Shown: piece after piece, positions 1-18,212 of the stretch
Layout: every line of letters starts with the position of its first letter
How positions within the stretch are numbered: position 1 is the stretch's first letter
Sequence record: NC_074653.1
Length of the DNA: 18,212 nucleotides
Reading direction: 5' to 3' (one strand)
Made by a program: the position numbers and the translations under genes
The notes under the pieces: generated by a model
Databases searched by the model: none
The model's input: only the letters and a program-made list of their open reading frames with translations
What the model was told of the DNA's origin: nothing

Positions 1-55
1 CCCCCTCGCGCGCACACAAAGCCCCCACGCCGGCCTCTCAAACACGGCGGGGCCC
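1..55 (+). repeat. Left inverted terminal repeat (55 bp)
   Basis: Exact reverse complement of 18158-18212. The match breaks at base 56 (A vs G). Confidence 0.99.
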
Positions 56-142
56 ATTCTCGCGGAGTTATAAAGGGCGGCCGTGTCCATTGTATCGCTT
101 ATCAACTACTAGGGCGCCGAGGTATCTCCCTTTACATATAGA

Positions 143-159
143 GGGGGGGAGGGAGGGGG
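143..159 (+). other. G-quadruplex-forming motif G7-A-G3-A-G5
   Basis: Can be parsed as GGG-G-GGG-A-GGG-A-GGG, four G3 tracts with 1-nt loops. Confidence 0.55.
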
Positions 160-328
160 ATACTAACTACTTACACGCAGCCTCTTTACAATTAGTACGG
201 CGAAAAATCTAAATAGTTTAACTCACGGCGAACCCGGGATAATATATAATATACCTGGAATGACACATGTAAAGCGTGAAAAGCGCGCTTATCCCGCTTT
301 ACAAAGGTCTAGCCATTTCAACTATCCC

Positions 329-376
329 CTTTAAGTTTAGCAAGATGCGCTTTATAAGTGTCCACTTTTTCCCCAC
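329..376 (+). repeat. Degenerate inner inverted repeat, left copy
   Basis: 39/48 ungapped identity to the reverse complement of 18090-18137. The first 15 bp (CTTTAAGTTTAGCAA) are exact. Confidence 0.9.
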
Positions 377-441
377 CAACGTCAAGTTTTTCCCCGACAA
401 CGTCCACTTTTTCCCCAACAACGTCAAGTTTTTCCCCCAAC
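360..441 (+). repeat. Four tandem ~21-bp iteron-like repeats (ABAB pattern)
   Basis: GTCCACTTTTTCCCCACCAAC (360), GTCAAGTTTTTCCCCGACAAC (381), GTCCACTTTTTCCCCAACAAC (402), GTCAAGTTTTTCCCCCAAC (423). Confidence 0.95.
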
Positions 442-486
442 TTAGTTTCCGCTTTTCGCGCCGTGGGGTGTTTATTCCTACTAAAA

Positions 487-494
487 TATAAATA
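487..494 (+). promoter_or_regulatory. TATA box of the helicase gene
   Basis: TATAAATA starts 28 nt before ATG 515. Confidence 0.65.
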
Positions 495-514
495 TAAGCT
501 TTTGCTGGGTTTTT

Positions 515-2092
515 ATGGGTTCTAAAAAAAGAAGAGAAGCGGCCGAAACCGAGGCCCTCACGGAGGCCACCCAACTCCCCGTAAATGACTCATTTCTCTC
601 TTCATTGCCAAGCTCAGTCTGGTTGTTAAAGAATTGCCGACTGGGATATAAAAGTATTGAGTGTCCATATGACATTAAGATCCATGTTAGGTGGTTTGAG
701 GACTACGTGGCTGTTAGCATAAACGGCGAAAAAGTCAAGCTGACTTATGAGGACTTCTATTCCATTGTCACGGGCGCTGAATATACAGTTAAACAACTCA
801 ATTGGGCCCACAAACTTGAGGTGGGAGATGAAGTGGTGACAGCCACCCCATGCTGGGATAGGAGTGGAAACCGCTTTTTTGTTATTAGGTATAACAATGA
901 CACTACAGACAGAAAGCCGATAATTACAAAGGGCGATACCATATTTATGCCAGGGTTCAACGCTAGCTTATGTCCACAGTATCGATATATCCGTGACGCC
1001 ACGGAGGAGGAGTTCAAAAAAGTCAACGCGGACCTCCTAAAGAATATGTCCCACCTCCCCAGCGATATCAGACACGCAATATACTATGCAATTATCTATG
1101 GTTTCGCGGTCCCACTGTCAGAACAAAGGCCCATTTTGGGATTATGGGGCCCTCCTGGAATAGGAAAGACCACGATACTGAAACTAGTGGCGGCTTTCCA
1201 TAACGCCTACATTGTTGAGGGGTACAGCCCAGCTAGCATAAGAAACCTACTGACATGGCAAAATGTTATTGCTGATGACGTATTAGAGTCCACTAGCGCT
1301 GAAAATATCCCTCAATTAACTGACTTGATACTGGCATATTTTAATAGACACGTGACCGCCAGAGTCTACACGACAAGTGCGTTTAGGAGGTTCTACACCC
1401 GCGGATCCCTATGGATGGCTGGGGCTAATCTCTTAGAAATTATCAACTATCGTGAGGGAATACCTAGGAGGTTACGGTTATATGGTTTGTTTAAGAAAGT
1501 CACTCCTGCAGACATTAACCATATATACAAAGATATAGAGTACTACATGGCGTTAAGCTACATAGTAGTGCCTAAGAAAATAATTGCTTTAGACGTGATA
1601 CTTGGGGACGTCTCAACGCCTACATCTCTATTGCTAGATACCGCTATGAGTATAGTGGGAATGTATGCCGATGCAGAACAGAAATTTGAGGAGACCTATG
1701 AGACGCCGCATGTGGAGTCCCATATTGTTTCGCTATTGCAGAGAACAATAAAGCAATTGAGAAAAGCGAAAGCCGCCCCAAAATACGCCAAGCCGCCCTA
1801 TCTCATAGTATTCTCTAAAGCCAGTAACATTCCCAAGCGCATTAGCACTAAGGCTATCATAAACGAGGACACTAAGGTGGTAGACGGTAAGCTAGTCAAT
1901 GTCCACAAGGTTTCTAGGGAGGCCCAAACATATACCACCGAAGAGCTTGTGAAGATATTCCGCTCTTTAGGTCTCCCGCTAGAAATCAAAGATAAGGCGG
2001 TTGTCGTGGAGGACACTAAGCTTGAGGAGGCTTTGCAGATAGCGTGTATGCGCTTACAAGACATGGGAGAGACGTCACCATATTGCCAATAG
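515..2092 (+). CDS. AAA+ ATPase, D5/P4-like superfamily 3 helicase (525 aa)
   Basis: Walker A GPPGIGKT (aa 212-219) preceded by SEQRPILGLW, Walker B VIADD, motif-C/sensor-1 SLWMAGAN, Arg finger GIPRRLRL. Confidence 0.85.
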   Translation: MGSKKRREAAETEALTEATQLPVNDSFLSSLPSSVWLLKNCRLGYKSIECPYDIKIHVRWFEDYVAVSINGEKVKLTYEDFYSIVTGAEYTVKQLNWAHKLEVGDEVVTATPCWDRSGNRFFVIRYNNDTTDRKPIITKGDTIFMPGFNASLCPQYRYIRDATEEEFKKVNADLLKNMSHLPSDIRHAIYYAIIYGFAVPLSEQRPILGLWGPPGIGKTTILKLVAAFHNAYIVEGYSPASIRNLLTWQNVIADDVLESTSAENIPQLTDLILAYFNRHVTARVYTTSAFRRFYTRGSLWMAGANLLEIINYREGIPRRLRLYGLFKKVTPADINHIYKDIEYYMALSYIVVPKKIIALDVILGDVSTPTSLLLDTAMSIVGMYADAEQKFEETYETPHVESHIVSLLQRTIKQLRKAKAAPKYAKPPYLIVFSKASNIPKRISTKAIINEDTKVVDGKLVNVHKVSREAQTYTTEELVKIFRSLGLPLEIKDKAVVVEDTKLEEALQIACMRLQDMGETSPYCQ

Positions 2093-2121
2093 TATTTTTT
2101 AACCCGCACCATTGTCTTTCT

Positions 2122-3045
2122 ATGTCTCAAAGACTCATCTTCTTTTTGAGCGCGTTTTCAATTGTCTATTTCACGCTCTTTAGCGGAAACCTATACCTTG
2201 ATTTAGTCATGTGGTTTATGGTTGTCATCTCCACCATATATGCGGCCGAAATATCCATGGCTTTATCTAATGCACGGCTGTGGTATAACGTCTTAGTCGT
2301 TTCTATGGCTATGTCATTGCCTCAGACCTTATTTGCCATAAAGCTAGCCAGCAGCGGGAAATATCTAGCTTCATGGATAGACACGCTGGGGTCCACGCTT
2401 GTTGACGCTATGCTAGTGACAGCTGTCCTTAGGAGGTACGTTATCGGCTCTCCCATGATATGGAATATGGTACCATTCTTGATAATGTGGTCCATGGCGG
2501 CTCTTTATGTCAACTATCACGCTTATGCTATCACCTACGGCCTTTTCAGACTCCCTGAGTGGGTGATAGTGGTAATTGGTATACTCCTCCCAATGGTCCT
2601 AGTGAGGCCCACGGGACTACCCCGTAAGAGCGAACTCATCATGTTGTTACTACACGCAGTTTCTACTGGGGTGTCCTCATACCAACTGTCCAATGTAATT
2701 GCGCAATTGCCTATCCATGAAATACAGCTAGGAATAGTGGCCACCATCCTTGCCACACTGCCAGACTTCTTAGTGGCCCTAATTATACGGAGTGCTGTGG
2801 CGAAAATCCTCAACGAGGTGGCCTCCGAGGAGGAGGCGTTAGCCACAATGCTAGCGTCCGCGGTTCACGACCAAATACTTATCCCAGCGCTAGTACTCAC
2901 ATTGTACCCGGAGGTGGCCGCTTACTATCCACACTATTTCAATGTCATAATTATCCTCCTCAAATTCACGCTGTTATTCCGCAATGTCTACTGGCTATTC
3001 GGCGTACCCTTCACCATCTTCTTGTTGTTAATGCCTCCCGTGTAG
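2122..3045 (+). CDS. CaCA-family (Na+/Ca2+ exchanger-like) membrane transporter (307 aa)
   Basis: Polytopic hydrophobic protein with two alpha-repeat-like motifs: SLPQ...LGSTLVD and TLPD...LASAVHD. Start moved from 2044 to ATG 2122, which avoids overlap and sits 25 nt after TTTTAA. Confidence 0.75.
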   Translation: MSQRLIFFLSAFSIVYFTLFSGNLYLDLVMWFMVVISTIYAAEISMALSNARLWYNVLVVSMAMSLPQTLFAIKLASSGKYLASWIDTLGSTLVDAMLVTAVLRRYVIGSPMIWNMVPFLIMWSMAALYVNYHAYAITYGLFRLPEWVIVVIGILLPMVLVRPTGLPRKSELIMLLLHAVSTGVSSYQLSNVIAQLPIHEIQLGIVATILATLPDFLVALIIRSAVAKILNEVASEEEALATMLASAVHDQILIPALVLTLYPEVAAYYPHYFNVIIILLKFTLLFRNVYWLFGVPFTIFLLLMPPV

Positions 3046-3084
3046 AGCGAAAAGTTATTATAGCCATTATGCGAAAAATCTTTC

Positions 3085-3225
3085 ATGAGTAAGTATCTAG
3101 AAAAGGCGCTTTATGTTTTGGCGCTAGTGGCGGCCTTATCTGGCATTTTCGGTTTTGTCTCTCAGGCCTCCGCGGCTCTTTTTGCCGCATTGCTATTAGC
3201 CATTGGCGAATTGATTGAGGATTAA
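3085..3225 (+). CDS. Small membrane protein (46 aa), not in the ORF track
   Basis: MSKYLEKALYVLALVAALSGIFGFVSQASAALFAALLLAIGELIED. It fills the gap, has two hydrophobic segments, and TTATTATA lies at 3055-3062. Confidence 0.7.
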   Translation: MSKYLEKALYVLALVAALSGIFGFVSQASAALFAALLLAIGELIED

Positions 3226-3260
3226 ACAAAATATCTTTTTTCCACTCCGTTAGTTGTTCC

Positions 3261-3710
3261 ATGCCAGTAAAGACCATAGGTTTCGGCGTGTTATATATCC
3301 ATAGGGAGTGTCCTATATGCCTCTCCATATTCCGCCTTGAGACTATAAAGAAGGCGATTAATACACCAGCAAAAATGAGGTTAATCATAAAAGACGTTGA
3401 AAGCCTCTCCTCTGAGGAGAGGCTTAGGCTGTGGGGCTATAGGCTTACTGAATATGGAATAGTACACCGCGTGACGGTTCCATTGTTAGTAATATATTGC
3501 GTTGACGAAACAACAGGTGAGTGGATACCTATATATAAAAAGGAGTGGAGGCCTCTAATGGGACCCTTTCTGTCCGAGGCCGATATAAGAGAGATGTTAG
3601 CTTTAATAACATCTTTTCAATGGGAGTGTGTGCGAAAAAGCGGTAGCCATATTGGAGAATCTGGAGAAGAAGAAGTCCAAAGGAAAGCTAGAAAAAGACG
3701 AAATTCTTAA
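3261..3710 (+). CDS. Thioredoxin/glutaredoxin-fold protein (149 aa)
   Basis: CPIC (C17-C20) after a hydrophobic strand, and the cis-Pro-like motif TVPLLVI (P74). Confidence 0.65.
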   Translation: MPVKTIGFGVLYIHRECPICLSIFRLETIKKAINTPAKMRLIIKDVESLSSEERLRLWGYRLTEYGIVHRVTVPLLVIYCVDETTGEWIPIYKKEWRPLMGPFLSEADIREMLALITSFQWECVRKSGSHIGESGEEEVQRKARKRRNS

Positions 3711-3719
3711 GGCGTTTAA

Positions 3720-3983
3720 ATGAGGCAATGCAATACACCGCAAGAGGCAATTGACGTAGTCTATAACAATATTTTCCACTTTGCCAATGGATACGCTGTG
3801 ACAAGAGATGTGGCCGAATGCCTCATTAAACTCAAATTAGCATTATTGCTCTTAGCTCTTGACACGGGCCACATGTTGGATATACAATACTCTAATTTCG
3901 TGATACGCTGTGAGGCTTACTACTGTTATGTCCCTCCCTCCATTTATGAAATCTTACGCTATATGAAAATGCGCCTTACCTAG
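3720..3983 (+). CDS. Hypothetical protein (87 aa)
   Basis: ATG 9 nt after the upstream stop, non-overlapping, 4 Cys. Confidence 0.75.
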   Translation: MRQCNTPQEAIDVVYNNIFHFANGYAVTRDVAECLIKLKLALLLLALDTGHMLDIQYSNFVIRCEAYYCYVPPSIYEILRYMKMRLT

Positions 3984-3995
3984 TTATCATTAGAA

Positions 3996-4003
3996 TTATA
4001 AAC
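3996..4003 (+). promoter_or_regulatory. TATA box
   Basis: TTATAAAC starts 26 nt before GTG 4022. Confidence 0.6.
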
Positions 4004-4021
4004 GCATATTTTTTCGGTGTT

Positions 4022-4726
4022 GTGAACACTGTTATCGCTGATAGGGTAAGCGGGAAATTTGTTAAAGGGCGTGTGGCCCACGATAAATGGTGCATAGGCC
4101 GCGAAATTGAATACTGGCTAGGTTTTCAGTTTAACTGTTATCCCATTACGCCCTCAAGATACGCCACGGTAATGAGGGTACTTAAACCGATTATGGGAAA
4201 CCTTTTCGGTGTAGGTTATATATTGCCAGACACCATTAGGCTGGTAAGCCGCACGGTTGTGGTATTTCACCCTAGTGGTGCGGAAATTGAGGAGGTTTTA
4301 TATGACGTGAGGCTTGACGCTGAGGGTATAATTGTGGGCGATTCATTTTACCCCGTTCAATGGGCGGAAAACGCACTATCGTGTAAGGACAGCGGCTTCA
4401 GTACAATATGCGTGACTTTTGGGGCCCTAGTGAGGGTGGGCGATAAGTTGAAACATGTCCCACTATACACTGAGGTTGAATACCGCGAATACATTAGGGC
4501 TTTAGCCACCAAGTCAAAGGATATCAAGCCTTGGGAGACAATATTGGCGAAACTTTTTGTCTATGAGAACTTCATAAATCAGCTTGTGGAAGAGCTTTCT
4601 AAGCTAGGTGAGATGCGTCTAGCGGAATACGTGTCTTCTCTCAGCGCACAATTTAGGAGAATTCTCGAGGCCACTGAGAACGTCAAGGTGATAACGTCAC
4701 CACAACAACGTGAAGAGAAGCGATAA
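4022..4726 (+). CDS. Hypothetical protein (234 aa) with beta-rich N-terminus and helical C-terminus
   Basis: Long ORF with its own TATA box. No motif recognised. Confidence 0.85.
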   Translation: MNTVIADRVSGKFVKGRVAHDKWCIGREIEYWLGFQFNCYPITPSRYATVMRVLKPIMGNLFGVGYILPDTIRLVSRTVVVFHPSGAEIEEVLYDVRLDAEGIIVGDSFYPVQWAENALSCKDSGFSTICVTFGALVRVGDKLKHVPLYTEVEYREYIRALATKSKDIKPWETILAKLFVYENFINQLVEELSKLGEMRLAEYVSSLSAQFRRILEATENVKVITSPQQREEKR

Positions 4727-4729
4727 ACC

Positions 4730-4754
4730 TATAAATAAGCACTAGAATAGTGCT
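4730..4754 (+). promoter_or_regulatory. TATA box plus 17-bp palindrome AGCACTA-GAA-TAGTGCT
   Basis: TATAAATA at 4730-4737. Perfect 7-bp arms at 4738-4754 abut ATG 4755. Confidence 0.6.
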
Positions 4755-5486
4755 ATGGCTCGACTACAAGGAAACGCCAAAAGACCAACGTGGCTAGCTG
4801 CGGTTATTGTGGGCCTCATAATTCTGTTAGCCTTATGGGCCTACTTACTACCTAAGGGCGGTTCAGGTGGCGGTGGTGGCGGTGGTGGAGGTGGTACTAC
4901 TACTACAGCCCCAATGCCAGCGGTGTACCCCACGGGCGATATTTATAACGGATACAACTTAATCCTCTTAGAGGATTTTGTTAACCCTAACGACTATCAA
5001 ATTGTCGTGTCGGCTTTCGGTGAATATTCCAGTATACCCGTTTACGGAGGGTCTGGGGTACAGGGAAACATTACGCATGAACAAGCTTACCTAAAATACG
5101 GAGGCTTTAGTATCCCAATAATAGCAATTGCCTCCACTAATTCAACACTTAAACAAGACTTTCCTGGCATGCAAATACGCCTAGACACTAGCGGCGGCTA
5201 TATCCTCTACACGGCGCCTAATCTAGCTATCTACTACAGACACATGGCTTTCAACGTGAGTGGTACCACGGTCCACGTGTGGGCCCCAGCGTCACAACTA
5301 CCTCCACAATTATCGGGCGCCTCTCACCACGTGACGATAGACCCCGCTAACGGAGTGGCTTATGTTGACGGCATGCCTGTGAAGTTAAGTACAGGTGTTG
5401 CACAGCCTCAGAGGAAAGGAGTACTACGTGCGTGGCTTGTCATGACAAGCGTGCCAGGGACCTATACGTTAACCATTAATCCATAA
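4755..5486 (+). CDS. Membrane-anchored surface/virion glycoprotein with poly-Gly linker (243 aa)
   Basis: N-terminal TM helix, GGS-G10-T4 linker, beta-rich ectodomain, sequons NIT, NST and NVS. Confidence 0.8.
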   Translation: MARLQGNAKRPTWLAAVIVGLIILLALWAYLLPKGGSGGGGGGGGGGTTTTAPMPAVYPTGDIYNGYNLILLEDFVNPNDYQIVVSAFGEYSSIPVYGGSGVQGNITHEQAYLKYGGFSIPIIAIASTNSTLKQDFPGMQIRLDTSGGYILYTAPNLAIYYRHMAFNVSGTTVHVWAPASQLPPQLSGASHHVTIDPANGVAYVDGMPVKLSTGVAQPQRKGVLRAWLVMTSVPGTYTLTINP

Positions 5487-5515
5487 ACTATTAAACTCCC
5501 CTACGTTTTTTTCTT

Positions 5516-6424
5516 GTGTCCGAGGTACTCCCTTTAGCCAAATATGGCATATACATTTTGTTAGCGGCAATACCACCTCTTGACGCTTTTGTTTTCGGCA
5601 CAATGGCTGTGTCATTAGGTGTATCCGACAAACCGTATCTGGCTATAATCCAGGGAATTGCGGTGGCGGCTATTGTCTACTCACTAGCTAAGGAGAGCTT
5701 CTTACGTGGCATTGCGGCCGCACTAGGCGCTATAGGCAGCGCTGTCATTACATTAAATGTCACTGACATATTCCTGCAGGCCTTTGGACAGTTTTTTGGT
5801 ACAGTTGTCACTTCACTAATTGACATGGCTCTCAAAGGCCTATTCCTAGGCATTGCGGCTGGGGTGGCACTTGCGCTATCGCCTCTCTCATTGCTTTCTA
5901 TTATCACGGGCTTCATTTTGGCGCTCTTAGTTCAAATAGTAATGAGGGCTATAGACCTCATCGAAAGTGCATTGGAAATAGTCACTCACGCCCTCTTTAA
6001 GGGTATGCCTGTGGGAGTAATGGCTCTTTTAGCGCCTTACTACGGAGGTATAGTAATCGCACTACCGCTAGCTTTCGCTATTGTTATTTTCCTCACCCTA
6101 GTGGCGATAGCCATAGGCATTGCAATTGGGATAGCTATAGTGGCGATAGTGCTATCATGGACCGTGGTGTTCACGATTTTAGGATTCGTGTCACTACTAC
6201 TGTTTATCGCTGGGGTATCCCTAGCGGCGCTTCTAAAGCCAGTGAAAGCCTCACTTATGTCCCCCCTCATAGACACGCTAGTATTACTCATATTCCCTTA
6301 CCTAGGTCCAGCGCTATACACTAGTGGATACGCGGGCCTCCTGACAAGGAAAAGGGCGCTAGGCCTCTACCTAATCGGATTAGGACTATTCGGCGCAGTC
6401 CTACCAATAAAATTGCCTTTCTAA
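5516..6424 (+). CDS. Polytopic membrane protein (302 aa)
   Basis: Almost entirely hydrophobic (A/G/I/L/V). TATTAAAC starts 27 nt upstream. Confidence 0.85.
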   Translation: MSEVLPLAKYGIYILLAAIPPLDAFVFGTMAVSLGVSDKPYLAIIQGIAVAAIVYSLAKESFLRGIAAALGAIGSAVITLNVTDIFLQAFGQFFGTVVTSLIDMALKGLFLGIAAGVALALSPLSLLSIITGFILALLVQIVMRAIDLIESALEIVTHALFKGMPVGVMALLAPYYGGIVIALPLAFAIVIFLTLVAIAIGIAIGIAIVAIVLSWTVVFTILGFVSLLLFIAGVSLAALLKPVKASLMSPLIDTLVLLIFPYLGPALYTSGYAGLLTRKRALGLYLIGLGLFGAVLPIKLPF

Positions 6425-6426
6425 GC

Positions 6427-6446
6427 TTTTATAGTCTAGTATAAAA
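6427..6446 (+). promoter_or_regulatory. Imperfect palindrome, candidate operator
   Basis: TTTTATA-GTCTAG-TATAAAA. Its core at 6430-6443 is 12/14 identical to the palindrome at 12418-12431. Confidence 0.45.
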
Positions 6447-6447
6447 C

Positions 6448-6765
6448 ATGAAGCCGAAAACCAAAAACTCACCCACGAAAAGAGGGAGAGACGTAATCGT
6501 GATAATCAATGAGAAGAAAGGCCTAGTGTGCGCGATAACCCCAGAGGAAGGCCCTAGGGAGGAAATTAAGAGGTTTTTAGAAATTGCACAAGACGTAGTG
6601 CTGAGAGCCTGGGTTTATGGGTGGCTTAAGAAAAACTGTGACTCATGTGGGAGGCGTATCAACGGCGCCGTTGCCGTGGCGGTTAAGGACTTCATGGGCG
6701 ATAATGAGAAGGTAATAGGGGTGAAGTGTGGTAGGTGCGTTGACGTTGACGCGGTGTGTAAATAA
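6448..6765 (+). CDS. Zn-ribbon/Zn-finger protein (105 aa)
   Basis: CDSC...CGRC pairs and a basic N-terminus. Confidence 0.75.
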   Translation: MKPKTKNSPTKRGRDVIVIINEKKGLVCAITPEEGPREEIKRFLEIAQDVVLRAWVYGWLKKNCDSCGRRINGAVAVAVKDFMGDNEKVIGVKCGRCVDVDAVCK

Positions 6766-6784
6766 TTCCCTCTTTTTTTTCTTT

Positions 6785-7114
6785 GTGAAGTGGATAACCC
6801 ACATTTTATATGGTGTCCTAATAGGGGAATACCTAGGGGTCCCCCTAAGCAATTCCTTACCTCTCTCCGTGACCCACACGGTGCTGACAGACCTCCTAGG
6901 TCACCGCGGCCTTAGGAGGGCCCCATGGCATGGCTTCCTATCGCTGGCATTAGGCATATTACTATCTATGAATAATTTGATATACGGCATTGCCTTAGGC
7001 TTAACGCATATTCTCCTAGACATTATATCCCCAGGGCGCTTAGCGGTTTCGCTGTGGTATAATTTGCCTTTTATTGCAGCGGCTATTCTCCTACTAGGCA
7101 TAAATCTTATATAA
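6785..7114 (+). CDS. YdjM/DUF457-like membrane-bound metal-dependent hydrolase (109 aa)
   Basis: From GTG 6785: KWITH, DLLGHRG, PWHG, THILLD...G, matching the YdjM His/Asp pattern. The track start at 6728 runs through a T-tract and overlaps the upstream gene. Confidence 0.6.
   Translation: MKWITHILYGVLIGEYLGVPLSNSLPLSVTHTVLTDLLGHRGLRRAPWHGFLSLALGILLSMNNLIYGIALGLTHILLDIISPGRLAVSLWYNLPFIAAAILLLGINLI
7107..7114 (+). promoter_or_regulatory. TATA box overlapping the upstream stop codon
   Basis: TTATATAA ends in the TAA stop of the 6785 gene and starts 26 nt before ATG 7133. Confidence 0.6.
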
Positions 7115-7132
7115 CTGGACTATATTGGACAC

Positions 7133-7849
7133 ATGCGTAAAATACCTATCCCGCTGTTAGTGGCCGCGCTAGTCGGTGTGACAGCTGTTGTTGTAACATT
7201 GCGGGTGACGGTGGTACCTATCCCCGTATATGCAGACCCTAACTTTACGGGACCAATACCTGCAAATATTGGTTCCGCATATTGGAAAGGCGGGTTCACT
7301 GAGGCCCAATTCTTTGCAAATACCACAGTGGATTACAGGTATTTCTATGGGGCCGCTATCGCGGTCTATGCGCCCAAAGGTATTCCTAACGCCACCATCG
7401 TTCGCAATTCTTACGTTAACAATTTAGGCGACTTTATTCAGTTCATTAACTTAACCTCAGGCGTCTACTTAGTCACCTACTATCCAGGTGGCTATTATAT
7501 TGTCGTGAAGTTAGTACCCACTGGGGTTAATGGTTTTTACATAGGACAAGCGCTCAACACTAATGAAATCCAAGTGGTAAATAAGATCAACACAAATGCA
7601 CATTATACGCTGACTGGGAGTGGCTATGACGCCACAAGTGGCAAATTCTTTGTTGCCTACCTAAGCGATACAGGCTCTTCGAATACAATTCTCATGCCTG
7701 CGGCGGGCCAAGGTACTAGCAATACCTTCACTATCAAAGGCTATGACGTATCTCTCAATGTCAACGGCGTCCCTATAGTGGTGAGATACGTCACGGGCGT
7801 GGCTATAATTCCCAGGTCTGACACTAAAGTCACAATTTACGTAAGGTAA
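7133..7849 (+). CDS. MRxIPIPL-family anchored surface protein, paralog 1 (238 aa)
   Basis: MRKIPIPLL plus a hydrophobic helix, beta-rich Y/T/N/G ectodomain, sequons NFT, NTT, NAT and NLT. Confidence 0.85.
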   Translation: MRKIPIPLLVAALVGVTAVVVTLRVTVVPIPVYADPNFTGPIPANIGSAYWKGGFTEAQFFANTTVDYRYFYGAAIAVYAPKGIPNATIVRNSYVNNLGDFIQFINLTSGVYLVTYYPGGYYIVVKLVPTGVNGFYIGQALNTNEIQVVNKINTNAHYTLTGSGYDATSGKFFVAYLSDTGSSNTILMPAAGQGTSNTFTIKGYDVSLNVNGVPIVVRYVTGVAIIPRSDTKVTIYVR

Positions 7850-7885
7850 ACCGTTAGACTTTTTTTATTCCATTTCTTAAACGGC

Positions 7886-8167
7886 GTGAAGTATTTGATA
7901 AGAGGCAAAGGATATGAGATGATTATAGAAAAGAACAGAAAGTATTTCGTGGCTAAGATGATTTGCGTCAAGGTGGCGCTTAACGTAATTGCCTGTTTAC
8001 AATATGACAAAGGGTGGAAACCGATACCCAGAAAAGTGTTTGAGGAGGTGAAAACTAGCGGTAAGGTAAAGGTGTTGGAAATGGCTAGCAATGTACCTAT
8101 ATGTCCCTTTTTACCATTTCTAGCTCTTTCGGCTAGCGAGGTAGTTGATAAGGTGAAAAACGCTTAA
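7886..8167 (+). CDS. Small basic hypothetical protein (93 aa)
   Basis: Non-overlapping ORF that fills the gap, Lys-rich. Confidence 0.7.
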   Translation: MKYLIRGKGYEMIIEKNRKYFVAKMICVKVALNVIACLQYDKGWKPIPRKVFEEVKTSGKVKVLEMASNVPICPFLPFLALSASEVVDKVKNA

Positions 8168-8191
8168 ATAATACTTAAGACAGCTTACTTA

Positions 8192-8917
8192 ATGATGCTA
8201 CCTCCAGGTACGGGACTTTTAGGCCTCATTGCTATTGGCATATTCAACAGGCGCGCTATTCCTATCGCTCTCATTACACTTTTTGTAAGCGGCGCTTTAG
8301 CGGCTAAGGCCCCACAATATTACGCCTACTTTACGCCGCTTATATATTCAGCCATTGCTCTTTACGCGCTAAGACAAGAGGAAAGGGTGATAGAAAGAGT
8401 AATAGGTCTATTGCTGGGGCTGTCCATAATTTGGGGCTCTGACAATGCGGCAATTGCTGACGCTCTTAGGAATATATCAATAACGCTTATCACTCCATTC
8501 TTTAAGGCTGTCTATGATGTCCTAGGCCTCTTAGGTTTCGGCGTGGCGCTTACTTCACTGTTAGCATGGTCTCTCTTGTCACCACGGCTAATGGCGTTGG
8601 AAGAGCCGCTATTGGCTATGGGTTATGTCGTGTTAGGGTTCACTCTATTGTCAGGCATAGTCAACGGTGTCCCAGACTACTTACGCTTAGCCTTAGCTAT
8701 TGCGTTATTGAACCAGTTTTCACGGGCCCTTAGAGGTAATCTGGAAGCCCTAGGAGAGGTGGCCCCAGTACTATTCCTCCTAGGTGAACTTATCCCAGCC
8801 ACCCAGTTGACAGCTTTAGGTGCTGTTGTGGCGATTATAGAATTAGCATTGGGGATACTAAACAGAAAGCACTTAGCGGGTTCAGCAATGTGGGCCACAG
8901 CAATAACATTAGTGTAA
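8192..8917 (+). CDS. Polytopic membrane protein (241 aa)
   Basis: Multiple TM segments. CTTAAATA lies at 8163-8170. Confidence 0.85.
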   Translation: MMLPPGTGLLGLIAIGIFNRRAIPIALITLFVSGALAAKAPQYYAYFTPLIYSAIALYALRQEERVIERVIGLLLGLSIIWGSDNAAIADALRNISITLITPFFKAVYDVLGLLGFGVALTSLLAWSLLSPRLMALEEPLLAMGYVVLGFTLLSGIVNGVPDYLRLALAIALLNQFSRALRGNLEALGEVAPVLFLLGELIPATQLTALGAVVAIIELALGILNRKHLAGSAMWATAITLV

Positions 8918-8918
8918 A

Positions 8919-9821
8919 ATGCTGACTAGACTATTCCTTTACACAACTCACGCGATAGCGCTAGTTTCAGCATTAATAGTATTGGCTATATTCGGTATCT
9001 CACTCTCCTCCCTCGTGGCGGCCGCGCTAGTATACGCATATGTCTATGGCTTGATACAATTTTGGACAAGGCATGAATTGCCGCCACCTCTTTTAGTGTT
9101 CTTATATATAATTGCATTTTTCGGCCTCATAGGGGAGACCCAGTTTATAGTGGCGGCCTCCGTAATAGTGGCGGCGTTTATGTTGAAAGAGCTGAAAATT
9201 GTAAAGGGTAATCCTCTTGACGCGGCAGTCAGTGGATTAAAGCTAGCTGTCTTAGGAGGCTTACTCCGCATAGGATTATTGACAGTAGCCCCTATTTATG
9301 AGGCCCTCAAGGTCCTAAGACGTTCTCCGATTTTAGCCATTACAATGCTGTTATCATTTCTACTCACGATATTTGCGCTTCTCTCCTCACTACTACATAT
9401 AGAGTATACAGTCCTCTCCACAGGACCGCTAAGCGGTGTATACGGTTTTCTGGACCCAGGTAATCCGTTTTTATGGGCTGGCGTAATTGCATATGAGGAG
9501 TTGATAGGTAGGCCTATTCCCATTGCCGACGCATTTTTCGTGCTATTGCACTATCCCTCTAGGGCCGTATACGCTTTTGATAAAATCACCAAAGACCCTC
9601 TATTGGCTACCGCTTTCGCCTTATTCGTGCTAACGGTAATACATATTGGGACAAGGTGGCTGTGGGACCTCTATAAGAAATACGGCTTTATAGGTTCACT
9701 GTCAGGCCACGCGGTCTACAATGCTGTACTATCGGCGAATTGGACGACTTTCTTATTACTATTTGTTCTTGGAATTGCGGCTTATATCTATGAGAAAACA
9801 TTAAAATCTGAGGCGATATGA
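8919..9821 (+). CDS. CPBP (Rce1/Abi, type II CAAX) family intramembrane protease (300 aa)
   Basis: EELIGR (E193,E194,R198) = EExxxR. FVLLH (F207-H211) = FxxxH. LYKKYG...HAVYN (H264-N268) = HxxxN. Polytopic. Confidence 0.75.
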   Translation: MLTRLFLYTTHAIALVSALIVLAIFGISLSSLVAAALVYAYVYGLIQFWTRHELPPPLLVFLYIIAFFGLIGETQFIVAASVIVAAFMLKELKIVKGNPLDAAVSGLKLAVLGGLLRIGLLTVAPIYEALKVLRRSPILAITMLLSFLLTIFALLSSLLHIEYTVLSTGPLSGVYGFLDPGNPFLWAGVIAYEELIGRPIPIADAFFVLLHYPSRAVYAFDKITKDPLLATAFALFVLTVIHIGTRWLWDLYKKYGFIGSLSGHAVYNAVLSANWTTFLLLFVLGIAAYIYEKTLKSEAI

Positions 9822-10213
9822 CAGCCATGTACAGATACCTAATACTCCTTCTAGCCACAGTGTTAGGCATAGGGACCGCCACGGTGATTACCTCATATAA
9901 TACGCTTGACGGCGTCTATAACGGGACAGTCCTTATCTACAATGGTACCTATTACCTCGTGCAGGGAAGAGAGTTAAACCTTAGTAATGTGGTGATAGCT
10001 AACGGTATAGTTGTTGTTAACGGAAACGGATACGCTATAGCCTCTAAGCTTAGCTGTGAAACTAAGAGTGGCATATTAAACGGCTTAATAGTCCTAAAAG
10101 GAGGTGGCTATGTGGTTTTAGGGGGACAAGAGATTAGGGTGGGTGACTACGTTGTCATTAATGGTACGGCGCTATTAATGAACGCGTGCGTGTATCATTC
10201 TTTAAAACGATAG
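9818..10213 (+). CDS. Membrane-anchored beta-hairpin-rich glycoprotein (131 aa)
   Basis: ATGA overlap with the protease gene, N-terminal TM, repeated NG turns, NGT x3 and NLS sequons. Confidence 0.8.
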   Translation: MTAMYRYLILLLATVLGIGTATVITSYNTLDGVYNGTVLIYNGTYYLVQGRELNLSNVVIANGIVVVNGNGYAIASKLSCETKSGILNGLIVLKGGGYVVLGGQEIRVGDYVVINGTALLMNACVYHSLKR

Positions 10214-10241
10214 GTTTTTTAACTAAACTATAATCCTTTTT

Positions 10242-10661
10242 GTGAGGCGCCTAATTGCTATCATATTGCTAGTAGTATTGCTGATATACTCCATATACAT
10301 GGCTTATTCCCAACCACGTTCTCCGAACGTTGTTATTGTGAGGCCTCAACAAGCACAGCCAGAAACCCAGACTGCCACTCCCCCTTCTGCACAGGTTCAG
10401 CCACTACCTCTCTTAGCCGTGTGTAATGCTATATATCTAAAGATAGGTAATACACAACTGTGCGGGACCATAACAAGCTTATTTTATACTACTACAGGCT
10501 ATCAAATTGCCATGAAAAGCGGGTGGATTAGTGGACAATTCATTATAGTGAGGCCTCCTATTTGTTCAGTCAACACTACAGGGAATGTAGTCAATATCCC
10601 ATGTGACGTGGAGGTCCTAATCCCTACGCGGCCTATAGAACCCTCCACTACCGTGTCATGA
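10242..10661 (+). CDS. Membrane-anchored protein with Q/P/T linker (139 aa)
   Basis: MRR plus TM helix, PQQAQPETQTATPP linker, 4-Cys beta domain. Confidence 0.8.
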   Translation: MRRLIAIILLVVLLIYSIYMAYSQPRSPNVVIVRPQQAQPETQTATPPSAQVQPLPLLAVCNAIYLKIGNTQLCGTITSLFYTTTGYQIAMKSGWISGQFIIVRPPICSVNTTGNVVNIPCDVEVLIPTRPIEPSTTVS

Positions 10662-10663
10662 TT

Positions 10664-10717
10664 TTTTACTGCTCGAGGTAAATTATTTCGGCGCATTTTT
10701 TACCTCGGAGAGTAAAA
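10664..10717. other. Long intergenic stem-loop/inverted repeat
   Basis: TTTTACT (10664-70) pairs with AGTAAAA (10711-17). GAGGTAAA (10675-82) pairs with TTTACCTC (10699-706). CTC/GAG pairs between them with bulges. Confidence 0.6.
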
Positions 10718-10820
10718 CCCCCCCTCAATAGACCCTAGTGAGACAGCTTCAAGAAAGCCACACCTGTTTTCTGGGGAAAGAAGTAAGTTATCTTTTTTTA
10801 TACCTTCCCTTTTTAATACC

Positions 10821-11042
10821 ATGGTATTAGAATTGTTTAAGGCTAAGGAGAGGCCTCCCATATGCATAGTTGAACCAATGCCTAATGGGGACTTTACGCT
10901 ACAATGTGACGTCACTAAAGAGACCGCTAGACGGTTAATTGATAAGGAGAAGGTCTGTGTCATTGAGTTTGACGTGAAGAGCGGTAAGCCGATATCCTAT
11001 TGTGGTCCAGGTAAAGACGTGGTTACTAGGATATTCCTGTAA
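10821..11042 (+). CDS. Small 4-Cys hypothetical protein (73 aa)
   Basis: TTTTTATA about 27 nt upstream. TAATG overlap with the next gene. Confidence 0.75.
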   Translation: MVLELFKAKERPPICIVEPMPNGDFTLQCDVTKETARRLIDKEKVCVIEFDVKSGKPISYCGPGKDVVTRIFL

Positions 11043-11509
11043 TGTGGCGCAAACTAACGGTTTTTGTCTACCTCATTTTTTTGGGAATTTCATGGCTACA
11101 ATTGACGTGGTTTTTCGGATATCCTAGCGTGGGCGGTTTCGTGTTGACGCCTAGCGCGCACCCCTATATCCCTCCACTAAGCCTTGTTATCACAGTCCCC
11201 TCAAACATGTGTGAAGGGTGGGCGGTGAAGCTAGTAAAGGCGAATTTTTACGGCGTTGGTATATACCTCCCTGTGGTCCACTATTTCGCAAAGGCTGGCT
11301 CTATAACCTATGAGGTTTTCAATTATTACCAATTCGGTGACGTGGTGGGCTATTTTAGGGCCCTCCTATTCCCTCAATGGACCGCGATACCTTATAATGG
11401 GACATGCGTGGCTAAGGTGGTGTTTATAATTCCTGCACCTGTCGTGATTCTAATTAGTATAATAGCGCTAACAACGCGGTTTTACCTAGGCCTAAAGCGA
11501 ATTTGGTGA
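11042..11509 (+). CDS. Membrane protein with N- and C-terminal TM helices (155 aa)
   Basis: Hydrophobic termini, beta-rich middle with 2 Cys and an NGT sequon. Confidence 0.8.
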   Translation: MWRKLTVFVYLIFLGISWLQLTWFFGYPSVGGFVLTPSAHPYIPPLSLVITVPSNMCEGWAVKLVKANFYGVGIYLPVVHYFAKAGSITYEVFNYYQFGDVVGYFRALLFPQWTAIPYNGTCVAKVVFIIPAPVVILISIIALTTRFYLGLKRIW

Positions 11510-11532
11510 CATTTAATCACGGAGAAGAAAGA

Positions 11533-11540
11533 TTTATAAA
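11533..11540 (+). promoter_or_regulatory. Strong consensus TATA box
   Basis: TTTATAAA preceded by purine-rich GAGAAGAAAG, starting 29 nt before ATG 11562. Confidence 0.7.
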
Positions 11541-11561
11541 GCACGGCTTGTGACTAGTTTA

Positions 11562-11819
11562 ATGTCAACTAACTTAGGCGAATACCCCGACAGGATTCAG
11601 GGTACACCATACGTTGAACAGGTGGAGGAGAAGTATAAGCTGAAAGTGGCTATCGGAATTTGCAATGCTCTCCGTGAGGCCGACCCCGAGAGCTTTCGTG
11701 CGCTAGGCGGTTTTGAGGAGTGTGTTAGGGCCGCGTCAAGATGGGCTGACTACAATTTTGACATGTGGAAAGTCAATTGGCCTAAGAGTGTGAGCGCCGC
11801 TATTACCGCGTTCAAATAA
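11562..11819 (+). CDS. Small alpha-helical protein (85 aa), candidate major nucleocapsid protein
   Basis: Monocistronic unit with consensus promoter and T-tract terminator. ATG 11562 fits leaderless spacing better than 11550. The structural role is inferred. Confidence 0.7.
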   Translation: MSTNLGEYPDRIQGTPYVEQVEEKYKLKVAIGICNALREADPESFRALGGFEECVRAASRWADYNFDMWKVNWPKSVSAAITAFK

Positions 11820-11820
11820 C

Positions 11821-11834
11821 CTTCCTTTTTTCTT
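11821..11834 (+). terminator. Oligo-T/pyrimidine archaeal terminator
   Basis: CTTCCTTTTTTCTT immediately after the stop codon. Confidence 0.6.
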
Positions 11835-11871
11835 ATCGTTAGATTTTTTAGACTAAAAAGTAAGCCTCACA

Positions 11872-12207
11872 ATGAGAATTATCACCCTATTGAAAGCGCT
11901 TTACGGTAAGCGTGGGTACTATTACTATAGTGGCCTTGTGGCTAAAATTGCAGGTAAAGAGTGTCTATGCAGGCTAGTACACGCGATACTCATATATCAA
12001 CTTAAGTACCACAAGAGGCTTTTACAGCCAGAGGACGAGAAAAATCTTTATATTGAGTTTTTGAGGGACAATTGTGGAGAGCATTATCAGCAATTTATGG
12101 ACGTACTTAATGGAAAGCTTGACATTGATAGTGCAATTCATAGCCTCATTAATAGAGTCCCCCATAGCTGCGATAATCACAGGGTCAATCTTAGCGCTAG
12201 CGGGTAG
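11872..12207 (+). CDS. Hypothetical protein (111 aa)
   Basis: ATG 27 nt after TTTTTAGA. The 3' end overlaps the next ORF. Confidence 0.7.
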   Translation: MRIITLLKALYGKRGYYYYSGLVAKIAGKECLCRLVHAILIYQLKYHKRLLQPEDEKNLYIEFLRDNCGEHYQQFMDVLNGKLDIDSAIHSLINRVPHSCDNHRVNLSASG

Positions 12208-12292
12208 GTACGTTGTCTACGGCGTAGGCCTTACGCTTATTGCCTATGGAGTTATACGTCTAGCCTTGGCATTTTTTGGTATTAGCCTTTAG
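12110..12292 (+). CDS. Small two-TM membrane protein (60 aa)
   Basis: MESLTLIVQF...AFFGISL is strongly hydrophobic. ATG 12110 is preferred over 12074. Confidence 0.6.
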   Translation: MESLTLIVQFIASLIESPIAAIITGSILALAGRYVVYGVGLTLIAYGVIRLALAFFGISL

Positions 12293-12355
12293 ATACTTAA
12301 ACGCAGCGTGTTGACAAATTTCAAAATCTCGGTTTTTCCTTTTTGACAAATATTA

Positions 12356-12370
12356 AAGATGCGCTTTATA
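12356..12370 (+). repeat. Exact 15-bp copy of left-end element AAGATGCGCTTTATA
   Basis: Identical to 342-356. Preceded by two TTGACAAAT direct repeats (12311, 12343). Confidence 0.85.
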
Positions 12371-12417
12371 GACCCCGCGTATCGCTCGAGGACTAAATAA
12401 GCTACTAAATTCTTAAA

Positions 12418-12431
12418 TATACTATAGTATA
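12418..12431. promoter_or_regulatory. Perfect 14-bp palindrome TATACTATAGTATA, candidate operator
   Basis: Lies between the TATA-like CTTAAATA (12412-19) and GTG 12437. Confidence 0.55.
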
Positions 12432-12436
12432 ATAAC

Positions 12437-12727
12437 GTGGCTAAAGAAATTAAGGAAAAGGAGGGCGGCTATATAAGAGCCAGCGAATTACTACACCAAA
12501 TAGACGTTGACACGCTTAATGCTATGGCTAAGCACTTAGCCACTTCTCCGAAACTGGCTTTTCGCACTATCCGTGACGTTCTCTCACAGCATGGCATATA
12601 CGTGTCTCGGATTATGGAATTGATAGTGGGTGACAAGGCGATAGAAATTTTCACCCATAATTTGTACATTAGGCTAGTCCCCTACAAAAACGGAGAGTGG
12701 GACGTGGAGGCAAAAATACTCAGATAA
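12437..12727 (+). CDS. Hypothetical protein, possible wHTH DNA-binding protein (96 aa)
   Basis: TLNAMAKHLATSPKLAFRTIRDVLSQHGI resembles an HTH and is followed by beta strands. The fold call is tentative. Confidence 0.7.
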   Translation: MAKEIKEKEGGYIRASELLHQIDVDTLNAMAKHLATSPKLAFRTIRDVLSQHGIYVSRIMELIVGDKAIEIFTHNLYIRLVPYKNGEWDVEAKILR

Positions 12728-12755
12728 GCTTATTTATTCGCACACTTTCTAGCTT

Positions 12756-13559
12756 ATGAGAATACCTATACCGCTAATATTCGCGGCCGTTATAACGCTT
12801 ACCTCAGTCACGTTAGTATTTAAGGTGGCGGTGACGGTTTTAGGAAGTTATGACCCCTCCTATGCGGCCTTTAACGGTACTCACGTTGTTTCTCTGGCTT
12901 TACCCTCCACGACTTACGTATACGTCTACGGTGGAGGAGGTGGGACAGCCACTTATGCAGGCGCTACCACAACCTACCAATATCAGTGTTTCGGTTCAGC
13001 ATGCACCACAGGGAGTGATTTCGGCGCTTATTTCCCTGTATTGATTACTGTCAATAGCGGAAGCTATCCCTTTGATACCACCATAGAGGTTTCTCAGCCT
13101 TATGGGCGCACTACCTATAAGGTAAGGGTAGTGCTATACAGTGACGGAAATGGGTGGGTGGCAGGACAGTCTGCCACGAGTCTGGGTGCGGGACAAATAG
13201 GGTATAGTATACCTGTGAAATGGTATCAGTCCTCTGGTGGACGAATATGGATATATCCGATAGACCGTGGCCGTATAAGTAGGAGTCTATCAGAGGGGTG
13301 TAGTGTGGCGGGACTGGGAGGCGCCTTATATAAATACGTGGTGTCAATTCAGACAGGTCAGATGTATGACTGCTCAAGCGCTTCATGGGGGAGTGGTACT
13401 TTCAAATTCTCCACGATAGCCTCCTCCACTACCACAGCCACGTGGTCCATAGGGTGGATTACACAGCGTGTTAGCGGTTCTAGCTATGACATTACTATTC
13501 ACTACGCGCCCCTTATTTTCATTTCTCCCGCTACTCACTTCACCGTAAAGCCGCAATGA
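12756..13559 (+). CDS. MRxIPIPL-family anchored surface protein, paralog 2 (267 aa)
   Basis: MRIPIPLIF plus a hydrophobic helix, G/S/T/Y-rich ectodomain, G5 run, 4 Cys. Confidence 0.85.
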   Translation: MRIPIPLIFAAVITLTSVTLVFKVAVTVLGSYDPSYAAFNGTHVVSLALPSTTYVYVYGGGGGTATYAGATTTYQYQCFGSACTTGSDFGAYFPVLITVNSGSYPFDTTIEVSQPYGRTTYKVRVVLYSDGNGWVAGQSATSLGAGQIGYSIPVKWYQSSGGRIWIYPIDRGRISRSLSEGCSVAGLGGALYKYVVSIQTGQMYDCSSASWGSGTFKFSTIASSTTTATWSIGWITQRVSGSSYDITIHYAPLIFISPATHFTVKPQ

Positions 13560-13699
13560 TAATTTGCCACAAAAACAGGCAAATAATTGAAACCTATGCT
13601 GAAAAAGTCTATCGGTACAAAGACCTTTATTGCGCGGAGGTGGGGGACATAATCGCTGACTTCATTATCCGCTTAGGCGGCGTTTATACTAAAGAATAA
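13556..13699 (+). CDS. Small hypothetical protein (47 aa), not in the ORF track
   Basis: ATGA overlap with the upstream stop. MIICHKNRQIIETYAEKVYRYKDLYCAEVGDIIADFIIRLGGVYTKE fills the gap up to the next TATA box. Confidence 0.65.
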   Translation: MIICHKNRQIIETYAEKVYRYKDLYCAEVGDIIADFIIRLGGVYTKE

Positions 13700-13702
13700 A
13701 AC

Positions 13703-13710
13703 TTTTAAAA
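13703..13710 (+). promoter_or_regulatory. TATA box
   Basis: TTTTAAAA starts 28 nt before ATG 13731. Confidence 0.55.
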
Positions 13711-13730
13711 TAACACTTCTTCTTTTATTC

Positions 13731-14138
13731 ATGGCGAAAAACTCTAAATTCCAAAAATCGGCTGACGGCTTAGAATACTACATAGGGTCCGTATTACGGA
13801 TACTGTTCAAAAACGGTTCTATGGACATTATCTTATTGCAAGACGGCGTTTATAACTTCTTAGGTGAGTGGACCTACAACGGGCGCAAATACCTATGCGC
13901 GGTGGAAAAGCGCTTACCTATGCTAGTGATTAGCGCCTCCCCACACTCAACAGAAACACCAGTTGAGGCCTCATATTACAAAATGTTCGTGAACAAACCT
14001 GTCGTGATTATAAACGAGGGTCCGAAAATTGAGGGCGTGTTAATGTCCGTCTATCCTCAAGCGCTTTACGTTCAAACTAGCGAGGGTCTCGCGATTATCC
14101 CAGTAAGAGGACTAATAGCTGTATGCAGTCCACAATGA
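13731..14138 (+). CDS. Probable tandem Sm/Hfq-like (SH3-type barrel) protein (135 aa)
   Basis: Two halves: YYIGSVLRILFKNG... and MFVNKPVVIINEGPKIEGVL...IIPVRGLIAV, with Sm1/Sm2-like patterns. Confidence 0.55.
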   Translation: MAKNSKFQKSADGLEYYIGSVLRILFKNGSMDIILLQDGVYNFLGEWTYNGRKYLCAVEKRLPMLVISASPHSTETPVEASYYKMFVNKPVVIINEGPKIEGVLMSVYPQALYVQTSEGLAIIPVRGLIAVCSPQ

Positions 14139-14740
14139 AGGAGTTAATTCCCATATTCCAGGACGTTATAGACCAAGTAACAAGCGTCTTACCTTGTGAA
14201 GTGGCTAGGGTATACCCAGCTGAAGTGGCTGGGGTTCCCAGCCTTGTTGTCTATCTTGAGTGCTTATGGGCGGGCGGGGTGTATTTTCTAAAGGTATATA
14301 GGAAATTTGATAAACAAGGGCGCTTAATGCACCCTCTCCCAGTGATAGGGATATCCCACTACACGCTAAGAGAGTCTGAAGAAGTGTTCTATCCAGCGCT
14401 TGACATTGACGGTAAACACATGCCAGCTTGTCGTGACGTGTTATTACAATTCCGCTATTATAGCGCGAGGCATAAGAGGTGGACCTATCACGTGGTCCTT
14501 AAGGGTTCAACTCACCCCTTAGAGGCTGTTAGAAAGATGTCCCTATGTGGAGATGATAAGAGGCATTTAGAATACGCTATACGTAGGTCTCTTCACCACT
14601 TCTTTCCCTATGATTTCGCGATTTTGCGAATAACCCCATTGCCAGGTGAGAAGTGGGTGCTTGAGTACGCTAATGAAAGCGATGATTTAGTGGCCCTTCA
14701 CCTATACCTAAGAAAGGCCCTATGTTATGCCTATGAGTGA
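14135..14740 (+). CDS. Hypothetical protein (~201 aa)
   Basis: ATG 14135 forms an ATGA overlap with the upstream stop. The track start at 14123 is the alternative. Confidence 0.8.
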   Translation: MKELIPIFQDVIDQVTSVLPCEVARVYPAEVAGVPSLVVYLECLWAGGVYFLKVYRKFDKQGRLMHPLPVIGISHYTLRESEEVFYPALDIDGKHMPACRDVLLQFRYYSARHKRWTYHVVLKGSTHPLEAVRKMSLCGDDKRHLEYAIRRSLHHFFPYDFAILRITPLPGEKWVLEYANESDDLVALHLYLRKALCYAYE

Positions 14741-15446
14741 GAGGGAAATCGCTGAAACAACAACAGAAATTCCTGAGTTAGAGGCCGATATCAAATTGGA
14801 CGTAGAGCCAGAAATTTATGAGGCTGAAGAGGCTGAAGAGGCCTCACCTCCAGAAAAGGTATACGGTGAGGCATGGGAAAAGGGCTTTAGGAGAAGTGAC
14901 GTGACCCTCACTAAAGACTGGCTTAGAGGCTGGCTAAGGGGGGCCTCAGTCTTAAAGGCTATCGCTCTTGAGGCGTGGTTAACTGGGTACTTTAGGGCTA
15001 AAGGTATAGATAATGCAGAGGAGATGGCTAAGGCAATAACAGCGGCCACGTTTTCCGAAATTCCTAACGTTCAGGCGCAATACATTGAGTCACGAAATGT
15101 CAGCATCTCAAGAGAGGCGATAACCGCGCTATATCAAGAGGCTAACAGACGGCAATTAGTCCCCTATCTCTCGCTTATTTGGGACGCTGTTAGGAGGGAC
15201 AGTAAGTGGTACATTAGCCTAACCCCGGGAGAGCTGTCTAGAATGCTTGACATTATTACGGAGGTAAAGGAGAGAAATCAGCCGCCCTCTCAGGCCGCAC
15301 AATGGATTATAAAGGAGTTCTCATATAGGAGTCCGCGTTCACTATATTTCAATGCTTATTATGTGGGCCGCGTCACGGGTGACCCTTATGTGCAAGAAGT
15401 AGCGCGTGAACTATCTCGCGTTGGGCGCCGCGCTAGGGCTTCATAA
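14727..15446 (+). CDS. Helical hypothetical protein with acidic N-terminus and basic C-terminus (239 aa)
   Basis: Overlaps the upstream stop (start 14727 or 14733). E-rich first 45 aa and an RVGRRARAS tail. Confidence 0.85.
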   Translation: MPMSEREIAETTTEIPELEADIKLDVEPEIYEAEEAEEASPPEKVYGEAWEKGFRRSDVTLTKDWLRGWLRGASVLKAIALEAWLTGYFRAKGIDNAEEMAKAITAATFSEIPNVQAQYIESRNVSISREAITALYQEANRRQLVPYLSLIWDAVRRDSKWYISLTPGELSRMLDIITEVKERNQPPSQAAQWIIKEFSYRSPRSLYFNAYYVGRVTGDPYVQEVARELSRVGRRARAS

Positions 15447-15478
15447 TTAAATTTTTATTAACGTCACATTTTTATACA

Positions 15479-16249
15479 ATGAGGCGTATTCCAATTCCAC
15501 TAATATTGGCGGCGGTAATTGCTGTGGGCGTGACAGTCACTATTATATTCCAGATAACAGTACTGACTCCTCCCAGCGCGGTGGTAGTGCTAGTACCACA
15601 AGGCTCTTCAACTGTCACTTATCAATTTGTGGCCATAGACGTGAAACACGCGGCATTTCCAATAGGAATGGGCTTAATGCAAATTACTTACAATACCACC
15701 AATTTCTACTACTACAATGTTACTGAGTTGTGGTCCCTAGCGGTTCCCGCCTCTAGATACATTAATATGACTGGTACCTATTCGGTAAATACTGGGACTA
15801 GAACTTACTCTTTTAACGTATTTGACTGTGGTAATGTCGTGGTTGTGGGCTATTTAACCACAGTTTACATAGGACAATGGGTAGATTTCGGAGGCTTTAA
15901 AGTGGCGGTACCTGTCAACTTCACAGCCTCTCAAGACCAGTTGACGTGTGCTAGGAAATACATGGGTTATTACAATTTAGCTGGCGTTAATATCTTTAGC
16001 CCCAGAATTGACTACTATGCTTTCGACGGTACCTACATCTACGTCTATTATGACCGTGTGGATACCTCTACCTATTACTTCAGATATGACAGACTTTCAT
16101 ATAAGCCTACCACGCTAAGCAATAATGCGGTGATAGGATACAAAGTCACGGACCCCGGAACTGGGGTAGTCTACTTAGGAGGATTTTACGTGGGCGCATT
16201 TAGCGCCACCTCAAGCGGAACCTACGTGGTAGGCGTCAAGGGACAGTAA
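15479..16249 (+). CDS. MRxIPIPL-family anchored surface protein, paralog 3 (256 aa)
   Basis: MRRIPIPLIL plus a hydrophobic helix, Y/T/V-rich ectodomain, sequons NTT, NVT, NMT and NFT. Confidence 0.85.
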   Translation: MRRIPIPLILAAVIAVGVTVTIIFQITVLTPPSAVVVLVPQGSSTVTYQFVAIDVKHAAFPIGMGLMQITYNTTNFYYYNVTELWSLAVPASRYINMTGTYSVNTGTRTYSFNVFDCGNVVVVGYLTTVYIGQWVDFGGFKVAVPVNFTASQDQLTCARKYMGYYNLAGVNIFSPRIDYYAFDGTYIYVYYDRVDTSTYYFRYDRLSYKPTTLSNNAVIGYKVTDPGTGVVYLGGFYVGAFSATSSGTYVVGVKGQ

Positions 16250-16250
16250 G

Positions 16251-16258
16251 TTTATATA
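16251..16258 (+). promoter_or_regulatory. TATA box
   Basis: TTTATATA starts 28 nt before ATG 16279. Confidence 0.6.
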
Positions 16259-16278
16259 ATACTCTAAACATTTTTTCC

Positions 16279-16446
16279 ATGCCGAAAACAAATTCCAATG
16301 GGCCGAATAAACTAATCGAAATACTAAAAGCGCTAAGAATTGAGGCCGACTACGGGTTTATGCCTGGGTACACTATCTACAAAATGATACGCGGAGATTA
16401 TGAGGAATTAGACAAGGCAATTAGGAGGTTTAGGAAACATGATTAA
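16279..16446 (+). CDS. Small helical protein (55 aa), not in the ORF track
   Basis: MPKTNSNGPNKLIEILKALRIEADYGFMPGYTIYKMIRGDYEELDKAIRRFRKHD. It has its own TATA box and an 8-nt overlap (ATGATTAA) with the next gene. Confidence 0.75.
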   Translation: MPKTNSNGPNKLIEILKALRIEADYGFMPGYTIYKMIRGDYEELDKAIRRFRKHD

Positions 16447-16990
16447 CAACACCAATTACGTGGTGGTAGGCGGCGTCAAAATATGGAGAATAGGCGATAA
16501 ATACCTCATTGAGAAAAAGCGTTCATATTTCGCGCGCTTATATAAGAGCGTTTTAGATATAGTTTCAGAAAAGCCAGTCACTAGCAATTACATTGTAAAA
16601 ACAGCTAACGTACATAAACATGTTTTGTACACTCTCGAGGGCTTAATCCACAAATTTGACATGGGCGCTTTCTTTGTATGGTATAAGGACCCCATAGCTA
16701 GCATCTCTCAACTCCTAAAATTAGGATACTATCCTAAGGACTACACGCTTAAGCTAGTCCACACGATAGCTAAGCATATATGCAATTGTGACGCGAAATC
16801 CCACACTTTCTCTGTCAGCGTGAAGACCCTCAGGAATATCTACAACCTCAATGCGCACCACAGGATAATCGGACATATTCTCTTAAAACTAACGGAGGAA
16901 ATTGGCGGACAGCCTATACCTAGGCGTAATGGTTATGTCTATGTATTTGATAAGTATAAGGTTTCGGCGTGGTGTGCGAAAACATGGTGA
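16439..16990 (+). CDS. Basic hypothetical protein, possible wHTH domains (183 aa)
   Basis: Coupled to the upstream ORF. VLDIVSEKPVTSNYIVKTANV and VSVKTLRNIYNL...RRNGYVYVF are wHTH-like. Confidence 0.75.
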   Translation: MINNTNYVVVGGVKIWRIGDKYLIEKKRSYFARLYKSVLDIVSEKPVTSNYIVKTANVHKHVLYTLEGLIHKFDMGAFFVWYKDPIASISQLLKLGYYPKDYTLKLVHTIAKHICNCDAKSHTFSVSVKTLRNIYNLNAHHRIIGHILLKLTEEIGGQPIPRRNGYVYVFDKYKVSAWCAKTW

Positions 16991-17052
16991 CCGAGGTACG
17001 GCGTTACAATAAAGTATAAAAGTATTTAAACCCCCGATTTTTATTTTAACTT

Positions 17053-17562
17053 ATGAACCCAAAAACACCAGACCCAAAAATAATAGACCCCCAAACCAGT
17101 TCCTGTAAAAGGCTACTAAAGTACACGGATGCGCTCTTGAGAGAGGAGATTGACTACCTCGCGTGGTTTGATGCGGTGTCTGAGGACCTCCATCTGCTCA
17201 GAATTGTTGCCAAGGCCTACGCAATTAGCGTGGATTTAGATGAGGAATACAGATTTCCAGCGGTGATAATGTACCTATTCTCTGAGTGTTCGATTCCCGA
17301 GATGGGTATTCGTGCAGTTAAACACCTTGACCCAGGAGTAATGGTATTATTTGACGCAGAAATTGCCAGCAAGCGTAGAGAGTTATGTCCAAAAATCGAG
17401 GTATACACTGTGCTGACTCACGACGGTACTCTTATCACAAGAACTAAGGACGGAGATGAAGTTGTGGATCTAGACCCTATATGTATCCACGCTTCAGCTG
17501 TTACACCGGAGGATGCTAGATGTAAGCCCACATATGTTCCCAACAAATTGGGATATGCCTAA
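17053..17562 (+). CDS. Hypothetical protein (169 aa)
   Basis: TTTAAA at 17025-17030 with an A-rich upstream element. Pro-rich N-terminus. Confidence 0.8.
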   Translation: MNPKTPDPKIIDPQTSSCKRLLKYTDALLREEIDYLAWFDAVSEDLHLLRIVAKAYAISVDLDEEYRFPAVIMYLFSECSIPEMGIRAVKHLDPGVMVLFDAEIASKRRELCPKIEVYTVLTHDGTLITRTKDGDEVVDLDPICIHASAVTPEDARCKPTYVPNKLGYA

Positions 17563-18034
17563 AAACCTCACGAATCGGGTTAAGCAATGGATTATTGTGT
17601 TAGCGCGCCTTGACAGACTTATCACGCTTACGGGCGTGGCGAGGCAACACAATATACCGCATAGCACAGCACACCATCTTGTGCGCTTGCTCAAGGGTAT
17701 TATTGAGGCGCGGAAAATTGGCGGCGTTATCTACATTGCGCCTTACGGAAAATTTGACGAATACGCGGCCCAATGGGGTAAGTGGTTTTATGAAATGGCT
17801 GTGCGATTGCTTAACGGTTGCCGCTCTCAATGCTGTCGTGTACCCATCTCAACGGTATATAAATACTATCGCACTAAAATCATAGCGCGTGCACGTGAAG
17901 AGCTCGGACTATTGCGCCCCATAGGCATTACAGCGTTCATATACTACTCCGTCAAGGCGTATAAAGAAGACGCGGCGGAAATCATCTCTGAAAAACCCTT
18001 CATAAAGGTCTGTAGGGGCAAGGCGCATAATTAA
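17555..18034 (+). CDS. Winged-helix transcription regulator (159 aa)
   Basis: ITLTGVARQHNIPHSTAHHLVRLL (HTH) followed by IIEARKIGGVIYI (wing). ATG 17555 gives an 8-nt overlap with the upstream stop. Confidence 0.75.
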   Translation: MPKNLTNRVKQWIIVLARLDRLITLTGVARQHNIPHSTAHHLVRLLKGIIEARKIGGVIYIAPYGKFDEYAAQWGKWFYEMAVRLLNGCRSQCCRVPISTVYKYYRTKIIARAREELGLLRPIGITAFIYYSVKAYKEDAAEIISEKPFIKVCRGKAHN

Positions 18035-18039
18035 ACACG

Positions 18040-18062
18040 GCGTTCTAAATAACGCTTTTTTT
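18040..18062 (+). terminator. Hairpin plus T7 terminator after the last gene
   Basis: GCGTT-CTAAAT-AACGC followed by TTTTTTT. Confidence 0.6.
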
Positions 18063-18089
18063 CTTCTCTCGGCGTTTATTGTAGCTGTC

Positions 18090-18137
18090 GTGGGGGAAAG
18101 GCGGATATTTGTAAAACACATTTTGCTAAACTTAAAG
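18090..18137 (-). repeat. Degenerate inner inverted repeat, right copy
   Basis: Reverse complement is 39/48 identical to 329-376 and ends in one iteron-like unit. Confidence 0.9.
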
Positions 18138-18157
18138 CGCGGTGTTTATTATATCAC

Positions 18158-18212
18158 GGGCCCCGCCGTGTTTGAGAGGCCGGCGTGGGGGCTTTGTGTG
18201 CGCGCGAGGGGG
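18158..18212 (-). repeat. Right inverted terminal repeat (55 bp)
   Basis: Exact reverse complement of 1-55. Confidence 0.99.

Follow-up and report, generated by a model that had tools for sequence, protein, structure and literature searches.

Linear dsDNA genomes with hairpin ends, such as those of poxviruses, ASFV and archaeal rudiviruses, have variable sub-terminal regions and shifting boundaries of their terminal inverted repeats (TIRs). In the SaPI pri-rep-ori module, an iteron origin lies beside the primase-helicase/Rep gene, and the core origins of polyomaviruses and papillomaviruses combine inverted short boxes, a palindrome and an AT tract, which are bound by an SF3 helicase. For the globuloviruses, the ICTV profile records nothing known about genome replication and replication proteins identifiable in none of the members, and it describes the termini of PSV as apparently covalently closed. 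The window analysed here (the whole stretch of DNA, 18,212 nucleotides) is identical over its full length to MN876845/NC_074653, the complete 18,212-bp genome of Pyrobaculum spherical virus 2 (PSV2). PSV2 is a linear dsDNA virus of the family Globuloviridae, and its host is the hyperthermophilic archaeon Pyrobaculum arsenaticum. Its published description gives perfect 55-bp TIRs and 32 ORFs that all lie on one strand, with ORF2 as an AAA+ ATPase.

A first-pass annotation, made from the letters of the window, had drawn attention to a further inverted repeat offset from the TIRs, and had proposed that its two copies are paired, asymmetric origins or loading sites. The second inverted repeat is real, significant and previously unreported: the published description of PSV2 mentions only the 55-bp TIR, with no second inverted repeat and no tandem repeats, so the annotation was right to call the repeat unremarked. 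The features to which the text refers are as follows.

1–55, plus strand: left TIR, perfect over 55 bp (inverted-repeat scan, published)
95–514, plus strand: conserved left non-coding control region, a candidate origin or regulatory region (alignment with four relatives)
128–136, plus strand: box 1, CCCTTTACA, family C-S/T-C-TTTA-N-A (pattern match, conserved in the left-arm alignment)
182–190, plus strand: box 2, CTCTTTACA (pattern match, left-arm alignment)
268–303, no strand: 36-bp palindrome with two inverted CGCTTTACA boxes (268–276 minus, 295–303 plus)
327–335, plus strand: box 5, CCCTTTAAG (within the left-copy alignment)
329–376, plus strand: left copy of the 48-bp repeat (box 5, box 6 and the first 21-bp unit)
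348–356, plus strand: box 6, CGCTTTATA (within the left-copy alignment)
360–443, plus strand: 21-bp tandem repeats, four units, a duplicated 42-bp unit (self-repeat scan, TRF, relatives)
484–498, plus strand: TATA-like box of ORF02, about 25 nt upstream of the ATG at 515 (promoter pattern, conserved in relatives)
515–2092, plus strand: ORF02, a P-loop/AAA+ protein with a predicted helicase-like fold (sequence searches, AlphaFold model)
18040–18062, plus strand: terminator-like hairpin and T7 run after ORF32 (GCGTT-CTAAAT-AACGC-TTTTTTT), kept in the related right ends L168 and L161
18070–18083, plus strand: direct repeat DR1, CGGCGTTTATTGTA, which flanks the insert and is a single copy in L168
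18084–18139, minus strand: 56-bp insert made up of GCTGTC, the right copy (18090–18137) and CG, inverted with respect to the left copy
18140–18153, plus strand: direct repeat DR2, CGGTGTTTATTATA (self-repeat scan, comparison with L168)
18158–18212, minus strand: right TIR (inverted-repeat scan)

Alignment confirmed that 329–376 pairs without gaps with the reverse complement of 18090–18137 at 39 of 48 positions. The first 15 bp (CTTTAAGTTTAGCAA) are exact, and the nine mismatches (344, 348, 350, 355, 358, 360, 364, 366 and 370) are transitions without exception. Worked out by hand, six of the nine would be G-T pairs in a plus-strand panhandle; as 4.5 are expected, the wobble count is not significant, and either strand gives as many by chance. 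We set the panhandle argument aside, as neither the transition-only pattern nor the G-T count requires a panhandle. Measured from the inner edge of the perfect 55-bp TIR, the left copy is offset by 273 bp (56–328) and the right copy by 20 bp (18138–18157). With arms that are offset unequally and not collinear from the genome termini, and with unrelated intervening sequences, the repeat is not a simple extension of the TIR; nor does it share the homogenised state of the ends, as the 48-bp arms are 81% identical versus 100% for the TIR. The left copy ends in the first unit of the 21-bp array, in which four units were counted, and the right copy in a single degenerate unit (ATCCGCCTTTCCCCCAC, 13/17 identical to the first left unit), as originally described.

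In a check of uniqueness, the 48-bp pair was the strongest non-TIR inverted repeat in the genome. Its ungapped score (+1/−1) is 30, compared with 16.5 on average (sd 1.0) and 19 at most in 30 dinucleotide-preserving shuffles, where each further score unit is about 3-fold rarer, and these shuffles exclude a chance origin. An assembly artefact was also considered as the source of the right copy and judged unlikely, because a read is longer than the 56-bp insert, nine positions distinguish the insert from the left copy, and right-arm-specific sequence surrounds it. An independent assembly of the PSV2 right end was not found, ORF31 and ORF32 being matched exactly in the GenBank record only; L175 (SRR12124856) holds just the left part of PSV2 and begins inside the repeats. 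As a query against IMG/VR, the exact 15-mer was uninformative (>116 unrelated matches). Folded as single strands, the 48-mers and the right spacer do no better than shuffles, and there is therefore no local hairpin signal in either.

Relatives were retrieved for comparison of the two ends. A search with ORF02 gave close relatives with 79–90% amino-acid identity in the ATPase, five of them newly retrieved, and a search with ORF32 gave relatives at 63–79%. SRR23175669_17380 (18,353 bp) supplied a left end (L158) and a right end (L161), as did JAWAKX010000004.1 (18,599 bp; L159 left, L162 right, with L160 a fragment). Scaffold_1441 of ERZ23499125 (18,497 bp) was used as a whole contig (L171), its right part also as L166, and L167 is a near-identical fragment. 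A further left end came from SRR33701729_1480 (L174), and further right ends from SRR21520496_94577 (L168), JAVYKK010000113.1 (L169) and SRR21619488 (L170). These right ends were taken from metagenome and Logan contigs, which break off within the TIR or close to it; contig P0010 extends just 18 bp beyond the stop codon. Searching IMG/VR with VP2 gave no match as a single sequence and TTSV1 itself only as an alignment, and the 36 globulovirus-like metagenome loci found with VP2 showed no nucleotide similarity to the PSV2 ends, being too distant or truncated. A 22-base pattern conserved in the left arm was absent from GTDB genomes and IMG/VR. Public metagenomes and SRA assemblies hold at least five PSV2-like lineages. 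Among these, JAWAKX010000004.1 is an 18.6-kb contig in a MAG (GCA_038887235.1) whose proteins NCBI labels 'Nitrososphaerota archaeon'; it is a near-complete PSV2-like globulovirus genome with 97-bp TIRs and looks like a virus mis-binned as cellular.

The right copy stands within sequence that bears the marks of an insertion, namely direct repeats on either side and, in a relative, the site without the insert. DR1 and DR2 are identical at 12 of 14 positions; we calculate a probability of about 0.02 that a 12/14 direct repeat arises by chance somewhere in the 123-bp spacer. From the stop codon of ORF32 through the terminator to CTCGGCGTTTATTATATC, L168 is nearly identical to PSV2; beyond CTCGGCGTTTATTATATC it runs directly into TIR-proximal sequence, with a single 14-mer and no insert, so that the PSV2 right spacer is 70 bp longer than that of the related virus at this site. 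The right copy was likewise absent from L161, L162, L171/L166/L167, L168 and L169/L170 when the related right ends were searched with blastn-short, and a scan of the last 300 nt of L161, L162, L171, L167, L168, L169 and L170 for the box family found no box. In L171, a whole scaffold of 18,497 bp, the TIR (at least 72 bp, 97% identical) is not accompanied by a second inverted repeat. The left member of the pair is thus present in 4/4 related left arms (at the same position in L158, L159/L160, L171 and L174) and the right member in none of the right ends examined, which is not the distribution of a conserved paired cis-element. The right spacers of the relatives are of at least three unrelated types, and those other than L168 cannot be aligned at the insert site. 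The insert does not resemble a MITE or IS, as it lacks inverted ends and its only other copy is the left-arm locus; with no inverted ends and no dispersed copies, it is therefore a one-off duplication and not a member of a mobile-element family. From the sequence comparison we infer an insertion in PSV2 rather than a deletion in the L168 lineage. Had DR1 and DR2 instead recombined in the L168 lineage, one chimeric-looking 14-mer would likewise have been left behind; whichever direction the event took, the right copy is dispensable in the PSV2 clade.

The substitutions indicate where the right copy came from. Over its 48 columns it differs at 9 positions from the PSV2 left copy, at 13 from L158/L159/L171 and at 22 from L174, and it shares A342, A345, A375, C376 and the TCCCC core with PSV2 left against the relatives; these shared PSV2-specific bases mean that it derives from a PSV2-type left arm. 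Four changes are private to the right copy: T348, T350 and C370 replace bases shared by all five left arms, and G364 replaces one shared by 4/5. Two of these, T348 and T350, make TGT out of the conserved CGC in box 6. On the left, the single private change is T355, which creates a TATA-like TTTATAA. This asymmetry of private changes fits relaxed constraint on the right copy, which has presumably lost its function. Positions 344, 358, 360 and 366 are polymorphic among the left arms, with the right copy in the L171/L159-type state; as these are states of other lineages, either the copy came from a PSV2-type left arm older than, or different from, the present one, or transitions recurred (homoplasy). 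The 19% divergence between left and right copies is close to the third-codon divergence from the nearest relatives (15–23%), and the event is therefore not recent.

The distribution of mismatches is less simple. The exact 15-bp block is the best-conserved stretch of the left orthologues, and the probability that all nine mismatches fall outside it is about 0.02 (our own calculation). Transitions make up 0.49–0.67 of the non-coding differences between PSV2 and its relatives, 0.68–0.71 of those at third codon positions and about 0.6–0.75 of those among the left 48-mer orthologues; given a background of 0.5–0.7, nine of nine has a probability of about 0.01–0.04, for a pattern that was noticed post hoc. 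The all-transition divergence is mildly unusual, and beyond mutation bias we leave it without explanation. Together with the 15-bp block, it could reflect some constraint still acting on the right copy. The genome has just three occurrences of the 8-mer CCCCCACG (22–29, 18089–18096 and 18184–18191), one per TIR and one at the inner end of the right copy, where it is made by the right-private T370C; its presence there may be coincidence.

The left copy belongs to a larger conserved region. Positions 56–514 are effectively non-coding, and PSV2 can be aligned with the four related left arms along the whole stretch between about 95 and 514, at a mean column identity of 77% (divergence between PSV2 and relatives is 9–17% in non-coding sequence and 15–23% at third codon positions). 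This region of about 420 bp lies directly upstream of ORF02 and contains six boxes, a 36-bp palindrome and phased 21-bp repeats. The boxes, of the family C-(C/G/T)-C-TTTA-N-A, start at 128, 182, 268 (minus), 295, 327 and 348, with one more at 69 (minus), and five of the seven genome-wide matches to the strict pattern lie within 69–357. All six boxes are retained in the related left arms, as are the palindrome, the AT tract, the G-tract, a block at 439–470 and the ORF02 TATA. The most striking conserved element of the left arm is the palindrome at 268–303, whose arms are complementary at 16 of 18 positions in PSV2 (2 mismatches) and perfectly so in L159/L160/L171, and the outermost 9 bp of either arm do not vary among the five genomes; its DNA fold has z = −3.55. 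The AT-rich tract at 239–253 reads ATAATATATAATATA. GC content is 0.34–0.36 at 176–250 and 0.28 at 476–525 (the ORF02 promoter), and neither stretch immediately adjoins the repeats. The G-tract GGGGGGGAGGGAGGGGG (143–159) is the sole G-quadruplex pattern match in the PSV2 genome and is mostly kept in the relatives (GGGGG.GAGGGAGGGGG); G-rich tracts also occur near the left ends of TTSV1 and TSPV1.

The tandem array has the helix-phased direct repeats of iterons, with a 21-bp period and 3.4–4 units, compared with one degenerate unit in the right copy. TRF reports 3.4 copies at 366–437 with 86% matches, and in the self-repeat scan the in-register units start at 360, 381 and 402, with a further partial unit recognised by eye at 423. 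The relatives have three units. Within PSV2 the repeat core TTTTTCCCC is homogeneous, with a TCCCC-type core, and more generally the core is uniform within a genome and differs between genomes (TCCCC in PSV2, TACCC in L159, TACAC in L171, TACGA in L174). Such a pattern is typical of concerted repeat evolution, for example with a cognate binding protein or by unequal exchange. The annotated ORF01 (276–491, PSV2_gp01) overlaps this region. Neither its GTG276 start nor the internal ATG345 is conserved, a 1-nt indel shifts the frame in relatives, and its seeming 7-aa repeat is the 21-bp DNA repeat in translation. Neither ORF01 nor a 70-aa minus-strand ORF at the right end has a homologue in any globulovirus contig, and ORF01 is probably not a gene. 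From its composition and conservation, the left region is most plausibly an origin and/or a regulatory region of ORF02, and a credible candidate for either. Cumulative GC skew of PSV2 rises monotonically from left to right, with no inflection or mid-genome switch, which is consistent with one-directional coding and/or replication; because all PSV2 genes are on one strand, it is weak as origin evidence.

ORF02 starts 72 bp after the array, and its TATA-like box matches the promoter pattern that precedes about 15 other genes of PSV2. Its homologues are PSV ORF582, TTSV1 ORF1 and TSPV1 GP1, the family-wide globulovirus 'AAA+ ATPase', and the protein family is tiny (8 representative clusters). Sequence searches gave only a Walker-A/P-loop signal, below Pfam thresholds, and detected no primase domain. 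An AlphaFold model from a 13-sequence alignment (mean pLDDT 72, pTM 0.61) starts with a beta-rich domain at the N terminus, followed by a P-loop core, a helical region and an alpha/beta domain at the C terminus. Its best matches in the PDB are the SaPI5 primase-helicase (7ola), the ASFV PrimPol helicase, MCM, SCCmec Cch and the C-terminal helicase of NrS-1 (E-values 2e-6 to 1e-5, with low global TM-scores of 0.26–0.34), and the unfoldases p97 and AFG2 score just slightly worse. Among predicted viral structures beyond its own family, almost all matches are primase-helicases, DUF927 or NrS-1-like proteins (E-values to 6.5e-12). On the predicted fold, it is reasonable to regard ORF02 as a putative replicative helicase (D5/SF3-like, NrS-1-like, MCM/Cch), which strengthens the adjoining conserved array as a candidate origin or control region of the helicase gene.

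In the ends of PSV, TTSV1 and TSPV1, where the first-pass annotation had suggested looking for equivalent offset repeats, a search found no second offset inverted repeat. Individual elements are shared more widely. The pattern C[CGT]CTTTACA occurs 4–6 times per genome in PSV2, PSV, TTSV1 and the PSV2-clade relatives, versus 0.2–0.7 expected, and as a single copy in TSPV1. In PSV, one box lies in each TIR, one upstream of the ATPase gene and one in a right-arm intergenic gap. The 190-bp TIR of PSV, like the PSV2 left arm, holds such a box (CGCCCTTTACAAA), also found upstream of the PSV ATPase gene and at 26694–26706. This 13-mer (86–98 in the TIR) is inverted at 26694–26706, in the right-arm intergenic gap, and the similarity does not extend beyond it. 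PSV also has 22-bp tandem units at 28–114 in the TIR, whose consensus (ACCAACGCAAAAACACCCCCAC) resembles the CCCCAC-CAACG portion of the PSV2 21-bp units, and a second array of 22/11-bp units (TTTCCATAC) at 1167–1235, upstream of the ATPase gene. These PSV elements lie inside a perfect TIR and are symmetric for that reason, whereas those of PSV2 lie outside the 55-bp TIR and on the left only, save for the inserted right copy. A further motif, TTTCAACT, is found at 316–323 in PSV2, 18–25 in TSPV1 and 76–83 in L171 (at the TIR boundary), and in PSV as three tandem-spaced copies (1005, 1024 and 1044) upstream of the ATPase gene. Boxes and tandem units therefore belong to a cis vocabulary that these globuloviruses have in common.

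The ends themselves change quickly. TIR length is 55 bp in PSV2, 97 bp in JAWAKX010000004 and at least 72 bp in ERZ23499125, with 2 mismatches that are both transitions. The first ~20 nt of the JAWAKX TIR are similar to PSV2, and its internal sequence is different. The contig ends of SRR23175669 share a 30-nt inverted overlap that corresponds to PSV2 left 93–122, and its TIR therefore reaches further inward than that of PSV2 (roughly 120 or more bp). Such variation is sharp (55, at least 72, 97 and about 120 or more bp) for viruses that are 85–90% identical elsewhere, and the inner boundaries coincide with CGGCG/CACGGCG-type motifs. As both TIR length and inner boundary vary, the ends are recombinationally dynamic. 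The capture of a small stretch of left-arm sequence, inverted, in the right spacer is in keeping with such shifting termini.

Considering these comparisons, the right copy is probably a lineage-specific duplicative insertion from the left control region that has begun to decay, and not half of a paired-origin system. A piece of that region (two boxes and the first 21-bp unit) would have been copied, inverted, into the right sub-terminal spacer of the PSV2 lineage, in a one-off duplicative insertion or by capture in break repair or end-to-end recombination, and the 56-bp copy would have come to lie between two 14-bp sequences. The left copy would be the conserved and presumably functional one, with the right copy drifting. 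A functional pair of asymmetric origins or helicase-loading sites near each end, kept by selection, is unlikely. Such a pair would account for a highly non-random repeat whose exact 15-bp block coincides with the stretch best conserved among the left orthologues, for two copies that each end in a repeat unit, and for the T370C change that gives the right copy the 8-mer of the TIR; the replicative-helicase-like predicted fold of ORF02 beside the left copy and the blank on replication in the ICTV profile leave room for it. However, related right ends lack the right copy (with an empty site in L168), PSV, TTSV1 and TSPV1 have no equivalent, the right copy carries private changes in the CGC of box 6 and a single degenerate repeat unit, and the monotonic GC skew speaks weakly against the pair, as all genes are on one strand. 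Of the original proposal, the part that places an origin or loading site in the left arm stays plausible, because this is a conserved non-coding region with phased repeats and an adjoining helicase-like gene. The two-ended cis-system is not supported, because the right copy is missing in relatives and the pairing, specific to one lineage, looks like a drifting duplicative insertion. It is quite improbable that the left region is a PSV2-like globulovirus origin recognised by an SF3/MCM-like ORF02 helicase with the right copy as a still-active second loading or synapsis site; if so, PSV2 alone would have a two-ended initiation or end-pairing mode.

The right copy could instead be the neutral remnant of a longer TIR (at least 376 bp) whose collinearity was broken by an indel of about 253 bp while the outer 55 bp stayed homogenised. 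The bracketing 14-bp direct repeat and the empty site in L168 fit an insertion and not a deletion between TIR and copy, no TIR of a relative reaches the equivalent of 329–376, and the similarity ends abruptly on both sides, with left 56–328 wholly missing on the right. We therefore consider a remnant improbable, for all that TIR length varies among the relatives (from 55 through at least 72 and 97 to about 120 or more bp), that PSV has 22-bp repeats with a similar CCCCAC...ACG motif inside its 190-bp TIR, and that the level of divergence fits old, unconstrained sequence. Inward-facing promoters or starts of small ORFs, with TTTATAAG at 351–358 as the TATA, are very unlikely. An ATG does stand in the same alignment column of both copies (345 left, 18121 on the minus strand right), PSV2 promoters have TTTATAA/TTTAAAA-type boxes about 25–32 nt upstream of starts, of which the left copy has one, and the annotated ORF01 spans the left copy. 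But TTTATAAG is found in PSV2 left only, the box being TTTACAA(G/A) in all four relatives and in the PSV2 right copy, so that the 48-bp copies have neither a conserved octamer nor the A-rich BRE of real PSV2 promoters. Nor does the coding side hold: the relatives keep neither ATG345 nor GTG276, the frame of ORF01 is interrupted by a 1-nt indel, ORF01 and the right 70-aa ORF lack a homologue in any globulovirus contig, and by hand count eight of the nine substitutions would be non-synonymous in the shared frame. An Rfam search of the whole PSV2 genome matched no family.

Paired origins would have been a first handle on globulovirus replication, and the comparison indicates that the pairing is an accident of one lineage. 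Of more interest than the repeat itself are three by-products of the analysis: the relatives, the architecture of the left arm and the fold of ORF02. The structured non-coding region at the left end is a concrete candidate for an origin or regulatory region, the predicted fold gives a structural indication that the family-wide globulovirus ATPase beside it may be a replicative helicase, and at least five uncultivated PSV2-like genomes allow, for the first time, a comparison of genome ends within this family and reveal rapid turnover of TIR boundaries. Combined, these three make binding and initiation-mapping experiments well targeted.

Overall, the lineage-specific insertion reads as another instance of sub-terminal turnover in a linear viral genome, and its novelty is modest. 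Like poxviruses, ASFV and rudiviruses, PSV2 has linear dsDNA with TIRs, with TIR length and inner boundary varying in its group and short repeats and duplications beside the TIR. Unlike in these systems, a copy of part of the unique left arm lies inverted in the unique right spacer, 20 bp inside the TIR and not collinear with the ends, and the PSV2 genome has no identified resolvase or Rep nickase. The resemblance to the SaPI module is that the ORF02 model best matches the SaPI5 primase-helicase and other D5/SF3-like helicases, and that its gene adjoins phased repeats with an AT-rich tract nearby; in contrast, ORF02 has no detected primase domain, the repeats are upstream of the gene and sub-terminal in a linear genome, and the global TM-score is 0.26–0.34. 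With polyomavirus and papillomavirus origins, PSV2 shares inverted 9-bp boxes in a palindrome (268–303), an AT tract (239–253) and an adjoining candidate SF3-like helicase, although there is no sequence relationship, the PSV2 genome is linear and its origin role is putative.

Follow-up and report, generated by a model that had tools for sequence, protein, structure and literature searches.

A conserved 21-bp direct-repeat array, putatively protein-binding, precedes the helicase-like ATPase gene of Pyrobaculum spherical virus 2

The iterons of theta-replicating plasmids consist of several direct repeats of ~20 bp that are phased with the DNA helix, specific in sequence to their replicon, and located beside a replication-protein gene with an inverted repeat nearby (PMC5043065). 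An array near the left end of Pyrobaculum spherical virus 2 (PSV2) resembles the iterons of P1, F, R6K, RK2 and pPS10 and those of the lambda origin in that it contains at least three direct repeats in the ~17-22-bp size range, in helical phase and with a replicon-specific sequence, and in that it adjoins a helicase-like gene and has a separate inverted repeat nearby. It differs from them in that PSV2 has no Rep, RepA or O-type initiator, the neighboring gene (ORF2) coding instead for a helicase-like ATPase of the AAA+ class; the AT-rich box beside the array is a promoter element, the arms of the palindrome are unlike the units, and the replicon is that of a linear archaeal virus. Viral helicases of the SF3/D5 type use their own DNA-binding domain to read short repeated sites near or upstream of the helicase gene, as illustrated by the ori and crr repeats of phage P4 alpha, the pentanucleotides of SV40 large T antigen and the sites of papillomavirus E1. 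The predicted fold of ORF2 matches D5-type primase-helicases; the 21-bp units, however, are much longer than those sites and unrelated in sequence, MCM proteins score at least as high as SF3 proteins, and no origin-binding domain was identified in ORF2.

Three other kinds of cis-acting site invite comparison. The A-repeats of the adenovirus packaging domain follow the bipartite consensus TTTGN8CG. Situated at nt 220-400, in the interval that separates the left ITR from E1, they serve as binding sites for the IVa2 ATPase (PMC4404914). PSV2 shares with adenovirus a linear double-stranded DNA genome with terminal repeats and T/A-containing repeats a few hundred bp from the left end, but the PSV2 unit (GTCMASTTTTTNYCC) does not match the adenovirus consensus, the two viruses infect hosts of different domains and have unrelated virion architectures, and packaging-motor proteins are not evidenced in globuloviruses. 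Plasmid centromeres of the parC type consist of repeats that precede the gene of a ParA, ParM or TubZ NTPase and are accompanied by a gene for a centromere-binding protein, whereas in PSV2, ORF2 combines the Walker A sequence GPPGIGKT with an AAA+ fold and ORF3 is a transporter with nine transmembrane segments. Archaeal ORB and mini-ORB elements are dyad boxes that are inverted around a DUE and located beside orc1/cdc6, while the PSV2 units are direct and free of dyads, and the PSV2 annotation contains no orc1/cdc6 gene.

The left control region of the PSV2 genome

The window analyzed here comprises all 18,212 bp of the linear PSV2 genome (Globuloviridae) and is 100% identical to MN876845 / NC_074653; the host is P. 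arsenaticum 2GA from Pozzuoli. The termini are perfect 55-bp terminal inverted repeats, and all 32 of the 32 annotated genes are on the + strand. The published description of PSV2 reports the terminal repeats and names ORF2 a ClpB-like AAA+ ATPase; it also records that a function is annotated for only ~2% of globulovirus genes, the other ~98% lacking one, and that the polymerase, origin, promoter architecture and packaging signal of the Globuloviridae are all still unrecognized (10.1101/2020.01.16.907410). A text search of that description for mentions of direct repeats gave no hits, so the 21-bp array appears to be unreported there.

The left 514 bp of PSV2 is a structured control region, the features of which are collected in Table 1. 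Nearly all PSV2 genes have a TATA-like box 18-30 nt upstream of the start codon. Over the whole genome, oligo-T runs of at least 5 on the + strand number 21 in 1,039 internal intergenic nt vs 17 in 16,481 coding nt, a ~20-fold intergenic enrichment that is seen on the + strand only (just 3 of 28 A runs of at least 5 are intergenic), and this strand-specific signal between the genes most likely represents archaeal terminators.

Table 1. Features of the PSV2 left end, its right-end counterpart, and the homologous ATPase genes of other globuloviruses (positions in the respective genome unless stated otherwise)
Feature	Coordinates	Strand	Basis or remark
15-bp pure A/T block (ATAATATATAATATA)	239-253	+	Conserved in relatives
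36-bp near-perfect palindrome (arms TGTAAAGCGtGAaAAGCG and CGCTTaTCcCGCTTTACA)	268-303		18-nt arms, 2 mismatches in PSV2
GenBank ORF01, 71 aa, heptapeptide repeat over the array	276-491	+	Annotation
Conserved segment with TATA-like CTTTAAGTTTAG and GCGCTTTAYAAG	329-359	+	Directly 5' of unit 1
Array of four head-to-tail 21-bp direct repeats	360-443	+	TRF, repeat search, shuffles, PWM
Array units 1, 2, 3 and 4	360-380, 381-401, 402-422, 423-443	+	Contiguous
Conserved promoter-proximal block (AACTTAGTTTCCGCTTTTCGCGCCGTGGGGTG)	439-470	+	Between array and TATA box
ORF2 promoter TATA box	485-498	+	In all genomes, TATAAAWAT starts 28-29 nt 5' of the aligned ATG
ORF2, 525-aa AAA+ ATPase with helicase-like fold	515-2092	+	Motifs, predicted model
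ORF2 motifs (residues)	212-219, 253-256, 301-305, 318-319		Walker A GPPGIGKT, Walker B ADDV, MAGAN, RR
Inverted copy (81%) of 329-376, including degenerate unit ATCCGCCTTTCCCCCAC	18090-18137	-	PSV2-specific
ATPase gene of PSV	1444-3189
ATPase gene of TSPV1	836-2437
ATPase gene of TTSV1	202-1716

The 36-bp palindrome is the most highly conserved element of the left non-coding region and is perfect in one relative (L006). Its center lies 74.5 bp from unit 1 in PSV2 and 75.5 bp from unit 1 in all five relatives in which the full array is available, and it is a candidate dimer-binding site or cruciform. The idea that the units are half-sites of the palindrome, following iteron and operator logic, was rejected, the palindrome ranking 72nd in a scan with a position weight matrix (PWM) of the units. 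The A/T block to the left of the palindrome ends 107 bp upstream of the array (253 to 360) and is also TATA-like; it is either a candidate unwinding element or a promoter from which a short transcript would run rightward. At the other end of the genome, the inverted copy of 329-376 lies 76-123 nt from the right terminus. It is absent from the right ends of three relatives (L011, L012 and L013), and the degenerate unit within it (PWM score 10.0, rank 9) is not, taken alone, above chance.

An AT-rich stretch at 481-498 had been likened by the first-pass annotation of this DNA to the AT-rich segment of plasmid and phage origins. The stretch is present, 17-34 nt before the ORF2 ATG, but it is the conserved TATA box of ORF2, and its reading as an unwinding element is not supported. 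Tandem duplications tend to arise in the ORF2 promoter region: one of ~75 bp in L008 (1-154) takes in the whole promoter-proximal block and creates a second TATA box, and L007 (about 362-385) has a partial duplication of that block, 23 nt long.

The terminal repeats themselves vary among close relatives. The genome represented by L006 has a 97-bp terminal inverted repeat (L006 1-97 / L012 right end), and its right end carries about five copies of GGCGCC-N-CTAGAAT/CTAAGAT, the first two of which lie inside the 97-bp repeat and depart slightly from the motif. The L005 contig has a 30-nt terminal inverted repeat (L005 1-30 / L011 right end); its counterpart in PSV2, 92-122, is not repeated there. 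In two sequencing runs (X1 and X2), the depth of Logan contigs is 231-252 to the left of the array (1-500) vs 556-797 to its right (515-1200), thus ~2-3 times lower on the left, possibly as an end-of-molecule library effect.

The 21-bp units and their conservation among relatives

The first-pass annotation had described four iteron-like repeats of 21 bp, spanning 360-441 and phased on one face of the DNA. The period is borne out by TRF (period 21, 3.4 copies, 86% matches, score 116) and by a separate repeat search (spacing 21/21), and the array itself stands, with its end extended to 443 and the last 5-6 nt of unit 4 merging into the flank. A degenerate pattern of the unit matches at the array alone and has 0 matches in 200 dinucleotide-preserving shuffles. 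Using a family PWM built from 18 units of six genomes, the four PSV2 units score 22-24 bits and the best other site in the PSV2 genome 12.6, and the scan found no further copies of the unit elsewhere in that genome. The same-face arrangement is likewise upheld, as the units are contiguous at exactly 21 bp, or 2 x 10.5, in all six genomes. The family consensus, GTC-M-A-S-TTTTT-[NYCC]-NNN-A-NN, has near-invariant positions at G1, T2, C3, A5, T8-T11, C14-C15 and A19, such that a unit is made up of a family-wide GTCMAS head and T tract, four genome-specific positions (12-15) and a loose spacer. The T tract is the part of the unit best conserved between genomes (0.85).

The array shows no self-complementarity, and its units are direct and without internal dyads. 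A search of PSV2 1-700 against Rfam returned no family at E<=1, and a known RNA family was set aside as the identity of the array. The sequence TTTTTCCCC with one mismatch allowed occurs 12 times vs 5.2 expected, 5 of the 12 occurrences being inside the array. A G-quadruplex, i-motif or triplex formed from the CCCC and TTTTTCCCC tracts was also considered and rejected, given that relatives have ACCC, ATCC, ACAC or ACGA in place of CCCC and that the array lacks self-structure. The T5 tracts are in phase, but heat abolishes most of the curvature of A-tracts and growth of the host takes place near 90 °C, so we do not rely on static curvature of the array. Logan contigs of four of the 15 listed runs end inside the array, as expected when a repeat exceeds the word size of the assembler.

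A word search with ORF2 of the Logan, NCBI and ENA assemblies yielded five clusters, 79-89% identical to the query, plus a fragment of 316 aa that covers 60% of ORF2 at 88% identity, and a cluster listing added further members. No more relatives turned up when IMG/VR, JGI metagenomes and GTDB genomes were scanned with ORF2 profiles or the palindrome pattern. Left ends covering the full array were obtained for L005, L006, L007, L014 and L016, along with a partial one for L015 and only the promoter-proximal part for L008; each derives from a different sample, and all are uncultured and metagenomic. Pairwise ORF2 identity is 84-95% among the seven array-bearing genomes (PSV2, L005-L007 and L014-L016). 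By alignment, the homologous site of all five full relatives holds exactly three 21-bp units without gaps between them; a conserved 15-nt segment that is not a repeat (GACAATATCGCCCTT) then takes the place of PSV2 unit 4, and the distance from unit 1 to a conserved anchor (ACTTAGTTT) is 78-80 nt in all six genomes. Free variation in copy number, as expected of a slippage repeat, was not seen, and the maintenance of copy number, period and register across the relatives argues against free slippage.

This constancy of structure is accompanied by rapid turnover of sequence. Mean pairwise identity among the six genomes is 95% in the palindrome (268-303), 84% in the other left non-coding DNA (123-267 and 304-359), 78% at ORF2 third codon positions and 65% in array units 1-3, indicating that the array changes faster than third codon positions, our near-neutral yardstick, while the three-unit, 21-bp structure is kept. 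The units are more alike within one genome than to their positional counterparts in other genomes. At positions 12-15, identity is 0.85 within vs 0.52 between genomes, and 0 of 20,000 label permutations reach the observed value; the core that follows the T tract is CCCC in PSV2, mostly CCCC-like in L005, ACCC in L006, ATCC in L014, ACAC in L015 and ACG(T/A) in L007. Judging from these alignments, the array is subject to concerted evolution around a conserved scaffold, with number, period and position fixed. The genome-specific core would be the expected appearance of replicon-specific protein-binding sites, and homogenization alone could contribute to it.

In PSV2, the heads of the four units alternate (CAC, AAG, CAC, AAG), exactly as the first-pass annotation described, and 360-395 and 402-437 are 97% identical compared with 83% for neighboring units. 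The suggestion that this ABAB super-repeat positions two different binders or a heterodimer is not supported by the comparison with relatives, where the heads are CAC/AAG/GAG, CAC/AAC/AAC, CAC/CAC/AAC or CAC/AAG/AAG; the super-repeat is missing from all of them, and one recent copy event in PSV2 suffices to produce it. Units 3-4 of PSV2 are a 36-nt near-exact copy of units 1-2, and the copy took the place of an ancestral unit 3 and the unique segment, altering the length by a net +1. We conclude from the alignment that the ABAB pattern is the trace of a single recent conversion or duplication of 36-42 bp and, being found in PSV2 only, is not a two-binder design.

The ORF2 ATPase and the leaders of other globuloviruses

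Exhaustive profile searches place ORF2 in a small family with nine representatives, and the family alignment keeps GxxGxGKT, hhhADDV, AYFDR, LRGxLhhAGxN and an RR pair; the ORF2 motifs are conserved in 13 sequences. Sequence profiles from Pfam, PHROGs and the PDB match only the P-loop of ORF2. An AlphaFold model reached a pLDDT of 70.6 with the family alignment and 38.8 with close relatives only. The best Foldseek matches to the model are the helicase region of NrS-1, MCM subunits and ASFV PrimPol, together with SCCmec Cch, the SaPI5 primase-helicase and vaccinia D5, and VIA-align gives Z scores of 12.6 for MCM, 10.8 for SaPI5 and Cch, and 10.9 for RavA, an AAA+ protein that is not a helicase. 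The first-pass annotation had called the downstream gene a helicase gene. It is annotated as encoding a ClpB-like AAA+ ATPase, and the predicted fold is best matched by replicative helicases, with RavA matching too; a role for ORF2 as a replicative helicase is, on the predicted model, plausible but not proven. ORF2 is a candidate binder or loader for the array. ORF2 residues 127 (N/D) and 464 (H/R/L) track the array type, an association that is not significant because 11 of 35 partitions do equally well.

Homologs of ORF2 open the genomes of other globuloviruses (PSV ORF582, TSPV1 GP1 and TTSV1 ORF1), and in all four lineages of the family the ATPase gene is the first or second gene, always after a long non-coding leader, which measures 201 bp in TTSV1 and reaches 835 bp in TSPV1. 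Upstream of ORF582 (915-1060), PSV has three GCTTTCAACT direct repeats spaced by 19-20 bp (1003-1060); 15 nt of the repeat recur, perfectly matched but inverted, 93 bp before them, and the PSV leader also contains an AACGGCG/CGCCGTT palindrome and a 22-bp x 3.2 array (1167-1235; region 1120-1235). The 835-bp TSPV1 leader has a 21-bp x 2 repeat (557-590) and an 18-nt inverted repeat. No such repeats were found in the 201-bp leader of TTSV1, the record of which may lack the true termini. The PSV and TSPV1 repeats thus resemble those of PSV2 in preceding the homologous ATPase gene, in having a period of 19-22 bp and in having GC-rich palindromes nearby, but their sequences are unrelated to the PSV2 units and their copy number is 2-3. 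TTTCAAC, considered as a possible motif of the whole family, forms clusters in PSV and close to some termini and is not clearly enriched.

Possible functions of the array

The array is probably a selected, putative protein-binding array. We propose that its units are non-coding binding sites on one face of the helix, which would be read by a virus-encoded, sequence-specific DNA-binding protein; monomers or head-to-tail subunits would be placed every two helical turns, forming one phased nucleoprotein complex in the interval from the 36-bp palindrome to the promoter of ORF2. Such a complex would most likely serve to recruit or load the helicase-like ORF2 ATPase for genome replication, and it would probably set ORF2 transcription as well. 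Protein binding itself, the identity of the virus-encoded binder and replication initiation as the outcome are inferred.

An origin-linked, iteron-like array working with ORF2 is the single most likely function, although we hold it tentatively and at somewhat less than even chances. It is favored because the array adjoins the only helicase-like gene of the family, keeps a fixed register to the palindrome and has a genome-specific core, and because distant globuloviruses repeat the layout with unrelated direct repeats of ~20-22 bp. It is disfavored by the lack of a clear unwinding element, given that the AT-rich stretch first proposed for that role is the TATA box, and by the presence of the array at only one end in relatives, since linear genomes with terminal inverted repeats often initiate at their termini. 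Also counting against it are the lack of significant covariation with ORF2, the match of the ORF2 fold to RavA, the restriction of sequence-profile matches to the P-loop, and the fact that gene conversion alone could give a genome-specific core without any protein reader. The supported part of the original iteron-like interpretation is a set of phased, non-random repeats with a genome-specific core beside a helicase-like gene, and not the ABAB design or the unwinding element at 481-498.

Binding of a protein to the array could serve purposes other than replication. We judge it unlikely that the array acts in transcription only, as an operator or activating sequence of the ORF2 promoter to which a viral regulator (for example, the winged-helix protein ORF32) or a host regulator would bind. 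Such a site would be well placed, as the array ends ~45 bp before the ORF2 TATA box, some 50 to 130 bp upstream of where transcription is expected to start; cooperative binding of a regulator suits the same-face phasing, and ORF32 is the only annotated DNA-binding protein. The distance between array and TATA box varies, however (it is 20 nt longer in L007, and L008 has 75 bp duplicated), whereas that to the palindrome is fixed; in addition, the units are direct, non-palindromic repeats, and the ORF32 sequence and the array are found together in three genomes only. Rather less probable still is a signal for packaging or segregation, either a one-ended cis-acting site for nucleoprotein assembly and envelopment or a site for partition of an episome in a chronic carrier state. 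Lying at nt 360-443 of a linear genome, after the left terminal repeat and ahead of the first gene, the array recalls the adenovirus A-repeats in position, relatives have it at one end only, and the genome-specific core would provide specificity. These features are offset by a sequence unlike TTTGN8CG and by an ORF2 fold that matches replicative helicases and not ParA, ParM or known packaging ATPases, and for partition by the identity of ORF3, a membrane transporter and not a centromere-binding protein.

The four T5 tracts could act as a terminator array that stops a short left-end RNA starting at the TATA-like boxes of 239-253 or 349-358 and thereby insulates the ORF2 promoter, in keeping with the ~20-fold enrichment of T runs between genes on the + strand and with the T tract being the best-conserved part of the unit (0.85). 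We consider this improbable: the exact 21.0-bp period, the GTCMAS head and the genome-specific positions 12-15 would be left unexplained, L007 retains a single T run of at least 4, the region is found in none of the runs on record as RNA, and there is no Rfam match. That the array is a neutral, functionless minisatellite, made uniform by slippage or gene conversion alone, would fit with its outpacing synonymous sites, with the recent two-unit copy in PSV2 and with the neighboring duplications in L007 and L008. This possibility we regard as very improbable, in light of the three units in five of five full relatives, the 78-80-nt block in six genomes, the fixed register to the palindrome, and family-wide invariant positions that persist at 35% divergence. 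Least credible of all is that the array codes for V-[HK]-F-F-P-x-N heptads, either within ORF01 or in a 48-aa peptide starting at ATG345. The period does equal seven codons, GenBank ORF01 spans the array, and a 47-codon frame is open in five of six genomes, with +1 and -1 indels in PSV2 that restore the frame. Purines are scarce in this stretch, though, and none of the three + frames is closed, so the open frame carries no weight, and in L007 the frame is broken. All relatives have an in-frame TAG or TAA directly 5' of the codon aligned to ATG345, which is itself TTG in three of them and TTA, a non-start codon, in two (L005 and L007). The encoded peptide would undergo radical changes between genomes (FFP, FLS, LLP and FSR), its stop codon would fall within the ORF2 TATA box, and ORF01 has no Pfam or PHROG match. 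An intact ORF with a start codon is not conserved in the relatives, and ORF01 is probably not a gene, but a gene-calling artifact over a pyrimidine-rich control region.

If the origin-linked reading is taken further, the palindrome, the array and the ORF2 ATPase would together form a replication-origin module of the Globuloviridae, with the 4-nt core as a code for specificity or incompatibility; we offer this broader proposal as a doubtful one. If it is true, the code would stop co-circulating PSV2-like viruses of one hot spring from cross-using each other's initiators. To our knowledge, few genetic tools exist for Pyrobaculum, and the array would be a natural starting point for a Pyrobaculum shuttle vector or mini-replicon. 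It is the first concrete cis-element of the family that is open to footprinting and origin mapping, in PSV2 and P. arsenaticum 2GA.

What the first reader, a model, noticed from the sequence alone, without database searches (positions are those of the whole stretch)
515..2092. The AAA+ ATPase is a D5/P4-type SF3 replicative helicase, not a chaperone-type ATPase
Seen: YGFAVPLSEQRPILGLWGPPGIGKT, VIADD, VTARVY, SLWMAGAN and EGIPRRLRLY. Known: the poxvirus D5/phage P4-type helicase consensus is roughly GY.LTG...EQ.hhhhhG.G.NGKS, ITAR..Y, KLWh.TN, DGIWRRLRLIPF. The order and spacing match closely. The ~170-aa N-terminus shows no primase motifs I can identify, and the C-terminus is basic and may bind DNA. 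This supplies the replication function otherwise missing from the genome.
Basis: partly seen in the sequence, partly recalled or inferred. Interest (0 to 1): 0.75.

Follow-up and report, generated by a model that had tools for sequence, protein, structure and literature searches.

The report
Divergent SF3 helicase of globuloviruses
The first large gene of the archaeal virus PSV2, published as a ClpB-like chaperone ATPase, looks by predicted structure and profile comparison like a very divergent D5/P4-type SF3 helicase found in every globulovirus, giving this family its first candidate replication protein.

Summary
The window is the complete 18,212-bp genome of Pyrobaculum spherical virus 2 (Globuloviridae). 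The finding is gp02 (515-2092, 525 aa), published as a "ClpB-like" AAA+ ATPase. All five quoted peptides are present, and K218 is the Walker A lysine.

Curated HMMs (Pfam, NCBIfam, PHROGs) and PDB sequences see only the P-loop. A 20-sequence family alignment gave a usable AlphaFold model (pLDDT 74.6). Its closest PDB and viral-model neighbours are almost all D5-type SF3 primase-helicases. No Clp or Lon chain is in the top 50.

A profile-profile comparison with 11 phage P4/D5-like proteins aligns Walker A through the arginine finger in register (95.5%, P 1.5e-8). A Lon control scores lower (83%, P 8.6e-6). With the P-loop removed the two tie.

The protein is universal in Globuloviridae and sits near the left end. 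Its homologues in PSV, TTSV1 and TSPV1 are annotated as hypothetical proteins. No primase, D5_N or Pox_D5 domain is detectable. Four 21-bp repeats lie just upstream.

Helicase activity and a replication role remain inferred. This is a new, highly divergent member of a known kind.

The parts
515..2092 (+). gp02 CDS, 525 aa: the globulovirus SF3-like ATPase
   Evidence: ORF list and translation; GenBank annotation; family of only 15 clusters at 50% identity among 1.84 billion representative proteins
602..964 (+). N-terminal beta-rich domain (about residues 30-150), no catalytic motif; candidate DNA/origin-binding or collar domain
   Evidence: AF2 strands 56-146, pLDDT about 63-87. P112 is the only invariant residue here. 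No sequence similarity to D5_N or primases
980..1117 (+). Helices 156-201 leading into strand beta1; includes 'YGFAVPLSEQRP', which aligns with the D5/P4 'GY.L.G....Q' helix
   Evidence: AF2 secondary structure; the hhalign alignment starts at query 198-200, and at 182 for two single sequences
1148..1171 (+). Walker A, G212-PPGIGK218-T219
   Evidence: G217 and K218 invariant in 20/20 sequences; P-loop hits in Pfam and PDB
1265..1288 (+). Walker B, V251-I-A-D254-D255, plus invariant E258
   Evidence: D255 and E258 invariant; the Walker A Lys to Walker B Asp distance is 34-40 aa across the family
1346..1405 (+). B'-like region: R278, beta-hairpin 281-284/290-293 with R283, then R296-G297
   Evidence: AF2 strands. 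Position 283 is K/R in 20/20, R278 in 18/20, G297 in 20/20. Aligns with the D5/P4 'GD.i.aR..ky' block
1406..1429 (+). Motif C / sensor 1: S298-LWMAGA-N305 (strand beta4)
   Evidence: AF2 strand 299-303. Asn at position 304 or 305 in 15/20 sequences; replaced by Y or E in the PSV-like and P0017-P0020 clades
1466..1471 (+). Putative arginine finger, R318-R319, just before strand beta5 (320-324)
   Evidence: Position 319 is R/K in 20/20, 11-14 residues after motif C. Aligns with the P4 alpha 'SRRRVII' and the D5 profile 'rR..i.pf'
1505..1714 (+). Helical region 331-400 after the ATPase core (low confidence at 363-400)
   Evidence: AF2 helices 331-389; no conserved sensor-2-like Arg, only K327 is conserved
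1715..2089 (+). C-terminal domain: basic helix 403-420 (K/R-rich 401-450), then an alpha/beta domain 424-516
   Evidence: AF2, pLDDT 78-92 except residues 440-470; charge analysis; no similarity to Pox_D5; weak, clade-limited similarity to the Lon lid
358..441 (.). Four in-phase 21-bp direct repeats (TTTTTCCCC at 366, 387, 408, 429), 74 bp upstream of the gp02 ATG: candidate iterons (origin or operator)
   Evidence: TRF score 116, the highest in the genome; exact phasing; repeats retained in two relatives that share 85-89% protein identity
483..498 (+). A/T-rich box AAAATATAAATATAAG, 17-32 nt upstream of the gp02 ATG: likely TATA box for a (near-)leaderless gp02 transcript
   Evidence: Sequence position; conserved in relatives; the promoter assignment is an inference from general knowledge of archaeal promoters
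1..55 (.). Left terminal inverted repeat (partner at 18158-18212)
   Evidence: 55 nt, 100% complementary; also reported in the paper

Best explanation
gp02 is a highly divergent SF3 (AAA+ superfamily 3) helicase whose ATPase core is of the D5/P4 type. It lacks any primase domain and carries family-specific N- and C-terminal domains. It is the hallmark left-end gene of all Globuloviridae.

Proposed mechanism, all inferred. Six subunits form a ring. ATP binds at the subunit interface through K218/T219 (Walker A) and D254/D255/E258 (Walker B), with N305 as sensor 1 and R319 supplied in trans as the arginine finger. The hairpin between Walker B and motif C (R278, R283) lines the central channel and pulls ssDNA through, 3'-to-5' as in other SF3 enzymes. 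The N-terminal beta domain and/or the basic C-terminal region recognise viral DNA. Plausible targets are the four 21-bp repeats immediately upstream of the gene or the terminal repeats. The virus encodes no polymerase or primase, so the helicase would melt the origin and recruit the host replisome, as polyomavirus large T antigen and papillomavirus E1 do.

Shown here: conservation of the motifs, the predicted fold and its nearest neighbours, the profile similarity, the genomic position, and the distribution of the family. Inferred: hexamer formation, polarity, DNA target, and the role in replication.
For: Foldseek against the PDB: 47 of the top 50 chains are D5-type SF3 primase-helicases from five independent proteins (E 6e-7 to 3e-5). 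No Clp or Lon chain is among them.

Foldseek against BFVD: beyond the query's own entry and TSPV1, nearly all named hits are Toprim/D5-like primase-helicases of phages and giant viruses, E 1e-11 to 6e-7.

The AF2 model was built without templates (pLDDT 74.6) and shows the beta1-alpha-beta2-alpha-beta3-alpha-[hairpin]-beta4-alpha-beta5 core.

hhalign of the family against an 11-sequence P4/D5-like profile: 95.5%, P 1.5e-8, 132 columns from Walker A to beta5. It stays at 94.2-96.1% in all leave-one-out runs, and the reversed profile gives P 0.84. Ten of 11 single D5-like sequences align over 112-164 columns in register. ClpB, ClpX, FtsH, HslU, RuvB, RavA and DnaA align only over the P-loop, 18-34 columns.

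The Walker A to B spacing is short, 34-40 aa. Aligning to Lon needs a 25-residue gap.

There is no conserved aromatic pore loop: the column at residue 237 is Y in only 4 of 20 sequences.

Homologues sit near the left end of all four isolated globuloviruses and of 15 metagenomic contigs.

The published HHpred survey found no other replication protein in PSV2. Iteron-like 21-22-bp arrays lie upstream of the gene in PSV2, its relatives and PSV.
Against: No curated D5/P4 model reaches even E 0.01: Pfam PF19263, PF08706 and PF03288, and the NCBIfam and PHROG families. One family member hits DUF5906 at E 0.022.

The N- and C-terminal domains show no sequence similarity to D5_N or Pox_D5.

A Lon profile also aligns the whole core (83%, P 8.6e-6). 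With the P-loop masked, D5 and Lon tie at P 3.5e-4 and 4.3e-4.

TM-scores are low (0.25-0.43), so the structural match essentially covers the ATPase core. MCM2 ranks 7th.

The motif C Asn is not conserved in two clades.

A sub-profile of the PSV2 clade alone weakly matches the Lon lid at residues 432-506.

The authors' HHpred gave ClpB-like proteins as top hits at 99.6%.

The model rests on only 20 sequences. No biochemical data exist.
Confidence: 0.65

Rival explanations
1. gp02 is a classical or HCLR-clade AAA+ remodelling ATPase (ClpB- or Lon-like), as published. It would thread or remodel proteins, for example in nucleocapsid or envelope assembly, rather than DNA.
For: Published HHpred: 99.6% to ClpB-like chaperones. 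The Lon profile aligns the full core at 83%, P 8.6e-6, and ties with D5 once the P-loop is masked. The PSV2 clade at residues 432-506 weakly resembles the Lon lid, including 'SREAQ' against the sensor-2 'TREAG'. That match scores 59.6 in the full-length run and 25.0 with the piece alone, against a shuffled maximum of 21.0.
Against: No Clp or Lon chain is in the Foldseek top 50. ClpB, ClpX, HslU and FtsH align only over the P-loop. There is no conserved aromatic pore loop, and the Walker A-B spacing of 34-40 aa is short for this clade (the reference spacing is from general knowledge). The lid-like match is absent from the 20-sequence family profile (P 0.1) and from every other clade. It also lies 108 aa after beta5, in a region AF2 predicts as a beta-hairpin.
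Confidence: 0.12
2. gp02 has an SF3-like fold but a non-replicative job. It could condense or load the genome into the helical nucleoprotein, translocate DNA at the membrane together with the conserved neighbouring 9-TM protein gp03, or act in transcription or recombination.
For: gp03 homologues (39-51% identity) lie next to or near the ATPase gene in all globuloviruses and in the contig L119. No origin has been mapped, and no primase or polymerase partner is encoded.
Against: In TSPV1 and TTSV1 the gp03 homologue is on the opposite strand, and in TTSV1 it is separated by two genes, so the pair is not an obligate operon. No FtsK/HerA-type packaging ATPase appears in the 50 PDB matches shown. 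To my knowledge, characterised SF3 helicases serve in genome replication, although AAV Rep proteins have also been reported to act in genome packaging.
Confidence: 0.15
3. gp02 is an MCM- or Orc1/Cdc6-like initiator-clade AAA+ protein captured from the archaeal host, rather than an SF3 helicase.
For: MCM2 chains rank 7th and 28th in Foldseek. Two family members give weak Pfam ORC-CDC6-like hits, E 2e-4 and 5e-3, over the P-loop only.
Against: SF3 proteins outnumber and outrank MCM in both structure libraries. The Pfam hits fall below the gathering score and cover 18-28 residues. No MCM OB-fold or winged-helix match was found. The profile search found no cellular homologues among 1.84 billion representative proteins, nor did the scan of genome contigs.
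Confidence: 0.05

Closest known systems
Poxvirus D5 / mpox E5 and ASFV C962R (AsfvPrimPol) helicase modules
   Same: They are the best predicted-structure neighbours. They share the same order of Walker A, Walker B, hairpin, motif C and arginine finger.
   Different: They carry an N-terminal AEP primase, a D5_N collar and a Pox_D5-type C-terminal domain. gp02 has none detectable by sequence, and sequence identity is 8-16%.
Phage P4 alpha protein and P4-family phage/plasmid primase-helicases (Pfam D5_N + DUF5906 + Pox_D5; TIGR01613)
   Same: The ATPase core aligns in register at the profile level: 95.5%, P 1.5e-8. P4 alpha binds iterons in its own ori and crr through its C-terminal domain (general knowledge; the repeats are annotated). 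gp02 likewise has 21-bp repeats beside its gene.
   Different: P4 alpha has a zinc ribbon and a Toprim primase. The curated HMMs do not detect gp02. The flanking domains are unrelated in sequence.
SaPI5 Pri-Rep and phage NrS-1 helicase region
   Same: Both are among the top PDB neighbours, E 3e-6 to 2e-5, with TM normalised to the target of 0.29-0.40.
   Different: Both are fused to primase or polymerase domains, and both are bacterial.
Primase-less SF3 initiator helicases (papillomavirus E1, polyomavirus large T antigen)
   Same: The proposed working logic is the same: a DNA-binding domain plus an SF3 motor, with no primase of its own and dependence on the host replisome. This is an inference from general knowledge.
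   Different: They do not appear among the 50 PDB matches shown. Their origin-binding domains have different folds, and they belong to eukaryotic viruses with circular genomes.
Lon / ClpB-type AAA+ ATPases (the published annotation)
   Same: They share the AAA+ core with a similar sensor-1 / arginine-finger block. The Lon profile aligns at 83%.
   Different: They have longer Walker A-B spacing and aromatic pore loops. They do not appear among the structural neighbours. Only the PSV2 clade shows a weak lid-like match.

Membership tests
SF3 helicase, D5/P4 subfamily | Walker A GxxxxGK[T/S] after a beta-strand | tested here: met
   G212-T219; G217 and K218 invariant in 20/20; strand 207-211 in the model
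SF3 helicase, D5/P4 subfamily | Walker B hhhhD[D/E] about 35-45 aa after Walker A | tested here: met
   V251-IADD255; D255 in 20/20, D254 in 19/20 (E in P0011); spacing 34-40 aa
SF3 helicase, D5/P4 subfamily | B' element: a beta-hairpin with conserved basic residues between Walker B and motif C | tested here: met
   Predicted strands 281-284 and 290-293. Position 283 is K/R in 20/20 and R278 is present in 18/20. This is a prediction, not an experimental structure.
SF3 helicase, D5/P4 subfamily | Motif C: a hydrophobic strand ending in Asn (sensor 1) | tested here: inconclusive
   N305 is present in gp02, and Asn occupies position 304 or 305 in 15/20 sequences. It is replaced by Tyr in the PSV-like clade (P0016, P0018) and by Glu in P0017, P0019 and P0020.
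SF3 helicase, D5/P4 subfamily | Arginine finger shortly after motif C, before beta5 | tested here: met
   Position 319 is R/K in 20/20, 11-14 residues after motif C. It aligns with the P4 alpha RRR.
SF3 helicase, D5/P4 subfamily | Match to curated family models (Pfam PF19263, PF08706, PF03288; NCBIfam P4-family primase C-terminal domain) | tested here: not met
   No hit for gp02. One of 20 members hits DUF5906 at E 0.022, below the cut-off.
SF3 helicase, D5/P4 subfamily | Profile-profile similarity to the D5/P4 ATPase core exceeding that to other AAA+ clades | tested here: met
   D5/P4: 95.5%, P 1.5e-8. Lon: 83%, P 8.6e-6. ClpB and others: P-loop only. The margin is modest, and the result is a tie when the P-loop is masked.
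SF3 helicase, D5/P4 subfamily | Nearest structural neighbours are D5-type helicases | tested here: met
   Foldseek against the PDB and BFVD, using an AF2 model with pLDDT 74.6
SF3 helicase, D5/P4 subfamily | D5_N collar domain upstream and Pox_D5-type domain downstream | tested here: inconclusive
   No sequence similarity: P 0.53 and 0.43. A per-domain structural comparison was not possible because model coordinates are not exposed.
SF3 helicase, D5/P4 subfamily | Hexameric ring, DNA-stimulated ATPase, 3'-5' unwinding | not testable with these tools
   Needs multimer modelling and biochemistry
Classical/HCLR AAA+ (ClpB, Lon) | Conserved aromatic-hydrophobic pore loop between beta2 and alpha2 | tested here: not met
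   Y237 occurs in only 4 of 20 sequences. The conserved residues there are S238, A240 and R243.
Classical/HCLR AAA+ (ClpB, Lon) | Alpha-helical lid with a sensor-2 Arg directly after beta5 | tested here: inconclusive
   No conserved Arg in 330-400. The weak Lon-lid match at 432-506 is confined to the PSV2 clade.
Classical/HCLR AAA+ (ClpB, Lon) | Nearest structural neighbours are Clp, Lon or MoxR | tested here: not met
   Only RavA, at rank 38. No Clp or Lon in the top 50.

The most novel reading that the evidence does not exclude
The left end of every globulovirus genome is a compact replication module. It would consist of iteron-like repeats plus a primase-less SF3 helicase-initiator with a previously unseen origin-binding domain. 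That would tie this orphan virus family, in which 98% of proteins have no database match, to the ancient SF3-helicase replicon pool shared by plasmids, phage satellites and large eukaryotic DNA viruses. It would also imply that a linear genome with terminal inverted repeats is replicated from an internal, helicase-defined origin by the host replisome.
Probability: 0.35. Interest if true: 0.65.

Novelty: new member of a known kind. Interest (0 to 1): 0.55.

Why it matters
Globuloviridae are among the least understood viruses. According to the paper read, 98% of their proteins have no database match, and that paper's HHpred survey assigned a function to only a few PSV2 proteins, none of them a replication protein. 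The searchable literature also yielded no globulovirus helicase.

Reassigning gp02 from "ClpB-like chaperone" to an SF3 helicase has three consequences. Its unannotated homologues PSV ORF582, TTSV1 ORF1 and TSPV1 GP1 are recognised as one family. The virus family gains a hallmark gene. And there is now a concrete, testable model for genome replication, with a thermostable protein that is easy to express.

It also shows that a modest family alignment can rescue both structure prediction and profile comparison where single-sequence searches fail. Here 15 clusters were found only by an exhaustive profile search.

Tried and rejected
Single-sequence searches returned only P-loop matches.

The word-indexed homologue search found only relatives at 79% identity or more, even when given the family alignment.

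The search with P4 alpha returned only sequences at 89% identity or more and was useless for building a profile.

IMG/VR and GTDB scans with the PSV2/TSPV1 alignment found nothing. The 20-sequence alignment was too divergent to seed a scan.

The first AF2 run, with 13 sequences from two clades, failed at pLDDT 38.

HMM searches of PDB, Pfam, PHROGs and NCBIfam with the family saw only the P-loop.

BLASTP of gp02 against P4 alpha found nothing.

hhalign scores against single sequences do not separate D5-like proteins (22-52) from controls (25-44). Only the length of the alignment does.

Tests for D5_N or Pox_D5 similarity in the flanking domains were negative.

The TSPV1 paper could not be read.

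Rejected: that annotated ORF01 (276-491) is a real gene. It overlaps the repeat array, it is not called in either relative, and a 1-nt indel breaks its frame there.
Full report
IDENTITY OF THE WINDOW

The 18,212-base window is identical to the complete genome of Pyrobaculum spherical virus 2 (PSV2, MN876845.1; Globuloviridae; host Pyrobaculum arsenaticum). The genome is linear, with perfect 55-bp terminal inverted repeats, and all 32 annotated genes are on one strand.

The finding's coordinates match gp02 exactly: 515-2092, 525 aa, annotated "ATPase domain-containing protein". [quoted passage not shown] It assigns functions to only a handful of PSV2 proteins, none of them in replication.

THE OBSERVATION

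All five quoted peptides are present, at residues 195-219, 251-255, 280-285, 298-305 and 314-323, and K218 is the Walker A lysine. The N-terminus has no recognisable primase or other domain. The C-terminus is basic only between residues 401 and 450 (pI 10.9). The last 75 residues are acidic.

WHAT STANDARD SEARCHES SEE

Pfam, PHROGs, NCBIfam and PDB sequence searches match only about 25-50 residues around the P-loop. All hits are below curated thresholds and come from unrelated NTPase families. Motif resemblance by eye was therefore the only basis for either reading. It is ambiguous, because the block "hhhhAxxN ... RR hhh" fits D5/P4 proteins but also the sensor-1 / arginine-finger region of Lon and Clp ATPases.

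BUILDING THE FAMILY

- Close relatives (79-89% identity) exist in hot-spring assemblies.
- tblastn found TSPV1 GP1 at 27% identity.
- A metagenome scan found 15 TSPV1-like contigs. On the near-full-length ones (15-21 kb) the matching ORF starts about 0.5-0.8 kb from a contig end.
- An exhaustive profile search of 1.84 billion representative proteins found only 15 clusters, all 435-594 aa long.
- These clusters include TTSV1 ORF1 (identical to P0013) and a 78% relative of PSV ORF582.

The protein is thus universal in the four isolated globuloviruses and lies near the left terminus in each. In PSV, TTSV1 and TSPV1 it is annotated only as hypothetical. The searches run here found no cellular homologue.

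In the 20-sequence alignment, K218, R243, D255, E258 and G297 are invariant, and positions 283 and 319 are always Arg or Lys. G212, T219, S238, A240, D254, R278 and R296 are nearly invariant. The Walker A to B spacing is 34-40 residues. The motif C Asn is present in 15 of 20 sequences; the PSV-like clade has Tyr and the P0017-P0020 clade has Glu.

PREDICTED STRUCTURE

With two clades only, AlphaFold failed (pLDDT 38). With the 20-sequence alignment it gave pLDDT 74.6 and pTM 0.65. The model has four parts:
- a beta-rich N-terminal domain (residues 56-146);
- two helices leading into an ASCE core, in the order beta1 207-211, Walker A, alpha, beta2 231-234, alpha, beta3 250-253, alpha 262-277, a beta-hairpin 281-284/290-293, beta4 299-303 and beta5 320-324;
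- a helical region (331-389);
- a C-terminal alpha/beta domain (403-516).

Foldseek against the PDB returned 163 matches at E <= 0.001. The top 50 consist of:
- ASFV PrimPol (C962R);
- vaccinia D5;
- mpox E5;
- SaPI5 primase-helicase;
- the NrS-1 helicase region;
- and only three non-SF3 chains: MCM2 at ranks 7 and 28, and RavA at rank 38.

No Clp or Lon chain appears. Against predicted viral structures, the hits after the query's own entry and TSPV1 are Toprim/D5-like primase-helicases of phages and giant viruses, E 1e-11 to 6e-7. TM-scores are low (0.25-0.43). The match therefore mainly reflects the ATPase core and its adjoining helices, not the whole protein.

PROFILE-PROFILE TEST WITH CONTROLS

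I assembled 11 diverse P4/D5-like phage proteins covering D5_N, the ATPase and the C-terminal domain. hhalign of the globulovirus family against this profile gave:
- 95.5% probability, P 1.5e-8, score 74.2;
- 132 columns, from the helix before Walker A to beta5, with every motif in register;
- 94.2-96.1% in all leave-one-out runs;
- P 0.84 for the reversed profile.

As single sequences, 10 of 11 D5-like proteins align over 112-164 columns. E. coli ClpB, ClpX, FtsH, HslU, RuvB, RavA, DnaA, an ABC ATPase and RecF align only over 18-34 P-loop columns. Lon is the exception among the controls.

I therefore built a Lon profile of 81 sequences. It aligns 137 columns at 83%, P 8.6e-6, score 49.5, and needs a 25-residue gap between Walker A and B. 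With the P-loop removed, the D5 and Lon profiles tie at P 3.5e-4 and 4.3e-4, both over the motif C to arginine-finger block. The sequence evidence thus favours D5/P4, but by a modest margin. The flanking domains show no similarity to D5_N or Pox_D5.

AN UNRESOLVED COUNTER-SIGNAL

A sub-profile of the PSV2 clade alone aligns residues 432-506 to the helical lid of Lon, including the sensor-2 region.
- The score is 59.6 in the full-length run, but only 25.0 (P 0.005) for the piece alone.
- Column shuffles give a mean of 13.2 and a maximum of 21.0.
- The match is absent from the family profile (P 0.1) and from every other clade.
- It lies 108 residues after beta5.
- It falls in a region that AF2 predicts as a beta-hairpin at pLDDT 55-59.

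I treat it as weak evidence for the rival reading.

CONTEXT

Four in-phase 21-bp repeats occupy 358-441, 74 bp upstream of the gp02 start. This is the strongest tandem repeat in the genome. An A/T-rich box at 483-498 lies 17-32 nt upstream of the ATG.

The upstream region averages 89% identity with two relatives, and both retain the repeats. Annotated ORF01, which overlaps the array, is not called in either relative and is broken there by a 1-nt indel. PSV has a 22-bp x 3.2 array about 210 bp upstream of ORF582. TSPV1 and TTSV1 show no such array in that position.

Iterons beside an initiator gene are typical of plasmid and P4-type replicons (general knowledge; the P4 repeats are annotated). 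Here the link is suggestive only.

INTERPRETATION

The best-supported reading is a very divergent, primase-less SF3 helicase with a D5/P4-type core. It probably acts as the initiator and replicative helicase that recruits the host replisome (confidence about 0.65).

Rivals:
- a Clp/Lon-type remodelling ATPase (0.12);
- an SF3-fold ATPase with a non-replicative role, perhaps linked to the conserved neighbouring 9-TM protein gp03 (0.15);
- an MCM/Orc-like initiator (0.05).

On membership, most defining features of the SF3 core are met: Walker A, Walker B, the hairpin, the arginine finger, the structural neighbours and the profile similarity. Curated D5/P4 HMM membership is not met, and the accessory-domain test is inconclusive. 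The protein should therefore be called an SF3, D5-like helicase family of globuloviruses rather than a member of the Pfam D5/P4 families.

NOVELTY

I found no paper in the searchable library that assigns an SF3 helicase, or any replication protein, to globuloviruses. The TSPV1 paper could not be read. The result is a new, highly divergent member of a known kind. It corrects a published annotation and unifies four "hypothetical" or mis-assigned genes. Interest is moderate (0.55): useful to archaeal virologists and directly testable, but not a new principle.

Noticed in passing
window 358-441 (TTTTTCCCC at 366, 387, 408, 429): Four exactly phased 21-bp direct repeats lie 74 bp upstream of gp02. 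This is the highest-scoring tandem repeat in the genome, and degenerate copies are kept in two relatives. PSV has a 22-bp x 3.2 array upstream of its homologue. These are candidate iterons or operators.
   Followed up: partly
window 276-491 (annotated ORF01, 71 aa, GTG start): ORF01 overlaps the repeat array, and its product would be a repetitive 'FFP.NV' peptide. It is not called in the two closest relatives, and a 1-nt indel breaks the frame there. It is probably not a gene, and 200-514 is probably a conserved control region (89% mean identity).
   Followed up: partly
window 2122-3045 (gp03, 307 aa); L020 3395-4336; L119 2034-2975; L002 2935-3960 (-); L021 2681-3631 (-): The multi-pass membrane protein next to the ATPase gene (nine transmembrane helices according to the paper) is far better conserved across globuloviruses (39-51% identity) than the ATPase (17-30%). 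It stays near the ATPase gene in every genome, although on the opposite strand in TSPV1 and TTSV1.
   Followed up: partly
window 329-376 and 18090-18137: A second, imperfect inverted repeat (48 nt, 81%) lies inside both ends. It is 76-123 nt from the right terminus and 329-376 nt from the left, where it runs into the 21-bp array. It could be a shared binding site or promoter element at both ends.
   Followed up: no
window 483-498: The A/T-rich box AAAATATAAATATAAG lies 17-32 nt before the gp02 ATG and is conserved in relatives. It looks like an archaeal TATA box for a leaderless or near-leaderless transcript.
   Followed up: no
whole window: Cumulative GC skew rises almost monotonically from -0.05 to +0.52, with no turning point, and all genes are on one strand. 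This fits transcription and/or replication running from the left end, but the two cannot be separated here.
   Followed up: no
window 4866-4895 (in gp08): A GGT/GGTGGCGGT repeat, 10 copies of the triplet, encodes a short glycine run.
   Followed up: no
gp02 residues 432-506 (window 1808-2032): In the PSV2 clade only, this stretch weakly resembles the helical lid and sensor-2 region of Lon (score 25-60 depending on context; shuffled maximum 21). It is unexplained and not shared by the rest of the family.
   Followed up: partly

Follow-up and report, generated by a model that had tools for sequence, protein, structure and literature searches.

An exchanger-like membrane protein with an altered candidate ion pocket in Pyrobaculum spherical virus 2 and related globuloviruses

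The ion site of the CaCA exchangers has been dissected in the archaeal protein NCX_Mj, where S51/E54, S77/N81, S210/E213 and S236/D240 are among the twelve ion-coordinating residues. Ca2+ is bound by E54 and E213, with N81 at the central Smid site between them, and a protonated state has been proposed for D240 (PMC4753433). Replacement of either glutamate by alanine (E54A or E213A) lowers kcat/Km 25-50 fold, and N81A behaves like the wild type (PMC4753433). In NCX1, the equivalent of E54 is E113; the E113Q mutant has wholly lost Na+/Ca2+ exchange and E113D is also inactive, and yet all plant MHX proteins, which exchange Mg2+ or Zn2+ for H+ and belong to the NCX branch, have Gln where NCX1 has Glu113 (Gln112 in AtMHX) (PMC3679957). 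MHX shows that this change goes with an altered cation selectivity, transport being kept. Eukaryotic NCX and NCKX have an Asp in the second alpha-repeat (GTSVPD and GTSIPD, respectively), and in NCKX a carboxylate also stands where NCX_Mj has D240 (PMC8366772); both keep the alpha-1 Glu and an Asn at the N81 position and have large regulatory loops, which are absent from the viral protein studied here. The CAX family (YfkE, CAX_Af, VCX1 and CAX1) has 11 helices, including an extra N-terminal one, and carries the signature GNxxE(H) in each repeat. Among viral proteins, ORF3 has already been called a cation-exchanger-like transporter, with an HHpred probability of 95.5% (Baquero et al. 2020).

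Megablast matched the window, over all of its 18,212 bp and at 100%, to Pyrobaculum spherical virus 2 (PSV2; MN876845.1 / NC_074653.1; Globuloviridae), of which it represents the complete genome. The virus infects Pyrobaculum arsenaticum and originates from a neutral hot spring in Italy. Its infection is chronic and non-lytic, and its three major virion proteins (VP1 to VP3) are the products of genes other than ORF03, the product of which is labeled "hypothetical protein" in the PSV2 record. The features of the locus are collected in Table 1. A longer frame starting with GTG at 2044 was discarded, since it would overlap ORF02 and the N termini of the homologs favor the ATG start. The TATA-box-like element TATTTTTTAA follows directly after the stop codon of ORF02 and, judging from the usual crenarchaeal promoter layout, might be a promoter of ORF03 itself, giving rise to a leaderless mRNA. 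The other many-helix protein of PSV2, ORF09, was ruled out as a paralog of ORF03 (BLASTP E value of 1.4).

Table 1. Features of the PSV2 ORF03 locus and candidate ion-site positions aligned with NCX_Mj (fractions refer to the 92 full-length homologs)
PSV2 feature	Coordinates	Strand	NCX_Mj counterpart	Description
TATA-box-like element TATTTTTTAA	2093..2102	+		~25 nt 5' of the ORF03 ATG; read from sequence
ORF03 (PSV2_gp03 / ORF03-307; translation P0001)	2122..3045	+		307 aa; annotated CDS; CaCA-fold membrane protein, 11 predicted helices
Alpha-1 repeat region	2278..2433	+		Residues 53-104, ~TM2-TM3; model helices H53-77 and H81-103
S61			A47	Ser 92/92
M64			T50	Variable; T50 is a backbone ligand in NCX_Mj
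S65			S51	Ala 48, Ser 33, Thr 10 (of 92)
Q68	2323..2325	+	E54 (NCX1 E113)	Gln 92/92; replaces the alpha-1 Ca2+-ligand Glu
D87			N73	Asp 92/92
S91			S77	Ser 92/92
D95	2404..2406	+	N81 (TM3)	Asp 92/92
Alpha-2 repeat region	2719..2904	+		Residues 200-261, ~TM7-TM8; model helices H200-226 and H233-261
T208			A206	Variable
A211			T209	Ala 88/92
T212			S210	Thr 88/92
D215	2764..2766	+	E213 (alpha-2 Glu)	Asp 92/92
T242			N232	Thr 86/92
S246			S236	Ala 78/92
D250 (codons of H249-D250)	2866..2871	+	D240 (TM8)	Both kept 92/92

The AlphaFold2 model of ORF03, built from an input alignment of 29 sequences, has 11 long helices, a mean pLDDT of 84 and a pTM of 0.82, with pLDDT values of <50 at residues 228-231, in the loop between TM7 and TM8. 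When it was compared with 48,161 PDB representatives (VIA-align), seven CaCA chains (NCX1, NCLX, CAX_Af, NCX_Mj, YfkE, CAX1 and VCX1) came first, with Z scores of 16.8-19.2 and 268-289 residues aligned at 4.2-4.8 Å, while the best of the unrelated helical proteins that came next reached a Z score of 8.7. The 18 best Foldseek matches in the PDB were likewise all CaCA proteins (probability of 0.98-1.00, TM score of 0.40-0.60), those of the CAX family being the best. The model has the ten-helix core composed of two inverted five-helix halves that is typical of the superfamily, and it shares with NCX_Mj (268 residues aligned, Z score of 17.3) and the YrbG-type proteins the helix-breaking motifs xSLP(E/Q) in TM2 and xTLP(E/D) in TM7. 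The alignments to CAX chains cover model residues 1 to 305-307 (Z scores of 16.8-17.6) and that to NCX_Mj begins only at residue 20; therefore, the core is preceded by an extra N-terminal helix as in CAX, which NCX_Mj lacks. Compared with NCX_Mj or YrbG, the loop between TM7 and TM8 is also extended by some 8-9 residues.

At the sequence level, ORF03 matched no NCBIfam family, including the curated CaCA models such as TIGR00367, and its sole match in PHROGs (phrog_33563) has no annotated function. Precomputed Pfam matches were absent from all of 88 homologs. Sequence searches of the PDB with ORF03, with the profile of its viral family (hereafter A1) and with that of a sister family (A2) returned nothing relevant, and a match obtained with one A2 protein alone (P0099) was spurious. 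The A1 profile, scored exhaustively against 1.84 billion representative proteins, retrieved 17 proteins in all, and its three most remote full-length matches (P0098, P0099 and P0101, with E values from 4e-8 to 4e-4) carry PF01699. They belong to A2, a PF01699-annotated group of six (P0098, P0099 and P0101-P0104) that contains the closest sequence relatives of A1 (hhalign probability of 98.2%, E value of 4e-14, 213 columns). A2 in turn aligned with a canonical CaCA set made up of Escherichia coli YrbG and eight TIGR00367-positive Thermoproteota proteins (probability of 94.5%, E value of 8e-8, 275 columns). The direct comparison of A1 with this canonical set was weak (E value of 0.027), and that of the merged viral profile gave an E value of 3.5e-4 over 270 columns. 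In a language-model search, Na_Ca_ex accounted for 98 of the 100 nearest Atlas clusters (score of 0.91); the shape search of the ESM Atlas found only unrelated transporters at TM scores of <0.4 and was uninformative.

ORF03 thus has the CaCA fold and is homologous to this superfamily, a point on which we have hardly any doubt; the assignment is sound and, having been published before, is not new. The first-pass annotation, made from the letters of the genome alone, had proposed a virus-encoded CaCA protein in which both alpha-repeats could be recognized, and had named a model without the inverted-repeat fold as the result that would speak against it. The fold is there. The repeats are recognizable too, but only in the structure and against CaCA profiles, as the similarity between the N-terminal and C-terminal halves of A1 was not significant (hhalign E value of 0.17).

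With the direct match to canonical CaCA proteins being weak, the register of the ion site was taken from transitive profile alignments, the structural match and identical motif spacing. Three profile alignments (A1 with A2, A2 with the canonical set and the merged profile with the canonical set) agree on a single register, which pairs PQ68 with PE, S91xxxD95 with SxxxN, TLPD215 with SLPE and xxxHD250 with SNIxN/D. The distance from Q68 to D95 (27 residues) equals that from E54 to N81 in NCX_Mj, the PDB chain sequences of which read T50-S51-L-P-E54, S77...N81, T209-S210-L-P-E213 and S236...D240. These chains confirm the NCX_Mj numbering that the first-pass annotation had given for the same four pairs, and the eight viral residues that it set against them (S65, Q68, S91, D95, T212, D215, S246 and D250) are all found at those positions in the translation. 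ORF03 shares with NCX_Mj the Ser in TM3 (S91) and the Asp in TM8 (D250) and departs from it at E54 (Q68), N81 (D95), E213 (D215), N73 (D87) and A47 (S61), as well as by the additional histidine H249.

Conservation was assessed over 92 full-length homologs with 28-88% identity to the PSV2 protein. The invariant positions include N56, S61, P67, Q68, D87, S91, T92, D95 and R104 in the alpha-1 region and G204, P214, D215, R223, M243, A247, H249, D250 and Q251 in the alpha-2 region, so that not only D250 but also both residues flanking it, and the threonine after S91, are fixed. When the 27 positions shared by 91 or all 92 of the homologs are considered, 20 lie in TM2-3 and TM7-8 (hypergeometric p = 5e-5). 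Judged from this pattern, the candidate pocket of ORF03 is under strong purifying selection. At the positions of E54/N81/E213/D240, three carboxylates remain (Q68/D95/D215/D250), one of them shifted from TM2 to TM3, and D87 would be a fourth acidic residue close to the entrance. Such strict conservation of buried charged residues argues for a working ion site.

The CaCA alpha-repeat motif G(T/S/N)SxP(E/D), with an acidic residue in both TM2 and TM7, is matched by ATLPD215 but not by xSLPQ68, which lacks the acid, an exception that plant MHX proteins also make. NCX/YRBG proteins bind Ca2+ with one carboxylate in each alpha-repeat, and this pair is broken by Q68; neither xSLPQ nor ATLPD corresponds to the GNxxE(H) of CAX. 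No member of the family has the alpha-1 carboxylate, which elsewhere is one of two principal ligands of Ca2+. The earlier description of the site as rewired stands as far as the differences from NCX_Mj go, but S65 and S246 are not conserved in the family, and an Asp in place of the alpha-2 Glu, as in D215, is the usual state of eukaryotic NCX and NCKX.

Comparison with A2 helps to single out the distinctive change. Its members resemble A1 in having SxxxD in TM3 (SAVFD), TSLPD in alpha-2 and an invariant HD in TM8 (CIIHDF), but all six keep the canonical alpha-1 Glu (TTLPET); they are also somewhat shorter (277-320 aa). The feature specific to the clade of PSV, PSV2 and TTSV1 is therefore the replacement of Glu by Gln. 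The A2 genes are found on ORFan-rich metagenome contigs together with VP1-like genes. In the one-strand contig L068, which also encodes an integrase and has an ORF15-like stretch, the next gene downstream of the CaCA gene is VP1-like; the match to the VP1 homolog of L069 had an E value of 2.6e-10.

The cellular homologs of the host family were also considered, using 29 Thermoproteaceae genomes reached via a Pyrobaculum metagenome-assembled genome. A divergent CaCA-like gene was found in 26 of them, and the 20 ORFs extracted have SSPE, GSIVAQ, ATVIPE and IVGE, so that their four key positions read E/Q/E/E. The local hhalign comparison of A1 with these proteins was not significant (E value of 0.084) and set alpha-2 of the viral family against alpha-1 of the host proteins. 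Host homologs with the same substitutions had been named at the outset as evidence that would count against the rewired-site reading; the host pattern is E/Q/E/E and not Q/D/D/D, indicating that the viral pattern was not copied from the host. Recent capture of ORF03 from Thermoproteaceae was likewise rejected, as the site pattern differs and there is no significant profile similarity.

Orthologs of ORF03 are present in all three isolated globuloviruses, PSV (P0029, gp03), PSV2 and TTSV1 (L064, 43% identity; BFVD Q647F8, TM score of 0.89), and on dozens of hot-spring contigs. Globulovirus genes (for example, homologs of VP1, VP2, ORF15, ORF18 and ORF19) accompany the CaCA gene on every contig examined. 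Among these genomes, the CaCA gene is a hallmark of a wider globulovirus-like group, and the Gln variant marks the clade that contains the three isolates, whose hosts are Pyrobaculum and Thermoproteus. The surroundings of the gene vary. In PSV and PSV2, it comes after an AAA+ ATPase gene; in TTSV1, an ORF02-like match is located ~1.6 kb from it on the opposite strand; and L065, L071 and L072, three contigs that form part of a GC-rich and distant clade, have it within the structural module (VP2 - x - VP1 - CaCA - ORF15). The first-pass remark that such transporters are rare in small viruses holds in BFVD, where the only viral proteins with the fold of ORF03 are the TTSV1 ortholog and a Na/Ca exchanger-domain protein of the giant virus Terrestrivirus (TM score of 0.60, probability of 1.0). 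The latter is a protein of 439 aa with 11% identity from a virus of eukaryotes and probably represents a separate acquisition.

Taking these data as a whole, we lean slightly toward ORF03 being a working ion-coupled exchanger of non-canonical selectivity. It would exchange cations by alternating access in the membrane of the infected cell, and possibly also in the virion envelope, during the chronic, non-lytic infection. Its ion preference would probably be shifted from Na+/Ca2+, plausibly to the exchange of a divalent cation against H+, which is our best guess and would suit the H249-D250 pair. Two observations support the shift, namely, that the very same replacement of Glu by Gln abolishes exchange by NCX1 and that it occurs naturally in MHX. 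Moreover, as the altered pocket is kept by every relative in the family, ORF03 probably moves ions other than Na+ and Ca2+, and classic Na+/Ca2+ exchange by this protein appears unlikely. The likeness to MHX, a eukaryotic protein that exceeds 500 residues and has a large cytosolic loop, is convergent and concerns the one Gln position, at which alone the two were compared, with no close kinship implied.

The loss of exchange in NCX1 E113Q can also be read in the opposite direction, since it means that ORF03 could be transport-dead. The CaCA scaffold would then have been reused without transport, as a membrane protein with a part in the structure or assembly of the envelope or the budding site, and the polar residues that are conserved would serve to keep a structural ion in place, pack helices or bind a partner. 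The absence of the alpha-1 Glu from all 92 homologs speaks for this reading, as does the position of the gene inside the structural module in L065, L071 and L072 and next to a VP1-like gene in L068. However, three or four buried Asp residues and a His, invariant down to 28% identity, are costly in a membrane core and typical of working ion sites; the Gln of MHX is compatible with transport; and the major virion proteins are encoded elsewhere. We therefore regard a non-transporting role as unlikely.

The same gene order is what supports a variant of the transporter hypothesis, in which the exchanger resides in the globulovirus envelope and sets the ionic milieu of the virion, the change from Glu to Gln having retuned the ion in the terrestrial clade infecting Pyrobaculum and Thermoproteus. 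Loading or unloading of divalent cations or protons would condense or release the superhelical nucleoprotein core, a role analogous to that of influenza M2 but performed by a secondary-active transporter. As the support for it comes solely from the location of the gene, inside the VP2-VP1-ORF15 module in one clade and beside a VP1-like gene in the sister group, we consider this variant rather doubtful.

A further alternative is that the rewiring is nearly neutral and that ORF03 has retained conventional Ca2+ exchange, against either Na+ or H+, with D95 standing in for the lost alpha-1 carboxylate. Three carboxylates are indeed left at the four positions (Q/D/D/D compared to E/N/E/D), the residue replaced by D95 occupies the Smid site between the two glutamates of NCX_Mj (PMC4753433), and A2, which keeps the Glu, already has an Asp at this position. 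Against this, NCX_Mj binds Ca2+ through both glutamates and pays 25-50 fold for the mutation of either, and the inactivity of NCX1 E113Q, and even of E113D, indicates that the site tolerates little change. In addition, the Gln is fixed, none of the 92 homologs having reverted, and this points to selection for some other property and not to drift. Retention of conventional Ca2+ exchange thus seems improbable.

Least probable of all is an uncoupled leak or uniporter that dissipates a host ion gradient, modulating host physiology or excluding superinfecting viruses, an idea that the altered site and the long-term host manipulation made plausible by a chronic, non-lytic infection might favor, but we know of no CaCA member that works as a channel, a constitutive leak would harm a chronic, noncytocidal infection, and nothing in the model or in the pattern of conservation suggests an open pore. 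The leak channel of the first-pass annotation, like the uses in superinfection exclusion or budding that it attached to it, is thus wholly speculative.

With respect to the published annotation, the gain is one of refinement and of testable hypotheses rather than of a new kind of system. What is added is a Q/D/D/D+H pocket that is fixed across the virus family; the presence of a CaCA gene in all globulovirus-like genomes examined; the parallel with MHX, together with a sister group of viral contigs that retains the canonical Glu; and the linkage of the gene to the structural module in three contigs of one clade. For globulovirus proteins, about whose functions there is next to no information, a family-wide gene with roots in a well-studied superfamily of transporters offers a rare point of entry. 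The conserved pocket beside a Glu-keeping sister group amounts to a natural experiment on CaCA selectivity. A predicted secondary transporter has been kept by every examined member of this small enveloped family and lies in the structural module in one clade, and both its retention and this placement hint at ion handling in the chronic, non-lytic life cycle of these viruses.

The gene for ORF03, the CaCA-fold membrane protein of PSV2, is preceded by a TATA-box-like element, TATTTTTTAA, placed directly 3' of the ORF02 stop codon and ~25 nt upstream of the ORF03 ATG, which suggests, as far as sequence can tell, a promoter of its own and a leaderless transcript. The other many-helix membrane protein of the virus, ORF09 (302 aa), was considered as a paralog of ORF03 and rejected (BLASTP E value of 1.4); it has a homolog with 30% identity on a Pyrobaculum MAG contig (L002). 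In a GC-rich clade among the globulovirus-like contigs (L065, L071 and L072), the CaCA-like gene belongs to a module with the order VP2, unknown protein (about 311 to 322 aa in L071 and L072), VP1, CaCA-like and ORF15-like, all on a single strand and separated by short gaps, unlike PSV2, where ~8.5 kb lie between the CaCA-like gene and VP1.

Metagenome contigs encoding the PF01699-annotated bridge proteins, the sister family that links ORF03 to canonical CaCA proteins (L068, L069, L004, L005 and L007), were rich in ORFans and, in those examined for them, also carried VP1-like genes. They appear to be remote relatives of the globuloviruses that have yet to be described, and some of them may integrate. 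L068 additionally encodes a phage integrase and has a stretch resembling ORF15.

Genomes of the Thermoproteaceae, the host family, encode a divergent CaCA-like protein of about 310 to 400 aa with unusual site motifs (SSPE, GSIVAQ, ATVIPE and IVGE), in which the N81 and D240 positions (NCX_Mj numbering) are Gln and Glu, respectively. It scores only 25 to 51 bits against TIGR00367, far under the cutoff of 180. The gene often adjoins another for a protein of roughly 300 aa that, by its sequence, looks like a putative cation-diffusion facilitator.

Coordinates of the features discussed (PSV2 positions refer to the window)
Feature	Location	Strand
TATA-box-like element	PSV2 2093-2102	+
ORF09	PSV2 5516-6424	+
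VP2/VP1/CaCA-like/ORF15-like module	L065 4559-6922; L071 1813-5986; L072 1714-5957	one strand
Regions of note on bridge contigs	L068 6160-7285; L069 3340-4173 and 6991-7158	
Thermoproteaceae CaCA-like gene	L003 1333-2337; loci L008-L027	
Viral CaCA-like remnant (L030/L031)	G009:C1:943771-943980	
Viral CaCA-like remnant (L029/L032)	G011:C114:3202-3428	

Two Thermoproteaceae genomes also hold remnants of the viral CaCA-like gene, short and internally deleted, which cover only residues about 62 to 125 and 265 to 305. According to their ICTV profile, globuloviruses do not integrate; these remnants may be traces of past integration.

Follow-up and report, generated by a model that had tools for sequence, protein, structure and literature searches.

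The window analysed here, a stretch of 18,212 bp, is the complete genome of Pyrobaculum spherical virus 2 (PSV2; MN876845.1 / NC_074653.1), to which it is identical over its full length. PSV2 belongs to the Globuloviridae, has Pyrobaculum arsenaticum as its host and was isolated at Pozzuoli; all of its 32 annotated genes lie on the plus strand. The open reading frame at 3261..3710 (+) is PSV2_gp05 (ORF05-149), a gene for 149 amino acids that is annotated as "hypothetical protein" and is located in the early-looking left arm of the genome, near the helicase-like gp02. Its product has four cysteines, at positions 17, 20, 80 and 123, the first two of which form a CPIC motif (C17-P18-I19-C20) encoded at 3309..3320 (+). 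Directly downstream lies gp06 (3720..3983, +), a conserved neighbour of 87 amino acids with four conserved cysteines including a Cx4C motif, which its orthologues and its adjacency mark as a candidate substrate or partner of gp05. The published description of PSV2 used HHpred to annotate 4 of the 32 proteins, gp05 not among these, and its text does not mention thioredoxin, disulfide or cysteine (bioRxiv 10.1101/2020.01.16.907410). The PSV homologue of gp05 was left unsolved by PSV structural genomics, and the database records of proteins in this family read "hypothetical" or "uncharacterised". A literature search, with TSPV1's own description outside its reach, found no earlier link between globuloviruses and thioredoxin.

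By sequence comparison, gp05 had no match among Pfam, PHROGs and PDB sequence models. Searching with gp05, its core and PSV ORF172 by hmmscan gave no thioredoxin-clan match even at E <= 10, and the Glutaredoxin (PF00462), Thioredoxin (PF00085) and Thioredoxin_3 (PF13192) HMMs matched nothing in six frames of the four globulovirus genomes, with positive controls. A sub-threshold Pfam match to HicA (E 0.045) was rejected as an identity for gp05, and the phmmer and profile matches to the PDB were dismissed as being at chance level. A scan of IMG/VR found no relatives, and a single-protein scan of genome contigs turned up no copy in cells or proviruses. When 1.8 billion representatives were searched exhaustively with phmmer (E <= 1e-3), eight relatives were retrieved, all of them uncharacterised metagenome proteins and none of them cellular, and a profile search retrieved eleven more; P0009, a protein of 944 amino acids in which that search matched 11 short stretches, was excluded as an apparent artefact of repeats or low complexity. 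Among the isolated viruses, the homologues of gp05 are ORF172 in PSV (tblastn, E 3e-8), ORF5 in TTSV1 (hhalign, 93.9% probability) and GP3 in TSPV1, so that every isolated globulovirus has one copy. The known copies thus come from the four isolated viruses and from about 20 relatives in metagenomes.

Within this family the conserved positions are few and telling. In an alignment of 20 sequences with 25-91% identity, C17, P18, C20, S22, G66, P74 and P98 are invariant, and V73, which precedes P74, is nearly so. The combination of CPxC with a proline at the position of P74 is invariant in about 23 relatives, and C17, P18 and C20 are likewise invariant in the PSV, TTSV1 and TSPV1 homologues. The dN/dS ratio over the fold core is 0.15-0.19 in comparison with two PSV2-like metagenomic contigs, which indicates that the gene is under purifying selection. 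Since no hydrophobic segment, transmembrane segment or signal peptide is predicted, the protein should be cytosolic.

AlphaFold2 produced a model of gp05 with pLDDT 78 and pTM 0.70 from an alignment of 10 sequences; a single-sequence prediction (pLDDT 44) was unusable, and only the alignment-based model was kept. In this model the fold core spans amino acids 1-126 and consists of strands at 6-13, 40-45, 75-81 and 88-95, helices at 18-34, 51-58 and 106-128 and a hairpin at 61-68. The predicted order b1-a1-b2-a2-(hairpin)-b3-b4-a3, with a four-stranded mixed sheet, is the topology of the thioredoxin fold. C17-P-I-C20 sits where the CxxC of that fold is expected, at the N-terminus of the first helix (from residue 18) and directly after the first core strand. 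The invariant P74 belongs to a T72-V73-P74 loop (3474..3482, +) immediately before strand 3, which starts at residue 75, and thus occupies the position of the cis-proline, its peptide bond presumably adopting the cis conformation.

Structural comparisons of the model point in the same direction. Foldseek against the PDB returned almost exclusively thioredoxins (best E 3e-4). VIA-align superposed the model on poplar Trx-like2.1 (5nyk) over 93 residues with an rmsd of 2.4 Å and Z 9.3, a value only moderately above the background of 7-8 that is stated for the tool. In the Foldseek shortlist 137 chains reached Z >= 8, the best 50 all belonging to the thioredoxin superfamily; the best 50 matches from a Foldseek-independent scan of 48,161 chains did so as well. 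When a library of viral models was searched, PSV2 itself was followed by the TSPV1 and TTSV1 proteins and then by phage and giant-virus thioredoxins. Named matches in a protein-language-model search fell only into thioredoxin and glutaredoxin clusters, and a shape search of the ESM Atlas agreed with this assignment. The first-pass annotation had called gp05 a thioredoxin-fold CPIC protein with a cis-proline, and the model, the thioredoxin-only structure matches and the invariant CPxC and P74 bear this out. We therefore hold with high confidence that gp05 is a thioredoxin-fold protein, because the match list is uniform, two invariant motifs fall at the right topological positions and the language-model result is independent, although the call is made on one predicted model built from a shallow alignment.

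Three elements set the gp05 family apart. A beta-hairpin of 13 residues (amino acids 58-70; 3432..3470, +), with DSSP strands at 61-63 and 66-68 and the invariant G66, is inserted between helix 2 and the cis-proline loop; it lies beside the active site in the model and adjoins the presumed substrate groove. C17 and P74 are accordingly 57 residues apart; in thioredoxins, the first active-site cysteine and the cis-proline are separated by about 43 residues. Helix 3 exceeds its thioredoxin counterpart by about ten residues and has at its end the conserved C123 (codon at 3627..3629, +), which is part of a second cysteine pair. Its partner differs between clades: nine sequences, comprising the PSV2 clade, TTSV1 and TSPV1, combine C123 with C80 at the end of strand 3 (codon at 3498..3500, +), thirteen sequences of the PSV clade combine it with C38 just before strand 2, and C80 and C38 never occur together. 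P0008, the sole full-length relative lacking C123, also lacks C80 and C38. The cysteine patterns of the family (CC-CC, CCC-C and CC---) thus always have an even count. By fold topology, C38, C80 and C123 are all placed at that end of the sheet which faces away from the active site. From this shared location and the exchange of partners, we infer that C123 and C80 (C38 in the PSV clade) form a structural disulfide, a staple between the long C-terminal helix and the base of the sheet; gp05 itself would then exemplify the even-cysteine rule discussed below. The last element is a Gly/acidic linker followed by a basic, Arg/Lys-rich C-terminal tail (amino acids 127-149; 3639..3707, +), predicted as disordered with low confidence (pLDDT <50 at 127-143). 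Both linker and Arg-rich tail recur in 18 of the 20 aligned relatives; TTSV1, TSPV1 and P0008 have no basic tail and retain the CPxC core.

The distribution of cysteines in PSV2 bears on the possible clients of such a protein. A script run over the 32 annotated coding sequences counted 72 cysteines in 5548 amino acids. Twelve proteins have none; in the remaining 20 the number is even in 16 and odd in four (gp13 and gp30 with three each, gp26 and gp31 with five each), and no protein has a single cysteine. This recount exactly reproduced the numbers that the first-pass annotation had obtained by hand, and its seven examples (9818:2, 10242:4, 10821:4, 11042:2, 11562:2, 12756:4, 15479:2) were all correct. 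A binomial test against 0.5 gives p = 0.006. Residue shuffling over the whole proteome gives P(odd <= 4) = 5e-5; because membrane proteins free of cysteine inflate that test, the shuffle was repeated within the 20 cysteine-containing proteins only, where P(odd <= 4) = 0.011 and P(no singles) = 0.027. As an internal control of equal base composition we used the antisense stop-to-stop open reading frames of at least 60 amino acids in the window. These show no even-cysteine bias (11 even, 20 odd, 12 singles), and the real genes differ from them in parity (Fisher test, p = 0.004).

In gp10, two CxxC pairs of the kind seen in zinc ribbons occur beside two further cysteines, so that part of the evenness in PSV2 has a cause other than disulfides. 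Among the soluble cysteine-containing proteins, 11 are even, including gp02, gp06, gp07, gp10, gp18, VP1/gp20, gp21, gp24, gp25 and gp32, and four are odd. The N-terminally anchored gp16, gp17, gp19, gp23 and gp28 are all even as well and account for five of the 16 even proteins; a cytosolic enzyme may be unable to reach their ectodomains. Cysteine is absent from the major envelope proteins VP2 and VP3.

The bias recurs in each of the isolated globuloviruses: an even number is found in 16 of the 20 cysteine-containing proteins of PSV2, 21 of 26 in PSV, 21 of 24 in TTSV1 and 19 of 23 in TSPV1. Pooled, this amounts to 77 of 93 proteins, a sample whose p-value overstates independence because the genomes share orthologues. 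The comparison of orthologues is more telling than pooled counts, since it needs no independence between genomes. Across orthologue groups, cysteine numbers shift by twos: the gp08 family has 0, 0, 2 and 4, the gp07 family 4, 4, 4 and 6, where TSPV1 differs by a swap of one partner position, and the gp23/gp28 family 4, 2, 2, 0, 2, 4, 2 and 2; the gp06, gp17 and gp18 families keep four cysteines each, and the gp19 and VP1 families two each. Paired gain and loss is the pattern that selection for disulfide pairs predicts and, together with the swapped partner, makes a cleaner argument for real disulfides than the parity counts of one small genome. As judged from these sequences, the even-cysteine signature is real and has been kept through evolution. 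That it is a known signature of hyperthermophilic crenarchaea and their viruses, as the first-pass annotation had stated, is already in print, with PSV included (Jorda & Yeates 2011, PMC3177088, where Menon 2008 and Larson 2007 are cited for it; see also PMC4187194).

What might gp05 do in this setting? The Pyrobaculum cytosol is rich in disulfides and contains PDO (PMC1188242; PMC3177088), the presumed cytoplasmic disulfide catalyst, which in P. aerophilum is mostly oxidised (Beeby 2005, PMC1188242). Judging from the model, the gp05 gene very probably encodes a thioredoxin-like, disulfide-exchanging enzyme. We tentatively propose, as the best explanation at hand, that gp05 is a soluble, cytoplasmic and highly diverged oxidoreductase of the thioredoxin/glutaredoxin fold, a hallmark gene of the Globuloviridae, that assists viral proteins in oxidative folding or isomerisation, aided by the host. 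We envision that C17 and C20 would alternate between dithiol and disulfide and trade disulfides with client proteins. The likeliest single role, though itself less likely than not, would be that within the disulfide-permissive Pyrobaculum cytoplasm gp05 in this way helps the cytosolic even-cysteine proteins of PSV2 to acquire or rearrange their structural disulfides. Oxidising or reducing equivalents would come from the host, through PDO and thioredoxin reductase. By analogy of motifs, CPxC with a valine before the proline would place the active site nearer to the type of glutaredoxin, DsbA and the C-terminal site of PDO than to the strongly reducing CGPC type of thioredoxin. Such an arrangement goes along with less reducing potentials than CGPC. 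This leans towards an oxidase or isomerase and does not decide the matter; with PDO present in the host, a viral catalyst may be redundant or do something else. A more far-reaching version of the proposal would make gp05 the first dedicated disulfide catalyst known in an archaeal virus, with the hairpin selecting viral clients, for example the two invariant cysteines of the nucleoprotein VP1 or the four-cysteine neighbour gp06, and the Arg-rich tail directing the enzyme to DNA, the nucleoprotein or the virion. There the enzyme would use disulfides to lock the particle at assembly and might release this lock upon entry. Taken jointly, these steps strike us as improbable.

Could the virus run such a pathway by itself? 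The first-pass annotation had suggested a private disulfide pathway analogous to that of poxvirus G4. In poxviruses, the sulfhydryl oxidase E10R passes disulfides to the adaptor A2.5L and on to the thioredoxin-like G4L (PMC1318495), and this precedent would have its counterpart in a chain from a viral oxidase through an adaptor to gp05 and its substrates. Conceivably gp06 could act upstream: it keeps four cysteines including Cx4C in the orthologues of all four globuloviruses and directly follows the thioredoxin-fold gene at 7 of 8 diverged loci. Its position carries little weight, however, because globulovirus genomes are collinear overall, and gp06 has no flavin- or quinone-binding signature; a complex prediction for the gp05 core with gp06 scored 0.00, which counts neither for nor against binding. 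The proposed private pathway fares poorly in the search for an oxidase. Neither the Erv1/ALR HMM (PF04777) nor the VKOR HMM matched any frame of the PSV2, PSV, TTSV1 and TSPV1 genomes, and no redox-related Pfam match was found among the 31 other PSV2 proteins scanned. No DsbB-like oxidase was found among the polytopic membrane proteins gp03, gp09, gp11, gp14 and gp15, none of which contains a cysteine, so that none can be an oxidase of the DsbB or VKOR type. On this showing gp05 would have to rely on redox enzymes of the host, PDO for example, and a self-contained viral pathway appears very improbable to us. At most one component, the thioredoxin-fold gp05, would on these sequence grounds be viral, plugged into the redox chemistry of the host.

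Dependence on the host is shared by a different scenario, to which the same evidence of fold and motif applies, namely that gp05 is mainly a reductant of the thioredoxin/NrdH type that receives its electrons from the thioredoxin reductase of the host and has no part in building structural disulfides. Its target might be the host ribonucleotide reductase (RNR) for the supply of dNTPs, a peroxiredoxin, a viral protein that has to be kept reduced, or disulfides encountered at entry and uncoating. The local 'Y-x4-CPxC ... TVP' signature of gp05, which we take to resemble glutaredoxin/NrdH, would fit this, as would the place of the gene in the early-looking left arm near gp02, and thioredoxin is among the genes most widely shared by dsDNA viruses (PMC4981718), usually alongside RNR. 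Yet Pfam detects no RNR or other recognisable thioredoxin-dependent enzyme in any globulovirus genome. CPxC with valine before the cis-proline is also less reducing than CGPC, a cytoplasm with mostly oxidised PDO is an odd place for a dedicated reductant, and the paired cysteines throughout the proteome offer obvious clients for oxidation or isomerisation; we thus regard a mainly reducing role as rather unlikely. Alternatively, gp05 may be no redox catalyst at all, its thioredoxin fold serving as a scaffold or assembly factor or its CPIC motif binding a metal (Zn or Fe-S). Host thioredoxin provides an analogy, as it serves T7 DNA polymerase and filamentous-phage assembly non-catalytically, and the linker and Arg-rich tail, so widely kept among the relatives, suggest a binding function beyond catalysis: the tail might tether gp05 to DNA or to the nucleoprotein. 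However, the CPxC core is also present in TTSV1, TSPV1 and P0008, which have no such tail, and the invariance of both active-site cysteines, the proline between them and the proline facing them at 25-91% identity is the pattern expected for chemistry. A Zn site formed by four cysteines is geometrically implausible because C80 and C123 are, by topology, at the end of the sheet opposite CPIC, and in glutaredoxins a proline after the first cysteine disfavours binding of an Fe-S cluster. We judge metal binding by CPIC to be unlikely on these grounds of topology and the invariant proline, and a non-catalytic role as a whole to be quite improbable. The folds of thioredoxin-like [2Fe-2S] ferredoxins and of the ArsC/Spx type were set aside, as they misfit the CPxC and cis-proline arrangement and the structure matches.

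What is already known should be kept apart from what is added here. The even-cysteine bias is known, and so are virus-encoded thioredoxin-fold proteins in phages, poxviruses and giant viruses; gp05 is a divergent addition to the latter that is conserved across the Globuloviridae. Given that a functional annotation exists for almost no globulovirus protein, a conserved thioredoxin-fold CPxC protein represents the first enzyme candidate conserved across this family that can be tested easily and cheaply. It also gives a handle on how hyperthermophilic archaea and their viruses make intracellular structural disulfides, and on whether a virus supplements the PDO of its host.

How does gp05 compare with known systems? 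Classical thioredoxins superpose best on the model (Z 8-9.3, rmsd 2.2-2.6 Å over 85-93 residues), the best matches being poplar Trx-like2.1 (5nyk), Thermus thioredoxin (1v98), human thioredoxin (1erv) and Sulfolobus thioredoxin (3hhv/2e0q). CxxC and cis-proline fall at equivalent positions in the model, but identity is only 9-15%, the motif is CPxC instead of CGPC, and gp05 is predicted to lack the first strand and helix of thioredoxins, so that the alignments begin at about thioredoxin residue 17. Proteins of the glutaredoxin/NrdH type, such as E. coli Grx1 and phage T4 NrdC, share with gp05 the minimal fold of four strands and three helices without the N-terminal thioredoxin extension, the hydrophobic strand that leads up to a CPxC opening helix 1 and the T-V-P loop before strand 3; they too are small, soluble and in some cases encoded by viruses. 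Unlike them, gp05 has no Pfam match, carries the 13-residue hairpin before the cis-proline loop, has a helix 3 that is ~10 residues longer and holds the second conserved cysteine pair, and continues into the Gly/acidic linker and Arg-rich tail, and no partner RNR is found in the PSV2 genome.

The archaeal PDOs, including that of Pyrobaculum aerophilum (PaPDO), resemble gp05 in being cytoplasmic CxxC proteins of the thioredoxin fold in the same cellular setting. PDO has been proposed to form and maintain intracellular structural disulfides, and its C-terminal unit is glutaredoxin-like (PMC1188242). It is built, however, from two tandem thioredoxin-fold units with two CxxC sites (PMC1188242), whereas gp05 has one unit of ~125 amino acids with one CxxC, and a relationship between their sequences is not detectable among the 1.8 billion representatives at E <= 1e-3. 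The poxvirus protein G4L is, like gp05, a virus-encoded, cytoplasmic, thioredoxin-like CxxC protein, and it operates in viruses whose structural proteins contain disulfides (PMC1318495). In poxviruses the FAD sulfhydryl oxidase E10R and the adaptor A2.5L are viral gene products too, whereas globuloviruses have no recognisable oxidase. The two host environments also differ: the cytosol in which poxviruses multiply is reducing, whereas that of Pyrobaculum already supports disulfides.

Within the PSV2 proteome, cysteine is found only in soluble and single-anchor proteins. All five polytopic membrane proteins, namely gp03 (2122-3045), gp09 (5516-6424), gp11 (6785-7114), VP2/gp14 (8192-8917) and gp15 (8919-9821), are devoid of cysteine, as is the single-anchor protein VP3/gp12. 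PSV ORF172, the gp05 homologue annotated at 5493-6008 of the PSV genome (AJ635161.1), appears odd-numbered because its annotated N-terminal extension contributes a fifth cysteine; counted from an internal methionine located just ahead of the first strand of the modelled fold, the protein contains four. Eleven relatives have their start at this methionine. The annotated start is probably placed too far upstream, with the true start lying downstream of it, and the same probably holds for the metagenomic family member P0021.

Immediately downstream of gp05, the window encodes gp06 (3720-3983, plus strand), a small protein with four conserved cysteines: an N-terminal one, C34 and a Cx4C motif that is followed by Val-Pro-Pro. 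Orthologues with four cysteines apiece are found in all four globuloviruses, and a gp06 homologue lies immediately 3' of the Trx-fold gene at seven of eight loci; a search of gp06 against Pfam returned no match. At the locus of P0008, a divergent family member encoded at 707-1114 of the Logan contig L009 (SRR28178316), the local gene order differs, and a gene for a CaCA-like membrane protein directly follows in place of the gp06 homologue. P0008 itself lacks both the second cysteine pair and the basic tail.

In gp05, this tail forms the C-terminus, where a Gly/acidic linker is followed by an Arg-rich stretch (3639-3707, plus strand). Linker and tail are kept in 18 of 20 relatives and are absent from TTSV1, TSPV1 and P0008. 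The tail may serve as a tether for nucleic acid, membrane or packaging. At the other end of the gene, an A/T-rich, TATA-like heptamer (3228-3234) sits in the gap of 35 nt between gp04 and gp05, roughly 30 nt ahead of the codon at which gp05 starts; it would fit a promoter of gp05's own and a nearly leaderless mRNA.

Another cysteine-containing protein, gp10 (6448-6765, plus strand), has six cysteines, four of them in two CxxC pairs 27 residues apart. This double CxxC, which recurs in PSV ORF107 and TTSV1 ORF25, suggests a zinc ribbon. In TTSV1, the C-terminal part of the helicase-like ORF1 (202-1716) can be aligned with the neighbouring ORF2 (1749-2114; 121 aa), with two cysteine columns in common; judged from this alignment, ORF2 looks like a partial tandem duplication of ORF1.

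Two further Logan contigs, L010 (ERR14375946, 7.7 kb) and L011 (SRR33701729, 7.3 kb), share the PSV2 gene order and encode gp05 proteins 86-91% identical to that of PSV2. PSV2-like viruses are therefore present in other sequenced samples.

Follow-up and report, generated by a model that had tools for sequence, protein, structure and literature searches.

Globulovirus virions have an envelope that carries round surface protrusions of about 15 nm, and infection by these viruses is chronic and non-lytic. According to the ICTV text, three major proteins lie in the nucleoprotein core; they are not explicitly assigned to the envelope. The window analyzed here, 18,212 nucleotides (NC_074653.1), constitutes the entire genome of Pyrobaculum spherical virus 2 (PSV2; Globuloviridae), an archaeal virus. 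Among its proteins are gp12 (annotated as "virus coat protein VP3"), gp23, and gp28, encoded on the plus strand by open reading frames that an earlier sequence-only reading had located correctly (Table 1). Each has one full-length ortholog in PSV at 28-34% identity, namely VP3 (CAG25638 / UniProt Q6ZYI4), ORF270, and ORF282, respectively, and each ortholog bears the same N-terminal anchor. Of the three, VP3 alone is recorded as a virion protein, in PSV through the GenBank annotation "structural protein" and in PSV2 by homology. No common family joins gp12, gp23, and gp28 in the GenBank records of PSV and PSV2, in PHROGs, or in Pfam. Our comparisons indicate that they are old, strongly diverged paralogs of one globulovirus-specific family, and their appearance is that of a fixed set of three envelope glycoproteins rather than of interchangeable cassettes.

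Table 1. Coordinates of the genes, anchors, and conserved positions considered in this study
Feature	Coordinates	Strand	Description	Basis
gp08 ("class D")	4755..5486	+	Putative separate membrane-anchored beta-rich family	Anchor HMM, BLAST, hhalign
gp12, class A (VP3 ortholog)	7133..7849	+	238 aa; N-terminal anchor and predicted all-beta ectodomain	Annotation, BLAST, AF2, Foldseek
gp12 anchor	7133..7216	+	Residues 1-28: MRK-IPIPL, uncharged I4-L23, then R24-VTVV	pLDDT <50
gp12 sequon N37-F38-T39	7241..7249	+	N37 invariant, F38/T39 at least 90% conserved	29 class A sequences
gp12 second invariant Asn, N86	7388..7396	+		29 class A sequences
gp23, class B (ortholog of PSV ORF270 / TTSV1 ORF26)	12756..13559	+	267 aa	BLAST, phrog_34425, AF2, Foldseek
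gp23 anchor	12756..12836	+	Residues 1-27: MR-IPIPL, uncharged I3-F22, then K23-VAVTV	pLDDT <50
gp23 sequon N40-G41-T42	12873..12881	+	N40 and T42 invariant	54 class B sequences
gp28, class C (PSV ORF282 ortholog)	15479..16249	+	256 aa	BLAST; 49 class C sequences
gp28 anchor	15479..15562	+	Residues 1-28: MRR-IPIPL, uncharged I4-F24, then Q25-ITV	
gp28 sequon N72-T73-T74	15692..15700	+	N72 at least 90% conserved	Class C

The three proteins begin with [RK]-I-P-I-P-L-x-x-A, which leads into a stretch of 20-21 uncharged residues extending from the N-terminal R/K to R24 in gp12, K23 in gp23, or Q25 in gp28. In pairwise BLASTP comparisons only residues 1 to about 26-36 align (39-58% identity, E 7e-6 to 2e-5), and profile-profile comparison (E 5e-10 to 3e-8) likewise gives a confident alignment that does not extend past about residue 30. 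When the 118 annotated proteins of PSV2, PSV, and TTSV1 were scored with an anchor HMM, 10 members obtained 14.5-73.7 bits and were separated from the other 108 proteins, the best of which reached 6.5 bits. Scores were 52.2 bits for gp12, 57.9 for gp23, and 42.8 for gp28, and all three show the family pattern, in which [RK]-h-P-h-P-[LM]-x-x-A precedes about 20 residues without charge. Among 81 unique anchors, P+1, P+3, and A+7 are invariant, with the consensus RIPIPL(I/L)(L/F)AAAVAVG.VVTI.IQ. A search of 1.84 billion representative proteins with the anchor profile returned 32 matches; 30 of them, either full proteins of 240-280 aa or pieces of such proteins, have the anchor at residues 2-10 and belong to class A, B, or C. 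Judged from these searches, the anchor is restricted to globulovirus-like contigs. The proposal of dispersed paralogs that combine a constant N-terminal anchor with highly divergent C-terminal domains is thereby borne out, the anchor being real and well beyond chance.

We favor, as reasonably probable, a reading of these paralogs as type II signal-anchored, N-glycosylated, all-beta envelope proteins of long standing. The N terminus would consist of two or three residues including R/K, after which P-x-P-L-x-x-A would open a transmembrane segment of 20-21 uncharged residues rich in small-xxx-small spacing. A short Pro-rich juxtamembrane linker would then lead to an all-beta ectodomain of about 200 aa starting at a conserved N-glycosylation sequon. 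With its positive-inside N terminus, the segment would serve as an uncleaved signal-anchor in a single-pass type II (N-in, C-out) topology; the host Sec system would insert the proteins into the membrane, and the ectodomains would be N-glycosylated outside the cell. Helix-helix contacts made in the membrane by the common anchor could bring all family members, including those of classes B and C, into the viral envelope, which would give the anchor a role in both sorting and oligomerization. The outward-facing ectodomains may act in host recognition or entry, and, starting from a single ancestor, would have changed more rapidly than the anchor, with no swapping of cassettes.

The same N terminus might instead be a cleavable Sec signal peptide, in which case the mature proteins would be secreted or peripheral and virions would lack the anchor. 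In agreement with this, a basic n-region precedes a hydrophobic stretch, and some members have small residues about 10 positions past the stretch (VYA/D in gp12 and IVA/D in PSV VP3, with a slash at the putative site). We nevertheless regard cleavage as unlikely: 20-21 uncharged residues, and continuing, is long for an h-region, and class A members differ from one another at the putative -3/-1 positions (for example, PIHT/D and VPVV/D). Furthermore, signal peptides typically evolve fast, whereas across the paralogs no part of the proteins is better conserved than this segment, in which two prolines and an alanine are invariant.

Among the three, gp12 is the one connected to a recorded virion protein. 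Its similarity to PSV VP3 (30% identity over 263 columns, E 8e-17) is the best match in both directions, and its AF2 model (pLDDT 84, pTM 0.79) has the same fold as the BFVD model of PSV VP3 (Foldseek E 3e-16, TM 0.69/0.66). As expected of the VP3 orthologous group, gp12 lies just upstream of the VP2 gene, in the order gp12-gp13-gp14 (VP2) in PSV2, and VP2 directly follows VP3 in PSV. By contrast, gp23 and gp28 match ORF270 (34% identity, E 3e-34) and ORF282 (28% identity, E 6e-14) instead of VP3, and are therefore paralogs and not VP3 itself. The AF2 model of gp23 has a pLDDT of 85.5 and a pTM of 0.83. Each class contains at least one invariant or near-invariant N-x-S/T sequon, and gp12 and gp28 carry sequons at about three times the average density of the proteome; C182 and C206 are invariant, too, in the 54 class B sequences. 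Compared with close relatives, gp12 (69-82% identity) and gp28 (68-76%) rank with the fastest-diverging of the conserved genes, most of which show 85-92%. The surface-display role suggested by the sequence-only reading is plausible on these grounds, because gp12 is the VP3 ortholog, the sequons are conserved, and gp12 and gp28 diverge fast.

It is also conceivable that class A (VP3) alone is in the virion, and that B and C are directed by the anchor to the host membrane, where they could, for example, mask receptors, exclude superinfecting viruses, or assist in egress or in forming budding sites. Both genes are located far away from the VP3-VP2 block, and the chronic, non-lytic course of infection would lead one to expect modification of the host membrane. 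Jointly, these possibilities seem to us about as improbable as signal peptide cleavage, given that B, C, and VP3 have one anchor otherwise unique to the family, which points to a common destination, and that gels can readily fail to reveal minor virion proteins.

Without the anchor, the proteins can be sorted into three classes, namely A (VP3-like), B, and C, and every class has orthologs in PSV and in hot-spring metagenomes. The order D-A...B-C is kept on all long Pyrobaculum-type contigs, and at a given position the same class is found in three PSV2-like contigs (L008-L010) and in the PSV-like contigs. Whereas gp24-27 separate the B and C genes in PSV2, the two are neighbors in PSV. Comparison of the relatives, as contigs and as database matches, revealed no mosaics of anchor and ectodomain. 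Class D in this order, gp08, had been noted for a similar C-terminal end. Its score on the anchor HMM is -0.6 bits, and it has an anchor of another type, composed of a basic N terminus, a transmembrane segment, and a poly-Gly/Thr linker. By sequence, gp08, which is 53% identical to PSV ORF253, represents a family of its own, outside the anchor family. A marginal similarity between A and D (hhalign 24.2 vs. 16.3 +/- 3.2 for block shuffles) suggests that gp08 may be a distant relative of class A.

The regions between anchor and C terminus had been described as unrelated and not alignable. They are indeed unalignable by BLAST or shallow profiles, but enriched profiles detect a colinear similarity between A and B, which scores 29.8 in hhalign compared with 16.9 +/- 1.2 for block shuffles (none of 30 reach it) and 13.1-13.5 for reversed controls. 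Along this alignment, the DSSP strings of the gp12 and gp23 AF2 models, which are independent because they were built from class-specific alignments, agree at 65.9% of positions vs. 46 +/- 4.8%, with helix falling on helix. In Foldseek, the gp23 model retrieves the BFVD model of PSV VP3 with E 1.1e-7, probability 1.0, and TM 0.43/0.45, a TM below the usual same-fold threshold of 0.5 and a score to which the shared anchor may contribute. This TM equals that of gp23 to its own BFVD entry, and chance rows in the same list have 0.08-0.18. The gp12 model as query did not retrieve the BFVD entries of gp23 and gp28; BFVD models of PSV2 proteins seem to be of low quality (self-TM only 0.44-0.47). The link between A and C is marginal (21.4 vs. 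16.1 +/- 2.4, reached by 1 of 30 shuffles), and that between B and C is null against block shuffles. We conclude that the A and B ectodomains are probably homologous. What alignments, searches, and models together show is the anchor-based paralogy, the stability of the three classes, their confinement to globulovirus-like contigs, and A-B homology at the level of profile and fold.

These results bear on the original proposal that the N- and C-terminal strands pair into a stalk that displays interchangeable, unrelated receptor-binding cassettes and perhaps forms filaments. Several observations speak for it. The anchor is constant while the ectodomains resist BLAST alignment; TTSV1 has three anchor-bearing proteins (ORF23, 24, and 31) with orphan ectodomains that did not assign to class A, B, or C; and adjacent B and C genes on one contig (L026) have identical 24-aa anchors that are 86% identical at the nucleotide level. 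There is also a weak common C-terminal strand motif. The gp12 and gp23 models do end in a predicted beta-strand, but the resemblance of the last strands is weak, with profile scores of -2.5 to 8.7 for C-terminal 12-residue windows vs. about 40 for the anchor; compared with all possible pairings of windows, these pairs are in the top 0.01-3.5%. The motif h-[TA]-[IV]-x-P, defined post hoc, occurs near the C-terminal end of 5 of the 118 proteins, all of class B, class C, or the gp08 family.

On balance we hold the stalk and cassette arrangement to be very unlikely. The letters of the proposed N-terminal strand (basic/polar-x-V-T-V) are present at the outer end of the uncharged stretch, but in the AF2 models of both gp12 and gp23 residues 1 to about 26 have a pLDDT below 50, form no strand, and are not packed against the domain; the stalk gets no support because the anchor is low-confidence and strandless in both. 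Nor do we see interchange: apart from the three TTSV1 orphans, the anchor proteins belong to class A, B, or C, each of which behaves as a vertically inherited positional ortholog group. Within classes the anchor is only moderately better conserved than the ectodomain (identity 0.57-0.65 vs. 0.40-0.53). Between classes its identity is 37-46%, so that ectodomains in the twilight zone are to be expected from plain divergence. Levels of anchor identity within and between genomes are about equal, which argues against general homogenization or exchange. Simple divergence, the outcome named beforehand as contradicting the cassette proposal, is what was obtained for A and B, and the middles would look unrelated because ectodomains diverged faster than the anchor. 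Nothing was found in support of polymerization into filaments. Pilin-like subunits that are processed by a prepilin-type peptidase and assemble into filaments seem exceedingly improbable. In outline, the short charged N terminus, the conserved helix of hydrophobic residues, and the variable globular domain rich in beta-structure do recall archaeal type IV pilins and archaellins, but no [KR]-[GA] site is present (in 81 of 81 anchors I, L, F, or V comes after the basic residue and is followed by P-x-P), sequence searches of Pfam, NCBIfam, and PDB gave no pilin or archaellin match, and virions are described with round protrusions only and no filaments.

Our preferred reading of type II envelope proteins could be extended, although we consider this step quite doubtful. 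The A, B, and C proteins would form a hetero-oligomeric envelope spike, perhaps the protrusions of about 15 nm, joined via the small-xxx-small anchor, and a membrane protein encoded by the virus would recognize the invariant P-x-P-L-x-x-A as a virus-specific signal for sorting or maturation. The neighboring gp15 is the foremost candidate for this role. CPBP (CAAX-protease-like) intramembrane proteases are defined by EExxxR, FxxxH, and HxxxN in this order within transmembrane segments; in gp15, the CPBP-like motifs E193-E194-x3-R198, H211, and H264-x3-N268 are invariant in eight orthologs, and searches against Pfam or PDB HMMs gave no match even at E <= 10. If true, this would constitute an N-terminal counterpart of sortase-type systems in an archaeal virus.

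In comparison with known folds, the top PDB Foldseek rows for gp12 are beta-sandwiches of the legume lectin or concanavalin A-like type, which are of similar size (about 230-240 aa) and all-beta. We rejected a concanavalin A-like lectin fold for gp12, the best row (2pel_A; E 3.8e-3, probability 0.21, TM 0.16) being insignificant and the lectin rows overall having E >= 3.8e-3, probability 0.2-0.3, and TM 0.16-0.17. No solved neighbor of the gp12 model is convincing among the PDB Foldseek rows, and an all-beta ectodomain fold without a PDB neighbor is the best reading of the model. Archaeal type IV pilins and archaellins, which have class III signal peptides, share the hydrophobic N-terminal helix and the variable beta-rich domain, but the invariant P-x-P at the start of the globulovirus helix is foreign to them. 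Phage receptor-binding proteins combine a conserved N-terminal anchor module with exchangeable C-terminal domains that are shuffled between close relatives. They resemble the globulovirus proteins in placing a conserved N-terminal module on very different C-terminal domains and in occurring in several copies per genome. The phage module, however, is a docking domain on a virion protein, whereas the globulovirus anchor is a predicted membrane helix, and the globulovirus classes are fixed, syntenic, and co-diverging with the genome. Influenza neuraminidase and paramyxovirus attachment proteins are type II (signal-anchor) viral envelope glycoproteins. In the topology proposed here, gp12, gp23, and gp28 would share with them a very short internal N terminus, an uncleaved transmembrane anchor, and an outward glycosylated C-terminal ectodomain, with no relationship in sequence or fold. 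Unlike these glycoproteins, the globulovirus family comprises several paralogs that carry one highly conserved anchor sequence.

The window matches MN876845, Pyrobaculum spherical virus 2 (PSV2), at 100% identity over 18,212 bases and is its complete genome; PSV2 belongs to the Globuloviridae and has P. arsenaticum as host, strain 2GA in the laboratory. Globuloviruses, which rank among the least understood viruses, have enveloped virions of 70-100 nm with ~15 nm protrusions and three major structural proteins, and their genomes hold "several examples of gene duplication" (ICTV profile). According to the paper describing PSV2, the nearest homologs of its VP1-3 are proteins of Pyrobaculum spherical virus (PSV), membrane-spanning regions are predicted in 13 ORFs, HHpred annotation was achieved for only four proteins, and about 98% of globulovirus proteins are without database similarity; the word "paralog" is absent from its text, and VP3 is named once. 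The PSV record annotates VP3 as a structural protein.

Coordinates of the genes of PSV2 and its relatives considered here
Feature	Sequence	Position	Annotation or description
gp08	PSV2	4755-5486	
gp12	PSV2	7133-7849	GenBank: virus coat protein VP3
gp15	PSV2	8919-9821	GenBank: hypothetical protein
gp23	PSV2	12756-13559	hypothetical
gp28	PSV2	15479-16249	hypothetical
gp15 ortholog	L002 (relative)	13909-14856	
gp15 ortholog	L003 (TTSV1)	6365-7219	
gp15 ortholog	L004 (PSV-like)	6238-7185	
ORF30 as annotated	L003 (TTSV1)	16600-17073	157 aa
ORF30 extended	L003 (TTSV1)	about 16363-17073 (+)	236 aa
Class B gene	L026 (PSV-like)	10001-10810	adjacent to the next
Class C gene	L026 (PSV-like)	10839-11666	
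Extra class C paralog	L004 (PSV-like)	12992-14278	
Extra class C paralog	L005 (PSV-like)	13416-14150	

The ORFs gp12, gp23 and gp28 begin alike. In pairwise BLASTP only their first 26-36 residues align (39-58% identity, E 7e-6 to 2e-5), the rest being unaligned, and comparison of the family profiles, which are shallow, confidently aligns only about the first 30 residues (E 5e-10 to 3e-8). A scan of three isolate genomes (PSV2, PSV and the further globulovirus TTSV1) showed that this N terminus also occurs in VP3, ORF270 and ORF282 of PSV, and that TTSV1 has it in ORF23, 24, 26 and 31. An HMM of this anchor scored the ten family proteins of these genomes at 14.5-73.7 bits and the other 108 annotated proteins at no more than 6.5 bits, gp08 reaching -0.6 bits. 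The common N terminus claimed by a sequence-only reading is thus real. In the consensus of 81 unique anchors, [RK]-I-P-I-P-L-(I/L)-(L/F)-A-A-A-V-A-V-G-x-V-V-T-I-x-I-Q, neither the two prolines nor the alanine in position +7 vary; the invariant motif is an unusual one. Small residues are spaced i/i+4 along the segment (A+7 with A/G+11; +9 with G/T/S+13). Counting from the N-terminal basic residue to the next R/K/Q, gp12 and gp23 each have 20 intervening residues and gp28 has 21. Because of this uncharged stretch, what had been taken for an LRVTV / FKVAV / FQITV strand is the outer end of a hydrophobic segment of membrane-spanning length. The layout is a short basic N terminus (2-3 residues), an uncharged helix 20-21 residues long, a Pro-rich linker and a beta-domain.

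Homolog searches returned 16-23 relatives per protein from hot-spring metagenomes and MAG bins, and the contigs of these relatives together with a metagenome scan contributed 33 additional loci. The scan comprised 94 ORFs with the anchor. Stripped of it, their sequences formed three BLAST clusters, with no links between clusters at E<1e-5, and three TTSV1 singletons. Class A is VP3-like, class B contains gp23, ORF270 and TTSV1 ORF26, and class C contains gp28 and ORF282; no match to any of these classes was found for the ectodomains of TTSV1 ORF23, 24 and 31. When an anchor-only profile was run against 1.84 billion representative proteins, 32 matches were obtained (E<=1e-3), two of them repeat proteins; the remaining 30 are proteins of 240-280 aa or fragments thereof, carry the anchor at residues 2-10, and all belong to class A, B or C. 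IMG/VR scans returned TTSV1 only, and GTDB representative genomes scanned with the class B alignment contained no relative. These database searches confine the anchor to globulovirus-like elements and to ectodomains of a few classes that make up a closed set. Scans of gp12, gp23, gp28 and gp08 against Pfam, PHROGs and NCBIfam gave nothing but phrog_34425 (gp23).

The sequence-only reading had proposed cassette-style display of interchangeable domains, and the comparison of genomes does not support it. Each class has a full-length PSV ortholog (gp12-VP3 30%, gp23-ORF270 34% and gp28-ORF282 28% identity), the gene order gp08-type, A, ..., B, C is retained on all long Pyrobaculum-type contigs, and synteny among PSV2-like contigs is gene for gene. 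Lineage-specific duplications on the Pyrobaculum-type contigs involve A together with gp08-type genes, or B-C pairs, and no locus was seen to carry differing ectodomain classes in close relatives among the contigs compared. In 107 of 117 cases an anchor has its nearest neighbour within its own class. Within classes, the anchor is moderately more conserved than the ectodomain (identity 0.57-0.65 vs 0.40-0.53). Given this modest gap and a between-class anchor identity of 37-46%, an ectodomain that cannot be aligned by eye is expected from plain divergence. The divergence of the family is old and vertical, which corrects a tempting "swappable cassette" reading.

B anchors are closest to C anchors, at about 0.6 identity. 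Concerted evolution of anchors within genomes was considered as a general effect and rejected, the B-C identity being 0.64 within genomes vs 0.58 between them. The adjacent B and C genes of the PSV-like contig L026 have identical 24-residue anchors (86% nucleotide identity) and unalignable ectodomains, which may reflect local gene conversion. Five PSV-like metagenomic genomes (L005, L026, L027, L031 and L004) show lineage-specific duplications, in which A is paired with a gp08-type gene, B occurs in tandem (B-B) or B-C pairs are repeated, and a genome carries between 3 and at least 6 copies. In the extra class C paralogs of L004 and L005 the second anchor proline is replaced (R-I-P-L-T-L-L); the gene caller fused the L004 copy to an upstream DUF5658-like membrane protein, there being no intervening stop codon.

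The middles of the proteins had also been described as unrelated, which does not hold for A and B. A first round with ectodomain-only profiles gave no signal among A, B and C; the A-B signal arose only with profiles enriched by metagenomic and representative-library sequences. With these, hhalign produced a colinear, nearly full-length A-B alignment scoring 29.8, vs 13.1 +/- 2.3 for column shuffles, 16.9 +/- 1.2 for 10-column block shuffles (0/30 reach 29.8) and 13.1-13.5 for reversed alignments. The A-C comparison was marginal (21.4 vs 16.1 +/- 2.4, reached by 1/30 shuffles), as was that of A with the gp08 family, here class D (24.2 vs 16.3 +/- 3.2, 0/30), and B-C, B-D and C-D were null. AlphaFold2 models built from class-specific alignments had pLDDT 84 and pTM 0.79 for gp12, and pLDDT 85.5 and pTM 0.83 for gp23; both ectodomains, mostly above pLDDT 90, are modeled as all-beta with a helical segment mid-domain. 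Along the A-B alignment the DSSP states of the two models agree at 65.9% of positions, circular shifts giving 46 +/- 4.8% and at most 59%, and helix is aligned with helix. In a Foldseek search of BFVD the gp23 model matched PSV VP3, a class A protein (E 1.1e-7, probability 1.0, TM 0.43/0.45), compared with TM 0.44 for its own entry and 0.08-0.18 for unrelated full-length rows in the list; the gp12 model matched its own entry and PSV VP3 (TM 0.69) only. The profile, DSSP and Foldseek results jointly favor a common, strongly diverged fold as the best reading of A and B. The BFVD entries A0A6M3VX41 (gp12) and A0A6M3VZD7 (gp23) differ from our models (TM 0.44-0.47, rmsd 17-19 A, 97-100% sequence identity); the public predictions are probably of low quality, a limitation for any fold search that relies on them. 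None of the three class alignments (A, B and C) gave a significant match in PDB sequence-profile searches, and the best PDB Foldseek rows for the gp12 model, legume lectins, were insignificant (E >= 3.8e-3, TM about 0.17). As modeled, the all-beta fold of gp12 and gp23 is without a solved neighbor.

A stalk of paired N- and C-terminal strands finds no support in the secondary structure of these models, in which residues 1 to about 26 form a short helix only, have pLDDT below 50 and contain no strand. Resemblance of the last strands is weak: C-terminal windows of the paralogs have profile scores of -2.5 to 8.7, vs about 40 for the anchor. Their ranks among window pairs (top 0.01-3.5%) are not compelling after counting the allowed shifts. 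A post-hoc motif near the C terminus, h-[TA]-[IV]-x-P, occurs in 5/118 proteins, all of class B, class C or the gp08 family.

A sequon is conserved at the start of the beta-domain (N37-F-T in A, N40-G-T in B, N72-T-T in C), and sequon density in gp12 and gp28 is about three times that of the PSV2 proteome. N-glycosylation in archaea is an extracellular process. In view of this and of the positive-inside rule, the layout is consistent with a type II signal-anchor whose domain lies outside, the topology that we infer for gp12, gp23 and gp28. When PSV2 is compared with its closest relatives, gp12 and gp28 rank with the least similar of the conserved genes (68-82% vs 85-92% identity), as expected for exposed, host-interacting proteins. 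In comparisons with the PSV2-like L008, L009 and L010, the other most diverged genes are gp01, gp17, gp31 and gp32 (genome ends and gp16-17 region), most other genes having 85-95% identity. The best explanation is a trio of related envelope glycoproteins; their common transmembrane anchor would sort them to the envelope and possibly oligomerise them. In this view gp12, gp23 and gp28 would be glycosylated and retain an uncleaved anchor, gp23 and gp28 would be present in virions, and the ectodomains may bind receptors. For B and C, a role in the host membrane and not in the virion is quite possible instead. A cleavable signal peptide is possible but disfavored by the length of the hydrophobic segment, by the lack of conservation at the putative cleavage residues and by the fact that no other part of the protein is as well conserved as this one. 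Pilin-like assembly is disfavored by the absence of a [KR]-[GA] site and of any family match. Of the earlier interpretation, a paralogous surface-protein family is likely, and cassettes, stalk and filaments are unsupported.

The neighboring gp15 is a multi-pass membrane protein with invariant E193-E194-x3-R198, H211 and H264-x3-N268; its PSV-like, PSV2-like and TTSV1 orthologs retain E-E-x3-R, a histidine and H-x3-N in this order. This pattern matches that of CPBP (CAAX-protease-like) intramembrane proteases. Pfam and PDB HMM searches did not detect the CPBP family in gp15, and its assignment as such a protease, for which the motifs speak without HMM support, was not adopted. Nor is gp15 one of the four proteins for which the describing paper gives an HHpred annotation, and a functional link between gp15 and the anchor would be speculation. 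Separately, gp08, PSV ORF253 and TTSV1 ORF27 form a membrane-anchored, beta-rich family with a TM segment followed by a linker of poly-Gly and then poly-Thr and with a conserved C terminus, Y-x-F-T-I-N-P. A gp08-type gene always lies upstream of the class A gene and is co-duplicated with it in some contigs. The N terminus of TTSV1 ORF30 is apparently truncated, its frame being open to an upstream ATG that adds an N-terminal hydrophobic segment. The extended ORF30 is matched from end to end by the gp08-family ectodomain HMM (E 1.4e-13), which would make it a second gp08-type paralog beside ORF27; a gp08-type domain on the family anchor was rejected (anchor HMM 2.6 bits).

In conclusion, VP3 and two more conserved genes per genome (three to five members in relatives) constitute a candidate envelope and host-recognition set. 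Their family-specific membrane anchor can be used for finding such proteins in metagenomes, and two confident models are now available for an all-beta fold that lacks solved relatives. Membrane-anchored viral surface glycoprotein paralogs are of a known kind, of which this set would be a new, family-restricted example with an unusual anchor motif.

Follow-up and report, generated by a model that had tools for sequence, protein, structure and literature searches.

We propose that the gene 15 product (gp15) of Pyrobaculum spherical virus 2 (PSV2, Globuloviridae) is a divergent intramembrane protease of the CPBP superfamily, probably active and encoded by a core morphogenesis gene, a reading to which we assign a probability of roughly 0.55. 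The analyzed window, 18,212 bp in length, was the complete genome of this virus, with 100% identity to MN876845.1. The gene is located on the plus strand at positions 8919..9821 and encodes a 300-residue membrane protein that is, based on its motifs, their invariance and hhalign comparisons, a putative intramembrane glutamic endopeptidase. The underlying assignment to the CPBP/Rce1 type is of moderate strength, because invariance within the family was nearly confined to the catalytic motif residues and because the hhalign alignments were in register with clean controls. Few virus families are as sparsely annotated as Globuloviridae, and the assignment would give one of the globulovirus core genes a testable function. 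In the description of PSV2, HHpred provided functions for four proteins only and ORF15 was left blank (bioRxiv 10.1101/2020.01.16.907410). Our literature search found no paper linking Globuloviridae with CAAX or CPBP. If the proposal is correct, gp15 would be the first enzyme candidate in the globulovirus envelope-protein gene block.

The three catalytic signatures pointed out in an earlier sequence-only reading of this DNA were indeed found in gp15, at residues 193-198, 207-211 and 264-268. All three are encoded on the plus strand: motif 1, E193-E194-L-I-G-R198 (EELIGR), at 9495..9512, motif 2, the aromatic-x3-His element F207-V-L-L-H211, at 9537..9551, and motif 3, H264-A-V-Y-N268, at 9708..9722. 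In an alignment of 27 homologous sequences, with identities down to 24%, the only invariant columns were E193, E194, R198, H211, H264, Y267, and N268. The position four residues before H211 was occupied by phenylalanine or tryptophan in the family rows inspected. All three motifs appeared in order in 5 of 200,000 shuffled versions of the gp15 sequence. The order of the motifs (EExxxR, aromatic-x3-H, HxxxN) is the same as in Rce1, the type II CAAX prenyl endopeptidase (PF02517; MmRce1, PDB 4CAD), and gp15 is likewise a polytopic, helical protein in which several transmembrane (TM) segments precede the core with the motifs. If the mechanism is analogous to that of MmRce1, the catalytic water would be activated by E193 and H211 and the oxyanion hole made up of H264 and N268, with E194 and R198 in a supporting role.

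Next, we compared the gp15 family with cellular CPBP proteins at the profile level. When 5.8 billion proteins were searched with a family profile, the first cellular match to rank beneath the gp15 family itself was a protein designated P0036 (E=3), which is a bona fide PF02517 protein scoring 62 bits against Pfam. The CPBP reference set consisted of P0036 and proteins from 76 genome loci; 80 loci had been fetched, and the best open reading frame matched P0036 in 78 of them. The hhalign probability was 89% for the gp15 family against P0036 alone and 92.6% (P 4.6e-7) against 77 CPBP domains, with motifs 1-3 in register. A reference of 24 CPBP sequences, which itself matched MmRce1 4CAD with an E of 3e-11, gave 92.2%, again with the three motifs in register. 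Through this reference profile the gp15 motifs could be aligned with those of Rce1: motif 1 aligned to EELFFR of the bacterial CPBPs, which in turn aligned to EELGWR of MmRce1, and motifs 2 and 3 aligned to the CPBP FxxxH and HxxxN elements. Reversed and column-shuffled controls reached scores of at most 14.6, compared with 54.1 for the true alignment, and probabilities of at most 0.3%. The probability was 84.8% with a template lacking close P0036 relatives, decreased to 78% when the three most CPBP-like members of the gp15 family were left out, and was 58% when only a 10-sequence gp15 alignment was used.

The same comparisons bear on the possibility that gp15 is unrelated to CPBP proteins and that its EE/R, H and H/N residues form a convergent polar site within the membrane, such as one that binds a metal or an ion in a transporter or channel. 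We regard this explanation as unlikely, since the three motifs align in register at a P of about 5e-7 with clean controls, and since the similarity extends over 64-68 columns, beyond the motif residues themselves. It draws support from the fact that no sequence-profile search reached a curated threshold, from the absence of a protease fold among the Foldseek results, from a hairpin spacing unlike that of CPBPs, and from the presence of other transporter-like proteins in the virus, such as the cation-exchanger-like gp03 (bioRxiv 10.1101/2020.01.16.907410).

Searches of Pfam gave signals below threshold for family members and none for PSV2 gp15 itself. PF02517 was both the commonest and the best sub-threshold Pfam family in the gp15 family, with signals in 3 of 27 sequences and a best E of 0.011, and the top member scored 16.4 bits, below the gathering threshold of 22.4 bits. 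One further Pfam signal, in a single member of the 27, was a weak likeness to PrsW in the region of the third motif (E 0.033), well below threshold. PrsW (PF13367) is the site-1 protease of the anti-sigma factor RsiW, and PrsW and CPBP are reported to belong to one superfamily. The gp15 sequence had no match in Pfam and NCBIfam even at E<=10, and its one PADLOC match was a weak and evidently chance one to Cas8a (E 0.022); what else NCBIfam, PADLOC and PHROGs returned was noise or a PHROG of the function-unknown class. Likewise, hmmsearch with two gp15-family profiles (A1 and A3) detected no PDB sequence at E<=10, and a tblastn search of phages with a hand-typed CPBP consensus had no match. The CPBP/Rce1-type identity suggested by the sequence-only reading is supported by the invariance and by hhalign (92%), and not by a Pfam match of gp15 or a Foldseek match to Rce1. 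The gp15 case suggests that an entire viral branch of the CPBP superfamily is overlooked by curated family models.

AlphaFold2 models of gp15 were built on alignments with few sequences (11 and 27), and had a pLDDT of 76 and a pTM of 0.81 for the full-length protein and a pLDDT of 82 for the C-terminal domain. In Foldseek searches of the PDB, run with these shallow-alignment models and without a CPBP model as positive control, the full-length model had no match below E 0.1 and the domain model none below E 1. Rce1 was absent among the matches listed for either model. The weak matches of the full-length model were to transporters with TM-scores of 0.1-0.2, a likeness that we discarded as noise and that lends no weight to the transporter explanation; the channel matches of the domain model were likewise discarded as noise. 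Against BFVD, the full-length model matched the TTSV1 homologue only. In both models, residues 227-272 were predicted as a single continuous helix in place of the TM6-turn-TM7 hairpin of CPBPs, and as modeled this helix does not favour convergence of the catalytic residues.

The spacing between the first two motifs was, as the sequence-only reading had also remarked, unusually short. The Glu-His distance was 18 residues in gp15 and 18-24 residues in 27 of 27 family members, compared with 33-34 in 76 bacterial CPBP proteins, so that the hairpin is 9-15 residues shorter in the viral family. In cellular Rce1 enzymes the distance is 33 residues, with E140/H173 as the Glu/His pair of MmRce1. Distances of 18-24 residues leave no room for two complete membrane spans, and the placement of motifs 1 and 2 on consecutive full TM helices that serves as a CPBP criterion was not found in the gp15 family. 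A CPBP protein with such a hairpin would test to what extent the catalytic core depends on the TM4-TM5 hairpin. The spacing between motifs 2 and 3 was 42-57 residues in the gp15 family and 30-48 residues in the bacterial CPBPs, with most of the range overlapping. The length of the N-terminal region had been overstated: about 130 extra residues had been claimed, whereas the stretch preceding motif 1 comprises 192 residues in gp15, an ordinary length among CPBP proteins, and 242 in P0036.

A truncated hairpin and a predicted fold without a match to Rce1 are features that might be expected if gp15 were a CPBP descendant without protease activity, serving as an envelope scaffold or structural protein or as a regulator that binds partners such as the virion protein VP2. 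Noncatalytic members of the superfamily have been documented, namely Abx1 (PMC3578759) and CflP (PMC13692083), and the translational coupling of gp15 to the VP2 gene in PSV and PSV2 is also consistent with such a role. The positions that never changed across the 27 sequences were, however, essentially the catalytic residues, a pattern expected of an active site and unexpected of a scaffold, and we therefore consider a noncatalytic gp15 quite improbable.

The genes around gp15 were all read on the plus strand. The upstream neighbor, gp14 (8192..8917, 241 residues), had been described as a polytopic protein, which is correct, and its identity can now be added: it is annotated in MN876845.1 as VP2, and it matched PHROG 35471 'virion structural protein' with an E of 4e-96. 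The tight coupling noted earlier was borne out on both sides of gp15. The gp14 stop codon TAA (8915-8917) is followed by a single base and then by the gp15 ATG at 8919, and the gp15 stop and the gp16 start share the ATGA at 9818-9821. Further downstream lie gp16 (9818..10213, 131 residues, with an N-terminal anchor and with homologues in PSV ORF134 and TTSV1 ORF12), gp17 (10242..10661, 139 residues, with an N-terminal TM anchor), gp18 (10821..11042, 73 residues, a small soluble protein with four invariant cysteines), gp19 (11042..11509, 155 residues, with an N-terminal signal or TM segment and a C-terminal element), and gp20, the virion protein VP1 (11562..11819), which marks the 3' end of the conserved gp15-gp20 block. 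The description of the nearest downstream products as anchored glycoproteins held for the anchors; the glycosylated state is predicted from N-x-S/T sequons only, of which gp16 has four and gp17 has one.

The gp15 gene was present in all four cultured globuloviruses (4/4), which are spherical viruses of Pyrobaculum and Thermoproteus, and homologues were also found in distant virus-like lineages. All 21 metagenomic loci that were informative had the order gp15-(gp16)-gp17-gp18-gp19-VP1. The gp15 gene belongs to the globulovirus core and heads a conserved block of genes for membrane and virion proteins. Genes gp17 and gp18 of this block, together with gp19, came after gp15 in every informative locus, and for gp17 this held in all globulovirus lineages. 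For gp16, TSPV1 has no counterpart, and none was detected in the metagenomic loci of the TTSV1/TSPV1-like kind. VP2 was found directly 5' of gp15 in PSV-like genomes only, and it was dropped as a general conserved partner because the adjacency is confined to that lineage. The gp12 gene was likewise 5' of gp15 in PSV-like genomes only, and gp23 and gp28, where found, were positioned past VP1 in PSV-like loci.

The presence of gp15 in every relative examined would fit a morphogenetic role better than that of an accessory exclusion factor. Alternatively, an active gp15 of the CPBP type, whether protease or immunity protein, could be directed outward, cutting or masking a surface or membrane protein of the host, such as the receptor, to block superinfection, or acting in the manner of the bacterial Abi/CPBP proteins of bacteriocin immunity. 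The homology evidence for this explanation is identical to that for viral targets, and bacterial CPBP/Abi proteins do work in bacteriocin immunity and processing (e.g. SilX, PMC9298176). Such proteins, including SilX and MroQ, share the motif set of gp15 and are small, polytopic and encoded beside their functional partners. Their genes are, however, accessory components of loci for bacteriocins or quorum sensing, and genes for exclusion or immunity are as a rule variable and accessory, whereas gp15 is a core gene of the virus structural module, found in every globulovirus and relative down to 24% identity and always within the structural/membrane block by VP1. An outward-acting gp15 thus appears distinctly improbable.

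For a gp15 acting as a protease on viral targets, the most likely role would be to cut at least one membrane-anchored protein of the virus while the envelope is assembled in the host membrane, so that the membrane anchor would be removed or trimmed. As possible targets we propose the anchor at the C-terminus of gp19 and those at the N-termini of gp17 and gp16. Gene order points to gp17, gp18 and gp19, because all three follow gp15 in every informative locus. The 'IPIPL' family that the sequence-only reading had put forward was not singled out, since its members are either 5' of gp15 in PSV-like genomes only (gp12) or located past VP1 (gp23 and gp28); gp19 and gp17 are better candidates for putative substrates. 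As a catalytic candidate, gp15 would provide a handle, in the form of point mutants and candidate substrates, on envelope assembly and maturation in an enveloped hyperthermophilic archaeal virus.

The layout of gp17, a candidate substrate or partner, comprises the N-terminal TM anchor, a conserved juxtamembrane PxxPxVVVV[GKR]P segment, a linker rich in Q, T and P, and a Cys-containing domain. In gp19, the C-terminal element consists of an invariant cysteine, VVxx[IV]P, a TM segment of about 20 residues, and a terminal [KR]R[VI]W. This C-terminus was kept in the proteins of 4 isolates and in 19 distinct homologues from metagenomes, and gp19 co-occurred with gp15 in 19 of the 19 loci that reached far enough downstream. 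As judged from its sequence, the element resembles a tripartite C-terminal sorting signal. Bacterial CPBP enzymes can be encoded next to the genes of membrane-anchored substrates, whose C-terminal sorting signals they cut, and gp15 resembles the myxosortases MrtX and MrtJ in that the enzyme gene adjoins genes for membrane-anchored surface proteins (PMC11980579). In its layout, with an invariant Cys and a short motif followed by a TM helix and a basic tail, gp19 recalls MYXO-CTERM and JDVT-CTERM. The gp19 tail, C-x3-VV-x2-IP ... [KR]R[VI]W, nevertheless matches no described sorting signal or CTERM family, no lipidation enzyme is evident, gp15 and gp19 are linked by gene order alone, and MrtX scores above the family thresholds whereas gp15 scores below them. 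We put forward only tentatively the more specific idea that gp15 is a sortase-like minimal CPBP protein with a truncated TM4-TM5 hairpin, whose cutting of the anchor of gp19, or of those of gp17 and gp16, would be obligatory for the envelope. If so, no intramembrane maturation protease encoded by an archaeal virus would have been described before it.

Unlike Rce1, gp15 has no evident prenylated CAAX substrate. The sole CxxX end in the PSV2 genome was that of gp25 (CSPQ), which was dropped as a CAAX-box substrate since gp25 is specific to PSV2 and has no homologue in other globuloviruses.

Two short elements flank the genes gp14 to gp16 on the plus strand. A TATA-box-like archaeal element, TTAAATAATA (8164..8173), was read about 20-28 nt 5' of the gp14 ATG, and may mark the start of a gp14-gp15-gp16 transcription unit, in keeping with what is generally known of crenarchaeal promoters. 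Immediately 3' of the gp16 stop codon there is a run of six T residues (10215..10220), which appears similar to an archaeal terminator.

The window is the linear, complete 18,212-bp genome of PSV2 (Pyrobaculum spherical virus 2, Globuloviridae; host Pyrobaculum arsenaticum). It carries 32 annotated genes, all on the + strand, and its 2,470-bp region 8192–10661 was 100% identical to MN876845.1. This region holds gp14 (8192–8917, +), annotated as virion protein VP2, gp15 or ORF15-300 (8919–9821, +), annotated as 'hypothetical protein', gp16 (9818–10213, +) and gp17 (10242–10661, +). In the PSV2 description, HHpred annotation covers only ORF2, 3, 4 and 32, ORF11 is given as DUF1286, and ORF15 is not mentioned (bioRxiv 10.1101/2020.01.16.907410). 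The close spacing that a sequence-only reading had described was confirmed at base level: a single base separates the gp14 stop from the gp15 ATG, and gp15 and gp16 share an ATGA overlap. A TATA-like TTAAATAATA (8164–8173) lies ~20–28 nt ahead of the gp14 ATG, and T6 runs lie past the stops of gp16 and gp17; judged by what archaeal promoters and terminators generally look like, this suggests that gp14–gp15–gp16 form one transcription unit. The T6–T7 runs that closely follow the gp12, gp16 and gp17 stop codons (about 7861–7867, 10215–10220, 10662–10667 and 10696–10701) are placed as archaeal terminators would be.

The three catalytic signatures of CPBP/Rce1 proteases were all present in the 300-residue gp15, as EELIGR (193–198), FVLLH (207–211) and HAVYN (264–268), in agreement with the same reading; only 5 of 200,000 gp15 shuffles contained all three in order. 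All four globuloviruses in culture encode the protein (the homologues PSV ORF317, TTSV1 ORF11 and TSPV1 GP7 share 34–41% identity with gp15 over the tblastn matches), and among 1.84 billion representative proteins searched by profile only 19 reached E ≤ 0.001. In the deposited PSV record an ambiguous base puts an X into ORF317 (L002:6579–7526), in the loop ahead of the catalytic core. On the distant members' contigs that were inspected, genes were small and a single one had a Pfam match (DUF5658); these contigs look viral, since they also encode homologues of PSV2 gp03, gp17 or VP1. Across the 27-member alignment, which reaches down to 24% identity, the sole invariant columns were E193, E194, R198, H211, H264, Y267 and N268, six of which are the residues that define the CPBP motifs. 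No other argument for the motifs forming a working site is as strong as this motif-restricted invariance, which also speaks against the possible alternative that gp15 is a noncatalytic scaffold.

Searches at curated thresholds gave no assignment. Pfam had no match for gp15 or most of its relatives, NCBIfam and PADLOC returned noise only, and gp15-family profiles matched nothing among PDB sequences. Sub-threshold PF02517 matches were obtained for 3 of the 27 members (best E 0.011) and a weak PrsW match for one. When 5.8 billion sequences were searched with the family profile, the highest-ranking cellular protein beneath the family members was P0036 (E = 3), a genuine PF02517 protein (62 bits in Pfam). 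We compared the family with CPBP references by hhalign, using P0036 together with 76 bacterial loci drawn from 80 contig loci (best ORF matching P0036 in 78 of 80), and a 24-sequence version of this reference, which matches the solved MmRce1 structure 4CAD (E 3e-11). The 27-sequence family alignment scored 89% against P0036 alone, 92.6% (P 4.6e-7) against the 77 CPBP domains, 92.2% (P 5.9e-7) against the 4CAD-tied reference, and 84.8% against a template without close relatives of P0036. With this last template, the probability was 77.7% once the three most CPBP-like members had been taken out of the family alignment, and 58% for a 10-sequence alignment. Reversed or column-shuffled queries or templates gave at most 0.3%, with scores ≤14.6 versus 54.1. 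In the 92% alignments, EELIxR, FVLLH and HAVYN each fell on the matching CPBP motif, with a gap of 15 residues separating motif 1 from motif 2. The signal is real, though of moderate strength. Because the probability depends on alignment depth, earlier HHpred runs, built on three genomes only, probably missed it for this reason; no Globuloviridae–CAAX/CPBP link was found in the published literature.

The unusually short spacing of motifs 1 and 2 already noted from the sequence was confirmed: Glu to His spans 18 residues in gp15 versus 33–34 in the 76 bacterial CPBPs. Within the family it is 18–19 in both the PSV/PSV2-like branch and the TTSV1/TSPV1-like one, and 23–24 in distant lineages. The tip of the TM4–TM5 hairpin would have been trimmed and the part bearing the active site kept; since both hairpin ends lie on the same membrane side, this shortening would leave the topology unchanged. 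Motifs 2 and 3 are 42–57 residues apart in the gp15 family and 30–48 in bacterial CPBPs, ranges that mostly overlap. The further claim of some 130 residues of extra N-terminal TM segments was overstated, as CPBP proteins have an N-terminal TM region of variable size and P0036 itself has 242 residues ahead of EE.

AlphaFold2 models reached pLDDT 76 and pTM 0.81 for full-length gp15, and pLDDT 82 and pTM 0.66 for residues 170–300. Foldseek against the PDB gave nothing below E 0.1 and E 1, respectively, with Rce1 absent among the matches listed; against BFVD, only the TTSV1 homologue was retrieved (TM-score 0.67–0.70). In both models residues 227–272 form a single unbroken helix, whereas CPBP proteins have a turn in this region, at the equivalent of KKYG 253–256. 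Helix and Foldseek outcome are weak evidence against a canonical CPBP fold, because the alignments were shallow, there was no positive control, and Foldseek has low sensitivity for membrane proteins made up entirely of helices. The proposed CPBP/Rce1-type assignment stands as distant superfamily homology, for which the ~92% hhalign result and the motif-restricted invariance speak; it fails at curated thresholds, in the canonical hairpin spacing and in Foldseek. A convergent, non-CPBP site is a possible alternative. We put homology to the CPBP superfamily at roughly three in four. If true, gp15 would be a new truncated viral version of a known kind of enzyme and a useful way into globulovirus envelope biogenesis.

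Coupling to the polytopic VP2 held for PSV2 and PSV, where VP2 lies directly upstream (in PSV with 4-nt overlaps), but not for TTSV1 and TSPV1, where VP2 is elsewhere. The order conserved across globuloviruses is the one downstream: PSV2 gp15-gp16-gp17-gp18-gp19 corresponds to PSV ORF317-134-138-76a-163, TTSV1 ORF11–15 and, without a gp16 counterpart, TSPV1 GP7–GP10. Among 27 hot-spring metagenome loci and four distant loci, gp15-(gp16)-gp17-gp18 occurred in all 21 with enough downstream sequence, and wherever the sequence reached far enough the block ran on through gp19 and VP1. Of the four distant loci, three (L086, L087 and L089) have gp15 immediately after a gp03 homologue, gp03 being a 9-TM cation-exchanger-like protein; this neighbourhood differs from that in the cultured viruses. 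A gp17-family gene was detected in L086 and L089. The start codon of PSV2 gp03 is uncertain, being GTG at 2044 (2044–3045, overlapping the end of gp02) in the ORF list and 2122 (2122–3045) in GenBank.

On balance, the reading slightly favoured is that gp15 is an active protease whose targets are membrane proteins of the virus, with gp19 and gp17 as candidate substrates; a superinfection exclusion factor is a possible alternative. gp19 (11042–11509) has an N-terminal signal/TM and ranks with the best-conserved of the proteins compared (37–64% identity to homologues). Its C-terminus combines a strictly conserved Cys with VVxx[IV]P, a hydrophobic TM helix of ~20 residues and, without exception, [KR]R[VI]W at the very end, a layout kept in L002:8787–9272 (PSV ORF163, whose translation also has an X), L003:5814–6293, L004:5083–5565 and the metagenomic loci L093–L116, with 19 distinct metagenomic homologues. 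It is reminiscent of the tripartite sorting signals that myxosortase, a CPBP enzyme, cleaves at the C-termini of proteins (PMC11980579), and looks like such a signal of a previously undescribed kind. In gp17 an N-terminal anchor is followed directly by a conserved juxtamembrane PxxPxVVVV[GKR]P; then come a low-complexity linker rich in Q, T and P and a domain in which cysteines are conserved, an architecture common to homologues in L086 and L093–L116. Between them lies gp18 (10821–11042; 73 residues), conserved in this position in all four globuloviruses, with four invariant cysteines (C15, C29, C46 and C61). The 'IPIPL' proteins, suggested earlier as substrates, do share an MR(K/R)IPIPL N-terminus ahead of a TM helix (gp12/VP3, 7133–7849; gp23, 12756–13559; gp28, 15479–16249), and this N-terminus also occurs in PSV ORF270, PSV ORF282 and TSPV1 GP13; the gene-order survey showed no link between them and gp15 across lineages. 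gp25, with its CAAX-like end CSPQ, was set aside as PSV2-specific. Another anchored protein, gp08 (4755–5486; 3 sequons), carries an unusual homopolymeric linker of 12 glycines and then four threonines past its N-terminal anchor.
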